From positions 1,920,001-1,984,000 of the forward strand of contig CAWEEQ010000004.1 in the NCBI GenBank assembly GCA_963808235.1: 64,000 nucleotides of DNA, in the 5' to 3' direction. The stretch is from an uncultured delta proteobacterium (GTDB lineage Bacteria; Desulfobacterota; Binatia; Binatales; Binataceae). The position numbers were made by a program, and so were the translations under genes. The notes under the pieces are model-generated. The model made no database searches. It had not been told where the DNA came from and worked only from the letters and a program-made list of their open reading frames with translations. This document shows, piece by piece, positions 1 to 64,000 of this stretch. Position 1 is the stretch's first letter. The number at the start of each line of letters is the position of its first letter.

Positions 1-153
1 GACCCCGAGATAAAAGTTTTCGATCACCGGAAAGCCGGGCGGAAAAGTGGTGCCGACCTGCGGAGTCGGCGGAGTGTGTGGTTTCGCGGCGACGGGAATT
101 GCCGAACATAGCAGGAGCAACATCGCTGTAACCACGCCGCCTAGTTGCTTCAT
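1..153 (-). CDS. Secreted protein, N-terminal part only (runs off the window start)
   Basis: Read manually: ATG at 153 with GGAGG upstream; MKQLGGVVTAMLLLCSAIPVAAKPHTPPTPQVGTTFPPGFPVIENFYLGV, a Sec signal peptide followed by a Pro-rich linker; open to position 1. Confidence 0.7.
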   Translation of the reverse strand, partial: MKQLGGVVTAMLLLLCSAIPVAAKPHTPPTPQVGTTFPPGFPVIENFYLGV

Positions 154-263
154 TCCGAGCCTCCGCTTGTCCGCCTGATTCGATTCAACGCGGTAATTCG
201 TTGGACTCCTCCCCATAGACCAAACGGCTTTTGCCTGCAAGGCGAGTTTCGAAAAGAGAAGAT

Positions 264-1652
264 TTAGACCTTGATCGTTTCCCAATGCCCGGTGCGGAAG
301 CGCCAGGTCTTCAGCGAGGAACGCACGATGTAGTCGGCGATCAGCGACCACCATATCCAAACGATACTGCCGCCGTAGTACGAAATCAGAATCGTGACCG
401 CAAGCCGCATCCCGTAAAAACCGGCCAGCGATCCGTAGAGCGGAAACTGGGAATCGCCGGCGCCACGGAGCGCGCCGGTGATCGTCCAATCGATTGCCAT
501 CAGTGGCTGCGCGGCGGCGAGCGCGTACATGAACTGCACGGTGTACTCGATAACCTGTTTGTCGCTGATGAAGAGCGCCGCGATCTGGTGGGCGAAGGCG
601 ATAAACACCAGTCCCATCAAGGTCATCATGATCACCGCCATCCGCGTCGATTCCCATCCCGCCTTGCGCGAGAATTTCGGGTCGCCCGCGCCGAGGCCCT
701 GGCCCACCAGCGTCGCCGACGCCGCGGAAAAGCCGAAGCCGGGCAGGAACGATAGCGCGAGAATTCGCACCCCGATGAAATATGCGGCGACCTCTTTTTC
801 GCCGTAGCGTGCGACGAACGCGACGTACGCGACGAAGCCGAACTGAATTATCAACTGCTCGATCGCGGCGGGATTGCCGACGCTCAAGATTCGCCGGCCG
901 AGTTCGAAGTCGGGCCACAGCCCCTTCCATCGAAAGTTCAGCACCATTCCGTCGATCGACAATGCGTAGAAGAAGAGTATCCCGCCGATCGATATCGCGA
1001 GCAGAGTCGCGACCGCGGAGCCGTCGACGCCGAGCGCGGGAAATCCAAACTTACCGAAGATCAAAACGTAGTTGAGAAAAATCGCGAGCACGTCGATGAT
1101 GCCGCCGATCCAGAGCGGCGTGCGCGTGTCGCCGGCGCCGCGCAGCGCCGACGCGCACATCAGAAAGATTCCCTGGAACGGTTCGGAGAGCATCACGACT
1201 TGCAGATATCGCGCGCCCATGTCGGCCATTTCGCCTTTGACCTGGAAGAGTCCCATCAGCGGCCGCGCGAACACGATCACCGGGATCGCGATGATCGTCG
1301 AAACCAGCACTCCGAACACGACCGACTGCTTCAGCACCTCCTCGGCGCTGTCGCGATCGCTCCCGCCGATGTACCGCGCAACGAGCGCGACGGTGCCAGT
1401 GCCGACCGCCGCGATACCCGCGCGCACCGCGCCGAGAATCTGCGTCGCGAGCCCGACCGCGCCAACCGCTTCGGCGCCGAGCCGCCCGACCATCAGCATT
1501 GAGGCGAGACCCAGGATCGAGTCGAGGCCGAAGGAGAGAATCACCGGCCACGCGAGCGCCCACACCTCCGAGCGGATCCGCTCGATCGGCGGCAGGGTCA
1601 TCGCGAGCCCGCCCTGAACCTCCGGAGGAGTTGCCTCGAGAAAATCTGACAT
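264..1652 (-). CDS. MATE family efflux transporter
   Basis: 462 aa, about 12 TM segments, two RGAGD motifs (LRGAGDTRTP, LRGAGDSQFP), VGQGLGAG motif. Confidence 0.93.
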   Translation of the reverse strand: MSDFLEATPPEVQGGLAMTLPPIERIRSEVWALAWPVILSFGLDSILGLASMLMVGRLGAEAVGAVGLATQILGAVRAGIAAVGTGTVALVARYIGGSDRDSAEEVLKQSVVFGVLVSTIIAIPVIVFARPLMGLFQVKGEMADMGARYLQVVMLSEPFQGIFLMCASALRGAGDTRTPLWIGGIIDVLAIFLNYVLIFGKFGFPALGVDGSAVATLLAISIGGILFFYALSIDGMVLNFRWKGLWPDFELGRRILSVGNPAAIEQLIIQFGFVAYVAFVARYGEKEVAAYFIGVRILALSFLPGFGFSAASATLVGQGLGAGDPKFSRKAGWESTRMAVIMMTLMGLVFIAFAHQIAALFISDKQVIEYTVQFMYALAAAQPLMAIDWTITGALRGAGDSQFPLYGSLAGFYGMRLAVTILISYYGGSIVWIWWSLIADYIVRSSLKTWRFRTGHWETIKV

Positions 1653-1780
1653 GACTTTGAACAGTTACGTCAGCACCAGCCTTGCTAGTCAATGGAGTGT
1701 GGGCGCGTGCCGATCGTGCGCGGCTCGACCAGATCGTGTGCGAATGCGAAATCCGCTATATCTGTCGACGGCGGGTGGAG

Positions 1781-3265
1781 ATGCTGGGGCCAAGTTCAGC
1801 GACCAACGAATCGACATTGCACGCAGAGCCGTCGCGGGCAGGACTATCGCGGCCGGTACAAATCTTTGCCGCGATCTTTGTGGCCGCGGCACTCGTGTAC
1901 TCGCATCGAATTGGTACCGACCCGCTCGGCGCGAGCGAGGCGTTTAGCGCGTGGTCGGCGGCGAAGCCCGGAATCGCCGCAATCGCGCAAACGCCGGTAC
2001 TGCACGAGCCCGGAAAATTTCTCTTCTACTACGGCGCGCTACACTACTACTCGCGGATTTTCGGCTTGAGCGAGCTCTCGTTACGCTCGATGTCGGTGAT
2101 CTTTTCGCTGATGACGCTGGTGCTGGTGTTCGCGCTAGGTCGCGAAATGTTCGATGACAGCACGGCTCTTGCCGCGGTGGCGATATGGGCATTCAACCCG
2201 CTGGCAGTGGTATTTGCCCACACCGCGCGAATGTACCCGATGCTCATCGCGCTCGCGCTGGCGCATCTGCTCACCTTGCTCCAGGTGCGCTCGCGACCGA
2301 ACGCCATACGGGGAATCGGATGCGGAATTCTCGGCGCAGCGATGCTCTATACTCACATGGCCGGGTTACTGATCCTCGGTGCGGAGGCCGCGATACTGAT
2401 CCGCGATCTCGCACGCGGCAGACGCGATACCATAGCGTGGATGGCGATAATTCTCGCCGGCGTTTTGTTCGTCCCGTACCTGCCCTACGCGATTCGACAG
2501 AGCCAGCAGATGATTTACGGGCAGTGGTTGGACTACCTGGGTCCGCCTTACAACTATCCGCTCGCGGTTAAAGTGGCGGCCGCACTGGTCGCGGCTTCGA
2601 TTGCCCTATGGCTGGTATTTGGCCGATCTCTGGAACGGAAAGGCGACGAACCAATTCGCCTGCTCGTGGTCTGGATCGCACTGCCCGCGTTGGTATTCAC
2701 CCTCGGGTCGGTGCTCCTGCATCCGATGTTCAATCCGCGTTACCTGGCGCCGGGAATTGCTGCGTCGTCGGTGTTGATTACGGGAGCCATCGATGTGTGG
2801 AGCACCAAGTGGCGCAATCTGCTTGCCGCCGGCTTCGCGCTGGCATGTGTGATCGTGCTGCCGTTCGACCGGTTTCAGCCGCAGCCGTGGCGAGATTTGG
2901 CGCTCCAGGTAGCTGCGTCGGGTGCGTCGGATCCTGTTTTCTTTGAATCGGGGTTTGTGTCAAACGAAAGCACGAGGAATGTCCCAAATGGCGGCTTTCC
3001 GTTCGGCTACTACTCAGTACCATTCAATTACTACTTCAAAGGAACCAATCCGCGAATAGCTATTCCGGGATATGACCCCCATACAGCGCAACTGACTATT
3101 GCGGAAAAGGTATCGGCGGCTAGCGGCGGATGGCTGGTAAGTTGGAAGGATCGCGACGAGGTGCAGACGGAGTTACCCGACGCGAAGCGCTTCCGGATCG
3201 TCGAGACATATGAGCAGCCGCGTCTGGCCGTTTATCGAATAACGCCGGCGTCGTCTCCCAGATAA
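1781..3265 (+). CDS. GT39/ArnT-like (GT-C) membrane glycosyltransferase
   Basis: Polytopic membrane protein with DEA-like SEAFS, SELSLRSMSVIFS, ARMYP and RYL motifs; start uncertain (ORF open from 1682, ATG 1781 follows GGAG). Confidence 0.8.
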   Translation: MLGPSSATNESTLHAEPSRAGLSRPVQIFAAIFVAAALVYSHRIGTDPLGASEAFSAWSAAKPGIAAIAQTPVLHEPGKFLFYYGALHYYSRIFGLSELSLRSMSVIFSLMTLVLVFALGREMFDDSTALAAVAIWAFNPLAVVFAHTARMYPMLIALALAHLLTLLQVRSRPNAIRGIGCGILGAAMLYTHMAGLLILGAEAAILIRDLARGRRDTIAWMAIILAGVLFVPYLPYAIRQSQQMIYGQWLDYLGPPYNYPLAVKVAAALVAASIALWLVFGRSLERKGDEPIRLLVVWIALPALVFTLGSVLLHPMFNPRYLAPGIAASSVLITGAIDVWSTKWRNLLAAGFALACVIVLPFDRFQPQPWRDLALQVAASGASDPVFFESGFVSNESTRNVPNGGFPFGYYSVPFNYYFKGTNPRIAIPGYDPHTAQLTIAEKVSAASGGWLVSWKDRDEVQTELPDAKRFRIVETYEQPRLAVYRITPASSPR

Positions 3266-3276
3266 CGGAGAAGCGT

Positions 3277-4587
3277 CTACGCCGTGGTCGATTCGGCAGC
3301 TACGACGCCGCCGTGAGCGGGCTCGCGCAGTTCGATTTTGCGGCAGCGCATGAACAGATCGCTGGCGCCGACGTAGGCGACTTCCTCGACGGCGAATCCG
3401 TGGCGCATCACGATTTGAGTCAACTGCTCACGCGTGTAGCGCGTTATGTGCTCGCCTTTGTGGTCGCCTGGCGTCAGAAATTCGTGCACTGGCTCAAGCG
3501 TCCGCCAAACGCGAGTGGCGTAGTCAGGGGTGGCAAGAATCAGCGTTCCATCGAGCTTCAGCACGCGGCGCATCTCCTCGAAGATTACCTCGTCATAGGG
3601 GATGTGCTCGATCACCTGCGACGAGATCACGCAATCGAAGCTCTGATCGAGAAACGGCAGCGCGAAGGCAGAACCGCGCACCAGCGGCGTCCCGTAGCGG
3701 CGTAGAAAGCGCAGCTTGCCGAAATTAGAGTCCATCCCGATTGCGTGGTTGAGACTCTGCACGATGAGGCCCGAACCGCAGCCCGCATCGAGGATAAGTC
3801 GAGCTCCGCGCGCCCACGTCACAGCGATGTGATGGCGGCGGCGATGCCAGTAGCGCTGAATCGGGATGATGCTGTAGAAGGCGCGCTCGTTGTAGTCTGC
3901 CGATTCAGACGAATTGCGCAACTTCCAAAGCTTGAGCGCCGAGTGCGCGATGTCGAGGCCGAAGCTGATTAGCTTCGCATGAGAACGCCCCGCGCCGCGC
4001 GGGAAGTACACGAAGGGCACCTCGACCACGCTGAACCCGCGCGCGTAGGCGCGAGCCAGGACCTCTTCCTGCACCTCAAAATTCTTCGAGTCGAGCTCAA
4101 GTCTCTCCAACGCTTCGCGGCGATAGAGGCGAAACCCGCTGGACATGTCAAGCACCGGTATTGAAAGCATCCGGCGCAACACCAGATTCAGAAACCAACT
4201 GGTCGAATTGCGAATGAACGATGAATACGCGACTCCGCCCCGGGTGTAGCGCGATGCCACCACGATGTCGCCGTGTTGGCGCGCCTGCCACATCTTGGCG
4301 ATGAAATCGGGATCGTGCGAAAGATCGGCGTCCAGGGTCAAAAAATAGTCGCCGCGCGCTTCGGCAAACCCGGTTTCCAGCGCGCCCGCGTAGCCGCGAC
4401 GGCGCTCGCCGACGACGCGCGCTCCCAGAGCCTCGGCCGTCTCGCGAGTGCCATCTGTGGAATTCCCATCCACGACGACGATCTCGTACGAGAGCTTCTC
4501 GCGTTCCAGCGAAGCTTTAATGCGCGGGAGCAGGATGAGCAGGTTGTCGCGCTCGTTAACGACGGGCAGGATTACGGAAATGTCCAT
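3277..4587 (-). CDS. Dpm1-like GT2 glycosyltransferase fused to a class I SAM-dependent methyltransferase
   Basis: N-terminal ISVILP..NE, VVDGNSTDGT, LDADLSHDP, DMSSGFRLY; C-terminal ILDAGCGSG, LPFLDQSFD, QVIEHI. Confidence 0.88.
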   Translation of the reverse strand: MDISVILPVVNERDNLLILLPRIKASLEREKLSYEIVVVDGNSTDGTRETAEALGARVVGERRRGYAGALETGFAEARGDYFLTLDADLSHDPDFIAKMWQARQHGDIVVASRYTRGGVAYSSFIRNSTSWFLNLVLRRMLSIPVLDMSSGFRLYRREALERLELDSKNFEVQEEVLARAYARGFSVVEVPFVYFPRGAGRSHAKLISFGLDIAHSALKLWKLRNSSESADYNERAFYSIIPIQRYWHRRRHHIAVTWARGARLILDAGCGSGLIVQSLNHAIGMDSNFGKLRFLRRYGTPLVRGSAFALPFLDQSFDCVISSQVIEHIPYDEVIFEEMRRVLKLDGTLILATPDYATRVWRTLEPVHEFLTPGDHKGEHITRYTREQLTQIVMRHGFAVEEVAYVGASDLFMRCRKIELREPAHGGVVAAESTTA

Positions 4588-4679
4588 TTAGATTGGCGCT
4601 TCGCGCAGTGGAGACATATCAGCAGCCGCACCTCACATCCACACGATCATGCCGCGGTCCTGGATCGATCGATGAAACC

Positions 4680-6758
4680 TCAAGCAGCTTGCGAGGTGGC
4701 CGGAATCGCCATCGAACCTGCGCCGACGCGGATCGGCAGAATCACCAGGCTGTAGCCGTAGAGCTGCAGCCAATTCTGAATTTCCACCGAGGTATGGTTG
4801 TGCAGGAAGCGGCCGATGAATCCTTCAATCTCGTCGGAAAAAATCAATTTGCCGGCAAAAAACACGACGTGCGGAAATTCGTGCGCGACCTCCAGGCACA
4901 GCCGGCGGAGCTCGACCACCACGTCCGGCGCGAGACCGGCGCGCAACTCCGAATGAAGGCCCAGGTCTTTGGCGAACTGGCAATACTCATTCAAATCCTC
5001 GCTCATCCGATTCTCGAGTTCGCGCACTTCTTCAGGCCCTTTGAGGAGCGCGGCGTCTACTTCACCGACGCCGATGAAAATTACATTTCGGAACTCACCC
5101 TTGAACAACTGGGTAACCGCAATCAGGGTCGCGAGGCCGAGACCGTTATAGCCACTGACTAATATCGCGGCGGTCGGTGCGTCAGGATCGCGCTCCGCGG
5201 GCTCGAGCTTTTTCACCGCGTACAGTTTCGGCAGGATATCGGCTTCGAGCTGCTCGATCGCCTTCGAGACTCGCTCATAATGACGCCGCACAACGAAGCA
5301 GAGCGAGATCAAGCCGCCCGTGATCACCACCGTTATCCATCCGCCGTCGTGGAACTTCAGCGTCAGCGTGATCATCAGAATCGTCGCGGTGAAAATAGTT
5401 CCGATACCGTTGATGCACAATTTGCGCAGCCATCGCTTTTCGTTCTTGCGTTCGATCCACCAATGGGTGGTCATCCCGAGCTGCGAAAGCGTGAAGGTCA
5501 CGAACACGTTGATCGCATATAGGACGACCAGCAAGTCGACTTTGGCCTCGGTGCCGATCAGAATAGCGATTGCCGCGAGTCCAATCGTGATGACGCCGTC
5601 CTGCGTCACCAGCCGCGCGCTCAGATTTGCGAATCTTCGTGGCAGCCATCGGTCCGACGCCATCGTCGCGAGCACGCGCGGACCGTCGACAAATCCGGTT
5701 TGCGCGGCGACGAACAGCAGCGCGCCCTCGGTCAGCAGCGCAAAGAGGATTATTCCTGGCCCGACCGAAAGGCCAAAAAACTTCCAGTTGGTCGCGAGCC
5801 GCTCGAACATCACCGCGTTCAGCGTCTTGCCAGCCTCTGCTTCGACGTTCAGAAGCAGGTATCCGAGCAGGATTCCGCCGGCGATAAACGCGAGCGACAG
5901 CGCCATGTAGATCATCGTGCGCTTGCCGGTCTCGGCGCGCGGCTCACGCAGGATCGGCAGTCCGTTGCTGACCGCTTCGATACCGGTGTAGGTGCCGCCG
6001 CCAAGGCTGTAGGCGCGGAAGAAAATCACCGCGAGCGCCAGCATCCCGATGCTGCTCGAACTCGCGTGCACTTCTCTGACCGCGTCACCGACGATTGACG
6101 GCAACTCCGGCGCGCGGCTCAGGATCGCATAGCCGACCAGCCACACATGCATAACGATGAACGCGATAAAAATCGGCAGTAGCGATAGCACCGATTCCTT
6201 AACCCCGCGGAGGTTCATCAGGACCATCAGCACTACGACCAACAGGCACGCCCAGAACTTGAACGGATGCCACGCAAGCGGCAGAAAACTGAAAATCGCG
6301 TCGGCTCCGCTCGCGATCGAGATCGCAATCGTCAGCACGTAGTCCACGACCAGCGCCGATCCGGAAACCAGCCCGAAATATTTGCCGAGCAGCTTGGTCG
6401 CAACCAGGTAGCCGCCGCCGCCGGTCGGGAACAGATCGATCGTTTGCGAATATGACGCCGAGATCACGAAAACCGTCAGCGCCATGAGCATCGCGAGGAA
6501 AACCGCGAGATACTGATGATGCCCCAGCGCCAGGAACGCTTCCTCGGGTCCGTAGCACGACGAACTCAGCCCGTCCGAGCCGAGACCGACCCAGGCGAGA
6601 AAAGCGATCAGCGAGAGACTATGGAAAATTTCAGGATCGCGAACATCGCGCGGCGGCCCGATCAGCACATCGCTCAGCGTGCGTTTGCCCGATCTCTCCG
6701 CATTCGAGCCGGTGACCTTCGTACCTGGGGCCTTCGGGCCGGTGGTCGATGATACCAT
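4680..6758 (-). CDS. APC family permease (KimA/YdaO-like, possibly a K+ transporter)
   Basis: DGLSSSCYGPEEA, GGGGYLVA and TGIEAVSNG motifs, 12 TM segments plus a soluble C-terminal domain. Confidence 0.85.
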   Translation of the reverse strand: MVSSTTGPKAPGTKVTGSNAERSGKRTLSDVLIGPPRDVRDPEIFHSLSLIAFLAWVGLGSDGLSSSCYGPEEAFLALGHHQYLAVFLAMLMALTVFVISASYSQTIDLFPTGGGGYLVATKLLGKYFGLVSGSALVVDYVLTIAISIASGADAIFSFLPLAWHPFKFWACLLVVVLMVLMNLRGVKESVLSLLPIFIAFIVMHVWLVGYAILSRAPELPSIVGDAVREVHASSSSIGMLALAVIFFRAYSLGGGTYTGIEAVSNGLPILREPRAETGKRTMIYMALSLAFIAGGILLGYLLLNVEAEAGKTLNAVMFERLATNWKFFGLSVGPGIILFALLTEGALLFVAAQTGFVDGPRVLATMASDRWLPRRFANLSARLVTQDGVITIGLAAIAILIGTEAKVDLLVVLYAINVFVTFTLSQLGMTTHWWIERKNEKRWLRKLCINGIGTIFTATILMITLTLKFHDGGWITVVITGGLISLCFVVRRHYERVSKAIEQLEADILPKLYAVKKLEPAERDPDAPTAAILVSGYNGLGLATLIAVTQLFKGEFRNVIFIGVGEVDAALLKGPEEVRELENRMSEDLNEYCQFAKDLGLHSELRAGLAPDVVVELRRLCLEVAHEFPHVVFFAGKLIFSDEIEGFIGRFLHNHTSVEIQNWLQLYGYSLVILPIRVGAGSMAIPATSQAA

Positions 6759-6847
6759 TTGATTGTGCGAGCGCTTCTCCTACTGCAAGTTGCAAATCTA
6801 AGTGAATCAAGGAGATTGCGCAAAGCAACGTCGGGTGGCAAGCGCAT

Positions 6848-7749
6848 TCAGACTGAATAGAGTGCGCGTTCGAGGCCCAGCTGATAGCGCGCAGCGTCGA
6901 TCAAGTTTTGCATCAGGGCGAGGACGGTCATCGGGCCGGTGCCGCCGGGGTTGAGCGTAATCCATCCGGCGACATCCTTCACCGCGTCGAAATCCACGTC
7001 GCCGATAAATTTGCCCGGGCCAACGCGCCGGACGCCAACGTCGATCACGCACGCGCCCGGCTTCACCATGTCGGCGGTGATTAAAAATGGGCGGCCGGTG
7101 TCGGCGCCGACGCATGGGATCAGAATGTCCGCCTCGCGGCAAATCGCGCCGAGGTCGCGAGTGTGCCGATGGCACCAGGTGACAGTCGCGTTGCGCAGCC
7201 GTCCGCCCAAAATAACCGCGGTCGGTTTGCCGGCGACGTCGCTGCGTCCGATCACCACCGCGCGCGCGCCTTCGACCGGCACTTTGTAATAGTCGAGAAG
7301 ACTGAGAACCCCGCGCGGGGTGCATGGAATAAATCGTCCCCATCGGCCCCGGTAAAATCCGCCGACACTCGCCGACCCAACCGCGTCGAGGTCCTTGTCG
7401 TAACGGATCGCGTCGAAGAGCCGGAACTGATCGACCGACTCGGGCAGCGGCACCTGGATCAGGATCGCGTTGATTTGCGGATCGTCGTTCAGTTTCCCGA
7501 TCACCCCGAGTAACGCGTCGATGCTCGCCTCGGCCGCCGTCATCCGGATTGTGCGGCTCTCGCATCCGAGTTCCGCCGCGGCGCGCTGCTTGTTCTTGAC
7601 GTATTGCCGCGACGCAGGATCGTCGCCGACTATGATCGCGGCGAGCGACGGCGTGCATCCAACTTGCTCTTGAGCAGGTCGACGTTGGCACGCAACTCGG
7701 GCATCAGAAGCGCGCTCAGCGCCCGGCCATCCATAATGATCGCAGCCAT
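6848..7749 (-). CDS. folD: Bifunctional methylenetetrahydrofolate dehydrogenase/cyclohydrolase, single-base frameshift near 7662
   Basis: Manual read: MAAIIMDGRALS...KSK in one frame, then GCTPSLAAIIVGDDPASRQYVKNK, PCTPRG, VIGRSDVAGKP and NPGGTGPMT in the next; span 902 nt (3n-1). Confidence 0.9.
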
Positions 7750-7882
7750 CGGGGTATGCGTCGATTATTTAGCACCGCATCAGGCCGGGCAAGCCGCTGT
7801 GGACAGAATGCGCGATGCTGTTGGCAGATCACGCGAGCTTGTCTCGTTCGTGATAATCCGGTTTGTTAAGATCTCCGCGCTG

Positions 7883-9016
7883 ATGAACGCGCCCAAGCGC
7901 ACTGTCCTTTACGATCTTCACCAAAAACTCGGTGCCCGGATGACGGTTTTCGGTGGTTTCGAGATGCCCGTCAGCTACAGCGGGATTATCGAGGAGCATC
8001 TTGCGGTCCGCACGGCGGCTGGAATCTTCGATCTGAGCCATATGGGTGAATTTGAAATCCGTGGACCGCACGCGCTCGAGACCGTCGAGCGTGCGTTTAC
8101 CAATTCTGCATCGCGGCTGAGCGACGGACAGGCCCAGTACACGATTATGTGCACGGAGGACGGCGGCACCATCGACGACCTGATCGTCTACCGGCTCGGC
8201 GCCGAGCGCTACATGCTCTGCGTGAACGCTTCAAACATCGCGGCGGATCGCGAATGGATTTTGGAACTCAACCGCGGCCGCGCCGAGTTTGAAGATCTCA
8301 GCGATACGATCGCATTGGTAGCGGTGCAGGGACCGTCCGCGGTCGCGATATTGGCAACGCTCGCGGATTTTCCGATCGCAAAGGTCGCGCGCTTCGGCGT
8401 GGCGAGTGGGAAAGTCGCGAACGTTACCTGTCTCGCGGCGCGAACCGGCTACACCGGAGAAGACGGATTTGAGCTGTTCGTGGAAAACAGCGGCGCGGCG
8501 AAATTGTTCGATGCGATTCTAGACACGGGTGCGGGCGCTGGAATCAAACCGGTCGGGCTGGGCGCGCGCGACACGCTCCGTCTCGAAGCGGGGCTGCCTC
8601 TCTACGGTCACGAACTCAATCGTAACTCGTCTCCGCTCGAAGCAGGACTCGTGCCGTTCGTGAAGCTTGGACGTCCGTTTATTGGCGAGCCGGCGCTTGC
8701 GGCTCAGCACAAGAGCGGGATTCCGAAACAATTGATCGGCCTTCGTACCGACGACGGCAAGATGATCGCGCGTGATGGATACAAAGTTTTTCGCGATGGT
8801 CTCGAATCCGGTGTGGTGACCAGCGGATCGTTCGCGCCGTCGATTCAGCGGCCGATCGCGATGGCTTACGTCAGTGCCGGCACGAACCCCGCGCCGGCAT
8901 TGGGTGACACTCTCGAAATCGAGATTAGAAACCGCAAAATTCCCGCGACTGTCGTGCGCCGTCCCTTCTATCGCCGGGACGACTCGCACGCGGCAGCATC
9001 AACTGCGAGCTTGTGA
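7883..9016 (+). CDS. gcvT: Glycine cleavage system aminomethyltransferase T
   Basis: FDLSHMG, RTGYTGEDGFE, GLGARDTLRLEAGLPLYGHE; ATG at 7883 chosen. Confidence 0.96.
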   Translation: MNAPKRTVLYDLHQKLGARMTVFGGFEMPVSYSGIIEEHLAVRTAAGIFDLSHMGEFEIRGPHALETVERAFTNSASRLSDGQAQYTIMCTEDGGTIDDLIVYRLGAERYMLCVNASNIAADREWILELNRGRAEFEDLSDTIALVAVQGPSAVAILATLADFPIAKVARFGVASGKVANVTCLAARTGYTGEDGFELFVENSGAAKLFDAILDTGAGAGIKPVGLGARDTLRLEAGLPLYGHELNRNSSPLEAGLVPFVKLGRPFIGEPALAAQHKSGIPKQLIGLRTDDGKMIARDGYKVFRDGLESGVVTSGSFAPSIQRPIAMAYVSAGTNPAPALGDTLEIEIRNRKIPATVVRRPFYRRDDSHAAASTASL

Positions 9017-9064
9017 TTCAATGACTTGGATGAGGAGGCGGCGGGCGAAGGAAAAGCAAATCAC

Positions 9065-10414
9065 ATGAGATTCATGCCACATACCGAATCTGACGTCGCG
9101 GCGATGCTCGATACGATCGGCGCGAAACATCTCGACGATCTCATCGCGCATGTGCCGGCCAGTTTGCGCGCCACCGCGACGATCAATCTCGATCCCGGCC
9201 GCACCGAGGCCGACGTCGTCGCCGAAATTTCCGCGCTCGCGGCGCGCAACCCCGGCGCCTCGGGGTTCGCCAGCTTCCTCGGCGCCGGCTACTACCGTCA
9301 TTACGTTCCCGCCGCGGTCCGCGCGGTGATTGCGCGTGCCGAGTTCGCGACCAGCTATACGCCGTACCAGGCCGAGGCCAGCCAAGGCACCACGCAGGCA
9401 ATCTTCGAATTCCAGACGCTCATCACTCAGCTCACCGCGATGGAAGTCGCCAACGCCAGCATGTACGACGGCGCATCAGCCGCCGCCGAAGCGGTCCTTA
9501 TGGCGCATCGCTTGATGCCGAAACGATCGGTCGTCGCCCTTTCTCGTGCGCTGTGGCCCGAATATCGCGAGACGATTCGCACCTACCTGAGCGCGCTCGC
9601 CGGACTCGAAATCGTCGAAGTCCCGTTTGACGAGGCGACCGGCGCGACCGACGCGGGTGCGCTCGGCCGAATCGCGAACGAACGCCTGCTGTGCACCGTG
9701 AGCGGATATCCCAATGCGTTCGGCATCATCGAGCCGCTCGGCGCGATCGCCGAGATGACGCATCGCGCGGGCGCACTCGCGATTTCCGCCACTGCGGAAG
9801 GCATCGCACTCGGTCTGCTCCGCGCGCCGGGCGATCTGAGCGTCGATATCGCGGTCGGCGAGGGCCAGAGTTTCGGCCTGCCGCTGCAATTCGGCGGCCC
9901 CGGCGTCGGTTTCATGGCCGCGCGGATGACCCATCTTCGCCAGATGCCGGGCCGGCTGGTCGGCCAGACTCGCGATCGCGACGGCCGCCGCGCCTTCTGC
10001 CTGACGCTCGCGACCCGCGAGCAGCACATCCGCCGCGAGCGCGCCACTTCCAATATCTGCACAAATCACTCTCTGTGCGCACTGGCCGCGACGGTCTATC
10101 TCTCCCTGATGGGCCGCGCTGGTCTGCGCGATCTGGCCGAGCAAAACGTCGAGCTAGCGCATCAAGCCGCCGATGTGCTCGAAGCGCGGGGAATCAAACG
10201 ACGCTTTTCGGGACCATTCTTCAACGAGTTCGTTTTGCGAGTCCCCAACGCCTCGAAGGCTCTGGAAGCTGCCGAGCGCAAACAAATTCTCGCTGGGATT
10301 GAAGTCGGCAACCATTGGACCGAAATTCCCGATGGGCTCCTGGTATCGGTCACGGAAATGAACCGGAGCGACGAATTCGGCCGGCTCGCGGCGGCGATCG
10401 CGGAGGTACGGTGA
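9065..10414 (+). CDS. gcvPA: Glycine dehydrogenase (decarboxylating) subunit 1
   Basis: SYTPYQAEASQG, NASMYDG, REQHIRRERATSNICTN. Confidence 0.96.
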   Translation: MRFMPHTESDVAAMLDTIGAKHLDDLIAHVPASLRATATINLDPGRTEADVVAEISALAARNPGASGFASFLGAGYYRHYVPAAVRAVIARAEFATSYTPYQAEASQGTTQAIFEFQTLITQLTAMEVANASMYDGASAAAEAVLMAHRLMPKRSVVALSRALWPEYRETIRTYLSALAGLEIVEVPFDEATGATDAGALGRIANERLLCTVSGYPNAFGIIEPLGAIAEMTHRAGALAISATAEGIALGLLRAPGDLSVDIAVGEGQSFGLPLQFGGPGVGFMAARMTHLRQMPGRLVGQTRDRDGRRAFCLTLATREQHIRRERATSNICTNHSLCALAATVYLSLMGRAGLRDLAEQNVELAHQAADVLEARGIKRRFSGPFFNEFVLRVPNASKALEAAERKQILAGIEVGNHWTEIPDGLLVSVTEMNRSDEFGRLAAAIAEVR

Positions 10415-11940
10415 TGGCAAGCGCGGGCAGAATCGTCGTCGTCACGGAAGACGAGACTTCTTCGACGCCGATCAGGATTGAGCCGGTGGCGGGAGTGCCG
10501 CTCATATTCGAGCTTTCATCCGACGGGCGGCGCGGTGCCGACCCATCGCCGCGTGCCGACGGTGCGCGGCGCGGTGCCGAGATCCTGGGCCCGGAGCTCT
10601 GCCGTGAGAATCTGCGCGGATTTCCCGAACTCAGCGAGCCGCAGGTGCTGCGTCATTTCCTGCGCCTGTCGCAACTCAACTTTGCCCAGGCGCTCCAGTT
10701 CTATCCGCTCGGCTCGTGCACGATGAAGTACAACCCGGTCGTCAATGACGAGCTGGCGGCGCTACCCGGCCTGGCCGGACTTCATCCCGAGACGCCAGCG
10801 CATCTCGCGCAGGGTGCGCTCGAATTGATCGCGCGGATGGAAGCGGCGCTCGCGGAGATCACCGGCATGGATGCCGTCTCGATGCATCCCGCGGCGGGCG
10901 CGCAGGGCGAGCTGACCGGCCTGCTGATGGTCCGCGCCTATCATCGTAAGCGCGGCGAGACGCGGCGCAAAGTGATCATCCCGGACACGGCGCACGGCAC
11001 CAATCCCGCAAGCTGCACCCTCGCCGGCTTCCAGGTCGTAGTCGCCAAATCGAACCGTCGCGGATATCTCGAAGCGGCGGAAGTTCGCCGGCTCGTGGAT
11101 GACGACGTGGCCGCAATGATGGTCACGAATCCGAACACGCTTGGAATTTTCGAGCCGCAGATCCAGGAGATCGCCGCCGTTCTGCACGAGCGTGGCGCGC
11201 TGCTCTACCTCGACGGCGCGAACATGAATGCGCTGCTCGGAGTTGCGAAGCCGGGGCACATGGGTGCGGACATCGTGCAGCTCAATCTGCACAAGACTTT
11301 CTCGACACCGCACGGTGGCGGCGGTCCCGGCGCCGGTCCGGTCGCGGTCAAAAAACATCTCGAGCCATTTTTGCCGATGCCGCGCTTGAAGCACACCGTC
11401 GCCGGTTATGAATTCGACACCGACCGCCCCGACTCGATCGGGCGGCTGCGCTCGTTCCATGGTAACTTCGGAATGATCGTGCGCGCGTACGCGTACATCC
11501 TGGCGCTCGGCGGCGATGGTCTCGGGATGGCGAGCCGGCTCGCGATTCTCGGCGCGAACTACGTGCGCACCCGGCTGCAACCGCACTTTCCGAGCGCTAG
11601 CGGCGAGCCTTCGATGCATGAATGCGTGCTGTCGCATGACCTCGAGAAGCGCGCCGACGTCAGCACGCTCGAGATCGCGAAGCGCCTGCTCGATTTCGGA
11701 ATCCATCCGCCGACGATCTATTTCCCGCTGGTGGTGCCCGGGGCACTCATGATCGAGCCGACCGAGACCGAGAGCAAGGAAATCCTCGACCGGTTCATCG
11801 ACGTGATGGAGCGTATTTACGACGAGGCGCTGAACGATCCCGAGCGCGTGAAGAACGCGCCGCAGACGCTGGCCGTCTCCCGCGTGGACGAGGCGGAGGC
11901 CGCGCGGCGTCCGATACTCCGCTGGATGCAGCCGGCGTAG
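10414..11940 (+). CDS. gcvPB: Glycine dehydrogenase (decarboxylating) subunit 2
   Basis: YPLGSCTMKYNP, AHGTNPAS, PLP-lysine motif LNLHKTFSTPHGGGGPG; ATG overlaps the gcvPA TGA. Confidence 0.96.
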   Translation: MASAGRIVVVTEDETSSTPIRIEPVAGVPLIFELSSDGRRGADPSPRADGARRGAEILGPELCRENLRGFPELSEPQVLRHFLRLSQLNFAQALQFYPLGSCTMKYNPVVNDELAALPGLAGLHPETPAHLAQGALELIARMEAALAEITGMDAVSMHPAAGAQGELTGLLMVRAYHRKRGETRRKVIIPDTAHGTNPASCTLAGFQVVVAKSNRRGYLEAAEVRRLVDDDVAAMMVTNPNTLGIFEPQIQEIAAVLHERGALLYLDGANMNALLGVAKPGHMGADIVQLNLHKTFSTPHGGGGPGAGPVAVKKHLEPFLPMPRLKHTVAGYEFDTDRPDSIGRLRSFHGNFGMIVRAYAYILALGGDGLGMASRLAILGANYVRTRLQPHFPSASGEPSMHECVLSHDLEKRADVSTLEIAKRLLDFGIHPPTIYFPLVVPGALMIEPTETESKEILDRFIDVMERIYDEALNDPERVKNAPQTLAVSRVDEAEAARRPILRWMQPA

Positions 11941-11949
11941 GCGCTGCTG

Positions 11950-12570
11950 CTATTTGCCGGCGAGCCCGGCCATCTTGAGTGCGCGCTGATAGTCCTCGGG
12001 CGTGTTCACGTTGAAGAAGCTGCTGAGCTCCGGGTCGAGGCGCCTGAGTTCCTGCTCGCCGACTCTTCGCGCATTGACTGCGCCGACATTGGCGGTTAGC
12101 CGCTTCTCACCGCTCGCCTCGAGAGCCTCGATCGCGTTGGCGCAACGTTTCCGATAGACGGCGTGCAGCGGCTGGAGCTTGCCGCCTACTTCCGGAATGA
12201 CTGCGTCGAAGTCATCGAGCATTCCGACCAGGTCCGCTGCCACGTCGGAATTCAGCAGCGGCAGATCGCATGAACATGCGAAGGCGACGTCGTGATCGAG
12301 CGCATTCAGGCCGCGCCGCAGCGCGTCCAGCGGTCCCGCGAACGCGGCTTCGTCGTGGACGATCTTCAAGCCGGGAATTTCGACCTTAGGCTGCCCCGCC
12401 GATTCGGGCGCCGCGACGATCACGATTTCATCGAACCACCATTTGAGCTCGATGACTATCCGGGTGAGCAACGGGATGCCGCCGAAATCGAGCGCCGCCT
12501 TGGGCTGGCCCATCCGCGAGCTTTGCCCGCCGACCAGGACGATCGCGCCGGCTTGGTTTGCCAGAGACAC
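11950..12570 (-). CDS. mobA: Molybdenum cofactor guanylyltransferase
   Basis: LVGGQSSRMGQPKA, GPL, CDLP, PLHAVY, FFNVNTPED. Confidence 0.9.
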   Translation of the reverse strand: MSLANQAGAIVLVGGQSSRMGQPKAALDFGGIPLLTRIVIELKWWFDEIVIVAAPESAGQPKVEIPGLKIVHDEAAFAGPLDALRRGLNALDHDVAFACSCDLPLLNSDVAADLVGMLDDFDAVIPEVGGKLQPLHAVYRKRCANAIEALEASGEKRLTANVGAVNARRVGEQELRRLDPELSSFFNVNTPEDYQRALKMAGLAGK

Positions 12571-12599
12571 GCGCCGAGTCTAGCAGAGCGCGCTGGAAT

Positions 12600-13225
12600 T
12601 TATGCGGCGGCGTTAAGGCTTGCGATTGCGCGGTTTGCGCGCAGCTCGGTCCCTATAATCCGCAAAACCTCGGGATGGAAAATCAGCGCGAGATGTCCCA
12701 CGTCGTGCAGCACGATGATCCGGCCGAACGCGTCGCGATGAAGCATCTCTTCGATCGGCGCAGGCACGATCGGATCGTCATCGCCGAAAATTCCAACCTC
12801 ATTCGGACTTCGCTGGCCATACGAATACGGCGAGCCGAGCGTGATCAGGGAGCGCACCGCGCCAGTCGGCGCATCGGCCGCGTAACGGCGCGCAATCGTG
12901 CCGCCGAGACTGTGCCCGATAAGATGCACGCCGGTCGTGCCGCCTTTCTCCTCGACCAGGTGCCCAAGATCTGCGGCTGAATCGTCGATCGAGCGCCATC
13001 GCGGATATTCGAAATGAATGATGTTGTCGAATCCCGCCAGACGCAGATAAGCCGACAGCGCGAGCAGATTGGAGCGGCTGCCGCCGAATCCGTGCGCGAG
13101 GATTACCGGCTCGCTGCCGGGCGCGCAGTAGTACGGTTCTGTTTTTCTCAGCAGCCAATCGAGGGGATACGAACTATCAGGGCGCCAGCAGCGGCGATCT
13201 CGGTAACGATGGTTCTAGACTTCAT
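12600..13225 (-). CDS. Alpha/beta hydrolase (esterase/lipase), single-base frameshift near 13172
   Basis: Manual read: ATG 13225 after AGGA; after a one-base shift reads SYPLDWLL...VILAHGFGG...HLIGHSLGG...DDPIV...VGH; span 626 nt (3n-1). Confidence 0.8.
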
Positions 13226-13354
13226 GTTCCTGACTCCTGGTCCCTCTAACAAAAACGTAACCACGCCATATTCACCGGGCAAGCACTGCGGTGGCGGTTT
13301 GCCGAACGCACGATACGAGCGCACAATGCCCACGAAAACCACGAAAAACCGTCC

Positions 13355-13400
13355 CGTCAAATTCCACCCTGGTCAAGTTAACCGGCACCGGAATTTGACG
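13355..13400. promoter_or_regulatory. Perfect 11-bp inverted repeat in the SDR leader
   Basis: CGTCAAATTCC (13355-13365) and GGAATTTGACG (13390-13400), ending 21 nt before ATG 13422. Confidence 0.5.
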
Positions 13401-13421
13401 CACCATATCGAGGTAACAGCC

Positions 13422-14309
13422 ATGAGCGAAGCCAAGAGGGAATCCAAGGGCCTTTTGCGCGGATACTTCTTCGACAAATCAGTCCTGGTGACCGGCGCGT
13501 CGAGCGGAATCGGCCATGACGTCGCGCTGGCGTTCGGCCAGCAGGGTGCGCAAGTCGCGATACTTGCGCGACGCAAGTTGCATCTCGACGAACTCGCAAA
13601 AAAAATCGTCAAGGCTGGCGGCAAGGCTCTGGCTCTCGACTGCGACGTGACCGATCGGGCGCGCGTGTTCTCCGCCGTCGACCAGGTCAAGGAGTCGTTC
13701 GGCAAAGTCGATATCCTGATCAACTCGGCCGGATTGCTCATCTCGGACTCGGTCGAGCAGATGCGCCCCGAAGATCTGGAAAAAATGATGGCGGTGAATC
13801 TGTTCGGCGCGGTAAACGCGATGCAGGCCGTTCTGCCACTCATGCGCAAGGCCAAAAGCGGCAACATCGTGAATATCTCGTCGCTCGCGGGACGCCGCGG
13901 CATGACGCCGCTTGCCGGATACAGCGCGACCAAGTTCGCGCTGGTCGGACTGACCGAGGCGCTGCGCGTGGAACTCTTCAACACCGGAATCAAAGTGTCG
14001 CTGGTGATGCCCGGAGTTATCGACACGCCGATGGCGCACGGCGCACTCAAACACGATTCGCTCAAAGACCTGCCCGGCGCGACGTTCGCGATGCCGGCGC
14101 GCTGGGTGACGTGGGCAGTTCTCGCCGCAGCCGCGTTCAGCCTCACCGAAGTGGACGTGCCGCCTGGCGCCGCGGTCGTGGAGAAACTAGCGTCGCTGTT
14201 CCCTAGCGTTACTGACGCGTTCCTGAGCGTCGGCACCAGGCTCATGCAGAGTGCAGGCGCGATGATGGGCGGTGGAAGTAAGTCGGGAGGAAAGTCCAAG
14301 CCGCACTGA
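13422..14309 (+). CDS. Short-chain dehydrogenase/reductase (SDR)
   Basis: VTGASSGIG, NSAG, NISS, YSATK catalytic motif; ATG 13422 after GAGG. Confidence 0.93.
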   Translation: MSEAKRESKGLLRGYFFDKSVLVTGASSGIGHDVALAFGQQGAQVAILARRKLHLDELAKKIVKAGGKALALDCDVTDRARVFSAVDQVKESFGKVDILINSAGLLISDSVEQMRPEDLEKMMAVNLFGAVNAMQAVLPLMRKAKSGNIVNISSLAGRRGMTPLAGYSATKFALVGLTEALRVELFNTGIKVSLVMPGVIDTPMAHGALKHDSLKDLPGATFAMPARWVTWAVLAAAAFSLTEVDVPPGAAVVEKLASLFPSVTDAFLSVGTRLMQSAGAMMGGGSKSGGKSKPH

Positions 14310-14339
14310 TTCGCGCGGCTTCCACAACGATCCTGCCCG

Positions 14340-15542
14340 CTACGGCCGGCGGCGAGTGCGGAGCCCGGCGATCGAGATCAGCGCCATCAGTGCAGTGATG
14401 CCGAGCGCGAATTCCATGGCGGCGCGCGGACTTGCCACCACGATCGCATGGCCCATGATCCACGGTACGAAGATTCCGCCGAGTGCCCCGCCTGCGACCA
14501 CGATTGACGTCATCCGTCCGACTTCCGAAGGAAAGCGCGCCGCGCCGACCGCAATCATGTTCGGGAATATCGGCCCGTAGCCGAATCCAATCAGAACGAT
14601 CATGGGCGCGGCGAGACTACGCGTGGTCGGTACCGCGATCAAAACTACCAACGCCGCGGCGGAGACCGCGGATGCCAGCATCGTAAATTCTCGCGCGGCG
14701 ATGTAGTGCGCAAGGCGTCCGCCAATCAGGCGTCCCAGAATCAAACCGGCCCAGTAGAGCGACACGCCCCACGACGCAAGCGATTCGTTGAGCGCACCTG
14801 CGGTGCGAAGATACAAAAACAGCCACGCTCCGATCCCGGTTTCGGCGCCGACATAGAGAAACAGCACCGCGCCCAAAACCCAGATGAGCGGGCGCGTCAG
14901 CATCGGGATGAATCCGTCGCCGCGCGCGGCAACCACGCGAGTCTCGATAGTTGGAGTGGTGCCGAGCAGGACAACGATCAACGCTGAAAATGCCGCACCG
15001 GCGCCGAACATGATCGAGTAGCGGATATGGTTCGAGAGCGCGAAGCCGGCGATGATCGGTCCGATCAAGGCTCCTACACCGAACATCACATGCAGATAAT
15101 TCAGCGCTGCGGCGAGGCGGTCGCGATTCAGATCGACGACCATAGCGTTGCTGGCGACGTTGACGGCGCCGTAGCCAAGCCCGGCTACAAACGCCGCGCA
15201 TAGCAGGCCCATAAGCGCGGACGCAAAGCTGAGACCGAACAGGCCGGCGCTCACCAGGAGCATCGACGCGCAGAGCGTGTTCTGCGCACTCCATCGATGG
15301 CTGGTTTCGCCAGCCGCGAGCAACGCGATCAGATAGCCGGCGGCGGTAGCACTGACGATCAAGCCTGCGCTGTCGATTGAAATATGTACGACGCGCGAAA
15401 TCTCAGGAAGAAAAGGGCCAATCCAGCCTGCGTTGATTCCTTCGACAAAGATGCATGAGTAGGCGAGCCAGGTGAGCCGGCGCTCTTGCGATTGCTTCGA
15501 GGAGTGAAGGAGAGCCGACGCGGGAGACGTGACTTGTTTCAA
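14340..15542 (-). CDS. MFS transporter (TsgA/FucP-like)
   Basis: 12 TM segments, LNYLHVMFGVGALIGP, FLYVGAETG, GPIFP. Confidence 0.85.
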   Translation of the reverse strand: MKQVTSPASALLHSSKQSQERRLTWLAYSCIFVEGINAGWIGPFLPEISRVVHISIDSAGLIVSATAAGYLIALLAAGETSHRWSAQNTLCASMLLVSAGLFGLSFASALMGLLCAAFVAGLGYGAVNVASNAMVVDLNRDRLAAALNYLHVMFGVGALIGPIIAGFALSNHIRYSIMFGAGAAFSALIVVLLGTTPTIETRVVAARGDGFIPMLTRPLIWVLGAVLFLYVGAETGIGAWLFLYLRTAGALNESLASWGVSLYWAGLILGRLIGGRLAHYIAAREFTMLASAVSAAALVVLIAVPTTRSLAAPMIVLIGFGYGPIFPNMIAVGAARFPSEVGRMTSIVVAGGALGGIFVPWIMGHAIVVASPRAAMEFALGITALMALISIAGLRTRRRP

Positions 15543-15687
15543 TTACCCTTGTGGCTTTCGCCCCCGTTTAAGCTTTTCGCCGCCGCAATATCGTACGCCA
15601 ATATTCGCCGGGCATGCGATGCTCTTCAGCGGGCATACTCCACCGCGGTGGCAAGCCGTTGGGTGCCGCAACTGTTGCGCCGTCTCC

Positions 15688-17283
15688 TCAGGGCGTCTCT
15701 GACGGGAAGAGAATGCGATCGATCGCAAGGCGCTCCTGGCGCGATGGATCGTTCTCGACCCGGCTCTTACTGTCGAAGATCATAGTCGCGCGCTCCGTGG
15801 CGGAGTACGCAGGCCAGTGCGGTGCGTTGCCGGTGTTAGGATCGCCCGTTTGAGCGAACGCGATCCAGCGTCCGCTCATCTCGGCGGCCAGCTCGTGCAC
15901 CTCGGGGCTATCGGGCGCGAGGCGGGGCGCAAGCGGCTCACCCGCGTGGTCGAATACGAAAGTGATCTCCAGCGCGTGCGGTGACTTCATTCGGCCGCCC
16001 GCGATCGGCGTCTCCCACTCGAACCGGTAGAGGTACCCTGGCGCACCGCCCTGCTCGCTCTTGCGCTGCGCGATCTTGCGCGAGAACGCACCGGTCGGAT
16101 ATTCGGCGCCGATCAGGAAGAACAGGTCGGATGGAGTCGCGCCGGGATTGGCGCCGCGGAACTCCTCGATCACGCGCGCGGAATTGTCGCGCAGCATGAA
16201 CTTGACACGGCGCTGAAGACCCTCTTCGTCGAGCGCAAAGGCCTCGCGGTCGCCCGCCATGAACAGCGTTGGTTCGGTGCGATTGTAGCCGATCATCACC
16301 GGCACGTCGGCGCACAAAGGTGAGGCCTTGGGGTCGAACGGGTGCTGCTCGAGAGTTTGCTTGTCGACCACTGGAGCAAAGCCCTGCCGGAATCCCACCA
16401 CGCGCCGTCCGAGTTTGCGCTCGACCGCGGCCTGTGCGGCGACGATGCGCTCGACCGCAACGGTCTGGATTTCGCCGACGCGTGCGCGATCGAGGCCCAA
16501 CTCCGCCAGCAGCATATCGGCGACCTCGACCGCACCGGCAGGCTCGAGCATCCGGAATCCCGGACCGCTCTGGATCGCCGCGCGATGAAAGAGTCCCTTG
16601 GCCGAGGGCATCGCGAGCAGGGTCGAGACCTTCGCGCCGCCTCCCGATTCGCCAAAGGTCATAACGTTGCGCGGGTCGCCTCCGAATTGTGCGATATTGT
16701 CGCGGACCCATCGGAGCGCCGCGACCAGGTCGAGCATCCCGACGTTGACTGCCGATGTGAACTGCTCGCCGCCGACTCCGGCGATATAGGTATATCCAAG
16801 CGCGCCGAGCCGATGGTTGACGGTCACCACCACCACGTCACCGCGCTGCGCGAGGCGTTCGCCGCCGTACATCAGAGGTGAGCCTGAGCTCGCGGCAAAG
16901 CCGCCGCCGTGGCACCAGAACATCACGGGACGCTTGCCGCCGTCGCCGAGTCCTCGAGTCCAGACATTGAGTACCAGGCAGTCTTCGCTTTCCTCTATGC
17001 CGTCGGCGTCACCGTACGCGGCGAACCCGCTCCGCGGATCGACCAGACCACGCATCGAGGACGGATTTTGCGGCGCGCTCGGTCCGTAGTCGAAGGCATC
17101 GCGCACACCGGCCCATGGCTGCGGTGCGATCGGCGGCATGAAACGATTTTTGCCGGCGGTTGAAGCGCCGTAGGGAATTCCCCTGAAGATGCTGATACCG
17201 TCGGCGGTTATTCCGCGAACTTTACCACTCGTAGTTTCGACGACTGGTTCCAGCGTCCCCAAGCGCACAGAAGTTGACGCCAT
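15688..17283 (-). CDS. Type-B carboxylesterase/lipase (pnbA-like)
   Basis: FRGIPYG, SEDCLVLNVW, HGGG, FGESGG nucleophile motif, H in PHALE. Confidence 0.93.
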   Translation of the reverse strand: MASTSVRLGTLEPVVETTSGKVRGITADGISIFRGIPYGASTAGKNRFMPPIAPQPWAGVRDAFDYGPSAPQNPSSMRGLVDPRSGFAAYGDADGIEESEDCLVLNVWTRGLGDGGKRPVMFWCHGGGFAASSGSPLMYGGERLAQRGDVVVVTVNHRLGALGYTYIAGVGGEQFTSAVNVGMLDLVAALRWVRDNIAQFGGDPRNVMTFGESGGGAKVSTLLAMPSAKGLFHRAAIQSGPGFRMLEPAGAVEVADMLLAELGLDRARVGEIQTVAVERIVAAQAAVERKLGRRVVGFRQGFAPVVDKQTLEQHPFDPKASPLCADVPVMIGYNRTEPTLFMAGDREAFALDEEGLQRRVKFMLRDNSARVIEEFRGANPGATPSDLFFLIGAEYPTGAFSRKIAQRKSEQGGAPGYLYRFEWETPIAGGRMKSPHALEITFVFDHAGEPLAPRLAPDSPEVHELAAEMSGRWIAFAQTGDPNTGNAPHWPAYSATERATMIFDSKSRVENDPSRQERLAIDRILFPSETP

Positions 17284-17380
17284 AAAGGTGAGCCTCCCGA
17301 TATTTCGCTCAGCTACTCTTAGCCGAACCTCGGTCGCGGTGTCGAACAGTTATCGGTCGAACTTGTCGAGTAGTGAAATC

Positions 17381-18130
17381 CTACATAAAGTATGGCTTGG
17401 ACAGCTCGTCGAATCTGCCGTACATCAGCCACACCTTCACGTTGAATGCATGCGGATGTTCGACCGGCTCACGGCCAACGGTCTTGAGTCCGAGTTGCTT
17501 GTAGAGTTCGTAGAGCGGCTCGACCGGATTGGTGATCAGCAACTGCGGGCGGCGAGAGAATACAAACAGTCGCGCGGTGTCCGACATCATCTTGACCAGC
17601 CCCTTGCCCTGGTAGTTCGGGTCGATCACCATCCCGCCGAACTCGAATACTTCAGACGCGAGCAGCCCCTTGAACAGTTGCGGAGGATACAGATGACCGA
17701 GCGTGAGCGGCGCTTCGGCAAGGCATCGCGCCCAGAACGCGCCGATCAGCGGAGGGCGTCGACGCTCGCTGCCCGGGCGCACCGAGTAAAGTCCGAAGTG
17801 AATCGCGAGCGGCCACAGGAGCACGTGCACGCGCTTTTCCTGGACGTTCAGATTGCTCCAGGTGCGCTTGTGCAGCGCGGCCAGTTCGCGCAGACCCTGT
17901 GGCGTTCCGATCGGACGAACTTCGAGCCGCCCTTCGAGATCCAGGTTCTTGGGCGGGCGCAGTGGCGGACCGCCGGGCTCGCGCGCAACTGACGGCGGCT
18001 TTTCTTCGGGAGGCTCGTCTGGATTAGGAGAGTCGGCGAGATTTTCAGGGGTGCCCGGTTCCGCGGTGCGGCGATGCGCTCGCGACGAGATCATCGCCTC
18101 GATCAGATCACCGTTCTTTTCCCCCGGCAT
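17381..18130 (-). CDS. GNAT-fold acyltransferase (N-acyl amino acid synthase or LuxI-like fold) with disordered N-terminus
   Basis: EFGGMVIDPNYQGKG acyl-donor motif A and LYKQLGL motif B; Pro/Glu-rich N-terminal extension. Confidence 0.55.
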   Translation of the reverse strand: MPGEKNGDLIEAMISSRAHRRTAEPGTPENLADSPNPDEPPEEKPPSVAREPGGPPLRPPKNLDLEGRLEVRPIGTPQGLRELAALHKRTWSNLNVQEKRVHVLLWPLAIHFGLYSVRPGSERRRPPLIGAFWARCLAEAPLTLGHLYPPQLFKGLLASEVFEFGGMVIDPNYQGKGLVKMMSDTARLFVFSRRPQLLITNPVEPLYELYKQLGLKTVGREPVEHPHAFNVKVWLMYGRFDELSKPYFM

Positions 18131-18387
18131 TAGTGACCCCGCCGCGCCGTCGCATTTTCGAAGACGCCGATTTAAAACCCCGCCACAACCCGCCGCTCCC
18201 CGACGGCTGACCCCTCCGCATTACGACGCGCGTACACCCGCTAATAGCGGCAAGACGCCAACAACTGATGCTCTATCTTCGTACAGCATAGGCGACCGAA
18301 TGTGAAGCGAAATCACGAACATCGCGCAAAATCGTGAATATTTTTCAGCGCCGAAATCGTGGCGGAGCATCGTCTCGACCCGAAATG

Positions 18388-18416
18388 AAAAAGGGCGCCC
18401 CTGAAGGACGCCCTTT
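18388..18416 (-). terminator. Rho-independent terminator of the aldehyde dehydrogenase gene
   Basis: Minus strand AAAGGGCGTCC-TTCAG-GGGCGCCCTTTTT: GC stem plus U tract about 40 nt past the stop. Confidence 0.8.
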
Positions 18417-18454
18417 CCGATCAATCAATCGAACAATTCTCGATCTTCGCGCGG

Positions 18455-19969
18455 CTAGCCGATCTTCGCGTAAACCGATTTTACCTGCGTGTACAGATCG
18501 ATCGCGTAACGCCCGAGCTCGCGGCCAAAGCCCGACTGCTTGTAGCCACCGAACGGCGACATCGGATCGATCATGCCGTAAGTGTTGATCCAAACCGTGC
18601 CGGCCTTGAGCTTGCGCGCGATCGTATGCGCGCGGTTGATGTCCTTGGTCCATACCGCGGCCGCGAGCCCATAGCTGGTGTCGTTGCCCTGGATGACGAC
18701 ATCGTTCTCGTCCTTGAACGGGATCGCGGATGCGACGGGTCCGAAGATCTCCTCGCGCGCGATCTTCATCTGGTTGTTCACGCCGGTAAACACGGTCGGC
18801 TGGATGAAGTATCCAGATTCCTGCTTGCCAGGCTCGCCGCCAGTCTTGGCCTTCGCACCCTCTTCCTTGCCGGTCTTCAGATACCCCTTCACGCGATCAT
18901 GCTGCTCCTTCGATACCAGCGGTCCCATCCGCGTGTTCGGGTCCAGTGGATTTCCAAGCGTCAACCCTTTTGCCATCGTCGACAGCGAATCGGTGAACTG
19001 ATCGTACACGCTCTCCTGCACGAACACGCGCGAACCGGCGCAGCAGACCTGGCCCTGGTTCATGAAGATGCCCAGCGCCGAGCCGAACACGGCCGACGGC
19101 ATGTCAGCGTCGGGGAAGATGATGTTTGGCGACTTGCCGCCGAGCTCGAGCGATACGCGCTTCAAGTTGCCGGTGGAGGCCTTCAGGATGAGCTTGCCGA
19201 CTTCGGTTGAGCCGGTGAAGGCAACCTTGTCGATATCCGGATGCTCCGCGATCGAGCTGCCCGCGCCGGGTCCGAAGCCGGTGATGATCTGCACGACGCC
19301 CTCAGGCAGGCCGCTTTCGCAAATCAGCTCGCCCAGGCGAATCGCGGTCAACGGAGTCTGCTCGGCAGGCTTCAGGATGACGACGTTGCCGCATGCGAGC
19401 GCGGGCGCAATCTTCCACGATGCCATCAGCAGCGGAAAGTTCCACGGGATGATCTGCCCGCATACACCGACCGGCTCGCGCAGCGTGTAGTTGAACATCG
19501 AGGGGTCGGACGGATTGGTCTCGCCATAAATCTTGGTGGCGAAGCCGGCGTAGTAGCGGAAGGTCTCGGCGGCGCCCGGGATGTCGATATTCCTGGACTC
19601 GAACAGGGGCTTGCCGTTGTCGAGCGTCTCGAGCTCGGCAAGTTCATCGGCGTGCTGCTCGATAAGGTCCGCGATCTTGAGCAATACGCGAGTGCGGCCA
19701 TGCGGGCTCATGTTCGCCCACTTGCCATCCTCGTATGCACGCCGTGCGTGCTTGACCGCCTCATCGACGTCGGCCTTGTCGCCCTCGGCAACGATTGCGA
19801 GGACCTGCTCGTTGGCCGGGTTAAGGGTCTCGAAAGTTTTGCCGGATTTCGACGGCACCCATTTGCCGTTGATGAGAAGTTTCTTGGGCGAGCTCTTGAG
19901 GAACTCAAGCGCTGCGCTCGACTTTGCGCCGCGAGTCGCGGATTCCAGTGACGGTGTTGCTGCTGCCAT
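18455..19969 (-). CDS. NAD-dependent aldehyde dehydrogenase
   Basis: IIPWNFP, FTGSTEVG, LELGGKSP, NQGQVCCAG, EEIFGP, PFGGYKQSG. Confidence 0.96.
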   Translation of the reverse strand: MAAATPSLESATRGAKSSAALEFLKSSPKKLLINGKWVPSKSGKTFETLNPANEQVLAIVAEGDKADVDEAVKHARRAYEDGKWANMSPHGRTRVLLKIADLIEQHADELAELETLDNGKPLFESRNIDIPGAAETFRYYAGFATKIYGETNPSDPSMFNYTLREPVGVCGQIIPWNFPLLMASWKIAPALACGNVVILKPAEQTPLTAIRLGELICESGLPEGVVQIITGFGPGAGSSIAEHPDIDKVAFTGSTEVGKLILKASTGNLKRVSLELGGKSPNIIFPDADMPSAVFGSALGIFMNQGQVCCAGSRVFVQESVYDQFTDSLSTMAKGLTLGNPLDPNTRMGPLVSKEQHDRVKGYLKTGKEEGAKAKTGGEPGKQESGYFIQPTVFTGVNNQMKIAREEIFGPVASAIPFKDENDVVIQGNDTSYGLAAAVWTKDINRAHTIARKLKAGTVWINTYGMIDPMSPFGGYKQSGFGRELGRYAIDLYTQVKSVYAKIG

Positions 19970-20133
19970 CTGTCTATTCTCCTGTCGGTGATGCGTCGCT
20001 GTGTGCGCGAGCCGGATGAATCTAAACTCTGCTTAACACTCGGACTCTAGTAAATCGAGACGTATTCGGCAAAGCGAAAAAGCGGCTGACGCGGCGTCGC
20101 CGAAGCTCCGGTCGCGCGCGTTTTGCCCCGTCT

Positions 20134-20162
20134 TTGCCCTCTTCATCCGCGCCGGATATTCT
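20134..20162 (+). promoter_or_regulatory. Putative sigma70 promoter of the mutS cluster
   Basis: TTGCCC (20134-20139), 17 bp spacer, TATTCT (20157-20162), 15 nt before the GTG start. Confidence 0.45.
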
Positions 20163-20177
20163 TGGTCGGTCGTATCA

Positions 20178-22751
<2,574 letters not shown>

Positions 22752-22820
22752 CGATTGTGGCGATCGCCCGAATCGGCGGCTATCCTGTGAACCTGGAATG
22801 CGGAGCAGGAGGTTTGCGGG

Positions 22821-24095
22821 ATGCGGAGACTGACGGCGCTTGCGGTCGCGGCGATCGCTCAATGCGGAGCGATCTCGCCTGCCCTCGCGATGCTTTCCCC
22901 GCCCGTCCTGCGTTCCGCGCGAATAGAACGTCGTGGCCCCACTTTCGAGGTGCATTTCGGTTTCGACGGCGCGGTTCCCCGGCTCAATCTGAGCGCTCAC
23001 GGCGATCAGCTCTGGATCGATCTCGCCCGTACGCACGTCGCGATTCCTCCGCGGCCGCTCTTCGGCTACGAGGTGATGCCCATATCGAGCGTTCGCGTAA
23101 TCGGAGCTGGTCCCGACGCGGCCAGGTCGCGAATCGTAGTCGAAGTGGTCGGCAAAGCTGACTACGCAGCCGTGAGACTGCCGCACGAGATCGTGCTGCG
23201 AGTCGCGCCCGCGGGCGCCGATGCGAATATCGCCGCGCCAATCGTCGTGCACAACGATGCGCCAGGTCCAGTCCGGCGCACGCTCGCGAGGTCGGACGTA
23301 CAACCAGCGCCGGATCATCTCGAGCCTGCGAGCGCTCGTCCGCTCCTGCCGCAGGCAAGCGTCGAACCCGTTATCAGCTCCACCGATAATCAACCGGGGC
23401 ATCCGCTGGTGATGATCGATCCCGGTCATGGCGGTTACGATCCAGGAACTCAGTCTTCTTCGGGAGTGCTCGAGAAAGATCTGGCGCTGCAAATCGCAAC
23501 GCGCCTTAAATCAGCGCTCGAGGCGCGCCAAATCCGCGCCGAGCTCACGCGCGGCAACGATACATTCGTAAGTCTGCCCGAGCGGACCCGGATTGCAAAT
23601 CGCGCCGGCGCCGATCTGTTCGTTTCGATTCACCTGAATTCGAGCCCCGATACCGAAACCACTGGAATCGAAGTTTATTATCTGAACAACACCACCGATC
23701 GCGCGACGATTCGCCTCGCGCGAATGGAAAACGGCGGCGCCGATGGCTATGGCGGATCGAACGACTCCAACTTAAACTACATTCTGACCGACTTGCGCCA
23801 GAACTATAAGGCGATTGAAGCGGCTTCTCTGGCTCGGATGATCGACGCGCAGACGGTCGCCGATCTCGACGCCGGACTTGGGTTAAACGTGAACGCGCTC
23901 GGAGCCAAGGTGGGACCATTTTACGTGCTCGTCGGGGCGCATATGCCGGCGGTGCTGGTCGAGTGCGGCTTCCTGTCTAATCCCGACGAGGCGCGCCGAA
24001 TGGAAGGCGCTGGATACCAGGATGTGCTCGCAGGCGCGATCGCCGGCGCGGTCGTCCACTATTTCAACGCCGACCTCGCGGTGGGAAATCTGTGA
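22821..24095 (+). CDS. N-acetylmuramoyl-L-alanine amidase (AmiC-like, AMIN-like domain plus Amidase_3)
   Basis: Signal peptide; IDPGHGGYDPG, EKD, FVSIHLN, PAVLVECGFLSN. Confidence 0.92.
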   Translation: MRRLTALAVAAIAQCGAISPALAMLSPPVLRSARIERRGPTFEVHFGFDGAVPRLNLSAHGDQLWIDLARTHVAIPPRPLFGYEVMPISSVRVIGAGPDAARSRIVVEVVGKADYAAVRLPHEIVLRVAPAGADANIAAPIVVHNDAPGPVRRTLARSDVQPAPDHLEPASARPLLPQASVEPVISSTDNQPGHPLVMIDPGHGGYDPGTQSSSGVLEKDLALQIATRLKSALEARQIRAELTRGNDTFVSLPERTRIANRAGADLFVSIHLNSSPDTETTGIEVYYLNNTTDRATIRLARMENGGADGYGGSNDSNLNYILTDLRQNYKAIEAASLARMIDAQTVADLDAGLGLNVNALGAKVGPFYVLVGAHMPAVLVECGFLSNPDEARRMEGAGYQDVLAGAIAGAVVHYFNADLAVGNL

Positions 24096-26854
24096 GCGTC
24101 GTAGCAGGCGCGAATCGCGCCGATCCTTCCGCGACTGCTCCCTCGGCGGTGCGCGGACACGACGCGCTGCTCGCGCAGTTCATGGCCAGCAAGAAGCCCG
24201 GCGTGGACGCGCGCGCCTACCTGGAGTCGGTTCGCGCGGAACTCGCAAAGCGTAATTTCGCGGGCGCGTCCGGAGGAGAGATCGTGGCCGCGATGACCGC
24301 GGCGATGGACGATCTTCTCCGCGCGCTGTTTCACTATGCGGATGCCGACCACGATCGGCGTTTTTCCAAGCTCAATCAGAAAATCACTGTCGTCGCGCGC
24401 GGCGGATACGGGCGCGGCGAACTGAACCCGCAATCCGACGTCGATCTGCTGTTCCTGCATGAATACAAACGCGGCCCATACGCAGAAATAGTCACCGAGA
24501 TTATGTTGCATGCGCTCTGGGACGCGGGACTCACGGTCGGACACGGCGTTCGCACCGCCAAGGAATGTGTGCGGCTCGCAAACGAAGACCTGAAGGAGAA
24601 GACCGCTATTCTCGACGCGCGCTATCTGTGCGGCGACGAGAAACTATACGCGGAACTCGACAAGCTTCTGATCGCCCAGGTCCTCAACCGCAACCAGGAT
24701 AGTTTCTTCAAGACCAAACTCGAGGAGAGCCGTAAACGCCACGCCCAGTATGGCGATTCGATCTATTTGCTCGAGCCGCAGATCAAGGAAGGCGAAGGCG
24801 GACTGCGCGATCTGCACACCGCGATGTGGCTCGCGAAAGTCAAGTATAAAGTTCATTCGCTCGAAGAACTGGTGCAGAAGGCGGTGATCACCGAGCTCGA
24901 GGCGGCCGAAGTGATCGAAGCGCGCGATTTTCTGTGGCGGGTGCGCAACTCACTGCACTTTCTGACCGGCCGCCACTTCGATCAGCTTACCTTCGAGATG
25001 CAGGAGCGAATCGAGCCGCTGCTCGGATTCCATCCCGGAGAGCATCCCGATGAAGGTCAGGCGGCAGGCTCCGCCCTGATGCGCTCGTACTATCAGCACG
25101 CTGCCACGATCCATCGCTTTGCCGAGGGCCTGATCGCACGCGTTACCGAGAGTAGTCCCGGCGGCAGATTTTTCCGCCGCAGTCCGACTCGCAAGATTCG
25201 GCCCGGCGTCGTCGTCCAGCAAAATCTCTTGAGCATCGCCGATCCCGATCTCTTCAAGGACGATCCCCTCAACATCATAACGATCTATGCGGATTGCCAG
25301 GCTCACGACGTCGGTCTATCGGGCAGCGCGTATCAAATGGTGCGCGATAACCTGGGGCTGATCGACGACAAGATGCGACGGGATCCGCGCGTCTCCGCGG
25401 CGCTGATGAAGATTCTTTCGGGGCGCCAGCGCGTCGCCGAGACGCTCGAGGCGATGCATCTGTCGGGGGTGCTTGGCGCGATCATCCCGGAGTTCGGCAA
25501 TCTCTACGCGCGCGTTCTGCACGACCTCTATCATATATACACCGTCGATCGGCATTCCCTGGTCGCCGTGCGCGAGCTCGAACGACTACGCAGTGGTGAG
25601 TTCAAGGATCCTACTCCGCTGCTCACCGAGGTCGCGCGCGAACTCGATCGCCTGCCGCTCGTGTTTCTCGCCCTGCTCCTCCACGACATCGGCAAGGGTC
25701 ACGGCCACGATCATCATGAGCGCGGAGCGAGCCTGACCACGGAAGTCTCGGCGCGGCTCGGCCTCGACAGCGAGGAAGTCGACCTCGTCGTATTCCTGGT
25801 GCGCAATCATCTGATGATGTCGCAGGTTGCGCAGAAGGGTGACCTCGACGATCGCACCACCGTCGCGGAATTTGCGCGCACGGTCGGTTCGATCGATCGG
25901 TTGAAAGCGCTGTACCTGCTCACTTACGCCGACATGCGCGCGGTTGCTCCGAAAGTCTACAACAACTGGCGCGACATGCTGCTGAGCGACTTGTACATGC
26001 GCGCGCTCAAGGTGCTGGAACAGGGCGATCGCGAGGCCGTCGATCCTGCGCGCCGGCTCGCGACGGTCAAGGACGGAGTTCGCGAAACCCTGCTCGCGGC
26101 GTCGGCGCCACATGCGGACGTCGCCGAATTTCTCGACGAGATGCCCGACCGCTATTTTTTCACGGTCCCGGAGGCCGACATCCCGCTACACTTCGACTTG
26201 ATGCGGCAGTTGACCGACCATCCGCTGGTCTGTCGCATCAGGCATTTTCCGGAGCTTGAGTTCAGCGAGTTCATCGTCGTGACGCGCGACCGGCCGGGGC
26301 TGTTCTCGATGATCGCGGGCGCGCTCACCGCCAACAATCTGAACATCCTCTCGGCGCGAATCACTACGCGCACCAATGGAATCGCGATGGACGTGTTCCG
26401 GGTTTCACATCTTGCGGGTGCCGGCTCGATGGCGATGGAAGACTCGCGATGGCTGCGCGTCGAGCGCGATCTGGAACGCGTCATCGTTGGCGAGCAGGAT
26501 ATCGCGGCGCTGGTCGCGACCGCGCAGCAGGTGCAGAGCGCCGGGCGCAAGTTCGTCCGCCACGTGCCGACCGAAGTGACCGTGGACAATCGCACCTCCG
26601 AGCAGTTCACGGTGATCGACGTGTTCACCCAGGACCGCGTCGGACTTCTATTTGCGATCACGCATACTCTCTTCAAACTCGGCCTGCGGATTCATCTCGC
26701 ACGCATCTCAACCAATGCCGATCAGGCGCTCGACGTTTTTTACGTTAGCGATCGCGCCGGTGGAAAAATCACCGACCTCGATCAGATGCGCGAGTTGCGC
26801 GCCGCGCTGCTGGAAAAAGCGGAACAGAATCCTGGCGCTGGGGCATCACCGTGA
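24092..26854 (+). CDS. glnD: [Protein-PII] uridylyltransferase/uridylyl-removing enzyme
   Basis: GGYGRGEL.P.SDVDL, EPQIKEGEGGLRD, HIYTVDRH, LLHDIGKG (HD domain), two ACT domains (DRPGL, DRVGLL). Confidence 0.97.
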   Translation: MSVVAGANRADPSATAPSAVRGHDALLAQFMASKKPGVDARAYLESVRAELAKRNFAGASGGEIVAAMTAAMDDLLRALFHYADADHDRRFSKLNQKITVVARGGYGRGELNPQSDVDLLFLHEYKRGPYAEIVTEIMLHALWDAGLTVGHGVRTAKECVRLANEDLKEKTAILDARYLCGDEKLYAELDKLLIAQVLNRNQDSFFKTKLEESRKRHAQYGDSIYLLEPQIKEGEGGLRDLHTAMWLAKVKYKVHSLEELVQKAVITELEAAEVIEARDFLWRVRNSLHFLTGRHFDQLTFEMQERIEPLLGFHPGEHPDEGQAAGSALMRSYYQHAATIHRFAEGLIARVTESSPGGRFFRRSPTRKIRPGVVVQQNLLSIADPDLFKDDPLNIITIYADCQAHDVGLSGSAYQMVRDNLGLIDDKMRRDPRVSAALMKILSGRQRVAETLEAMHLSGVLGAIIPEFGNLYARVLHDLYHIYTVDRHSLVAVRELERLRSGEFKDPTPLLTEVARELDRLPLVFLALLLHDIGKGHGHDHHERGASLTTEVSARLGLDSEEVDLVVFLVRNHLMMSQVAQKGDLDDRTTVAEFARTVGSIDRLKALYLLTYADMRAVAPKVYNNWRDMLLSDLYMRALKVLEQGDREAVDPARRLATVKDGVRETLLAASAPHADVAEFLDEMPDRYFFTVPEADIPLHFDLMRQLTDHPLVCRIRHFPELEFSEFIVVTRDRPGLFSMIAGALTANNLNILSARITTRTNGIAMDVFRVSHLAGAGSMAMEDSRWLRVERDLERVIVGEQDIAALVATAQQVQSAGRKFVRHVPTEVTVDNRTSEQFTVIDVFTQDRVGLLFAITHTLFKLGLRIHLARISTNADQALDVFYVSDRAGGKITDLDQMRELRAALLEKAEQNPGAGASP

Positions 26855-27813
26855 GCGCGCCCGATTGGGACTCGCTGATCGATCGGCATCTGAGCCGCCA
26901 ATCGGTCGAACGCGGGCTCAGCCGCCATTCGATGGAAGCGTATGCGCACGACCTCGCGATTTTTCAATCGTGGTGCCGCGAGCGCAGTCTGGACCCTTCG
27001 GAACTCGACGCGAGCGCCCTGACCGCCTATCTCGAAGCGCTAGCGGATCGTGGATTGGCAGTTAGTTCGCAGCGCCGGCATCTCGCGAGTCTGCGCGGTC
27101 TCGCTCGCGAAATGGTCGACGAGAAGATAATCGAGCGCGATCCTGCGCCCGCCGTGAAGCTTCGGCCGCATCCGCGCAAACTGCCGCGCACCCTCTCGCG
27201 GATCGACGTTGAGAATCTCATCAACGCGATCAACGTCAAAGATCCTCGCGGTCTGCGCGACCGTGCGATGCTCGAACTGGCCTATGGTTGCGGGCTTCGC
27301 GTGTCGGAACTGGTCGGCCTGCAACTGCATCAGGTGAATCTCGACGCGGCGGTTGTGATCGTTCTCGGCAAGGGCGGCAAAGAACGAATGGTGCCGATGG
27401 GCGGCGCGTCGATTCGCACGCTGAAGGCGTGGCTCGAGCGACGCGACGAAATTTTAAATCCCGTCGGCGATAGTAAGCGCGCAAAGAAAAACATTCCGCG
27501 CCGAATTTCCGCCGTCTTCGTCACCCGCCTGGGGCGCGCGATGACCCGGCAGGGATTTTTCAAGGCGCTCAAGGGATGGGCGTCCGCCGATTCGCGCCTG
27601 TCGTGGATGAGTCCGCATACGCTGCGTCATTGCTTCGCGACCCATCTGCTCGAAGGCGGCGCCGATCTTCGTGCGGTGCAGGAGATGCTCGGTCATAGCG
27701 ACATCTCCACGACGCAAATCTACACCCATCTGTCGAAGAGCCATCTGCGCAAGGTGCATCGCACCTTTCATCCGCGCGCTACGCGCGCGAGTGCGGGCGA
27801 AGGTACGGACTGA
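26851..27813 (+). CDS. xerD: Tyrosine recombinase XerD
   Basis: RDRAMLELAYGCGLRVSEL, GKGGKER, MTRQGFF, HTLRHCFATHLL, LGHSDISTTQIYT; housekeeping context. Confidence 0.88.
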   Translation: MSAPDWDSLIDRHLSRQSVERGLSRHSMEAYAHDLAIFQSWCRERSLDPSELDASALTAYLEALADRGLAVSSQRRHLASLRGLAREMVDEKIIERDPAPAVKLRPHPRKLPRTLSRIDVENLINAINVKDPRGLRDRAMLELAYGCGLRVSELVGLQLHQVNLDAAVVIVLGKGGKERMVPMGGASIRTLKAWLERRDEILNPVGDSKRAKKNIPRRISAVFVTRLGRAMTRQGFFKALKGWASADSRLSWMSPHTLRHCFATHLLEGGADLRAVQEMLGHSDISTTQIYTHLSKSHLRKVHRTFHPRATRASAGEGTD

Positions 27814-27815
27814 CT

Positions 27816-28478
27816 TTGGACGATCTGAACGGAACCATCGCGACCATATGTATCGTCGCGCCGCCGATCATCTTCGCGATCATCGCGCACGAGGTCATGC
27901 ATGGCGTGGTCGCGCTGCGGCTTGGCGATGATACAGCTCAGCGCGCCGGCCGACTCACCCTGAATCCGATTTCACACGTCGATCTCTTCGGCACTATCAT
28001 TCTGCCGTTCGCGCTCTACCTATTTCATGCCCCCGTACTCGGCTACGCGAAACCGGTCCCGGTCAATTTCCGAGTGCTGCGCGGCGGACGCGCCGGGATG
28101 CTGAAGGTAGCCGCAGCCGGACCATTGACGAACTTCGTGCTGGCAATCGTGAGCGGACTTCTTCTGCGCGTGGCACCCTACTTTCTGCACGGCTCGCTCG
28201 CAGCGACCGTCGTCGTACCGATCGCGCGGATGCTGCAGGCGTCGGTGATTGTCAACGTCGAGCTCGGAGTCTTCAATCTGTTTCCGGTGCTGCCGCTGGA
28301 CGGAGGGCGGGTGTTGTTCAGTATCCTGCCTATTGCGGCTGCACGCATCTATGCGCAGACCGAGCGCTATGGCTTTCTTATACTGTTGTTGCTGCTGTAT
28401 ACGCATTGGCTGGATGTCGCGATTTATCCGGTCATGAACATGGCCCTGGGCGCGATCTCCTGGATGGTGCAACTTTGA
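27816..28478 (+). CDS. Site-2 protease family (M50) membrane metalloprotease
   Basis: HEVMH, GRLTLNP, AAAGP, FNLFPVLPLDGG. Confidence 0.93.
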   Translation: MDDLNGTIATICIVAPPIIFAIIAHEVMHGVVALRLGDDTAQRAGRLTLNPISHVDLFGTIILPFALYLFHAPVLGYAKPVPVNFRVLRGGRAGMLKVAAAGPLTNFVLAIVSGLLLRVAPYFLHGSLAATVVVPIARMLQASVIVNVELGVFNLFPVLPLDGGRVLFSILPIAAARIYAQTERYGFLILLLLLYTHWLDVAIYPVMNMALGAISWMVQL

Positions 28479-29227
28479 GCGACGAGTCCAACACACCGTC
28501 GAGATTGGGAACCGACGCGTCGGTCCGCTTCCGGCTGCCCATTTACGAAGGGCCGCTCGACTTGCTGCTGCATCTGCTCAAACGCGCCGAACTCGACGCG
28601 CACGACGTAACCGCAAGCGTCATCACCGAGCAGTACCTCGCGTGGCTCGAACTGCTCGATCAACTGAACCTCAACGTCGCGGGCGAGTACCTTGTGATGG
28701 CGGCGACGCTGCTGCTGATCAAGTCGTTCGCGATGCTGCCGCATCCGGAACTCGCCGACAACGAGGAAGCGGAAGAGCTGAAGCGCGATCTAGTCGAGCG
28801 GCTGCTCGAGTATCAGCGCTATCGGGAGGCGGCGGAGAAGCTGGCCTCGCGCGCGGTGCTCGGACGCGACGTGTTCACGACTCCCGGCGAGGCTGCGCCG
28901 GTGGACGAGAACGCAGTGCCGTTCACGGCGACGATTTTCGATTTGGTCGAGGCGATGGGGGCCGTGCTGAAGCGCATCGCGGACCAGACGCCGCGCGGAA
29001 TCGTGCTGCGCGACATCCCGGTTGCTGAATGCATCCCGCGCATCATGAGTGCGCTCGAAGGTGCGGGGCGGATCCAGTTTGCGGCACTGTTTGAAGACGC
29101 GAGCGACAGGTCGATTGTGATCGCGACCTTCATGGCGCTGCTCGAGCTGATCCGGCGGCGCGATGTGCGCGCTTATCAGGAAGTGCGCTTCGGTCCGATT
29201 TACCTGGAGCGAGCGACGGGAGTCTGA
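28475..29227 (+). CDS. scpA: Segregation and condensation protein A (kleisin)
   Basis: YEGPLDLLLHL, ITEQYL, GEYLVMAATLL.IKS, TFMALLEL; TTG overlaps the upstream stop. Confidence 0.93.
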   Translation: MSDESNTPSRLGTDASVRFRLPIYEGPLDLLLHLLKRAELDAHDVTASVITEQYLAWLELLDQLNLNVAGEYLVMAATLLLIKSFAMLPHPELADNEEAEELKRDLVERLLEYQRYREAAEKLASRAVLGRDVFTTPGEAAPVDENAVPFTATIFDLVEAMGAVLKRIADQTPRGIVLRDIPVAECIPRIMSALEGAGRIQFAALFEDASDRSIVIATFMALLELIRRRDVRAYQEVRFGPIYLERATGV

Positions 29228-29917
29228 ATGGACGAAGCGCATCTGAAATCTATTCTCGAGAGCTTGCTGTTCGCGGCCGGCGAGCCGGTGTCACTCGCGC
29301 GGCTGGCGGCTGTCTTCGACGACATACCGCGCGCGACGGTGCAAAAAACGCTCGCCGCGATGACCGCGGAGTACGCTGCGGCAAACCGTGGTATTGCGAT
29401 CGAAGAAGTCGGCGGCGGTTACCAGATGAGAACGCCGAAGGACCACGCGGCCTACGTGCGCAAGCTGCTCGCCACGCGGCCGCCGCGGCTCAGCCGGCCG
29501 CTGATGGAGACGGTTGCGATCATCGCCTATCGCCAGCCGATCACGCGCCCGGAGATCGAGCAGTTGCGCGGCGTCGATACCGGCGGTGTGCTCGAGACCT
29601 TGCTCGAACGCCGAATGATCAAAATCGCCGGGCGCAAGGAAGCGCCCGGACGCCCGATGGTCTACGCAACCACCGACGAATTCCTGGAAATCTTCGGGTT
29701 GAAAGATCTCGAGAGCCTTCCCGACCTTTCCGAGTTCCGCGAGATCGAGCGCTCCATCGAGCAGGCCAGCACCGGCCCGGTCGCGGGCGTCGAGACGCAT
29801 CCGGAAGACGCGGCTCCAATCGATCCGGCTCTGGCCGACGAGGTCGGTGAAGAGCCGCCCGCCGCCGAACCGCGTCGCGATCCCTCGTCCTCCGACGACG
29901 ACAAAACTTCAAGCTGA
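29228..29917 (+). CDS. scpB: SMC-Scp complex subunit ScpB
   Basis: LESLLF, GGYQMRT, ETVAIIAYRQPITR.EIE.LRGV, PGRP.VY.TT. Confidence 0.95.
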   Translation: MDEAHLKSILESLLFAAGEPVSLARLAAVFDDIPRATVQKTLAAMTAEYAAANRGIAIEEVGGGYQMRTPKDHAAYVRKLLATRPPRLSRPLMETVAIIAYRQPITRPEIEQLRGVDTGGVLETLLERRMIKIAGRKEAPGRPMVYATTDEFLEIFGLKDLESLPDLSEFREIERSIEQASTGPVAGVETHPEDAAPIDPALADEVGEEPPAAEPRRDPSSSDDDKTSS

Positions 29918-29949
29918 TTTATCACCGCGTTCGGCAACAAGGAGAGACG

Positions 29950-31143
29950 ATGTCGTATCGATTGCATATCTTTGTTTTCGGCGCGCTGATTTCGTTGGCG
30001 TCCGCGTATCCGTCGTTCGCGCAGAAGACTCCGCCGCTGGAACCGGCGCCGGAAAACGATCCGATCTACATGCGCGTGGTCGCATCGCCGTGGCCGTCCG
30101 AAGCGGCGGTCCTGGTCGGCAATGGACGCAAGCATTCCGCATACGAGCTTTACGTCACGAATTTCAGCAGCGCGCCGGTTAGAATCACGGAGCTCGATGT
30201 GCGAGGGGAAAAGGACGGCGAGCCTGTGATGACGCAGTCTGCCGCAGGCAAACAGTTGGCCGCGATGTTCATGCCGGCGGCCGGCGGCGACGGCACTAAA
30301 CCCCACGATCCGGTTCTGCAGCCTGGACAGGCGGGCATCTTCTTTATCTTTGCCGACTTCGACCCGACGCGTGGGGATCCGGATACGTTCCAGACCGCGA
30401 TTCGAATCGAGCAGCATGGCGAGCGCGCCGGTTCCGGAACAATTCAGGTTGCCGAGCTCGACATAGATCCACCCGAGCCGATCACGATTCAATCTCCTCT
30501 GCGCGGCAAGAACTGGTCGGCGGCCAATGGGCCGTCGAACACGTCGACGCATCGCCGCATGGTACTTCCCATCAACGGACAGCCTCACATCGGCCAGAGA
30601 TATGCCATCGACTGGATCCAACTTGGCGACGACGGCCAATCGTTTGCTGGCGACAAGAGCAAGAACTCGAGCTATCACGCATGGGACCAGGAGATTCACG
30701 CGGTCGCGGACGGGAAGATCGTCGAAGTCAAGGACGGGATTCCTGAGAACGTCCCGAACTCGGGCAAAATCGCGGTGCAGGTTACGTCCGATACGCTCGC
30801 GGGCAATCACATCATCGAGGATTTGGGCGACGGACACTACGCCGCATATGCGCATCTGCGGCCGGGGACGCTGAAGGTGAAAGATGGAGACACGGTCCAT
30901 GCCGGCGACGTAATCGCGCACCTCGGCAACACCGGCAATTCATCGGAGCCTCATCTGCATTTCCAGATCTGCGACGCGCAATCGTTCCCCGCGTCCGAAG
31001 GCCTCCCCTTCGCGATCGACAAGTTCACCCGCGAGGACTTCAAGCTCGACCACGCTCCGAAGGGCCACTCGACTTTGTCCATCAAATCATCGCATCCAGT
31101 AACGCGCGAAGAGCCGATGGAAGACGAGCTCGATTCGTTCTAG
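29950..31143 (+). CDS. Secreted M23 family metallopeptidase
   Basis: Signal peptide; H...RYAID, GNHI, YAHL, GNTGNSSEPHLHFQ. Confidence 0.9.
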   Translation: MSYRLHIFVFGALISLASAYPSFAQKTPPLEPAPENDPIYMRVVASPWPSEAAVLVGNGRKHSAYELYVTNFSSAPVRITELDVRGEKDGEPVMTQSAAGKQLAAMFMPAAGGDGTKPHDPVLQPGQAGIFFIFADFDPTRGDPDTFQTAIRIEQHGERAGSGTIQVAELDIDPPEPITIQSPLRGKNWSAANGPSNTSTHRRMVLPINGQPHIGQRYAIDWIQLGDDGQSFAGDKSKNSSYHAWDQEIHAVADGKIVEVKDGIPENVPNSGKIAVQVTSDTLAGNHIIEDLGDGHYAAYAHLRPGTLKVKDGDTVHAGDVIAHLGNTGNSSEPHLHFQICDAQSFPASEGLPFAIDKFTREDFKLDHAPKGHSTLSIKSSHPVTREEPMEDELDSF

Positions 31144-31242
31144 CGGAGATGGCTCCGGTTCAGTTTCCAATGGGCACGGACGGGCGCATCGTAGGGAGCG
31201 CCGGCGAGTTCGATGCGGACCGAGAGTTTCGGAAGTCGAAAC

Positions 31243-32508
31243 TTACTCCGCGTTTGGCGCGACATGGCCTGGATCGTTCACCGCGCGCAGCTCGGGGAAA
31301 AGCCACCACCAGATCCCGACCACTGCCAAAGTCCCGATACCTCCGACAACAACCGACGGAACCGTCCCGAACCATTGCGCGGTAACACCGGACTCAAACC
31401 CACCAAGTTGATTCGAGGCGCCTATGAACAGCCGATCCACCGCGCTGACCCTACCGCGCATCGAATCGGGAGTCGCAAGCTGCAGCACCGTACCGCGAAC
31501 ATAGACGCTAACCATGTCGGCGCCGCCGAGCACGGTCAACATGGCAACCGAAAGCATGAAGTGCCGCGACAACCCGAACGCGATGGTTGCGAGCCCGAAG
31601 AGCGCAACGCATGCGAACATGGCGGCGCCGGAGTTCCGCCGCAGCGGAGCTCGGCCGAGCCTGATTCCGATCAGAGTCGCGCCGAGTGCCGGCGCACCAA
31701 GCAAGACCCCGAGCCCCGCGGGTCCGACGTGCAAAATGTCGCGAGCATAGACAGGCAGGAGCGCGGTCGCACCGCCTAGCAGTACGGCAAAAAGGTCAAG
31801 AGAAATTGAGCCAAGAATTAGGCGGTGCCGGCGCACATAGGAGACTCCCGCCGTGAGCGCCACGAGCCCCGTTCCTGCTGATCGTTCGAGACGTTCTCGA
31901 TTGGGTGAGCGAATCAATGTCCAGCCGATCGCGCTGGCGAGAAATAGCGCCCCGCAGACGCTGTACGCGACGACCGGTCCCAGCAGGTAGAGCGCTCCGC
32001 CGACCGCGGGCCCTGCGACGATCGCAACCTGCCCGCTCGAGGAACTCCACGCGACGGCATCGGCGAATCTCTCCCGTGGCACCAGCCTCGGTAGTAGCGA
32101 GTCCGCAGCGGGAGCCGCGAAAGCGCGCGCGGTGGCGACCAACGCGAGCGTTGCATAGAAAGGCCAGATGGCGCTCGGACTCGTGATCGAGAACACCGCT
32201 AGCGTAGCTGCCGTCAGCGTTCTGACCAGTGCGCTGGCCGTCATGATCACGCCGCGATCAAATCGATCGGCGGCGGCTCCCGCGGGCAGTGTCATCGCCA
32301 TCATTGGGATGAACTGCGCCAGGCTCAGGTATCCGAGCGAAAGAGGCGAGTGGGTTATCTTGTAGATCTGCCATCCGATCGCGGCCGATTGTGCGTTCAT
32401 CGCGACGCTCGCGAGAAACGTCGCCGCAAGATAGACGCGAAACTCGCGAACCCCGAAGACGCTATCAGTTGAAACGAGATCGCTGTCGGACGGCGTTGCG
32501 GAGCTCAT
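31243..32508 (-). CDS. MFS transporter (MFS_3/EntS-like)
   Basis: GAAADRFDR motif, LDLFAVLLGGATALLP, MRGRV. Confidence 0.9.
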   Translation of the reverse strand: MSSATPSDSDLVSTDSVFGVREFRVYLAATFLASVAMNAQSAAIGWQIYKITHSPLSLGYLSLAQFIPMMAMTLPAGAAADRFDRGVIMTASALVRTLTAATLAVFSITSPSAIWPFYATLALVATARAFAAPAADSLLPRLVPRERFADAVAWSSSSGQVAIVAGPAVGGALYLLGPVVAYSVCGALFLASAIGWTLIRSPNRERLERSAGTGLVALTAGVSYVRRHRLILGSISLDLFAVLLGGATALLPVYARDILHVGPAGLGVLLGAPALGATLIGIRLGRAPLRRNSGAAMFACVALFGLATIAFGLSRHFMLSVAMLTVLGGADMVSVYVRGTVLQLATPDSMRGRVSAVDRLFIGASNQLGGFESGVTAQWFGTVPSVVVGGIGTLAVVGIWWWLFPELRAVNDPGHVAPNAE

Positions 32509-32543
32509 GCGCGCGCGATTTTAATCACAACGCAGGATCGTCC

Positions 32544-33926
32544 TCAGACCCCGGTATCCTCGAATACACCCGTGTCCGGTGTGTGATTCTCGAATCGCAC
32601 GTAGTGATTGATGTACGTCAGCTTCGCCGTGTCGGTCGGACCGTTACGCTGCTTGGCAACAATAATTTCCGCGACCCCCGGCTCCTTGCTCTCCTTCCCC
32701 TTATACATTTCCTCGCGATAGATGAACGCGATCACGTCGGCGTCCTGCTCGATCGCCCCCGACTCGCGCAGATCCGCGAGCATCGGCCGCCGATTCTCGC
32801 GCGACTCCACCTGACGGTTCAGCTGCGAGAGCGCGATTACCGGCACCTTGAGCTCCTTTGCCAGCGCCTTGAGCGAGCGCGAGATTTCCGCGATTTCTTT
32901 TTCGCGCGATTCACCCGGCCGCGCCGACCTCATCAACTGCAGATAATCGACGACGATCAGTCCAAGATTGTTGCCGCGCTCCCGCTTCAGCCGCCGGCAC
33001 TTCGCCTTCAGCGTGATCGCGGTCGTATCCGACGAATCGTCGATGAAGATATTCGACTCCGACAGCCGCGCCGCCGCCTGCGCCAGCTTCGGAAAATCGC
33101 GCTCGCCGAGAAATCCCTGCCGCGCCCGCGCGCTGTCCACCCGCGCCTCCGAGCACAGCATGCGCAGCACCAGTTGCTCCTTCGACATTTCGAGCGAGAA
33201 GAACGCGACCCCCACTGGCGGGTCGGCATCCATCGCCGCGTAAGCCGCGATATTCAGCGCGAGCGCCGATTTGCCCATGCTCGGACGCGCCGCGATGATG
33301 ACCAGGTCCGACGGCTGGAATCCCGCCGTGATCCGATCGAGATCGACGAACCCGCTCGGCACGCCGGTGATCATTTCGCGGTTTTCGTAGAGCCGCTCGA
33401 GGATCTTCAGCGACTCGCGCGTCAATTCGGGCATCGTATGGAACGACGGCTTGATCCGCCGCTCCGAAATCTCGAAGATGCGATGCTCGGCTTCGTCGAG
33501 GAATCCATCGACGTCCGACGGCGCCTCGTAGGCGTTGCTCGCGATATCGGTTGCGATCGACGCGAGGCTCCGCAGCACCGCCTTCTCGCGCGTGATCCGC
33601 GCATAGTGCGCGACGTTGGCCGCGGTCGGCACTATCGACGCAAGCTCCGCGATATACGCCGGTCCCCCGACCGCTTCCAGAGCGCCCTTGGTGCGCAGCG
33701 CGTCCGTCAGCGTGATCGCGTCGACGGGCTGATTGTGGTCCGTCAGCGCGACCATCGCGCGAAAGATCTCGCGATGTGTCTCGCGGTAAAAATCGTCCGG
33801 AGTCAGGATTTCGAGCGCGTGGTTAATCGCGTCGTTGTCGAGCAGAATCGCGCCCAACACCGATTGTTCGGCCTCGAGATTCTGCGGGGGAACGCGCTTT
33901 AGAATATCGTCCGACGAAACCGCCAC
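32544..33926 (-). CDS. dnaB: Replicative DNA helicase
   Basis: PPQNLEAEQSVLG, AARPSMGKS, FSLEM, VDYLQLM, LSQLNR, DLRESGAIEQDAD, KQRNGP. Confidence 0.98.
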   Translation of the reverse strand: MAVSSDDILKRVPPQNLEAEQSVLGAILLDNDAINHALEILTPDDFYRETHREIFRAMVALTDHNQPVDAITLTDALRTKGALEAVGGPAYIAELASIVPTAANVAHYARITREKAVLRSLASIATDIASNAYEAPSDVDGFLDEAEHRIFEISERRIKPSFHTMPELTRESLKILERLYENREMITGVPSGFVDLDRITAGFQPSDLVIIAARPSMGKSALALNIAAYAAMDADPPVGVAFFSLEMSKEQLVLRMLCSEARVDSARARQGFLGERDFPKLAQAAARLSESNIFIDDSSDTTAITLKAKCRRLKRERGNNLGLIVVDYLQLMRSARPGESREKEIAEISRSLKALAKELKVPVIALSQLNRQVESRENRRPMLADLRESGAIEQDADVIAFIYREEMYKGKESKEPGVAEIIVAKQRNGPTDTAKLTYINHYVRFENHTPDTGVFEDTGV

Positions 33927-34028
33927 CTACCGCCTCCTCCAACAACCGCGCGCTCTGAATGTCAGGAGCGCAGATTATTTCCCATGCGATGTACGCATAC
34001 AACAATTACTCCATCGTCAAGCCAACGG

Positions 34029-34046
34029 TTGTCCACGCTGTCCACA
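34029..34046. promoter_or_regulatory. Two tandem DnaA-box-like 9-mers upstream of dnaB
   Basis: TTGTCCACG (34029-34037) directly followed by CTGTCCACA (34038-34046); each is one mismatch from TTGTCCACA. Confidence 0.5.
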
Positions 34047-34263
34047 GATCGGTGGTCGATCGCGCACCGCGAAGACGTGAGAAGAACTAGTGGCACGGGC
34101 GGCCCTGCCCGTGAGAGACGGCGACTCCGTTGCCCTCCGCAAATGCGCAGGGCCCGTGCGCCCGCGCCGTGCTGAATGTAATCGCAGAGCTCGATGCGTG
34201 CGGCCTGCACGTCATCTGAAAAATTGTTCCCCTTGGGAAGCGGTCAGAGTTAGGTTTTCAAAA

Positions 34264-34962
34264 TCAGCGCCGCCCCGCGCGCCTCTTTGCGAGTATCGGC
34301 CCCGTTGCGATCCCAAACAAAAACCCGCCCACGTGTGCCCACCACGCCACTCCGCCCATCGACGCGCCTTGATTTCCCGCCGCGAGTCCCGCGTAGAGCT
34401 GCACCGCAAACCACAGGAACAGAAAAATCACCGCCGGGATCTCGATGAACTGGATGAAAATAAAAATCGGCAGTATCGTCAGGATTCGCCCGCGTGGATA
34501 GAGGACGAAATAGGCGCCGAGCACGCCGGCGATCGCGCCGCTCGCGCCGATTACGGGAACGCGCGACTCGGGCGCGATCAGTATCGTCGCAAGCGCGGCG
34601 GCGATTCCCGACGCGAAATAAAATGCGACGTATCGCCGCGCGCCCATCCGATACTCGACCGCGGCGCCAAAAATAAACAGGTAGAGCATGTTGCCGGCGA
34701 CGTGCAGCACGCTCCCGTGGATGAACATCGAGGTGAAGATGGTGATCGCCGGCCGTATCGACGTGGCGAATGCACTCTGATGCACGAAAGAGGCTTGCAT
34801 GTAGCTTATCGCCGCCGGGACCATCGCGAATCTGCCGACGAAGCTTGCGACGCGCGGGCCCAGGGAAAGCTCGTAGATGAACACCGCGACGTTCGCGGCA
34901 ATAAGAATCGCGTTGACCGGAGTCAGGCGGCGCGGCGCGGCGTTATCGCGAAGCGGGATCAT
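34264..34962 (-). CDS. Rhomboid family intramembrane serine protease
   Basis: SMFIHG..H..GNMLYL, IGASGAI, AHVGGF. Confidence 0.93.
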   Translation of the reverse strand: MIPLRDNAAPRRLTPVNAILIAANVAVFIYELSLGPRVASFVGRFAMVPAAISYMQASFVHQSAFATSIRPAITIFTSMFIHGSVLHVAGNMLYLFIFGAAVEYRMGARRYVAFYFASGIAAALATILIAPESRVPVIGASGAIAGVLGAYFVLYPRGRILTILPIFIFIQFIEIPAVIFLFLWFAVQLYAGLAAGNQGASMGGVAWWAHVGGFLFGIATGPILAKRRAGRR

Positions 34963-35248
34963 CAGGTACCGGGGTGTGCGAGACTGTTGCCGGCGCGGCT
35001 ATATTATCGGCGCGCAGCGGGGCTGTGCGAGACTGCGAGACAGTGAAACACTCGTCGCCTTGCGCGGCGAATCTTTCTTATGGTCGCGCTAGAGTCGGAC
35101 TTGTATGCTTGAGCCTGACCGCGTTGTGTGCGACAAGGATCGGCGGATCATTTGTAGTCCATAGGCGGATGCGCGTGTGCGAAACGCGATCCGGGAACGC
35201 GACCCGCGCCGCTAAGCGGGCGCGAATCTCTTCATGGAGGTCTCAATT

Positions 35249-35975
35249 ATGGAAGTCGTCTCGAGTGAAGTAACTGTTCCGACTGGCGCCGAGAAGATGC
35301 CGGCCCATCTCGCGCGCCCCGCGTCCGGCGGCCCTTATCCTGCGCTCGTCGTGGTGATGGAAGCATTCGGGCTCAACGATCAAATCAGGCGCATCACGAA
35401 CCAGTTCGCATCCGAGGGGTTCGTCGCGATCGCGCCAAATCTCTATTTTCGCCAGCCCAATAACGTCGTCGGCTACAACGATTTGCCGGGCGCGTTCCGC
35501 CTGATGGGTACCGTCAACGGCGACGGACTGGTCGCCGACATGTCTGCCGCGATCGATCTATCTGAAAACGCTCAAGGAGGTTAAGCCGTCCTTCGGCACC
35601 GTCGGATTCTGCATGGGCGGGATGGTTGCGTTTCTGACCGCATGCCGCAATCCCGCTGTCAGAGCCACCGCGCCGTACTACGGCGGCGGGATGGTGAAGT
35701 CGCGTCATCCTGGAGTCAAGGCGCCAATCGAATACGTCGAAGGTCTGAAGGCGCCGGTGCTAGCATTTTTTGGCGGCAAGGACGCATTCATTCCGATCAC
35801 TGAAGTCGATGAGTTTCGCGACGCGCTCAAGAAGGCGGGCAAGCCGGCCGAAGTGGTCTTCTATCCCGACGCCGACCACGGCTTCATGTGCGACGACCGC
35901 CCGTCGTTTCATCCGGTGCACTCCAAAGAAGCGTGGAGCAAGACCATCGCGTTCTTCAAACAGAATCTCGGTTGA
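35249..35975 (+). CDS. Dienelactone hydrolase family protein, one-base insertion frameshift near 35558
   Basis: EAFGLN...APNLY in the first frame, then YLKTLKEVKPSFGTVGFCMGG, GKD and DHGF in the second; span 727 nt (3n+1); RBS GGAGG. Confidence 0.85.
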
Positions 35976-36457
35976 AACGGAACGAGCGTATTTTGTTGAA
36001 ATCACTTTTCCGGGCCGGCGTTTGCCGGCCCGTCTTTTTTCTCGCCCTCGCCGCGATCGTGACGGCGACCGCGTGCTACTCCTCCGACTACGGGCGCACG
36101 ATGGCGGCGAACGTGGCGCTGCTCTCCGACTTGTCCGACAAACTCGCCGACTACTGCCGCACCGATTTCAAGCTTGACGATCGCCAACTCACGTCCGAGG
36201 AGATGGGCGAGTTTTACTACGCATTCAACAAGGCCAGCGCGTTCTCGTCCTCGACGCCGCGCGAGAATTCGCGCGCCTCGCATCGCGATTTTGTCGCGAT
36301 GCTCAACGCTTACGAACGCTTCGCGCACGGCGCCGACGCATACCGCCTCGGCGGCAAGTCCGACCCCGCCGTGCTCGCGTCATTGCTCTCGCAGCACCAG
36401 CTGATCAAACACCTGGCAGGGAAAGTGACCGAAGATCTACGCGCCGAAGCGCATTGA
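35972..36457 (+). CDS. Hypothetical lipoprotein
   Basis: Hydrophobic stretch ending in ATAC lipobox; TTG overlaps the upstream stop; start uncertain. Confidence 0.6.
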   Translation: MKRNERILLKSLFRAGVCRPVFFLALAAIVTATACYSSDYGRTMAANVALLSDLSDKLADYCRTDFKLDDRQLTSEEMGEFYYAFNKASAFSSSTPRENSRASHRDFVAMLNAYERFAHGADAYRLGGKSDPAVLASLLSQHQLIKHLAGKVTEDLRAEAH

Positions 36458-36469
36458 CGCGCGCGAAGC

Positions 36470-37150
36470 TCAACCCTTCCAGCGCGTGCCGTATTTATCC
36501 AGGTAGGCGACCTCGTTAACCGGCCGCCGCTTGATCGGTCCGAACTTCCCGCGTGGATATCCGATCGGCATCAGCGCATAGGTATGCACTTCCGGCGGCA
36601 GGCCCAGAATCTGTTTCACTTCATCTTCGTAGAACATGTGAATCGTGGTGAGCACCGTGCCAAGCCCGAAGCCGCGGCAGGCCAGGATGATATTCTGCAC
36701 CGCCGGATAGATGCTCGAGCCACTGCTGCGCGGCATGTTCTTCAATCCGGCGAGAGCGTCGGGCGGAAACTGCGGCGGCGGACCGGCGGGCGGAGTCTGC
36801 TTCAGGCACGCGACGAGCAGCACCGGCGCTTCGGCCATGTGATCGATCAGGTATGTCGCCGACGCCATCAGCTTGCTGTAAGTCTCCTCGCTCATATGCG
36901 GCGGCTTGACGCGGCCCGCATACAGCGCCATCAGGATTCCGCCGCCCTTGCGATACACGTCGCCGATCTTCTTTCGCTGCGCCGCATCTTTCACGACGAT
37001 GAATTCCCAACTCTGCTCGTTGCTTCCCGACGGCGCACGAATCGCCGCGTCGAGCACTTTGCCGATCACCTCGTCGGAAACCGGGTCCGGCTTGAACCGC
37101 CGGATCGCGCGCGCCGAGTACATCGCCTCGAAAAGTCCCATCTCAGCCAT
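36470..37150 (-). CDS. Nitroreductase family protein
   Basis: RAIRRFKPDPV, APSGSNEQ.W.F, SIYPAVQNIILA, PIGYP. Confidence 0.92.
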   Translation of the reverse strand: MAEMGLFEAMYSARAIRRFKPDPVSDEVIGKVLDAAIRAPSGSNEQSWEFIVVKDAAQRKKIGDVYRKGGGILMALYAGRVKPPHMSEETYSKLMASATYLIDHMAEAPVLLVACLKQTPPAGPPPQFPPDALAGLKNMPRSSGSSIYPAVQNIILACRGFGLGTVLTTIHMFYEDEVKQILGLPPEVHTYALMPIGYPRGKFGPIKRRPVNEVAYLDKYGTRWKG

Positions 37151-37184
37151 CGTCAAATCCTCAACTCAGAAGTCGTGCGAATCC

Positions 37185-37757
37185 TCACACTGGAGTGCGG
37201 CCGCTCGCGCTCTTGACAGGCGCCGGCCCCATCAGCGTCCGCATGACTTTCTTCGCCTCTTCCGGATCGCTGACCATCGGGCCGGGCTGATCGTGATGCT
37301 TCATCTCTTTGTCCGCGTCGTTGAACTTGCGCACCGTCGCGCAATATTCGAGCAGCAGGCCGTTGGGATCCCGGAAGTAAATCGAGCGGCACCATTCGTG
37401 ATCGACGACCGGCGTCACGTCGACGCCGCGGCCAATCAGTTCGTCGCGCCGAGCTTCGAGCGCTTTCACATCGTCGCAATGGAATGCGAAATGATAAAAC
37501 GCGCCCGGCAGCCCCTGCGCGCTGTTGATATCGGTCGCCCACTCGGTCGGAATCCCGGGCACCTTCTCCGGACACATGAACGCGACCATGCTCCCGTCGC
37601 CGGTATCCAAAAACACATGCTTGATCTTCCCGCCCTGCGCCGGCTCGAGAATATCGCACCACGCGACCGTCCAGCCCAGTTTGGTTGTATAGAATTCGAT
37701 CGTGCGATCGATATCGAGAGTCGCAAGTCCCAGGTGGTGAACGCCTGTGCGCTGCAT
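37185..37757 (-). CDS. VOC/glyoxalase family protein
   Basis: GVHHLGL, FYHFAF, SIYFRDPNGLLLE; ATG 37757 after GGAGG. Confidence 0.88.
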   Translation of the reverse strand: MQRTGVHHLGLATLDIDRTIEFYTTKLGWTVAWCDILEPAQGGKIKHVFLDTGDGSMVAFMCPEKVPGIPTEWATDINSAQGLPGAFYHFAFHCDDVKALEARRDELIGRGVDVTPVVDHEWCRSIYFRDPNGLLLEYCATVRKFNDADKEMKHHDQPGPMVSDPEEAKKVMRTLMGPAPVKSASGRTPV

Positions 37758-37837
37758 AACCTCGCCTCCTCCGGCCGTGCTTTGAACCGGCCGCTGAGCA
37801 ACTACTAACACGGCTCAGATCAGAGTCAAAGACTCCA

Positions 37838-37849
37838 GAACGATCGTTC
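37838..37849. promoter_or_regulatory. 12-bp perfect palindrome, probable repressor operator
   Basis: GAACGATCGTTC about 80 nt upstream of the VOC gene start. Confidence 0.45.
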
Positions 37850-37872
37850 AAGACCGTCGTTCAGGCGGTGCG

Positions 37873-38529
37873 TCAGTCGATCCGAATCAGCTTGTGCTTG
37901 ATCGCGTAGCGGACCATCGCGGCCGTCGAGCGCAAGTCGAGTTTCTGCTTGATGTTCTCGCGATGCGCCTGCGCGGTCTTCGTGCTGATACCGAGCCGCT
38001 GCGCGACGTTTTTGGTGGTGGCGCCCTCCCCTATCAGCTTCAGCACCTCGCGCTCGCGTCGTGTCAGGCGCGGCTGCATCGCGGCATCGCGGCGAGCAGG
38101 ATTGCGAAGCTGGGCGAGCACGATCGGCGCGATCGAGGGGCTTAGATAGCGGCGGCCGGAATGAACCGCGCGCACGGCGCTGACCAGTTCGGCGGCCGCG
38201 TCGGTCTTGAGGACATAGCCGGCAGCGCCCGCCTCGGCCAGCGCTTCGAGCACATATTCCTCGTCATCATACTGACTCAGCACCAGCACTTTGCAGGCCG
38301 GCAGATCTTTGCCGATTCGATGCGCCGCGGCGAGTCCGCCGATTCCGGGCATCCCGACATCCATTACCACAACTTGAGGTTTCAGTTGCGCGGCAAGCGC
38401 GACGGCCTGCTCGCCATTCGAAGCTTCGCCGACGACGTCGCATTCGGGCTCGAGCACGATCTTGAGCGCGTCGCGCAGGATGCGATGGTCGTCGGCGAGC
38501 AGGACTCGGATACGAGAACTCTCGATCAC
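37873..38529 (-). CDS. NarL/LuxR family response regulator
   Basis: LADDH, VVMDVGMP, GYVLK, LTRREREVLKLI...HRENI.QKL HTH. Confidence 0.95.
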   Translation of the reverse strand: MIESSRIRVLLADDHRILRDALKIVLEPECDVVGEASNGEQAVALAAQLKPQVVVMDVGMPGIGGLAAAHRIGKDLPACKVLVLSQYDDEEYVLEALAEAGAAGYVLKTDAAAELVSAVRAVHSGRRYLSPSIAPIVLAQLRNPARRDAAMQPRLTRREREVLKLIGEGATTKNVAQRLGISTKTAQAHRENIKQKLDLRSTAAMVRYAIKHKLIRID

Positions 38530-40196
38530 ATAGGCTCCGGAATCTCGGCAAGAACCGTAGTGCGCCCGGCTCGCGACTTTACGATGAGGCTGCCCCCCAT
38601 TAGTTCAAGGCGCTCGCGGACGCCGGCGAGACCGCTACCGTGGCCGTTGCCCGAAGCATCGATACCGCGACCGTCGTCGCTGACGGTGATTCGCGCAGAC
38701 GAACCGGTGCGCTCGACGATAACCTCGATCGATTTTGCGCGCGCGTGACGAACGACGTTGGAGAGGGCCTCGCGCACCATCTGGAAGCATAGTTGCTGCA
38801 CAGGGCGTGATATTTCCAGGCCGGTGGCCGCGGTTGCGTGCACAAGTTTCGCGCTGATCCCGGCATTCGCAAAGCGCCGAAACTCGCGCTCGATTGCTTC
38901 GTCGAGGGTCGCACTTCCGAGCGTGGCCGGACGGAGTTCGCGAGTCTTGCGCCGCAGCTCGATCTCGATCTGTTTGAATATTGAGCGCGCTTCTTCGCGT
39001 CCGCCCTCCAGCGCGATTTTTGCGGCCGCGAGCAGCTGCGCCTGATCGTCGTGCAGGTCGCGGGCAATTCGCGCTCGTTCTTCGTCGATTCCAGCGAATA
39101 TCCTGAGCGCGAGCTTCTGGACCAATCCACGCCGGTTCGCCGCATCCAGCTCCATCACAAAACCCGTCACCACTGGACCAAGCCGTGCGACGATCGCTTC
39201 TGCATTCGCGCGCGCCGCAGGACTCGCACCTTCGCGCGCTCCGAGTGCGATCGCTCCCGCATCGAAGGGGAAACATACAAATGCGGGACACTTGGCATCA
39301 GCCGCGACGGCGCGAGCGATCGGCAAGCGTCGACGGAAACTTTCTTCGAGCAAGAGTCGAGTTCGCTCAAGATCAGATGTCTTCAGAGCCGGCGATGCCG
39401 CCGCAACCTTGAGGCCGCCCGTTTCTGCAGTCGCGACGATCCAATTGTCGAAGCCCGAATGCGCCGCGACCAATTCGCCGAAGCGTGCGAAGCGATCATT
39501 CGGCGGCGCCTGGCGCAAACTTCCGACGGCGACGTCGATGGCGCACGCCGCATCGCGTTCGCGTGCGAGCTCTTTCTTTGCGGCGATTGCGCCGCGAATC
39601 AGGTCACGGCCGTAGGTTCGCCAGAATTCCATCGAGTCACGCGCGTCTGCGAGCGCGATCTCGGCGAAAACAGCGTTCGCCAGAAGTTCAAGCACTGCTT
39701 CAAGTTCTTCACGTCGCCGGGATTGGCCATCTTGCGCCGCGCCGATCAGTACGATTCGTATCGCGCCGGCTCCGCCGACAAATGCCGATGCGGCATGCTG
39801 AATGGATGCTTCCTGATTTCCGCCCGCGCGCACGATCGGATCAATCTCACGCGCGGACAGGGCGACTCTCTGGATCGAAGCGGCGATATCAATTGAAGAC
39901 GATGATTGGCGACGAGGTTGCTTTGGACTGCTCGCCGCCAGGTCGCTCAGCCGATTGTCGAGCGCGGAGAGCGTCGCGACAATCACGTCGTGCCATCGCG
40001 AATCGTTCGCCGGCGCGAGCACCGTGCACTCTGCCGCTGCTGCGCCTCTCCACGCGATCGCACATCGGCCGGCAGGGAAAGCGCTCGCCCCCAAAGTAGC
40101 GATGGCCGCAATCCGATCGCGGAAAGACGTTTGCCGCGGTGTCGGTCGGATCGAGACGACCGCCATTCGATTGCGTTGTTTCAGAGCACTCGTCAA
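38526..40196 (-). CDS. Sensor histidine kinase (HisKA_3 plus HATPase), no obvious TM segments
   Basis: EERARIARDLHD, EALSNVVRHA, VSDDGRG, GSGLAGVRER. Confidence 0.88.
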   Translation of the reverse strand: MTSALKQRNRMAVVSIRPTPRQTSFRDRIAAIATLGASAFPAGRCAIAWRGAAAAECTVLAPANDSRWHDVIVATLSALDNRLSDLAASSPKQPRRQSSSSIDIAASIQRVALSAREIDPIVRAGGNQEASIQHAASAFVGGAGAIRIVLIGAAQDGQSRRREELEAVLELLANAVFAEIALADARDSMEFWRTYGRDLIRGAIAAKKELARERDAACAIDVAVGSLRQAPPNDRFARFGELVAAHSGFDNWIVATAETGGLKVAAASPALKTSDLERTRLLLEESFRRRLPIARAVAADAKCPAFVCFPFDAGAIALGAREGASPAARANAEAIVARLGPVVTGFVMELDAANRRGLVQKLALRIFAGIDEERARIARDLHDDQAQLLAAAKIALEGGREEARSIFKQIEIELRRKTRELRPATLGSATLDEAIEREFRRFANAGISAKLVHATAATGLEISRPVQQLCFQMVREALSNVVRHARAKSIEVIVERTGSSARITVSDDGRGIDASGNGHGSGLAGVRERLELMGGSLIVKSRAGRTTVLAEIPEPM

Positions 40197-40312
40197 CTCA
40201 TTCCCCTTCTGATGCTTCTGTAATCCTGAAGCAGGAGTGACGAGAGCGCGAGTGATTGCGGGGGGCGTCTAGTTACGCAGAGAACAAATTGTTACGCGAA
40301 AAACTCTTTCTG

Positions 40313-43084
40313 TCAGGGATGCGTGGCATCTGATGGGCTTGTCAGGTCGTCACCGAGTTTCTTCATCTCGGCGCCAAACTCCGACCAGTCTCCCGCGCGA
40401 ATGGCAGCGAGTGCGCGATTATAGTGTTGCGTCGCGCTCTGCATGTCGGCCTTCGGTGCGTTTTCTGCGGGCGGCTGCAAGCCCGGCTCCGTCGCGACTG
40501 CCTTGGCGATGGTCGGCGCGGGCGGCTGCTGATTCATGAACAACGCCGCCATCGTGAGGTCAAGCGTATCGCCCATAACGACTCGGTCGCTGTACGACGC
40601 GATCACCCGCTGCAACTCGGGCAACTGGCCGTTCTCCGCGCGAATAAACAACGGCTCGACGTATAAGAGCGAGTCCTGGATCGGGATAACGAGCAGGTTT
40701 CCGAGCAGGACTTTCGAACCCATCTGATTCCACAGCGAGAGCTGGCGGGAAATCTCCGGGTTCTGATTAATTCGCGCCTGGATCTGGTACGGACCGTAAA
40801 AGAGCCGATCTTTCGAGAACGAATATTCGAACAAATGGCCGTAGTCCGCGCCGTCGCATCGCGCCGCCATCCACGCGATCATGTTGTCGCGTCCGGACGG
40901 CACCATCGGGAGCATCAGCATGTACTCCGCTTGCTTCTCGCCGGGCAGGCGCATGATCACGTAGTAGGGCTGCATCGGGACCGTCTGCCCGGCATAGCTC
41001 TCACGCGGCGCGCCCCACAAATCTTCGCGGTTATAGAAAACCTGCGGGTCGATCATGTGATAGGTGCGGTAAGTATCGGCCTGGACCAGGAAAAAATCTT
41101 CGGGGTAGCGGATATGCGCGTGCAGATCGGGCGGCATCGCGGACATCGGCTTGAACATCGCGGGGAAGACGCGCTCCCAGGTCTGGACGATCGGATCCTC
41201 GGGGTCGGAGACATAGAAATCGGTATCGCCGGTGTACGAATCGACCACCACCTTGACTGAATTGCGGATGTAGTTGATCTGGTCGACGTTGCGCTGCGAG
41301 TACGGATACTGATCACTGACCGTGTAACAATCCAGGATCCAGACCATCCGGCCGTTGTGAATGACGGCGTAGGGATCGTGGTCGAGTTTCAGAAATGGCG
41401 CGATGTACGCGACTCGATCCGCGATATTGCGGCGCATCATGATCTTGCTGTTCTTTACGATATTCTCGGTGACCAGCAGATTGACGTCGCGGAAGTAGAT
41501 GCTGAACAGCAGGCGGCGCCACAAACCACTGACCGGCACGCCGCCCGAGCCGGCGTAATACGAGAACACGTTGTCCGCGCCCTTGGGGTAGTCGAATTCC
41601 GGAGTCGCCGAATTGACGACCGCGTAGTTGTCGCGCGCCTCGCCAAAGTAGACCGCGGGTTGATCGATCTTGAGGCCGACGTTCGATACCGCGGGGATAT
41701 CTTTCACATAGAAGACCGGCAGCCCTTCGGTGTCCTTCTTGTTCACCGGGCTCATCGCCAGGCCGGCGCCGTGGGTGAACTTGAGATGCTGATTCACCCA
41801 CGTCTGCGCGGTATCGGGCAATTGGTCGAGATTCATCTCGCGCGGCGAGAGCATCACCTCGGTGTACTTGCCCTGGATCCAGTAACGATCGATATCGACG
41901 TCGCGGAAATCGTAGTAGGTGCGGATTTCCTGCAACTGGCGATAAGTATCGATCAGCGGGCGAGGATCCCAGAGGCGGATATTCTTGACCGTCGCCGAAT
42001 CCTGATCGAGCGCCGCTTGGGTCAGAGTACCCTGCCCTGCGAATGGTTTCACATCGACGGTGTCGAGCTTGTATGCATGGCGGGTCATCGCGATATTTCG
42101 TTCGAGGTAGGGACGCTCGACGCGAAGCTCGTCGGGCTTCACCCACAGACGCTCGATCACCGGCTGGATAAGATTCATCACCAGCGCGGGTCCGAAGACC
42201 ACGACAAATGCGGCGACTGGAATCCTGAGCCCGCCCTCACGCGCATTCACGATGCACATCGCGGCCGCCCCGATCGCCAGCACGACCAGCACCCATAGTC
42301 CGGGCTGCCACAAAATTCGATCGACGTAGCGCAGTCCGAACACGACCCCGTCGGTATGCGTCAGCAGGTCGAACCGTCCGAGCCAGTAGCTCATCGCGCG
42401 CTGGAGGAAGAACAGTCCGAGCAGAACCGACAGTTGCGCGGCGGCGCCGGCGGTCACGCGCGGAGGAGACTCCTTGAAGTCGAGCGCTCCGCGAGCCCAA
42501 TAGACCGCGATCGCCATCGCCGCCGAGAGCACGACCAGCACCAGGAACAGATCGCGTATCTCCTGAAGCAGCGGCAGCGTGAAGATGTAGAAGCCGATGT
42601 CCTTGCCGAATGCCGGCTCGCGCAAGCCGAACGGCACGCCGTACATCGCCTTCAAGTAGGTGTCCCAACTAACGGCTTCGCCCTGGGCGACGAACAGCGC
42701 GAGCACGGCGGCGCCGCCCGCGACGATCACGCGCCATGGCACGCGCTCGCCAAGCGCGCGAATCAGCTCGGGCAGATTTATTTCGACCATCTCGTCGGGC
42801 CGCCGAACCACTCGCAGCCGCTCGCGATCGCGGCTGCTGCCAATCGCAATCAAGCCACTGACGAAGATTGCAGCGAACGCGACCAGCCATGCGATCAGGA
42901 AGATCGCGATCTCGGCGCCGACGGTGGTGTTGAAAACGCCTTTGTACCCGAGCGTGCCGTACCAGAGATAATCGACCAGCAGTTGATCGACCAGGCTCAA
43001 AGCCACCAGCGCGACGATGACGACTGCCGCCAGGCTTAAGACAATTGTTCGGGGGCGCATCAGTTTGGCTGGGCTATTCGCCAT
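40313..43084 (-). CDS. UPF0182 family membrane protein
   Basis: 923 aa; LWY..LGY..VF, DIGFY.F.LP, NIRLWDPRPL, YDF.DVDIDRY, NYIRNSVK, HIRYPED.F, GNLLVIP. Confidence 0.93.
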   Translation of the reverse strand: MANSPAKLMRPRTIVLSLAAVVIVALVALSLVDQLLVDYLWYGTLGYKGVFNTTVGAEIAIFLIAWLVAFAAIFVSGLIAIGSSRDRERLRVVRRPDEMVEINLPELIRALGERVPWRVIVAGGAAVLALFVAQGEAVSWDTYLKAMYGVPFGLREPAFGKDIGFYIFTLPLLQEIRDLFLVLVVLSAAMAIAVYWARGALDFKESPPRVTAGAAAQLSVLLGLFFLQRAMSYWLGRFDLLTHTDGVVFGLRYVDRILWQPGLWVLVVLAIGAAAMCIVNAREGGLRIPVAAFVVVFGPALVMNLIQPVIERLWVKPDELRVERPYLERNIAMTRHAYKLDTVDVKPFAGQGTLTQAALDQDSATVKNIRLWDPRPLIDTYRQLQEIRTYYDFRDVDIDRYWIQGKYTEVMLSPREMNLDQLPDTAQTWVNQHLKFTHGAGLAMSPVNKKDTEGLPVFYVKDIPAVSNVGLKIDQPAVYFGEARDNYAVVNSATPEFDYPKGADNVFSYYAGSGGVPVSGLWRRLLFSIYFRDVNLLVTENIVKNSKIMMRRNIADRVAYIAPFLKLDHDPYAVIHNGRMVWILDCYTVSDQYPYSQRNVDQINYIRNSVKVVVDSYTGDTDFYVSDPEDPIVQTWERVFPAMFKPMSAMPPDLHAHIRYPEDFFLVQADTYRTYHMIDPQVFYNREDLWGAPRESYAGQTVPMQPYYVIMRLPGEKQAEYMLMLPMVPSGRDNMIAWMAARCDGADYGHLFEYSFSKDRLFYGPYQIQARINQNPEISRQLSLWNQMGSKVLLGNLLVIPIQDSLLYVEPLFIRAENGQLPELQRVIASYSDRVVMGDTLDLTMAALFMNQQPPAPTIAKAVATEPGLQPPAENAPKADMQSATQHYNRALAAIRAGDWSEFGAEMKKLGDDLTSPSDATHP

Positions 43085-43385
43085 GCGCGATTTGGCTCAC
43101 GTGTTCGCGCACGACATCAGGCGGGCAGAGCCAGATGAAAACCTTTAGGGCGATGTACCCGACGAGAATCCAGTCGAGTTCGCCGATGATTGGAATCATG
43201 TCGAGTTCCAGCGCCGGCGGCGTCAGCATGATCAGCAGGCCCATCACCGGCACCATCTTGGCCAGTCCGGACACTCGCGGGTCGGTGATCAGCCGATAAA
43301 ACAATCGCACAAACTGCGGCAGGTAAATGACGAGCCGGCTCAGTTGAAGCGGGCCGAGGAGTTGCATGCGAAGCATTCGGAACAT
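43074..43385 (-). CDS. YkvA/DUF1232 family small membrane protein
   Basis: RL..DPRV..LAK and D.IPIIGELD motif; start uncertain. Confidence 0.78.
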   Translation of the reverse strand: MFRMLRMQLLGPLQLSRLVIYLPQFVRLFYRLITDPRVSGLAKMVPVMGLLIMLTPPALELDMIPIIGELDWILVGYIALKVFIWLCPPDVVREHVSQIAHGE

Positions 43386-43489
43386 CGGTGGCACCCGGTA
43401 GCACCATACTCTAGCACAGTGCGGCAGCAAAAATGACAAGCGTGGGTCGAAGCGCCGGCGCGAGCAAAAGTTCGCGTTGCATTAGTTTT

Positions 43490-43498
43490 TGTTACAAT
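43490..43498 (+). promoter_or_regulatory. Putative extended -10 promoter element of the ipdC-like operon
   Basis: TG-T-TACAAT in an AT-rich patch, upstream of the AAGGAGGA RBS and GTG 43525. Confidence 0.45.
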
Positions 43499-43524
43499 TA
43501 ACTTCGGTCAAGAAGGAGGACGCG

Positions 43525-45219
43525 GTGAAGAGGCATATGGCGCTGGGCGATTTCCTGGTCGCCTATCTGCGCAAGATCGGCGTGCAGCACGTTTTCGGCA
43601 TCCCCGGCGACCTCGCGCTCAAGCTGTTCTTTGCGCTGGGGCGCCCGCATGGGCTGGAGATCATCACGCTTTCGCATGAGCCGGGAGTAGGCTTCGCGGC
43701 CGACGGATATGCGCGCGCGACTGGACGAATCGGGGTCGCATGCGTCACCTACGGCGCCGGCGGCCACAACATGGTCAATCCGGTCGCCGGATCTTTCTCC
43801 GAGCGCGTGCCGATCCTGATTTTCTCCGGCGGTCCCGGCGAGGAAGAACGCAAACTCGGGACCTTGATCCATCACCAGGCCCGTGAGATCGAATCGCAAC
43901 ATCGCATCTACAAGGAAGTCACTTGCGCGTCGGCGGTGCTGACCGAGCCGCGCACCGCCGCGATGGAATTGCATCGCGTGGTGCGCGCCATCTGGGCCGA
44001 GCAGCGGCCGGGCTACATCGAGATACATCGCGACATGGTCGATCGACAGATCGAAGTTCCCGATGAATTAATCGAATGGGATGGGCACCTGCACTTCGAG
44101 GAATCCAACTCCCGAAAGGTTGAAGAAGCAGCGCGCGAGACCGCGGCGATGTTCAACGAGAGCCGCAAGCCGGTGCTGATCGCGGGTATCGAGATCCATC
44201 GCTTCAAGGCGTCGAAGGAGCTGGTGGACCTCGCGGAGCACATGGGCGCGCCGGTGTTTACCACGGTGCTCGGCAAGGGCGCGTTCCCGATGGACCATCC
44301 GCTTTACATGGGCGTGCACGTCGGTCCGATCAGTCCGCCGTCGATCGTCGCGCGTATGGACGAAGCCGACTTCGTGCTCAACCTCGGATGCCTGAAGACT
44401 GACATGAACTTCGGCAACCGGCCTCCGCACGTGATTCAGGGCAGGACGGTGTGGTCGGTCGATCGCAAGGTCGAGGTCAAGTATCACACCTACACCGACG
44501 TCGGCGTGCGCGATTTCGTACGCGGATTGCTGCGTGAGAAACTCAAGCTTCATCACGAGAAGGTCCATTACGCCGACAATCTTCGCGAAGTAGCCGCGCG
44601 CAATGGCAAGCCGGTGAAGGTCAGCGAGATCCTGGCGGTGGTCAACGAGTTCCTTGCCGACAAGCGCGAATACCTGGTGGTGGCCGAGTCAGGCGACATG
44701 CTGTTCGGCGGTCTGGATATCCGAGTGCCGCACGACGGCGGATACCTGGCGCAGGGATTTTACGCTTCGATGGGATTTGCGGTGCCGGCCGCGCTCGGCG
44801 CGCAAATCGGGAGCGGGCTCCGACCGCTGGTGCTGTGCGGCGACGGCGGCTTTCAGATGACCGGGCCGGAAATTTCGCAAGCGCCGGCCAAGGGCGCGAA
44901 TCCAATCGTGCTGGTGATCAACAACGGCGGATGGGGCATCTTCAGGCCCATCGCGGAGCGGCGCGAGTTGCTCGAGATACCGCCGTGGCCATATGCGCAA
45001 CTCGCGCGCGATTGGGGCGGCGCAGGATTCGAAGCGACCACGGCTGCGGAGCTGAAAGACGCGCTGCAGGCCGCGCACGACAACCAGTCGTTCGCGATAA
45101 TCGACGTGCGCGTCGAGCGTGACGATTTATCGCCGGTGACCGTGAAGTATATAAAGGCGGCGGCAAAACGCTCGCAGTCGCCGGCCGAGCGCGGCGCGCG
45201 CGGAAATTCGCGTATATGA
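43525..45219 (+). CDS. ipdC: ThDP-dependent 2-keto acid decarboxylase (indolepyruvate/phenylpyruvate decarboxylase family)
   Basis: FGIPGD, HEPGVGFAADGYAR, VTYGAG, LIHHQ, ThDP motif GDGGFQMTG...NNGGW. Confidence 0.82.
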   Translation: MKRHMALGDFLVAYLRKIGVQHVFGIPGDLALKLFFALGRPHGLEIITLSHEPGVGFAADGYARATGRIGVACVTYGAGGHNMVNPVAGSFSERVPILIFSGGPGEEERKLGTLIHHQAREIESQHRIYKEVTCASAVLTEPRTAAMELHRVVRAIWAEQRPGYIEIHRDMVDRQIEVPDELIEWDGHLHFEESNSRKVEEAARETAAMFNESRKPVLIAGIEIHRFKASKELVDLAEHMGAPVFTTVLGKGAFPMDHPLYMGVHVGPISPPSIVARMDEADFVLNLGCLKTDMNFGNRPPHVIQGRTVWSVDRKVEVKYHTYTDVGVRDFVRGLLREKLKLHHEKVHYADNLREVAARNGKPVKVSEILAVVNEFLADKREYLVVAESGDMLFGGLDIRVPHDGGYLAQGFYASMGFAVPAALGAQIGSGLRPLVLCGDGGFQMTGPEISQAPAKGANPIVLVINNGGWGIFRPIAERRELLEIPPWPYAQLARDWGGAGFEATTAAELKDALQAAHDNQSFAIIDVRVERDDLSPVTVKYIKAAAKRSQSPAERGARGNSRI

Positions 45220-45243
45220 TGATTTCTGGACGACTGACTACTG

Positions 45244-46872
45244 ATGGCTGACGACGACGCAATCGCAAAGTATCGCCTTGACTATAGTAACTTCAGGTGG
45301 GACGTGCCGGAGTTCTTCAACTTCGGCGCGACCATAGACAAGTTCGCGGAAGATCCTCGTCGCGTCGCGATTCTCTGGGAAGACTCGGAGGGCAGACGCG
45401 CGCGCTTAACATTCGCAGACATCGCGCAGCAGTCGTGCCGTATCGCAAACGTTCTGGCCGGTCTCGGAATCAAGCGCGGCGATCCGATACTGCTCGTGCT
45501 GCCGCGAATCACGCTTTGGCAAGCGGCTTATATCGGCGCGCTGCGCGTCGGCGCAATAGTAATCCCATGCACCTCGATGCTGCGGGAGAAGGACCTCGTC
45601 TATCGCGCGAACCATTCCGGCGCGCGCGCGATAATCTCCACCTTCGAGAACGCCACGATGGTCGCCGAGCTGCGCAAGCAGTGTCCCTCGATTGAGCATT
45701 ACCTGATCACGGGCGCCGCTCGCACCGGATGGAAAAGTCTGCAGGAGTGGATGCGCGAGGCGACCCCAACTTTCAAGACCGCTAATACCAGGTCGTCCGA
45801 GCCGGCGATTTGTTACTACACTTCCGGTACCACCAAGGAGCCCAAGGCCGTCCTCCATAGTCATGGCTATAGCTACAGCCATCGATTTACCGGGCTCAAC
45901 TGGCTCGACGTAAAGCCAGACGAAGTACATTGGACGACCTCCGACACCGGATGGGCGAAGGCCGCGTACGGAGTGATATTCGGGCCGTGGATGAATGGCG
46001 TGACGACGTTCATGTACAACGGGCGTTTCGATGCGCAAAAGGAACTGGAATTACTCAGTCGCTACGGAGTTGGCACCTTCTGCGCGCCGCCGACTGAGTA
46101 TCGGATGCTGATCAAGGAAGATCTGGAGAAATACAAGTTCCCGAAACTGCGGCATTGCACTGGCGCGGGCGAGCCGCTCAATCCCGAAGTGATCGAAGTA
46201 TGGCGCGAGCGGCTGGGGCATACGATCCACGACGGATATGGGCAGACCGAATCGATCATCCTGGCGGCCAATATACCGGGGATACCGGTCAAGCCCGGTT
46301 CGATGGGACTGCCGTTTCCCGGCCACGACGTTCGCGTAGTTGACAATACGATGAACGAAACGAAAGTCGATGAAATCGGGGAAGTCGCAGTGCGGGTTAA
46401 ACCGGAACGACCGCCGTCGCTGTTCCTCGAGTATTGGAAAAATGCGGAAGAGACCGCGAGCGTCTTTCGCGGCGATTGGTACCTGACCGGCGACCAGGCC
46501 ACGCGCGACGCCGACGGCTACCTATGGTTCGTCGGACGCGCCGACGACGTGATCATTTCGGGCGGTTACCGAATCGGCCCGTTCGAAGTCGAGAGTGCGT
46601 TGCTCGAGCATCCCGCGGTGATGGAATCGGCGGTGGTCGCGAGTCCCGACCCCGATCGCGGCTCAATCGTGAAAGCCTTCGTGAAGCTCAGGCCCGATGC
46701 GGAGCGCAGCTCGGCGCTGATCGTCGAGCTGCAGGAGCATTGCAAGCGAATCACGGCGCCGTACAAGTATCCGCGCGAGATCGAGTTCATCGACGAGTTG
46801 CCCAAGACAGTCAGCGGAAAAATCCGCCGCGTCGAACTACGCCGCCAGGAAGAATCGCGCAAAGGCAAGTGA
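45244..46872 (+). CDS. Medium-chain/aryl acyl-CoA synthetase (AMP-forming)
   Basis: YTSGTTKEPK, SDTGWAK, GAGEPLNPE, YGQTES, GRADD, LPKTVSGKIRR. Confidence 0.92.
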   Translation: MADDDAIAKYRLDYSNFRWDVPEFFNFGATIDKFAEDPRRVAILWEDSEGRRARLTFADIAQQSCRIANVLAGLGIKRGDPILLVLPRITLWQAAYIGALRVGAIVIPCTSMLREKDLVYRANHSGARAIISTFENATMVAELRKQCPSIEHYLITGAARTGWKSLQEWMREATPTFKTANTRSSEPAICYYTSGTTKEPKAVLHSHGYSYSHRFTGLNWLDVKPDEVHWTTSDTGWAKAAYGVIFGPWMNGVTTFMYNGRFDAQKELELLSRYGVGTFCAPPTEYRMLIKEDLEKYKFPKLRHCTGAGEPLNPEVIEVWRERLGHTIHDGYGQTESIILAANIPGIPVKPGSMGLPFPGHDVRVVDNTMNETKVDEIGEVAVRVKPERPPSLFLEYWKNAEETASVFRGDWYLTGDQATRDADGYLWFVGRADDVIISGGYRIGPFEVESALLEHPAVMESAVVASPDPDRGSIVKAFVKLRPDAERSSALIVELQEHCKRITAPYKYPREIEFIDELPKTVSGKIRRVELRRQEESRKGK

Positions 46873-46877
46873 GTCGT

Positions 46878-47612
46878 TTAGCGGGGCGAGGTTGGCGACG
46901 ATGCCGGTGCGGACGGAGTCGGCGAGGTGGCCGCTTCTGCCGCCTGCAACGGGAGGGCGGTGCGGAATTGCGGTTGGAGCATCAGGGAGCCGATTGCGCG
47001 AGAGAGCGCTACCGACAGAGATTCGGCTGGAAGGGTCTCTAGCGGGAGGAAGACTTCGGCGCCGACTGGCGTTGGCGGTTCGGTTTCCATTCCGGTGATC
47101 TCGCCTGTGTACAGCTCGGCGCCTTCGCGATTCTTAAGTTTAATCTTGGCGCGCACCACGGACTTCATCGAGAAGTACTGGCCATGAACGGTCTGCTCGT
47201 CGCCGAATCGCTTATTCACTTCGAGCTGCTCGAGGTCGGAGGTGAGGATGAAATCCGAACCCTCAGGCGGTTTCCCGTCGTTCGGGTTTGAGTCGAGCGC
47301 GATCGGGGTCAGACCCGCGCCCACGAGGCCTTTGATCAGCGCGTCGGTGAACGCGTGCGCGGGATCGGAGACGCTCAGCAGTTTCTCGGCGGTGCCGTCG
47401 GGCTTGTAGATCTTTCCCACATCGACGTGGCCGGAGGCGAGCGAACTCGTGGCCGGCGCCACGGCAATCTTTACCGGACGAAAGACATTCTGCGAACCGG
47501 GCACGAAGCCCGGCAGATAATGCAAATCTATTTGCGTGTTCGGGCGGCATCCTGAAAGCACGAGCGCGAGTGCGGCAATCGTGACACCTGCGATACCGCG
47601 CTTAGAGTTCAG
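46878..47612 (-). CDS. Lipoprotein with Ser/Thr/Pro-rich C-terminal tail, probable CTG start
   Basis: In-frame CTG at 47612 gives a full signal peptide (M)NSKRGIAGVTIAALALVLSG-C; C-terminus AATSPTPSAPASSPTSPR. Confidence 0.7.
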   Translation of the reverse strand: MNSKRGIAGVTIAALALVLSGCRPNTQIDLHYLPGFVPGSQNVFRPVKIAVAPATSSLASGHVDVGKIYKPDGTAEKLLSVSDPAHAFTDALIKGLVGAGLTPIALDSNPNDGKPPEGSDFILTSDLEQLEVNKRFGDEQTVHGQYFSMKSVVRAKIKLKNREGAELYTGEITGMETEPPTPVGAEVFLPLETLPAESLSVALSRAIGSLMLQPQFRTALPLQAAEAATSPTPSAPASSPTSPR

Positions 47613-48231
47613 GACGCGATACGACGGGATGGCGGCCTCTCCAATAAAATAGGAAAACCACGATTACGAAGAGGAATCCTGCGGCGCCAATCCATCGCGA
47701 CGCCTGATGCGCCACGGACGCGGCCCGGTACAACTCGTCGCCCACGAGATAGCCGACCGTCACCACCAGCGAGCACCAAACGATCGCGCCGAGCACGTTC
47801 CATCCGAGAAACTGAAAGAACGGCATCCCGCATGCGCCCGCCATCGGACCCGCCATAAATCTCGCGCCGGTGATGAAGCGCGCCATGAATACCGCCTTGC
47901 TGCCGTGAGTCTGAAAGAAGACTTGCAGGCGGTCGTAGCGCGTGCGCATAAACTCGAACCTGGAAGCCAGGCGAATCAGGAGCCGCTGGCCGCCGGTGCG
48001 CCCGATGATGTAGCCGCAGCAGTCGCCGGTGACTGCGCTCAGAATCACGACGACATAGACGAATCGCAAATCCAGGATGAAGCGGCCGGCAAGGAAGCCC
48101 GCGGCGAGCATCACCGTTTCCTCGGGCACGGGAATCCCGAGATTACCGATGAAGACGGAAATGAAGATCCCCAGATAGCCCCACGTCGCGAGCCACGCCG
48201 CGATTTTGGCGGGATCCGTCATCACGTGCAT
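47602..48231 (-). CDS. DedA family membrane protein
   Basis: GIPVPEET, GD..GYIIGR.GG, ARFITGAR, AGA..MPF..F. Confidence 0.93.
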   Translation of the reverse strand: MHVMTDPAKIAAWLATWGYLGIFISVFIGNLGIPVPEETVMLAAGFLAGRFILDLRFVYVVVILSAVTGDCCGYIIGRTGGQRLLIRLASRFEFMRTRYDRLQVFFQTHGSKAVFMARFITGARFMAGPMAGACGMPFFQFLGWNVLGAIVWCSLVVTVGYLVGDELYRAASVAHQASRWIGAAGFLFVIVVFLFYWRGRHPVVSRPEL

Positions 48232-48384
48232 CGGAAACTCGTTTGTCGCGAAGTCGGCTCCACTGCCTCCCCTGCCCTCGGCGCTCGCTAGCTTGCTGAT
48301 TGAGTCTGCCAGCGTAGAACGCTTTTGGCTAGTCAGGTGCTAAAATTGCGCGTTTCGGAGCGTCCACCGTGCGGGTGCACTCCG

Positions 48385-50163
48385 CTATGCAGCCGAATCG
48401 ATCGAAAGCGTCGATTCGGCAGTCCGACGGCGCTCCGTTCGCACCAGCACGATCGCGGCGAGAGTCGTTAGTAACGTGATCGCGAACCCGTAGAGCGCGG
48501 GCGAGGCCCGGTATCTTAGAACCACTTCACTCTTGCCAGCCGTAACCGGCACCGCGATTAATCCATCGTCCGAAGAGAATGCGCGGCCGCCGCCGGACAT
48601 GGTCTGCCACAAGGGATCGTAATTTTGATTGACGACCAGGACGGAGGCTGCCGGCGCGTCTACTTCGAAGCGCATTCCGTTTGGCGTCCACTTCTCGAGC
48701 CGCACCGTTCCGGGACCTTTGAGATATTGCTCACCCAGGTAGCCGGCATCGTTCCATCCTTTGGCCTCCGTCGGCCAGTCGGTGTACTGGTAGCAATTCA
48801 CAACCCCTTGATGATCCCGAATTACACTGGATTCGGCGAGTGCGGGGTCGCGCCGATCCTGGACAAAATCAGTCCGCACTGGATTGTGAGGGACTTCCCA
48901 CATCCACACGTAGTGCAAGTCAGGTTGACCGACGAGCATCAGATCGACGCCGCCAACGAGGATGAGAAAAGCGCAAACCGCGAGTGCGCCGGGCGATCCG
49001 CGACTGCACGCGTTGTCGATGCCCATCCCGGCCATCACTGCGACCATCAGCACGAATGGAATCAACAGGCGCGATGGCAAACGGGTCGAAGAAAAAAGCG
49101 GCATCCGGTGCAGCCATACGTACAGGGAGTTTGGACCGGTCCATCCTCGAGAAAGGTGGAAGAGGACGATCGCGGTGAGAATCCATGGCAGGGCCCTGCG
49201 CGGAGACATGAACCCGGCCAGCGCGATCACCGCGAATAAGCCGATGTATGCGCCTGATTCCCAGAAGCCCCACCCGTTCAAACTCGGTCGATCGTGATCC
49301 TGGTAGCGAGACAACAATGCACTATCCAGTGCATAGAAAGTGTTCGAGTACCCTACGTCGGTCGGGCGGGGATGCGACGCGATCACTTTCATCGCCGGCA
49401 AGCCCTTAACCGCGCCGAATCCAGCGGCAAAAACCACCGCGACAAATAGCGCGATCAACGGACGCGCACTCAGCTGCATCGCGGCTCGGCAAGCCAACAC
49501 CAGCGCGAGGGTCAGTCCTTCGAACAGCGGTGGATATGGGCTGCCCTCGAAGAAGCTTACTGCTATGAGCGCTCCGCACAGCGCCGCGTATCGAAGCCGT
49601 CCTCGCTCCGAGGCGGTCCACCCGGTCGCAATTATCCAGGGCAGGTACACGAAAATCATGATGACTAGATGGCCTGCGGAAGCGCGCAGATAAAACCACG
49701 AGCTCGCGGCAAACGCAGTGCCGATGCAGATTGCCGCGATGCGTCTCATTCCGAGCACTCGGCCCAGCACATAACCGCCGGACCAGGCGATCGCCTGGTA
49801 AATGAATACTTCGAGATGCAGGCCAACCACCGGGCCGAAGATCATCGTGAGAACGAACCATGGGGTCAGAAAATGCGACTGGGGATCGCCGAGCAGCGGC
49901 ATACCGCCGCATTCAAACGGATTCCAGAGCGGAATCTGATGGTATCGGCGGACCGCCCAATACGCGGCCCATTGAGAAGCAGAATTTAAATCCCAGTCGT
50001 CGAACGTACCCCCAGTCGTCAGATGGGCAATCAGCGGGAAACAGAAAATCAGTGCAAACGCAGTGCTCGCGACGGCAGTTATGATCGCCTCGCGCCGGGT
50101 GAAACGTCCGCGCTCGAGCAGGACCTCAGTCAAGTTTGCGAGGATCCGTTTCAGTTGGTTCAC
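48385..50163 (-). CDS. YfhO-like GT-C membrane glycosyltransferase
   Basis: DDWD, PLWNPFECGGMPLLGDPQS, AGH, R.PSR, C-terminal NQNYDPLW...GLIAVPV..G...VVLRY. Confidence 0.72.
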   Translation of the reverse strand: MNQLKRILANLTEVLLERGRFTRREAIITAVASTAFALIFCFPLIAHLTTGGTFDDWDLNSASQWAAYWAVRRYHQIPLWNPFECGGMPLLGDPQSHFLTPWFVLTMIFGPVVGLHLEVFIYQAIAWSGGYVLGRVLGMRRIAAICIGTAFAASSWFYLRASAGHLVIMIFVYLPWIIATGWTASERGRLRYAALCGALIAVSFFEGSPYPPLFEGLTLALVLACRAAMQLSARPLIALFVAVVFAAGFGAVKGLPAMKVIASHPRPTDVGYSNTFYALDSALLSRYQDHDRPSLNGWGFWESGAYIGLFAVIALAGFMSPRRALPWILTAIVLFHLSRGWTGPNSLYVWLHRMPLFSSTRLPSRLLIPFVLMVAVMAGMGIDNACSRGSPGALAVCAFLILVGGVDLMLVGQPDLHYVWMWEVPHNPVRTDFVQDRRDPALAESSVIRDHQGVVNCYQYTDWPTEAKGWNDAGYLGEQYLKGPGTVRLEKWTPNGMRFEVDAPAASVLVVNQNYDPLWQTMSGGGRAFSSDDGLIAVPVTAGKSEVVLRYRASPALYGFAITLLTTLAAIVLVRTERRRTAESTLSIDSAA

Positions 50164-52037
50164 TCCGCCGACGCGCGCTGGCTGTCGTCAGGTTCAACAG
50201 GAATTTGAACGCGTGCGGCTTGCGGACGCTCCAACCACCACAAGAGGACGAACGCAATACATCCGGTCACGGTCAACAGGAGCGCGAGCATCATGTGTTC
50301 CGGTTCGTAAAAGATGGATAGCCGTTGATGACCCGCCGGAACCTCGACCGCCAGACGCCCGCGATCCGAAGTCACGGTGCCGTTTCCGGATTCCACTTGC
50401 CAATCGATATCGAAATTCTGGTTGATCACCAACGTGGTCGCGGCAGTCGCGGAAATATCGAAAGACAAGCGATTCGGTGACCACTTCTTTTGCGCGACGG
50501 TTCCGTCCGACATGTAATATTCGCCGAGATAGCCCTTCTGGTTGTAGCCGAGGATAAATTTGTTGGGCGGCACATTGTAGCCAAAGCCCTGGCAATTTAC
50601 CGATCCCATATTCGCCTCGGCTATATAGGTCATAATGATCGGCGTTTCCACCCAGAATTGGCGAAACGATTCGGACCACGGCGGGCGCTCGAAGTCGTAG
50701 TGGAAGAGATAGCGGTAGTTCGGCGACCCGACTAACCAAGCATCGATGAGCCCGACGCTCAGGAGCACAGCCGCGACTCGCGGGCCCCATAAGGACCAAT
50801 GTTCGCACATAAACTCGGCGCCAAGGGCAGCCAGTACGCTGACGCAGAAGACCAGCGGAATTCCCCAGCGGCCGCATATTCCGATGTTCGCGCCGAAGGG
50901 TAATTCACGAACGTAAGTAATCAGTGCATTCGGCCCGGTGTCGCCCCGAAAGAGCAGAAAAAAGACCACGACTCCGAAAACGAATGGCAACGCGCGCCGC
51001 GGTGCCCCGACGATTCCGGCCAGTGCAAACGCGACGAAGGGCGCCCCGAGATAGGCTCCATACTCGGTCATCCAGAACACGCTCGGACTCGGACGGTAAA
51101 CGTCCTGATTTCTTGAAAAGAGCGAGATCATCGCGCCGGTCCAACTGATCCATGAGGCGCCAAATACCTTTGGATGAAGTCTCAGCGCCTCTGCGGCGGG
51201 GATGAATTTGAGTGCGCAGAGACAGAATGCGAACGCCCCGATTATCGCCGCCATGATCAGCGGGCGGATGCTCAGCATGGTTGTCGCAAGGGTCGTCGCG
51301 ACTATCGCAATGAGAATTATCGTATAGAGAAACGTGTAGTTGCCTTCGGTCAGGGTCAGCGCGCAGAACAAGCCGCCGATCGCCGCCGGGAACGCGCGCC
51401 TCAGCCGGCACGCCGCCAGCAGCATCGCGATGATCCATGGGAAATACACTGCGGGAAGAAAGTTCAGATGTCCGACCGCGATATGAAGCGGCAGCCATGA
51501 ACTCGAGGGAAACATACCAGCCAGTACCACGCATGCAATCGGTCGCAGCCCAAGCTCGCGCCCGAGCACGTAGCCACCGGCGAAACCAATAGCGATATGA
51601 AGATAGATCTCCAGGAAGATGCCGGCCAGCAATCCGCCAGCCAGGTAGATCAGCAAAAACGGAGTGACGATGCTCGACTCGGGATTGCCCAGCATCGCCA
51701 CCCCGCCGCATTTGTAGGGATTCCAAAACGGCCACTGATGGAAGTGGGTCAGGGTGTAATACGGCACCCAGCGAAGTTGGTCGAACAAGTCAGAGTCGTT
51801 GTTGATCGGCAGTCTGGCCAGGTTGCTGAAGTGCGGCGCCTCGAACAGCCAATCATGGATGCCCGGCCCGAGGTATTTGATGTCGCACAGGATCGGGTAA
51901 AAGAACACCGCCGCAAAGGCCAGGGACCCGAGCACGACCCACGCGAATTCGCGCGCGTCGAGACGGAAGATGGATCCAGGTGTGTCGTCCGACGGGCCAG
52001 CAAAGAAGCGGCTCATGCTCAAGTCGGTTCGTATCAC
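50160..52037 (-). CDS. YfhO-like GT-C membrane glycosyltransferase (paralog of the neighbour)
   Basis: NDSD, PFWNPYKCGG..LGNPES, VGH, C-terminal NQNFD..W...GRLAV.VPAG; overlaps the next gene by 4 nt. Confidence 0.72.
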   Translation of the reverse strand: MIRTDLSMSRFFAGPSDDTPGSIFRLDAREFAWVVLGSLAFAAVFFYPILCDIKYLGPGIHDWLFEAPHFSNLARLPINNDSDLFDQLRWVPYYTLTHFHQWPFWNPYKCGGVAMLGNPESSIVTPFLLIYLAGGLLAGIFLEIYLHIAIGFAGGYVLGRELGLRPIACVVLAGMFPSSSWLPLHIAVGHLNFLPAVYFPWIIAMLLAACRLRRAFPAAIGGLFCALTLTEGNYTFLYTIILIAIVATTLATTMLSIRPLIMAAIIGAFAFCLCALKFIPAAEALRLHPKVFGASWISWTGAMISLFSRNQDVYRPSPSVFWMTEYGAYLGAPFVAFALAGIVGAPRRALPFVFGVVVFFLLFRGDTGPNALITYVRELPFGANIGICGRWGIPLVFCVSVLAALGAEFMCEHWSLWGPRVAAVLLSVGLIDAWLVGSPNYRYLFHYDFERPPWSESFRQFWVETPIIMTYIAEANMGSVNCQGFGYNVPPNKFILGYNQKGYLGEYYMSDGTVAQKKWSPNRLSFDISATAATTLVINQNFDIDWQVESGNGTVTSDRGRLAVEVPAGHQRLSIFYEPEHMMLALLLTVTGCIAFVLLWWLERPQAARVQIPVEPDDSQRASAE

Positions 52038-52053
52038 CGGTATGTTCGTGGCC

Positions 52054-52785
52054 TCAGGATGAAGGCGTCGGAGACGTGGCCGCGCCGCGTTTTATCGCCA
52101 CTTGCGTTGCGACCCATTGGAAAAGCTGCGGCGCCGAGCTGTCCTGAGGCGCGGTGTCTCCAGGCTGGGTCTGGTAATTGGACAGAATCCAGTACTCGGA
52201 CACGGTCGCCTCGTGATTCAGCACTACGTTCACGTCAGGGGGCAGCGTCGGATTCAATCCCACGTTGCCAAAATCGGTGGCGTTGAAGGCAAGGATGAGA
52301 TCGCCGTCGCTGGTCGTCGAAACCGATTTGGCGGACAGCAATCCGCCGTTGCCGGTGTTGTGACTGGTCATGTCGATCGGCCACGGCGTCGCGACATTGT
52401 CGAGCAGCATGATTGCGCCTTGCGCGTCGACCGGCGCGCTGAAGGTCCACGTCGCCGTGCCGGGATCGTTGGCGGCGATTGCATGCCCATAGAGCGACTG
52501 CCGGGTCGTTATCGTAGAGTCGTCGCGAATCAACTGCCATCCGGCGGGTGCGGTGATCGCCGGTTTCGGACCGCCGTAACTAAGTACGTCGGCGATGGCG
52601 AACTGGCCGACTCGGCCCTTGGAACCCCAGTCGAGAGTGAGGCTCGTGGTCGCCTTCTTCATCGGCGCTTGCGCGGAGAATACTACATCGGAGCCGCCGA
52701 CCGTATTTTCCGCGGTTTGAGATGGCCCGGAATTGCATCCGGCGAGAACAACGACCGCAACCGCAATCAACGCGTACCTGAACAT
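52054..52785 (-). CDS. Lipoprotein with beta-rich extracellular domain and Ser/Thr/Pro tail
   Basis: ATG 52785 after GGGGAGGA; MFRYALIAVAVVVLAG-C lipobox; ITAPAGWQLI; ends AATSPTPSS. Confidence 0.78.
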   Translation of the reverse strand: MFRYALIAVAVVVLAGCNSGPSQTAENTVGGSDVVFSAQAPMKKATTSLTLDWGSKGRVGQFAIADVLSYGGPKPAITAPAGWQLIRDDSTITTRQSLYGHAIAANDPGTATWTFSAPVDAQGAIMLLDNVATPWPIDMTSHNTGNGGLLSAKSVSTTSDGDLILAFNATDFGNVGLNPTLPPDVNVVLNHEATVSEYWILSNYQTQPGDTAPQDSSAPQLFQWVATQVAIKRGAATSPTPSS

Positions 52786-52808
52786 TGGTCCTCCCCTACG
52801 TGACGGCT

Positions 52809-53630
52809 TCAAGGTTTCTTTGCGAACGGACGATCGCGCTCGGTGAGCGCGCCTTTCAATCCCTTCTCGCGGCTGGCCTTCATCCAGTTCTTTACGGTGT
52901 CGGTCTGATGCGCGATCACATCGATGTCGGCGGCGGATTGTTCCGCGGCGCGAATCCCGAGTATATCGAGATACCGGTTCACCGCGGCCTTGTGCAACAT
53001 CAACAACTCCGCCGGAACCATCGCAACCCGGCGCGCATAGTTCATCGTTTCCTCTTCGAGTTTGTCCTTGGGAAAGACTCGATTCACCAGATGCCATTCG
53101 AGCGCTTCTTTCGCGGACATGTAATCGCCCGTGAAGAAGTACTCTTTGGTTTTGCGCGGGCCCATCAGCACCGGCCACATCGACATCGTCGGCAGGATTC
53201 CCAGAGAGCGTCCCGCCGGATGCCCGAACTGAGCGTCCTCGCTTGCGAACACGATATCGCAGTGGCCGACGAACTCGGTGCCGCCGGCGAGGCAGTAGCC
53301 GTGCACTTGCGCGATGGTGGGCTTGTTGATTGCCCACAGCCGCTGCCATCGCTCGATAGTCTTGTGCAGGCCGAGACGATCGTTGGTAACAGTGAACGTC
53401 GCGCCGGGGTGCTGCGTGCCCTGCAAATCGTAGCCGGCGGAAAACGCGCGGCCCGCGCCCCGGATGATCAGCACGCTCGCATCGGGGTTCGACTCGTACT
53501 CGTCCATCACGAGGTCGAGTTCCTTGAGCAGCTTTTGCGACAGTGCGTTGAGTTTCTCGGGCCGGTTCAGAGTCAGCCGGTAGATCTTGTCCTCGACCTT
53601 CTCGTAGATGACGGTCTCGTAGTTCGCCAT
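52809..53630 (-). CDS. Enoyl-CoA hydratase/isomerase family protein
   Basis: LNRPEKLNAL, AFSAGYDL, KPTIAQVHGYCLAGG. Confidence 0.92.
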   Translation of the reverse strand: MANYETVIYEKVEDKIYRLTLNRPEKLNALSQKLLKELDLVMDEYESNPDASVLIIRGAGRAFSAGYDLQGTQHPGATFTVTNDRLGLHKTIERWQRLWAINKPTIAQVHGYCLAGGTEFVGHCDIVFASEDAQFGHPAGRSLGILPTMSMWPVLMGPRKTKEYFFTGDYMSAKEALEWHLVNRVFPKDKLEEETMNYARRVAMVPAELLMLHKAAVNRYLDILGIRAAEQSAADIDVIAHQTDTVKNWMKASREKGLKGALTERDRPFAKKP

Positions 53631-53646
53631 CGTATCCTCCGGACTG

Positions 53647-54471
53647 TTAATTCGCTGCAGCCAGAAAATCTCCTGCGACGCGCGCGGTTTCGTCCGGCAC
53701 TTCCCAGAAGAACATGTGGCCTGCCGCTTTCAAAGTGTGTTTCTTCGAGCCGGCGATCGCGCCGTGCAGGACTTCGGCGTTAGGAAACGGGACGATCGAA
53801 TCGTCGTCGCCGTGAATGATCATCGTTGGCGATTTGATTTGCGGAAGACGCGCGAAGCTGTCGAAGCCTCCGATCGCCTGCCCCTGGCGCATGAAGGTGT
53901 GCATCGGCGTTATCGGATAGTTGCCCATCTCGGCGATTGCCTGGGTGAGAATCCCCTGCCCCGCTTGCGAATTCAGAAATGCCTTTCCGCACGCCACTGA
54001 AAATGCGCGGCGCGCCTGCTCGATCGGATCCATGCCCGGCGCGGGCATCAGGTTCGCGATAGCTTCAGGCGCGGCCGGAACAGAGTGACTCGATCCGCAG
54101 TTGGTGCATCCGAGCACCAGCCCGCGGGTCCGCTCGGGATATGCGAGCACGAACTCCTGCGCGATCATCCCACCCATCGAGATTCCGAAAATGTGCGCGC
54201 GCGGCGTCCTGGCGTGATCGAGCACCGCGGCTACATCCGCGGCCATCTGGCGGAGCGTGAACTCGGCGTCGGGCTTGTCGCTCTCGCCGGTGCCACGGTT
54301 ATCGATCACAAAGATCTTGAACCGCGCTTCCATCAATTTCAAAAATGCCTCGCCCCATCCGCGTCCGGAGCCGCTGAATCCCATGATGAGTGCGACCGGC
54401 TCGCCGGCGCCGCGAATTTCGTAGCGAAGCTTGAGGCCGTCGCTGGTCTGCGCGAAGTCACGTACTGCCAC
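53647..54471 (-). CDS. Alpha/beta fold hydrolase
   Basis: DNRGTGESD, GISMGG, HGDDD, AGH. Confidence 0.92.
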   Translation of the reverse strand: MAVRDFAQTSDGLKLRYEIRGAGEPVALIMGFSGSGRGWGEAFLKLMEARFKIFVIDNRGTGESDKPDAEFTLRQMAADVAAVLDHARTPRAHIFGISMGGMIAQEFVLAYPERTRGLVLGCTNCGSSHSVPAAPEAIANLMPAPGMDPIEQARRAFSVACGKAFLNSQAGQGILTQAIAEMGNYPITPMHTFMRQGQAIGGFDSFARLPQIKSPTMIIHGDDDSIVPFPNAEVLHGAIAGSKKHTLKAAGHMFFWEVPDETARVAGDFLAAAN

Positions 54472-54558
54472 GTCGAAGTCTCCTTAGTTAGACGAATAGA
54501 TCGATGACGCGATGCGCGCGCCTGCTCCCCGCAATCGGCGCCCTCCCCCTGCGCTCGG

Positions 54559-55740
54559 CTAGCCCTTGGGCAATCCGAGCACCCGCTCGCCAATGATGTT
54601 GTGCTGGATCTGATTCGTACCCGCATAGATCGTCGGACCGCGCGCCGCGAGCATCCTGAACGACCACTTGCCCTTGTCGACCGCGAACGGCGCGCCGAAT
54701 TCCATCTGGCTGTACGGCCCGAGCAGCTCCATCGCGTAGAGCGCGATCTTGAGCGCAAGCTCGGTGCTGCAAAGCTTCATCATCGAGCCTTCCGGCCCCG
54801 GCGGCAGTCCCTTCAATTGGCGGGTCAACTGCCGATAGCCGGTGTATCTGAGCGCCTGCGCGTCGGCGGCGAACTCCGCGACCTTCTGCCTGACGCTCGA
54901 ATCGTCCCACGCGTTGCTGCCATTGCGCGGGATTCGCTTTGCGAGCTTCGCGAGTTCGTATACTTCGCCCATCGGGTCTGCGCCGCCGCCGCCACCGCGC
55001 TCGAACATCAGCGTGGTCATCGCAACCTGCCATCCGTTGTTGCGCTCGCCGACGACATTCTTTTTCGGCACTCGAACATCTTCGAAGAAAACTTCGTTGA
55101 AGCCCTTGCCGCCGGTCATCTGCACCAGCGGGCGCACGGTGACGCCGGGGCTGTGCATATCGATCAGCAGGTAGCTGATTCCCTTGTGCTTGGGCGCGTC
55201 GGGATCGGTGCGCACCAGGGCGAAAATCATGTCCGCATGCTGCGCCATCGAGGTCCAGACTTTCTGCCCGTTGACGACGAAGTCGTCGCCGTCGTCGACC
55301 GCGCGGGTGGACACCGAGGCGAGGTCTGAGCCCGAGCCCGGTTCCGAGTATCCCTGGCACCAGATCTCCTCGCCCTTAAGAATTTTCGGGATGTGATTCT
55401 TCTTTTGTTCCTCGGTCCCCCAGTGGATCAGGGTCGGGCCGAGCAGGCTGATGCCCATCCCGATGAAAGGTTCGCCGAGACCGAGCCTGTGAAGTTCCTC
55501 GCGATAGATCGTGCGCTGCATCACGGTCGCGCCGCGTCCGCCGTATTCCTTGGGCCAATTGGCGGCGACCCAGGCGCCTTCGTTGAGTTTCTTGTGCCAG
55601 CGGACTCGCGCCTCCCAGTCGCCCTCGCCTTCGTCGGCCATGAGATTGCTCGGCGGCGGCGCGAACTTCTTGTTCGCTTCGAGCCAGGATCGCAATTCGA
55701 CGCGAAACGCCTCGTCCTCTGGGCTATAGTTGAAATCCAT
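54559..55740 (-). CDS. Acyl-CoA dehydrogenase (FadE26/IpdE1-like)
   Basis: CQGYSEPGSGSDLAS, NGQKVWTS, FNEVFFEDVRVP, TTLMFER, IYAGTNQIQHNIIGER. Confidence 0.93.
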   Translation of the reverse strand: MDFNYSPEDEAFRVELRSWLEANKKFAPPPSNLMADEGEGDWEARVRWHKKLNEGAWVAANWPKEYGGRGATVMQRTIYREELHRLGLGEPFIGMGISLLGPTLIHWGTEEQKKNHIPKILKGEEIWCQGYSEPGSGSDLASVSTRAVDDGDDFVVNGQKVWTSMAQHADMIFALVRTDPDAPKHKGISYLLIDMHSPGVTVRPLVQMTGGKGFNEVFFEDVRVPKKNVVGERNNGWQVAMTTLMFERGGGGGADPMGEVYELAKLAKRIPRNGSNAWDDSSVRQKVAEFAADAQALRYTGYRQLTRQLKGLPPGPEGSMMKLCSTELALKIALYAMELLGPYSQMEFGAPFAVDKGKWSFRMLAARGPTIYAGTNQIQHNIIGERVLGLPKG

Positions 55741-55780
55741 CTAGTTACTTTTGCCTCACCGCTGATTCCGTGATTCCGCG

Positions 55781-55860
55781 CGCTAGCTCTTGGGCAACCC
55801 GAGAACGCGCTCGCCTATAATATTATGCTGGATCTGGTTGCTGCCCGCAGCTATCGTGCC
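55781..55860 (-). repeat. Displaced 3' end of the acyl-CoA dehydrogenase gene (direct repeat copy A, att-like)
   Basis: 74/80 nt identical to 57721-57800; encodes GTIAAGSNQIQHNIIGERVLGLPKS-stop with no upstream gene body. Confidence 0.9.
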
Positions 55861-55961
55861 ATCGCTTTCTGGACCGCCTCGTTCTACCAAAAACTCACAA
55901 AGCAGTGAAAGGTCTGGTGAAATTTGCCAAGTCCCAGCAAACCTTGAATTGCTCTGCCCAA

Positions 55962-56474
55962 TCAGGGGTCGAGCAACGCGGCATCGAAGCCGGCACGGGC
56001 AAGTGCACGGCGGGCAGACGATTCGACCCTCGGACTGTCCACGTGCGCGGCGGCGGGCACCTCTGGCGCCGCGCGAAGGCAGCTCACGAGTGCTTCGGCC
56101 TCGGCGTCGGCTATCCGGTCGCACTCCGCGTACACACCGTCCGGCCCCTCTTCGACGCGATTGTGTATCGCCAGCACCGTCGTTAGCGCTCGCAGGACCG
56201 CGTTGCGTGGCGTGGGCACCAGCAGCGCCGCGATGGCACCGTGATCCAGTCGCAGCCGACTGGCGAGCGCGAGTGGTTCGCCGGTTCGACGCCGTTGTAT
56301 CGCGGGGAGCAGAATCTTCTCCTCCATGCCGATGTGCTTCAGAAGTCCGCGGCGGAACTCGCTGTATGCCTCCATATCGGTATCGCCTGGATTGCGGGCG
56401 GCGCGAGCGAGCAATTGATCGAGGCGCGCATGATCGCGTTCGAGGAAGCTCCGGATTGTCTCTCGCTCGGTCAT
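55962..56474 (-). CDS. Hemerythrin (HHE) domain protein
   Basis: DHARLD, HIGMEEKILLP, LDH, HNRVEE metal-ligand pattern. Confidence 0.85.
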   Translation of the reverse strand: MTERETIRSFLERDHARLDQLLARAARNPGDTDMEAYSEFRRGLLKHIGMEEKILLPAIQRRRTGEPLALASRLRLDHGAIAALLVPTPRNAVLRALTTVLAIHNRVEEGPDGVYAECDRIADAEAEALVSCLRAAPEVPAAAHVDSPRVESSARRALARAGFDAALLDP

Positions 56475-56529
56475 CAAAATTCCCCCGCGTCACTCAGGGG
56501 CTCGCGCGGAAGATCCTTATTGCGCGAAT

Positions 56530-57693
56530 TCAGGAGCGAAGCATCTTCGGGCCGAAGAAGGCCAGCCAAACCGCCGAGCCCACAATCCACAAGGCGGCCG
56601 CCCATCCGAGGTGAACGAAATAGGTCTGACTGACATCGGCCGCGAGCCTCGCGCACAGCGCAATCACGAATGCAGCGCCCAGTATGATCACTGCGGTCGG
56701 ACGACCAAGGGCGAGCTGCTCCATGTTCAAATGGCTCATCGCAACGTGGCTGGCTACTCCGAAAACCAGCAGGCTAAAGCCGCCGATGTAAACGATGTGC
56801 ATGGCCGGCACGCGGTAGTCGGGCCAGACTGCCGAGGCGATCAATCCGACTGGCATGAGCCATACCGCGAGCCATACCAGCTTGCGATGCGCACCCGTCT
56901 TGCCTGGCAGGCGTAATGCGCCGCCGCCAAATCCGAGCCCGATCGCTACTACCATCGCGCGTAGAATCGGGCCGCTTCGTCCGAAGCCAAACTGCTCGAG
57001 CAGCAAGCTTAAGAAGATCGCCACTCCGGCGGCCGCGTATGCCAGAGCCTTCCAGGTTTCGCGCGGCGCTGAACCGAGGTCTGGCGGTGGAGGAGAGCCG
57101 CTCATGAGGGGCAGAACCAGACTGCCGATGCCGATTGCCATGCACAGAAATACGCCCTGCTCGACCAGCAGCACGCCGAGATAGCCGGTGGATGGAAGCA
57201 CCACGTTCGCGTCGGCTGCGGCGATCAGGGCGGCACCCGCCATTCCCTGCAAGGCGGCGATAGGCAGGAGTACAAACGCGGCTGGCGGGCGGCGTCCAGC
57301 CTTGCCGGCCAGAAATCGGCGCAGCGCAAACTGGATGAGCAGCACGAACAGCGCTGCGTACGCGATTTCGGCCAAGATCCACGATTCGATGATCGCGGCA
57401 CCGGCGGTGATAATCAGCGCTGCGGCAAACGCCGCCAGCTCGATTCGCCCGACTGGCGCGGATTGCGTTCGGCGCGGCAGCGCTGTGAGCAGGAAGCCGA
57501 TCGCAAACGCCATCATGAATGCTTGCATCTGCACCAACCCGTGAAACCTGCACGAGTAGGTCGCTGTGGCTCCTGTTGCGTAAAGAAGCCAGTGGCCAAC
57601 ACCGATCCACCCGAGCGAGACACCCAGCGGGAAGAAGATTCGAAACGGTTCGATCCGCCATCTCGAGATGCCCGCGGTTAATGCGGGCGGCAC
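56530..57693 (-). CDS. nnrS: NnrS family membrane protein (NO/nitrosative stress)
   Basis: EPFRIFFPLG, FHG...GFLLTA.P, HIVYIGG...SHVAMSH; about 12 TM segments. Confidence 0.82.
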   Translation of the reverse strand: MPPALTAGISRWRIEPFRIFFPLGVSLGWIGVGHWLLYATGATATYSCRFHGLVQMQAFMMAFAIGFLLTALPRRTQSAPVGRIELAAFAAALIITAGAAIIESWILAEIAYAALFVLLIQFALRRFLAGKAGRRPPAAFVLLPIAALQGMAGAALIAAADANVVLPSTGYLGVLLVEQGVFLCMAIGIGSLVLPLMSGSPPPPDLGSAPRETWKALAYAAAGVAIFLSLLLEQFGFGRSGPILRAMVVAIGLGFGGGALRLPGKTGAHRKLVWLAVWLMPVGLIASAVWPDYRVPAMHIVYIGGFSLLVFGVASHVAMSHLNMEQLALGRPTAVIILGAAFVIALCARLAADVSQTYFVHLGWAAALWIVGSAVWLAFFGPKMLRS

Positions 57694-57720
57694 ACCTTCG
57701 GTGTCGGCCAGCAGTGGCGT

Positions 57721-57800
57721 CGCTAGCCCTTGGGCAAACCGAGTACGCGCTCGCCGATAATATTATGCTGTATCTGGTTGCTGCCCGCAGCAATCGTGCC
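57721..57800 (-). repeat. Direct repeat copy B (current 3' end of the acyl-CoA dehydrogenase gene)
   Basis: 74/80 nt identical to 55781-55860. Confidence 0.9.
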
Positions 57801-58913
57801 GCCGCGCGCAGCGAGCATCCGGAACGACCACTTACCCTTGTCGATCGCGAATGGCGCCTGGTACTCCATTTGGCTGTACGGACCAAGGAGTTCCATCGCG
57901 TACAACTGGATGCGCATGTTCAGCTCGGTGCCGCAGAGCTTCATCATTGAGCCTTCCGGCCCCGGCGGCATCCCCTTGAGACGGCGCGTGAGTTGGCGAT
58001 AGCCCGTGTAGCGCAGCGCCGTTGCCTCGCAGTAGAACTCCGCGATTTTCTGGCGCACGCTGGCATCATCCCAAGCCGTGGCGCCATTGCGCGGGAGCGA
58101 TTTGGCGAGCTCCGTCAGCTCGCGGCATTGCGAGAGCCCGCCGCGATCTCCGCCGCCGCCCGATCGCTCGAACATCAGCGTGGTGATCGCGACCTGCCAT
58201 CCCTGGTTCTTCTCGCCGACGAGATTTTTCTTCGGCACTCGAACGTCCTCGAAGAACACCTCGTTGAAACCCTTGCCGCCGGTTATCTGCACCAGCGGTC
58301 TCACGGTCACGCCGGGGCTGTGCATATCGACGAGGATGTAACTGATTCCCTTATGCTTGGGCGCTTCAGGGTCGGTGCGGACCAGCAAGAAGATCCAGTC
58401 GGCATGCTGCGCGATCGAGGTCCATACTTTCTGCCCATTGACGACGAAGTAGTCGCCGTCATCGACCGCGCGCGTCTGTAGCGACGCGAGATCGGAGCCC
58501 GAGCCGGGTTCGGAATATCCCTGGCACCAGACTTCTTCCGCCTTCATGATCGGCGGGATGAAGCGCTGCTTCTGTTCCTCGGTGCCCCAATGCAACAGCG
58601 TCGGCCCCAGGAGCGTGGTGCCCATCCCGATCATCGGCGCGTTAACGCCGGCGCGCGCGAGTTCCTCGTTGTAGACGATTGTCTGCAGGATGCTCGCGCC
58701 GCGTCCGCCGTACTGGGTCGGCCAGTTCGGCGCGAGCCATCGGCCCTCGGCCATCTTCTTCGCCCAGCGCCGTTGTTGGTCGAATGCGCCGCGGCCCTCG
58801 GCCATCCCGATGGTAGTCTCGCCCAAGTGCGGCGCGAATTGTTTGTTGGCGTCGAGCCAGGTGCGAAACTCGGCGCGGAAGGCTTCGTCTTCGGGATTGA
58901 AATTGAAATCCAT
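57723..58913 (-). CDS. Acyl-CoA dehydrogenase (close paralog of 54559-55740)
   Basis: MDFNFNPEDEAFR start; CQGYSEPGSGSDLASL, TTLMFER, IAAGSNQIQHNIIGER. Confidence 0.93.
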   Translation of the reverse strand: MDFNFNPEDEAFRAEFRTWLDANKQFAPHLGETTIGMAEGRGAFDQQRRWAKKMAEGRWLAPNWPTQYGGRGASILQTIVYNEELARAGVNAPMIGMGTTLLGPTLLHWGTEEQKQRFIPPIMKAEEVWCQGYSEPGSGSDLASLQTRAVDDGDYFVVNGQKVWTSIAQHADWIFLLVRTDPEAPKHKGISYILVDMHSPGVTVRPLVQITGGKGFNEVFFEDVRVPKKNLVGEKNQGWQVAITTLMFERSGGGGDRGGLSQCRELTELAKSLPRNGATAWDDASVRQKIAEFYCEATALRYTGYRQLTRRLKGMPPGPEGSMMKLCGTELNMRIQLYAMELLGPYSQMEYQAPFAIDKGKWSFRMLAARGGTIAAGSNQIQHNIIGERVLGLPKG

Positions 58914-59088
58914 CGGCAACTCCCTGGGACGGCTCGTCGTTCGTAAGCCTGCCCCGGCATCGAAAAGTTCGCGGCGTATCGCGCTTGAACTTAAAACAAT
59001 CCGACCGCGCTGCGCAAAGGGGCGGGCGTTGCCGTTTGACAAGAGTTTGGCGATTGCGGAAAGTCGAAATCCAATCCGTGATACGACG

Positions 59089-59388
59089 ATGAAGCTCGAA
59101 CTCGATTTGCCCGAGGACGTTTTTGATGAGAAGTATCCCGAGACTGATTTCATGGCTCGGGTCCGCGAGCTCGCAATCCTGGAACTGGTGCGGGTGAAGA
59201 AGATTCATGAGCACGAAGCCAAGTCGATACTTGGACTCGAACGATGGCAACTGGTCGAAAAGATGAAGGCGGTGGGAATCGCGCCGACTGAAGAAGTGTT
59301 CGCCGATATACAGAACGAGCTTACGAAGGCGATCAACTCGAAACGGGCGCGCGCCGCCGACAAAGGGAAAGGCAAAGGAAAAAGATAA
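59089..59388 (+). CDS. UPF0175 family (antitoxin-like HTH) protein
   Basis: [10 protein letters not shown]...[12 protein letters not shown]....[10 protein letters not shown]...M...GI pattern, 99 aa. Confidence 0.65.
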
Positions 59389-59392
59389 TCCT

Positions 59393-59791
59393 ATGCGGCT
59401 TCTGCACACGATGCTCCGGGTGAACAACCTCGACGAATCGCTCAAGTTCTACTGCGACCAGCTTGGTATGAAGCTCCTGCGCAAACACGACTTCCCGGGC
59501 GGCGAATTCACGCTCGCGTTTGTCGGCTATGGCGGCGAGGACGAAACCGCGGTGATCGAGCTGACCTGGAACTGGGGCACCTCGAAGTACGACCTCGGCA
59601 ACGCCTATGGGCATGTCGCGCTCGGCGTCGACGACATCTACAAGACCTGCGCGGAGCTGAAACAAAAAGGGGTCAACGTCGTGCGCGAGCCGGGTCCGAT
59701 GAAGCACGGCACCACGCCGATCGCCTTCATCGAGGATCCCAACGGTTACAAAATTGAACTGATTCAGCAGCGGCGCGTGGATGCCGTCTAA
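59393..59791 (+). CDS. gloA: Lactoylglutathione lyase (glyoxalase I)
   Basis: [47 protein letters not shown]. Confidence 0.95.
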
Positions 59792-59824
59792 CTGGCGCGC
59801 ACGCGCAAAGAGGCCTGGTTGCGA

Positions 59825-60844
59825 ATGAAAGCAGCGGTGTTCAAGAAACAAGATCAGATGGCGGTGATCGAGGTGCCCAATCCGAGCGCCGGCGACGGAC
59901 AGGTCGTGCTCAAGGTCCACAACTGCGGAATCTGCGGCTCCGATCTGCACGCCGTGCAGTATGGACTCGGGATGGCGCCGGACACGGTGATGGGGCACGA
60001 GTTCTGCGGCGAGATTCATGAACTCGGCGCCGGCGTCGAAGATTATCGGGTCGGCGATCGCGTCACCTCGCTACCATACACGGCGTGCGGCATCTGCGAT
60101 TCGTGCGCGAGCGACGACGAGATGCACTGTTCGCATATTCGCTCGCTGGGTCTTGGGCAGCTGCCAGGTGCCTATGCGGAGTACGTGGTCTGCGGCGCGC
60201 GAAGCTTGCTGAAGCTCCCGGACAGCGTCGGCTCGCGCGCGGGCGCGCTGGTCGAGCCGCTCTCGGTCGGCCTTCACGGGGTGAATCGCTCGCACCTGAA
60301 ACCGGGCATGGGATGCGTCGTGATGGGCGCGGGACCAATCGGTCTGTCGACACTGATATGGGCCAAGGCAAAGGGCGCGGGAGCAGTTGTAGTATCTGAG
60401 CTCGCACCGGGTCGCACTGAGCTTGCGATGAGGCTCGGCGCGACCGCGGTCGCGAATCCGAGCAAGGAGGATCCCGCCGACAAGGTGCGATCGATAACCG
60501 GGCGCGCGCCGGAGATCGTCTTCGAATGCATCGGAGTCAAATCGACACTTAGCGCCGCAATCAACATGGTCGGCAGACGTGGGCGAGTCGTGGTGATCGG
60601 AGTGTGCATGGAGTCCGATAGCATCTACCCACTTAGCTGCGTGATGAAGGAAGTGAGCATCGATTTCGCGCTGGCCTACCGGCGCTCAGAGTTCCAGCAG
60701 ACTATCGACGCGCTCGCATCAGGCGCGATCGATGCGACCCCGATGATTACCGACGTGATCGACGTTGGCCAGGTGCCCGCGATGTTCGACGCGCTCAAGC
60801 ATCCGGGGACGCGGGCCAAGGTGATGGTCGAGTTTTCACATTAA
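59825..60844 (+). CDS. Zinc-dependent alcohol dehydrogenase (MDR family)
   Basis: CGICGSDLH, GHEFCG, C..C..C.......C structural zinc site, GAGPIG. Confidence 0.93.
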   Translation: MKAAVFKKQDQMAVIEVPNPSAGDGQVVLKVHNCGICGSDLHAVQYGLGMAPDTVMGHEFCGEIHELGAGVEDYRVGDRVTSLPYTACGICDSCASDDEMHCSHIRSLGLGQLPGAYAEYVVCGARSLLKLPDSVGSRAGALVEPLSVGLHGVNRSHLKPGMGCVVMGAGPIGLSTLIWAKAKGAGAVVVSELAPGRTELAMRLGATAVANPSKEDPADKVRSITGRAPEIVFECIGVKSTLSAAINMVGRRGRVVVIGVCMESDSIYPLSCVMKEVSIDFALAYRRSEFQQTIDALASGAIDATPMITDVIDVGQVPAMFDALKHPGTRAKVMVEFSH

Positions 60845-60944
60845 GTTGGATGCGGACGCAAGCGACTGCCGACCGTGGCGACGAGAATCATTTGCTTGAG
60901 CAGAGAACGCTCGCAGCTCTCCGCCCAGGTTACTTACTGGTGAC

Positions 60945-61019
60945 CTACTTGCCCTTGCCGCAGCAATCTTTATAGGCCTTACCTGAGCCGCACGCACACT
61001 TGTCGTTTGGATTTTGCAT
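60945..61019 (-). CDS. 24-aa stand-alone SEC-C metal-binding microprotein
   Basis: Manual read: AGGAGG, 7 nt, ATG; MQNPNDKCACGSGKAYKDCCGKGK-TAG matches the SEC-C consensus NDxCxCGSGKKYKxCC/H. Confidence 0.85.
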   Translation of the reverse strand: MQNPNDKCACGSGKAYKDCCGKGK

Positions 61020-61071
61020 TTCCGTACCTCCTGGATCTCAAATCCGGATTCGGTTAGCAATGCGTCGAGCG

Positions 61072-61103
61072 AGTAGTGTCCTGATTCCGAACCAGACACT
61101 ACT
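61072..61103. promoter_or_regulatory. Stem-loop between the Gly-rich gene and the SEC-C microprotein gene
   Basis: AGTAGTGTC (61072-61080) and GACACTACT (61095-61103) form a perfect 9-bp stem; no U tract. Confidence 0.5.
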
Positions 61104-61121
61104 GTCGACAGCTCACGCTAT

Positions 61122-61469
61122 CTAAAGGCCAAAGAACTCGTGAAGGCCCCGGGGTGGCGGAACGTCGTACTGCGGCCCCGCTCCATAATAATATGGCTGA
61201 GGCGCGTAGTAGTAGTCCGGATAGCCGCCTCCACCTCCCCAGTAGCCGCGACCGCCTCCCCAGTAGCCACCGCCTCCGTGGTAGTAGCCGCGACCGCCTC
61301 CCCAGTAGCCACCGCCTCCGTGGTAGTAGCCGCCACCACCGCGATGACCACCGCCGCGATGGTCGGCGTGCGCCGGTCCGGCCGCGAAGCTGCCAATCAC
61401 GAGGGTAAATGCGATAGCGCCGGCGATCCGGGCTATCTTAGAGCACAATTCCTTTTTCGATACTTGCAT
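61122..61469 (-). CDS. Secreted Gly/Tyr/Trp-rich low-complexity protein
   Basis: ATG 61469 after GGAG; signal peptide ending AHA; GGGYY/GGGYW repeats; Tyr/Pro-rich C-terminus. Confidence 0.78.
   Translation of the reverse strand: MQVSKKELCSKIARIAGAIAFTLVIGSFAAGPAHADHRGGGHRGGGGYYHGGGGYWGGGRGYYHGGGGYWGGGRGYWGGGGGYPDYYYAPQPYYYGAGPQYDVPPPRGLHEFFGL
61242..61333. repeat. Perfect 42-bp tandem repeat, about 2.2 copies, inside the Gly-rich gene
   Basis: GTAGCCGCGACCGCCTCCCCAGTAGCCACCGCCTCCGTGGTA at 61242 and 61284, partial at 61326; encodes YHGGGGYWGGGRGY. Confidence 0.9.
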
Positions 61470-61501
61470 AGTGACACTCCGTCGCGGGATCGACTCCCAC
61501 T

Positions 61502-62008
61502 TCACCTTGCTGCGGTCTGTTTTGCAGCCGAAGCCTTTTCGCGAGTGCGGAACAGCGAGTCCGCGGTCTTCTTCTGCGCGTCCGACATTGTGTTGTAGAG
61601 AGCCTCGAAGGGCGGAACGAATTTCTTCATTCCATCTTCATGCGCCTGGATGACCGGCTCATATGATTTGAGCACGTCGACGGCGCTCATTGACCGCGCG
61701 TCTGCGGCCCGCTCTTTCTGAAGCTTCGCCATCGATTCCGCGTTATCGCGCATCACCTGGGCAAGGTTGTCCCATTGTGGTTTCTGAGCGGCGGTGATGT
61801 GGAGCTGTTTGTGCAGCTCCTTGATACGCACTTCGACGTCAGCGTTACTGGCAGATTTCGCTGCGGGCGCCGCCATCGCCTGCTGTGAGGACGGCTGCGC
61901 CGGGCTCTCGCTTGAGGCCGCAAACAAAGGGCTGGCGAGAGCGACTGCGCCGAGAAGAGTTACCGCCGCGCTAGCTGCGCGTGCGGCTGGGTGCTTGAAA
62001 AGGACCAT
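61502..62008 (-). CDS. Spy/CpxP (LTXXQ motif) periplasmic chaperone-like protein
   Basis: Signal peptide; LHITAAQKPQW and LYNTMSDAQKKTAD LTXXQ-type repeats; RBS AAGGAG. Confidence 0.85.
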   Translation of the reverse strand: MVLFKHPAARAASAAVTLLGAVALASPLFAASSESPAQPSSQQAMAAPAAKSASNADVEVRIKELHKQLHITAAQKPQWDNLAQVMRDNAESMAKLQKERAADARSMSAVDVLKSYEPVIQAHEDGMKKFVPPFEALYNTMSDAQKKTADSLFRTREKASAAKQTAAR

Positions 62009-62258
62009 GATGTACACTCCTTAGTCAGTTACGGTTGACCAACCGTTGATGTATCCGCGTTTAAACTTCGTCATCGCTTTGCTTTGATTATTCCCTTGCG
62101 CTTGCGGCGTTCACTTTCCTCGGTCCACTATTAGCTTCTCACCAACTTCGACAAACATTCCATCCCCGTTCGCTCTATGACGTGCTCCAAAGCACATGGA
62201 TGCAACTACACGTAGATGCCGGTTAACTGGAAGGGCGGCTAGTAACCTCCGGAAACAA

Positions 62259-62313
62259 TGAGAGCGGCAGCCCTCGATGCGATCCTGGTTCGCATCGCAG
62301 GCTGCCGCTCTCA
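62259..62313 (-). terminator. Long hairpin terminator of the 62328-62645 gene
   Basis: TGAGAGCGGCAGCC...GGCTGCCGCTCTCA (14 bp) plus inner CGATGCGA/TCGCATCG (8 bp); followed by TTGTTT on the minus strand. Confidence 0.7.
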
Positions 62314-62327
62314 GGCGAAAGACCTTA

Positions 62328-62645
62328 CTAATAGTTGCTGGTTGTCCTGGTCGAAGAGTGCTCACTCGAGTCGCCACTGGGCGAGTCGCTGGTCGAGTTC
62401 GATGACGATGAGTGTTCGGTGGTTGTTGCCGGCGCGATCGGTGCGGGCGCCACGACTATTGCGGGAGGGGCGACTACTACCGGAGCCGGGTATACCGCGA
62501 CGGCGGCCGGTGCCGGCGCCGAAGTTGTGGTCTCGCTGGTCCGGTCCGAGGTTGTGGTGTCAGTCTGGGCGAATCCGACCGCAACGCTTCCGAACAGCAC
62601 TGCGACACCAAAGGACAATGCTGTAGCTTTCAATGAGTGTTTCAC
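62328..62645 (-). CDS. Small secreted Ser/Thr/Pro-rich protein
   Basis: GTG after GGAGG; signal peptide ending GFA-Q; low-complexity TTTS/PAP body. Confidence 0.72.
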   Translation of the reverse strand: MKHSLKATALSFGVAVLFGSVAVGFAQTDTTTSDRTSETTTSAPAPAAVAVYPAPVVVAPPAIVVAPAPIAPATTTEHSSSSNSTSDSPSGDSSEHSSTRTTSNY

Positions 62646-62886
62646 AATAGTACCTCCATACCTTCTTGACTCTAGAGTAAGAGCGAATTGCGCCAGCTAA
62701 CAAGGACGTCGGCGGTGCCGATTACAGTTTGAGTGCTCCGGAGCACTCGGCGTACGCAATAGTGATGATCCGGATGCCTTACATACGACACGAGCCGGTA
62801 ATAGTCCGAGCTTCAGGCCTGTATTCTCTTTGTGCTAAGAAGGCGCAAGGTGGTGATCTAATTTTCGCGATTGAATGGAGCGTGCA

Positions 62887-64000
62887 ATGGACGTCGACGA
62901 GTTGTTCGCGGGAATTTGCGATCGGATTCCGGACGCGATGGCCAAGCACAAGGTCCCCGGCGTCGTGCTTGGAATCGTGTGCGAGGGGCGCGAGCTCATC
63001 AAGGGGTTCGGTGTCACCAGCATCCGCAATCCACTGCCGGTTGATGACGCGACACTCTTTCAAATTGGCTCGACGACGAAGACCTTCACCGCTACGGCCT
63101 TGATGCGCCTGGTCGAGGCCGAGCAGCTCGCGCTTGACCAACCTATTCGAAGCTACCTGCCGGACTTCACGATGCGCGATCGCGAGGTCACTACGTGCCT
63201 CACGCTGCGTCATGTGCTTACCCATGTAGGCGGCTGGGACGGCGACTACTTTCCTGACGCCGGCAACGGCGACGACGCGCTCGCGAACTACGTCAGGTTG
63301 CTGGCGGACCTGCCGCAACTCACGAAGCTCGGCACCATCCTCTCGTATAACAACTCCGCGTTCTCAATCGCGGGCCGGGTGATCGAGGTAGTGACGGGTA
63401 AGACCTATGAATCGGCGCTCAAGGAACTGGTGCTCGAGCCATTAGGACTGAGGCATTCATTTCTGTTCCCGACCGACGTGATGACCCATCGCTTCGCGGT
63501 CGGTCACACGACGGTCGCGGACCAGACGATCGTGCTTCGTCCGTGGCATTTGACGCGTGCGTGCGGACCGGCGGGCGGAATCGCGGCGTCGATGAACGAT
63601 CAGCTCCGTTACGCGCGCTTCCATCTTGGCGACGGGACTGCGGAGGACGGCTCGCGAGTGCTCAGGCCGGAATCGATCGCGATGATGCAGACGCCGACTG
63701 ATGTTCGGGTGCTCGACATCAGAATGGGGCTCGCGTGGAGGACTTACGATATCGGCGGACCCCGGCGCGTCTTTCACGGTGGCGGAACCTACGGACAAAT
63801 CTCGGCCTTCACGATGACTCCGGCGCGCAAGTTCGCTCTCGCGCTCACCACCAATTCGACCAGCGGCGGACTCTTCACAACCGAAGTGACCAAGGGCCTG
63901 GTGGCGAAGTTCCTTGGCGCCGACGCACCCGAGCCAGTCGAGATTTCGATGAGTCCAACCCAGCTGGATGAGTACTCGGGGCGCTACTTGCAGGCCTCCG
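62887..64000 (+). CDS. Serine hydrolase, beta-lactamase/AmpC-like family (runs off the window end)
   Basis: Not in ORF track; manual read from ATG 62887: KVPGVVLG, FQIGSTTKTF (SxxK), LTHVGG, SYNNS (YxN), FHGGG. Confidence 0.9.
   Translation, partial: MDVDELFAGICDRIPDAMAKHKVPGVVLGIVCEGRELIKGFGVTSIRNPLPVDDATLFQIGSTTKTFTATALMRLVEAEQLALDQPIRSYLPDFTMRDREVTTCLTLRHVLTHVGGWDGDYFPDAGNGDDALANYVRLLADLPQLTKLGTILSYNNSAFSIAGRVIEVVTGKTYESALKELVLEPLGLRHSFLFPTDVMTHRFAVGHTTVADQTIVLRPWHLTRACGPAGGIAASMNDQLRYARFHLGDGTAEDGSRVLRPESIAMMQTPTDVRVLDIRMGLAWRTYDIGGPRRVFHGGGTYGQISAFTMTPARKFALALTTNSTSGGLFTTEVTKGLVAKFLGADAPEPVEISMSPTQLDEYSGRYLQAS

Follow-up and report, generated by a model that had tools for sequence, protein, structure and literature searches.

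A free-standing 24-residue SecA-type metal-binding domain encoded by a conserved microgene family of Binataceae

Work on the SecA-type metal-binding domain (MBD) has so far been confined to cases in which it forms the tail of a larger protein. For SecA itself, peptides of 22 to 27 residues are reported to fold with metal, and a synthetic 27-residue MBD binds Zn with a Kd of about 36 nM and prefers Fe; a conserved serine and an aromatic residue are described in the same report as features of the domain besides its Cys/His ligands (10.1101/613315). An MBD fused to SUMO co-sediments with 70S ribosomes, the SecA tail crosslinks to uL23, and the domain is reported to be retained in species without SecB (PMC6620043). 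Outside SecA, the AscA/YecA protein is described as binding both the ribosome and SecB through its MBD, and MBDs are, for its authors, a "toolkit" that functions in fused form (10.1101/2020.07.21.215244). A literature search, for which most subscription journals and supplements were out of reach, returned no paper on a free-standing MBD.

Here we describe a micro-ORF from an uncultured member of the Binataceae, the entire predicted product of which corresponds to such a domain. The window is the whole stretch of DNA analysed, 64,000 nucleotides in length, and its relevant features are collected in Table 1. On the minus strand, the micro-ORF starts with an ATG at 61019 and stops with a TAG at 60947-60945. 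An AGGAGG site, a 7-nt spacer, the ATG, 24 codons and the TAG had all been claimed in the original prediction, together with the lack of an upstream in-frame domain, and each of these elements is present as claimed; the stop-to-stop frame comprises 30 codons only.

Table 1. Features of the microgene, its surroundings and the second copy in the same genome
Feature	Position	Strand	Basis or remark
Micro-ORF, 24 codons + TAG	60945..61019	(-)	Reading frame and Pfam SEC-C match; predicted product MQNPNDKCACGSGKAYKDCCGKGK
Shine-Dalgarno AGGAGG	61032-61027	(-)	Spacer tacggaa, 7 nt, then ATG
3' stem-loop, 11-12 bp	60897..60927	(-)	Fold; about 20 nt past the TAG, without a T-run
Module of RBS, ORF and 3' stem-loop, 175 nt	60870..61044	(-)	Absent from a 90-95% identical relative
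3' hairpin of the upstream glycine/tyrosine-rich gene	61072..61103	(-)	Fold and conservation; context, outside the microgene
Glycine/tyrosine-rich secreted-protein gene, upstream of the micro-ORF	61122-61505
Second copy	L002:1492-1575	(-)	Sigma-54-type TGGCATGCCGATTGC at -59; response-regulator receiver gene just upstream

The assignment of the predicted peptide to SEC-C is near certain. It matches Pfam SEC-C (PF02810) with 29 bits (cut-off 20.4, E 9.3e-7), peptide residues 5-22 being aligned to positions 2-19 of the 19-position profile, which confirms the domain originally named. The sequence contains the metal ligands C8, C10, C19 and C20 and the conserved residues S12 and Y16, and these six positions are invariant or near-invariant across 30 aligned members of the family described below; all published metal-binding determinants of the SecA MBD are present in the peptide. 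The best matches in the PDB are the SecA MBD (1TM6 and 1SX0 with an E of about 1e-4, and also 1SX1, query residues 2-24), the SecA peptide bound to SecB (1OZB) and the C-terminal piece of YchJ (9L6B, E 2e-4, query residues 2-24). Residues 4-24 share 86% identity with some SecA tails of Clostridia. Among the NCBIfam models, no full-length match to YchJ (UPF0225) or YecA-AscA (UPF0149) was obtained, and the YchJ- and YecA-type models matched only the last 17-21 residues, with 10-26 bits versus cut-offs of 68-267. A six-frame scan of the genome to which the window belongs (93% complete) revealed three SEC-C matches, namely SecA, the window ORF and a second small ORF, SecA being the only other MBD protein. 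The tail of this SecA is of the CH type and more basic (KKYKRCHGK), while the micro-ORF peptide is of the CC type (KAYKDCCGK).

The ORF had also been described as flanked by two stem-loops. The upstream one is real and reaches -25 kcal/mol over a 61-nt stretch (z -2.8), yet it belongs to the glycine-rich gene, as its 3' hairpin. Four homologous loci, spread over three genomes of the genus, have retained it with compensatory changes (alignment A6); there, the hairpins stand right behind the stop of a glycine-rich gene and similarity ceases just past the hairpin; matches to the upstream glycine-rich gene region end at query 488-501. The imperfect stem proposed at 60927-60946 did not hold up, the stable stem being located at about 60897-60927; a stem is retained at this position in both of the nearest relatives (L064 and L081, alignment A3). 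Rfam returned nothing relevant over 60000-62500, with one sub-threshold miRNA match, and no match at the gathering score for eight family loci. As far as Rfam goes, the conserved 3' elements appear to be ordinary hairpins or terminators.

Further upstream, the glycine-rich gene forms a co-oriented operon with a gene for an LTXXQ (Spy/CpxP-like) protein identified by its Pfam match, and the next gene downstream of the micro-ORF is convergent. The genus carries several copies of the glycine/tyrosine-rich secreted-protein gene (window 61064-61109; L034, L035, L037, L043), and their terminal hairpin, GGTAGTGTCC..GGACACTACC, shows compensatory changes, no T-run and no Rfam match. Within the window's copy of this gene, 62 nt of the glycine-rich repeat (61284-61347) are swapped for 17 other letters in the RNA contig of a relative, a repeat-length polymorphism.

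The search for relatives revealed a family of small genes. Scanning one genome per species (185,579 species) with the family alignment yielded 80 loci that were kept, of which 27 are stand-alone ORFs of 24-26 codons preceded by a GGAGG-type site; at the remaining 53 the match is the C-terminal end of a long frame, in most cases SecA (Clostridia and others). A start-anchored DNA pattern covering the first 11 codons matched 30 species genomes, and their labels are almost all Binataceae, delta proteobacterium or proteobacterium. When 151 Binataceae genomes were searched with a family profile built from 30 members, 65 full-model matches of at least 39 bits were found in small frames of 56 genomes, nine of which have two copies; cleanly apart from these, SecA tails matched only positions 5-23 of the profile, with at most 34 bits. 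The 151 include six unpublished genomes, two of them positive (G057, G084) and four negative (G023, G082, G099 and G111). Counting published genomes only, the family is present in 54 of 145 Binataceae genomes and in 13 of 30 genera, and the expectation of conserved free-standing copies with intact RBS and start and a low pN/pS (about 0.07) was borne out there. The window's own genome contains the second stand-alone copy at G000:C4:72758-72838, with a GGAGG RBS and a predicted 27-aa product, MASTPNPSAPCPCGSGKMYKDCCGKNA, of subfamily B.

A few matches carry labels from outside the family. Spread beyond the Binataceae via L071, L095 and L116 (labelled Proteobacteria or Thermodesulfobacteriota) was considered and rejected, the contigs being identical to those of Binataceae-family genomes. 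For the "Terriglobales" MAG G181, a full-length match was found in none of 120 other genomes of the order, and its copy is therefore either a mis-binned contig or the product of a rare transfer. The remaining outside labels are "Acidobacteriaceae" (L086) and "Limisphaerales" (P0016), as labelled.

Protein databases capture this family to a small extent. RefSeq contains a few members from Candidatus Binatus and Binataceae under the domain label "SEC-C metal-binding domain-containing protein", and WP_424671964.1, WP_442886451.1 (24 aa) and WP_423969268.1 (28 aa) belong to the same microprotein family. The exact window peptide is absent from a collection of 15 billion proteins, an exact look-up of 16 relatives retrieved three, as RefSeq entries, and a homologous-protein search with the 44-residue natural frame around the L055 ORF gave no candidate. 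Common gene callers apply a minimum of about 90 nt, and the family illustrates how genes of less than 30 codons are lost or mis-called. Some of these microgenes are stored as proteins of 42-61 residues, an alternative start further upstream having added a spurious N-terminal stretch (P0007, P0011, P0042, P0089), and two of them, P0011 and P0089, carry the JGI name 'uncharacterized protein YchJ'.

The anatomy of the genes was compared across 62 loci, comprising 60 profile matches and the two loci of the window's own genome and leaving out G074 (a weaker partial match) and two unpublished genomes. ATG is the start codon in all 62, a Shine-Dalgarno-like site lies at -18 to -4 in 60, and the four cysteines are kept in 60, the exceptions being L227, where CS replaces CC, and L247, where the second Cys is R (CPR for CPC). 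As a rule the ORFs are 24-28 residues long, with one of 86, one of 31 and two of 25 noted as exceptions. Subfamily A (MPxPNDKCPCGSGKAYKDCCGK..; 32 loci, 24-26 residues) is the type of the window copy, subfamily B (MANKPNPSAPCPCGSGKLYRDCCGK..; 21 loci) has mostly 26-28 residues, and in subfamily C (MPHPIEPCPCGSLKLYRDCCGKGK; nine loci, L238 and L240-L247) GSL replaces the near-universal GSG. The consensus peptide is MPQPNDKCPCGSGKAYKDCCGKSK.

Selection on the peptide is evident from several measures. The pooled pairwise pN/pS of 21 distinct genes is 0.061/0.759 = 0.08, and by subfamily it is 0.074 in A (n=32), 0.048 in C (n=8) and 0.20 in the 28-residue members of B (n=11); these figures are rough, because the pooled pairs are non-independent and pS is saturated. 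At codon positions 1, 2 and 3, the variable alignment columns number 7, 7 and 22 of 24, and mean ungapped identity is 0.81 within the ORF versus 0.26-0.27 in the 75 bases on each side. Residues that are not ligands, namely N/P/D before the first cysteine, G-S-G-K, Y-K-D and G-K, are conserved to the same degree as the cysteines. This pattern demonstrates strong purifying selection on a Binataceae family of predicted 24-28-residue microproteins, and it establishes 60945-61019 on the minus strand as a real protein-coding gene, the entire predicted product of which is one SecA-type MBD. Judged from sequence, both a chance ORF and a decayed gene tail can be dismissed. A remnant of a longer gene was considered and rejected, since the closest homologues are stand-alone genes and not tails, contrary to the concern that homologues might always be tails, and since the 62 loci are intact as small ORFs. 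A leader peptide or attenuator was likewise rejected, since the amino-acid sequence is conserved and not the codons alone, and the downstream gene in the window is convergent.

Many family members are laid out as complete single-gene units, with a promoter pattern, a Shine-Dalgarno site, the ORF and a hairpin, the promoters being predicted from pattern matches only. A sigma-54-type element ([TC]GG[CT]A[CT]-N5-[TA]TGC; -24 GG / -12 GC) lies 50-86 nt upstream of the start codon at 29 of the 62 loci, i.e. 11 of 32 in subfamily A, 17 of 21 in B and one of nine in C. In a first set it was present in 19 of 38 loci, against a background of 9 matches in 332,532 bases, or 0.0054 expected per 200 nt. 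The subfamily B loci align as whole units, in which an upstream ATTACAnnGTTCTCAC box is followed by the -24/-12 element, a GGAGG site and the ORF, and a long GC hairpin with a T-run closes the unit. The window's own genome encodes rpoN, and the strict pattern followed by a Shine-Dalgarno site and an ORF occurs there 21 times, seven of them within 13-105 kb of contig C4 (L248, L249). These seven sites precede the second microgene, DUF1328, BON, DUF4142 and Ku genes and genes for small membrane proteins; elsewhere in the genome, a strict site also precedes a hemerythrin gene. Families such as BON, DUF1328, DUF4142 and Ku mark general-stress or dormancy regulons in other bacteria. Because the same sigma-54-type pattern precedes Ku, BON, DUF1328 and DUF4142 genes, the data suggest that the family is regulated within a stress regulon. 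Judged by pattern matches only, the C4 cluster at 13-105 kb resembles a general-stress island run by sigma-54.

The gene neighbourhood of the family is variable. No neighbour is conserved family-wide and no neighbour cluster is common to more than six of 28 loci; synteny is limited to sub-groups of related genomes, and the neighbours in the window are absent from all of these. A conserved operon partner was therefore rejected, the neighbours differing between sub-groups. By Pfam, 83 neighbouring ORFs form a mixed set in which stress-type families recur here and there (BON in three loci; Usp, DUF892 and DUF4142; AhpC; Ku/LigD; holin-X-like proteins and sigma-54 activators in two loci each). A stress-linked role fits this family picture. 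The original prediction had derived such a role from the Spy-like gene next to the ORF; the LTXXQ neighbour is confirmed and stress agrees with the promoters and neighbours of the family, but the Spy-like gene itself is unusable as functional evidence because the neighbourhood is not conserved across the family. Among the paralogues in the genus, the one closest to the window type is a 26-aa copy in G014 (L134), which sits between a gene for an NtrC-type sigma-54 activator (L134:1-1155) and a Ku-LigD pair (L134:2905-5068).

A short, cysteine-rich and conserved peptide with its own RBS could also be the precursor of a RiPP, i.e. a modified cysteine-rich peptide. Yet no maturase, radical-SAM gene or transporter is conserved alongside the 28 loci compared for synteny or among the 83 neighbouring ORFs, a leader/core layout is lacking, and the whole peptide is a canonical SEC-C domain, which renders this explanation highly improbable.

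Within the family, the window copy is the odd one. On the minus strand, no sigma-54 pattern was found over 60800-63000 and no sigma-70 consensus upstream of the ORF, and the distance from the neighbour's hairpin to the RBS is only about 40 nt; the second copy in the same genome (L002) does carry a sigma-54-type element. Among the 32 members of subfamily A, the window copy alone has Q2 and A9, the other 31 having P at these positions. The nearest relative (L064/L203), from the same genus, shares 88% DNA identity, with RBS, ORF and 3' hairpin in common and different flanks. In L064, visual reading reveals an extended -10-like box, TGgTATACT, that the window copy lacks.

The module itself varies between close relatives. 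In the soil metatranscriptome run X1, a 514-nt contig joins 61045 to 60869 with four other letters between them; it derives from a 90-95% identical relative, skips the 175 nt with RBS, ORF and hairpin and connects the glycine-rich gene directly to DNA just past the end of the ADH gene. The 175-nt module is therefore present in one and absent from another of two close relatives. X1 is a single RNA run with related sequence, and it contains contigs of the relative only (share 0.07), among which no copy of the micro-ORF was detected; DNA may also be present in a library of this kind. The downstream ADH gene is conserved across the genus and synteny stops at its stop codon, as in the closest genome, where, by a reading of the translations, ArsR-like and methyltransferase genes follow the ADH gene instead.

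These features raise the possibility that the family is real but that the window copy is a promoter-less, drifting cassette with little or no expression, either recently inserted or on the verge of being lost. The missing promoter consensus, the short distance to the upstream hairpin, the unique P2Q and P9A exchanges, the absent -10-like box and the absence of the module from the relative all agree with this. On the other side, the ORF is intact, the AGGAGG is perfect, the four cysteines, the serine and the tyrosine are all kept, and A9 appears to be tolerated, as C-A-C occurs in the natural SecA tail L139. Read-through from the co-oriented upstream operon is also conceivable, because the upstream hairpin has no T-run, and if the window copy is expressed, this is probably via read-through from the LTXXQ/glycine-rich operon. 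A cassette of this kind is, in our view, quite unlikely; the unique Q2/A9 and the lack of a promoter match indicate that the window copy may be weakly expressed or drifting.

What such a peptide might do is best approached from its chemistry and from the partners that are available. The peptide would be expected to fold autonomously upon binding a single Fe or Zn ion, using the four cysteines with help from the conserved serine and tyrosine. Four cysteines in 24 residues provide one metal site and no multi-metal cysteine cluster. One explanation takes this at face value and considers the peptide as a buffer of metal or thiols, produced in large amounts by stressed cells, that holds one Fe or Zn ion or serves as a four-thiol redox sink and has no macromolecular partner. 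It would then be a minimal metallochaperone or a metallothionein-like peptide, the latter as entertained in the original prediction. The cysteine density and the presence of every metal-binding determinant reported for the SecA domain (10.1101/613315) are in line with this, as are the strong Shine-Dalgarno sites (60 of 62) and stress-type promoter patterns, which would fit an abundant product, and the Fe-dependent or redox neighbours TauD, AhpC and a 4Fe-4S protein, with a hemerythrin gene behind the same promoter pattern in this genome. Against it, the peptide offers a single site only, and at a Kd of about 36 nM, Zn binding by the SecA MBD is far too weak for the free Zn of a cell, leaving only Fe buffering plausible. 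Metallothionein families gave no match in the Pfam scan at E up to 1, SEC-C being the sole return. The conservation of the non-ligand residues at the level of the cysteines, moreover, points to a defined surface and not to a chelator alone, and we consider pure buffering as rather unlikely.

A second explanation follows from the resemblance to YchJ. In Salmonella, Cys149 and Cys150 of the C-terminal MBD of YchJ are reported to form an intermolecular disulfide induced by ROS, and the lysines beside this pair constitute the DNA-binding face (PMC13377102). By analogy, oxidation of the C-terminal Cys-Cys pair in the micro-ORF peptide under oxidative stress could generate a dimer or a mixed disulfide, whereupon its lysines would bind nucleic acid or a target protein. 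The match to 9L6B and the invariant or nearly invariant CC pair with its flanking lysines speak for such a redox switch. However, the rest of YchJ is missing, the YchJ-type NCBIfam models matching just the last 19 residues far under their cut-offs, 24 residues offer little surface for sequence-specific DNA binding, and the natural variant L227 has CS instead of CC. We therefore regard the redox switch as improbable.

The reading that we favour is that of a free MBD acting in trans. As a soluble domain, the peptide would occupy the docking sites that are used by MBDs fused to larger proteins. SecB (PF02556) was found neither in the window's own genome (0/1, 93% complete) nor in any of 41 genomes of the class, a set that includes one unpublished genome (G023). 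Because SecB was not found in these 41 genomes, the SecB-decoy role entertained in the original prediction is unlikely, and without SecB the docking site would most likely be the ribosome surface near uL23. There, the peptide could modulate the engagement of ribosomes by SecA, which is named as the modulated partner because it is the only other MBD protein in the genome. In most of the family this would take place under stress, as about half of the genes are located behind sigma-54-type promoters and promoters of this type also precede Ku, BON, DUF1328 and DUF4142.

A trans-acting free MBD is favoured because the metal determinants are complete, SecB was not found and SecA is the only other MBD protein. 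As a proposal, a trans-acting domain on MBD docking sites, most plausibly on the ribosome, is nevertheless tentative, and we place it clearly below an even chance. The predicted complex of the peptide (alignment A2) with the genome's own uL23 and Zn had a score of 0.00 with an uncertain peptide fold, the peptide being below the calibrated size, and speaks neither for nor against docking. The peptide also contains fewer basic residues than the SecA tail of its own genome, and the argument for electrostatic docking is weaker because of this. The genomic context gives no partner, because no neighbour is conserved family-wide. The explanation as a whole, comprising a real microgene, a self-folding metal peptide, action in trans at the ribosome and control by stress, appears only slightly less than evenly balanced. 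Its most specific version would have a stress-induced, sigma-54-controlled free MBD compete with the SecA tail at the ribosomal exit (uL23) and so throttle or re-route co-translational secretion in dormancy; this we consider unlikely. If it were true, it would be the first example of a bacterial secretion motor governed by its own regulatory knob in free form.

Independent of the mechanism, a free and strongly selected MBD of 24 residues indicates that this knob can be functional by itself. The micro-ORF peptide also represents a minimal reagent, accessible by chemical synthesis, for probing the binding of ribosome, membrane, metal pool or oxidant. On the level of regulation, the sigma-54-type promoters that precede the microgenes and the Ku, BON, DUF1328 and DUF4142 genes hint at a sigma-54 programme resembling a general stress response in uncultured Binatia.

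Small proteins with little beyond one MBD, or with two in tandem, are also encoded in other phyla and are similar to the micro-ORF product in this respect. They comprise 41-68 residues, as exemplified by P0119 (41 aa), P0032 (53 aa), P0091 (58 aa), P0067 (50 aa, Planctomycetota) and the tandem protein P0012 (65 aa), and they differ by 20-45 extra N-terminal residues or two motifs and by an MBD of the GRNDPCPCGSGKKYK type. Some of these five are located on contigs of 29-75 kb, and they are putative whole genes or split secA ends.

AscA/YecA and YchJ of E. coli and Salmonella are comparable in that they possess a SecA-like MBD outside SecA that binds Fe or Zn; in these reports, AscA docks to ribosomes and SecB, and the CC pair of YchJ is a redox-sensitive switch (10.1101/2020.07.21.215244; PMC13377102). 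In contrast to the micro-ORF product, which has no other domain, their MBDs are the tails of proteins of 150-220 residues. With the SecA MBD, the micro-ORF product shares the C-x-C-G-S-G-K-x-Y-K-x-C-C/H motif, including the conserved serine and tyrosine, and it matches the size of the 22-27-residue metal-binding peptides for which structures are reported (10.1101/613315). The lineage differs, as SecB, the classical partner of the MBD, was not found in it, and so does the architecture: the usual SEC-C domain is the tail of a larger protein, whereas the micro-ORF product is unattached and has its own RBS and start codon.
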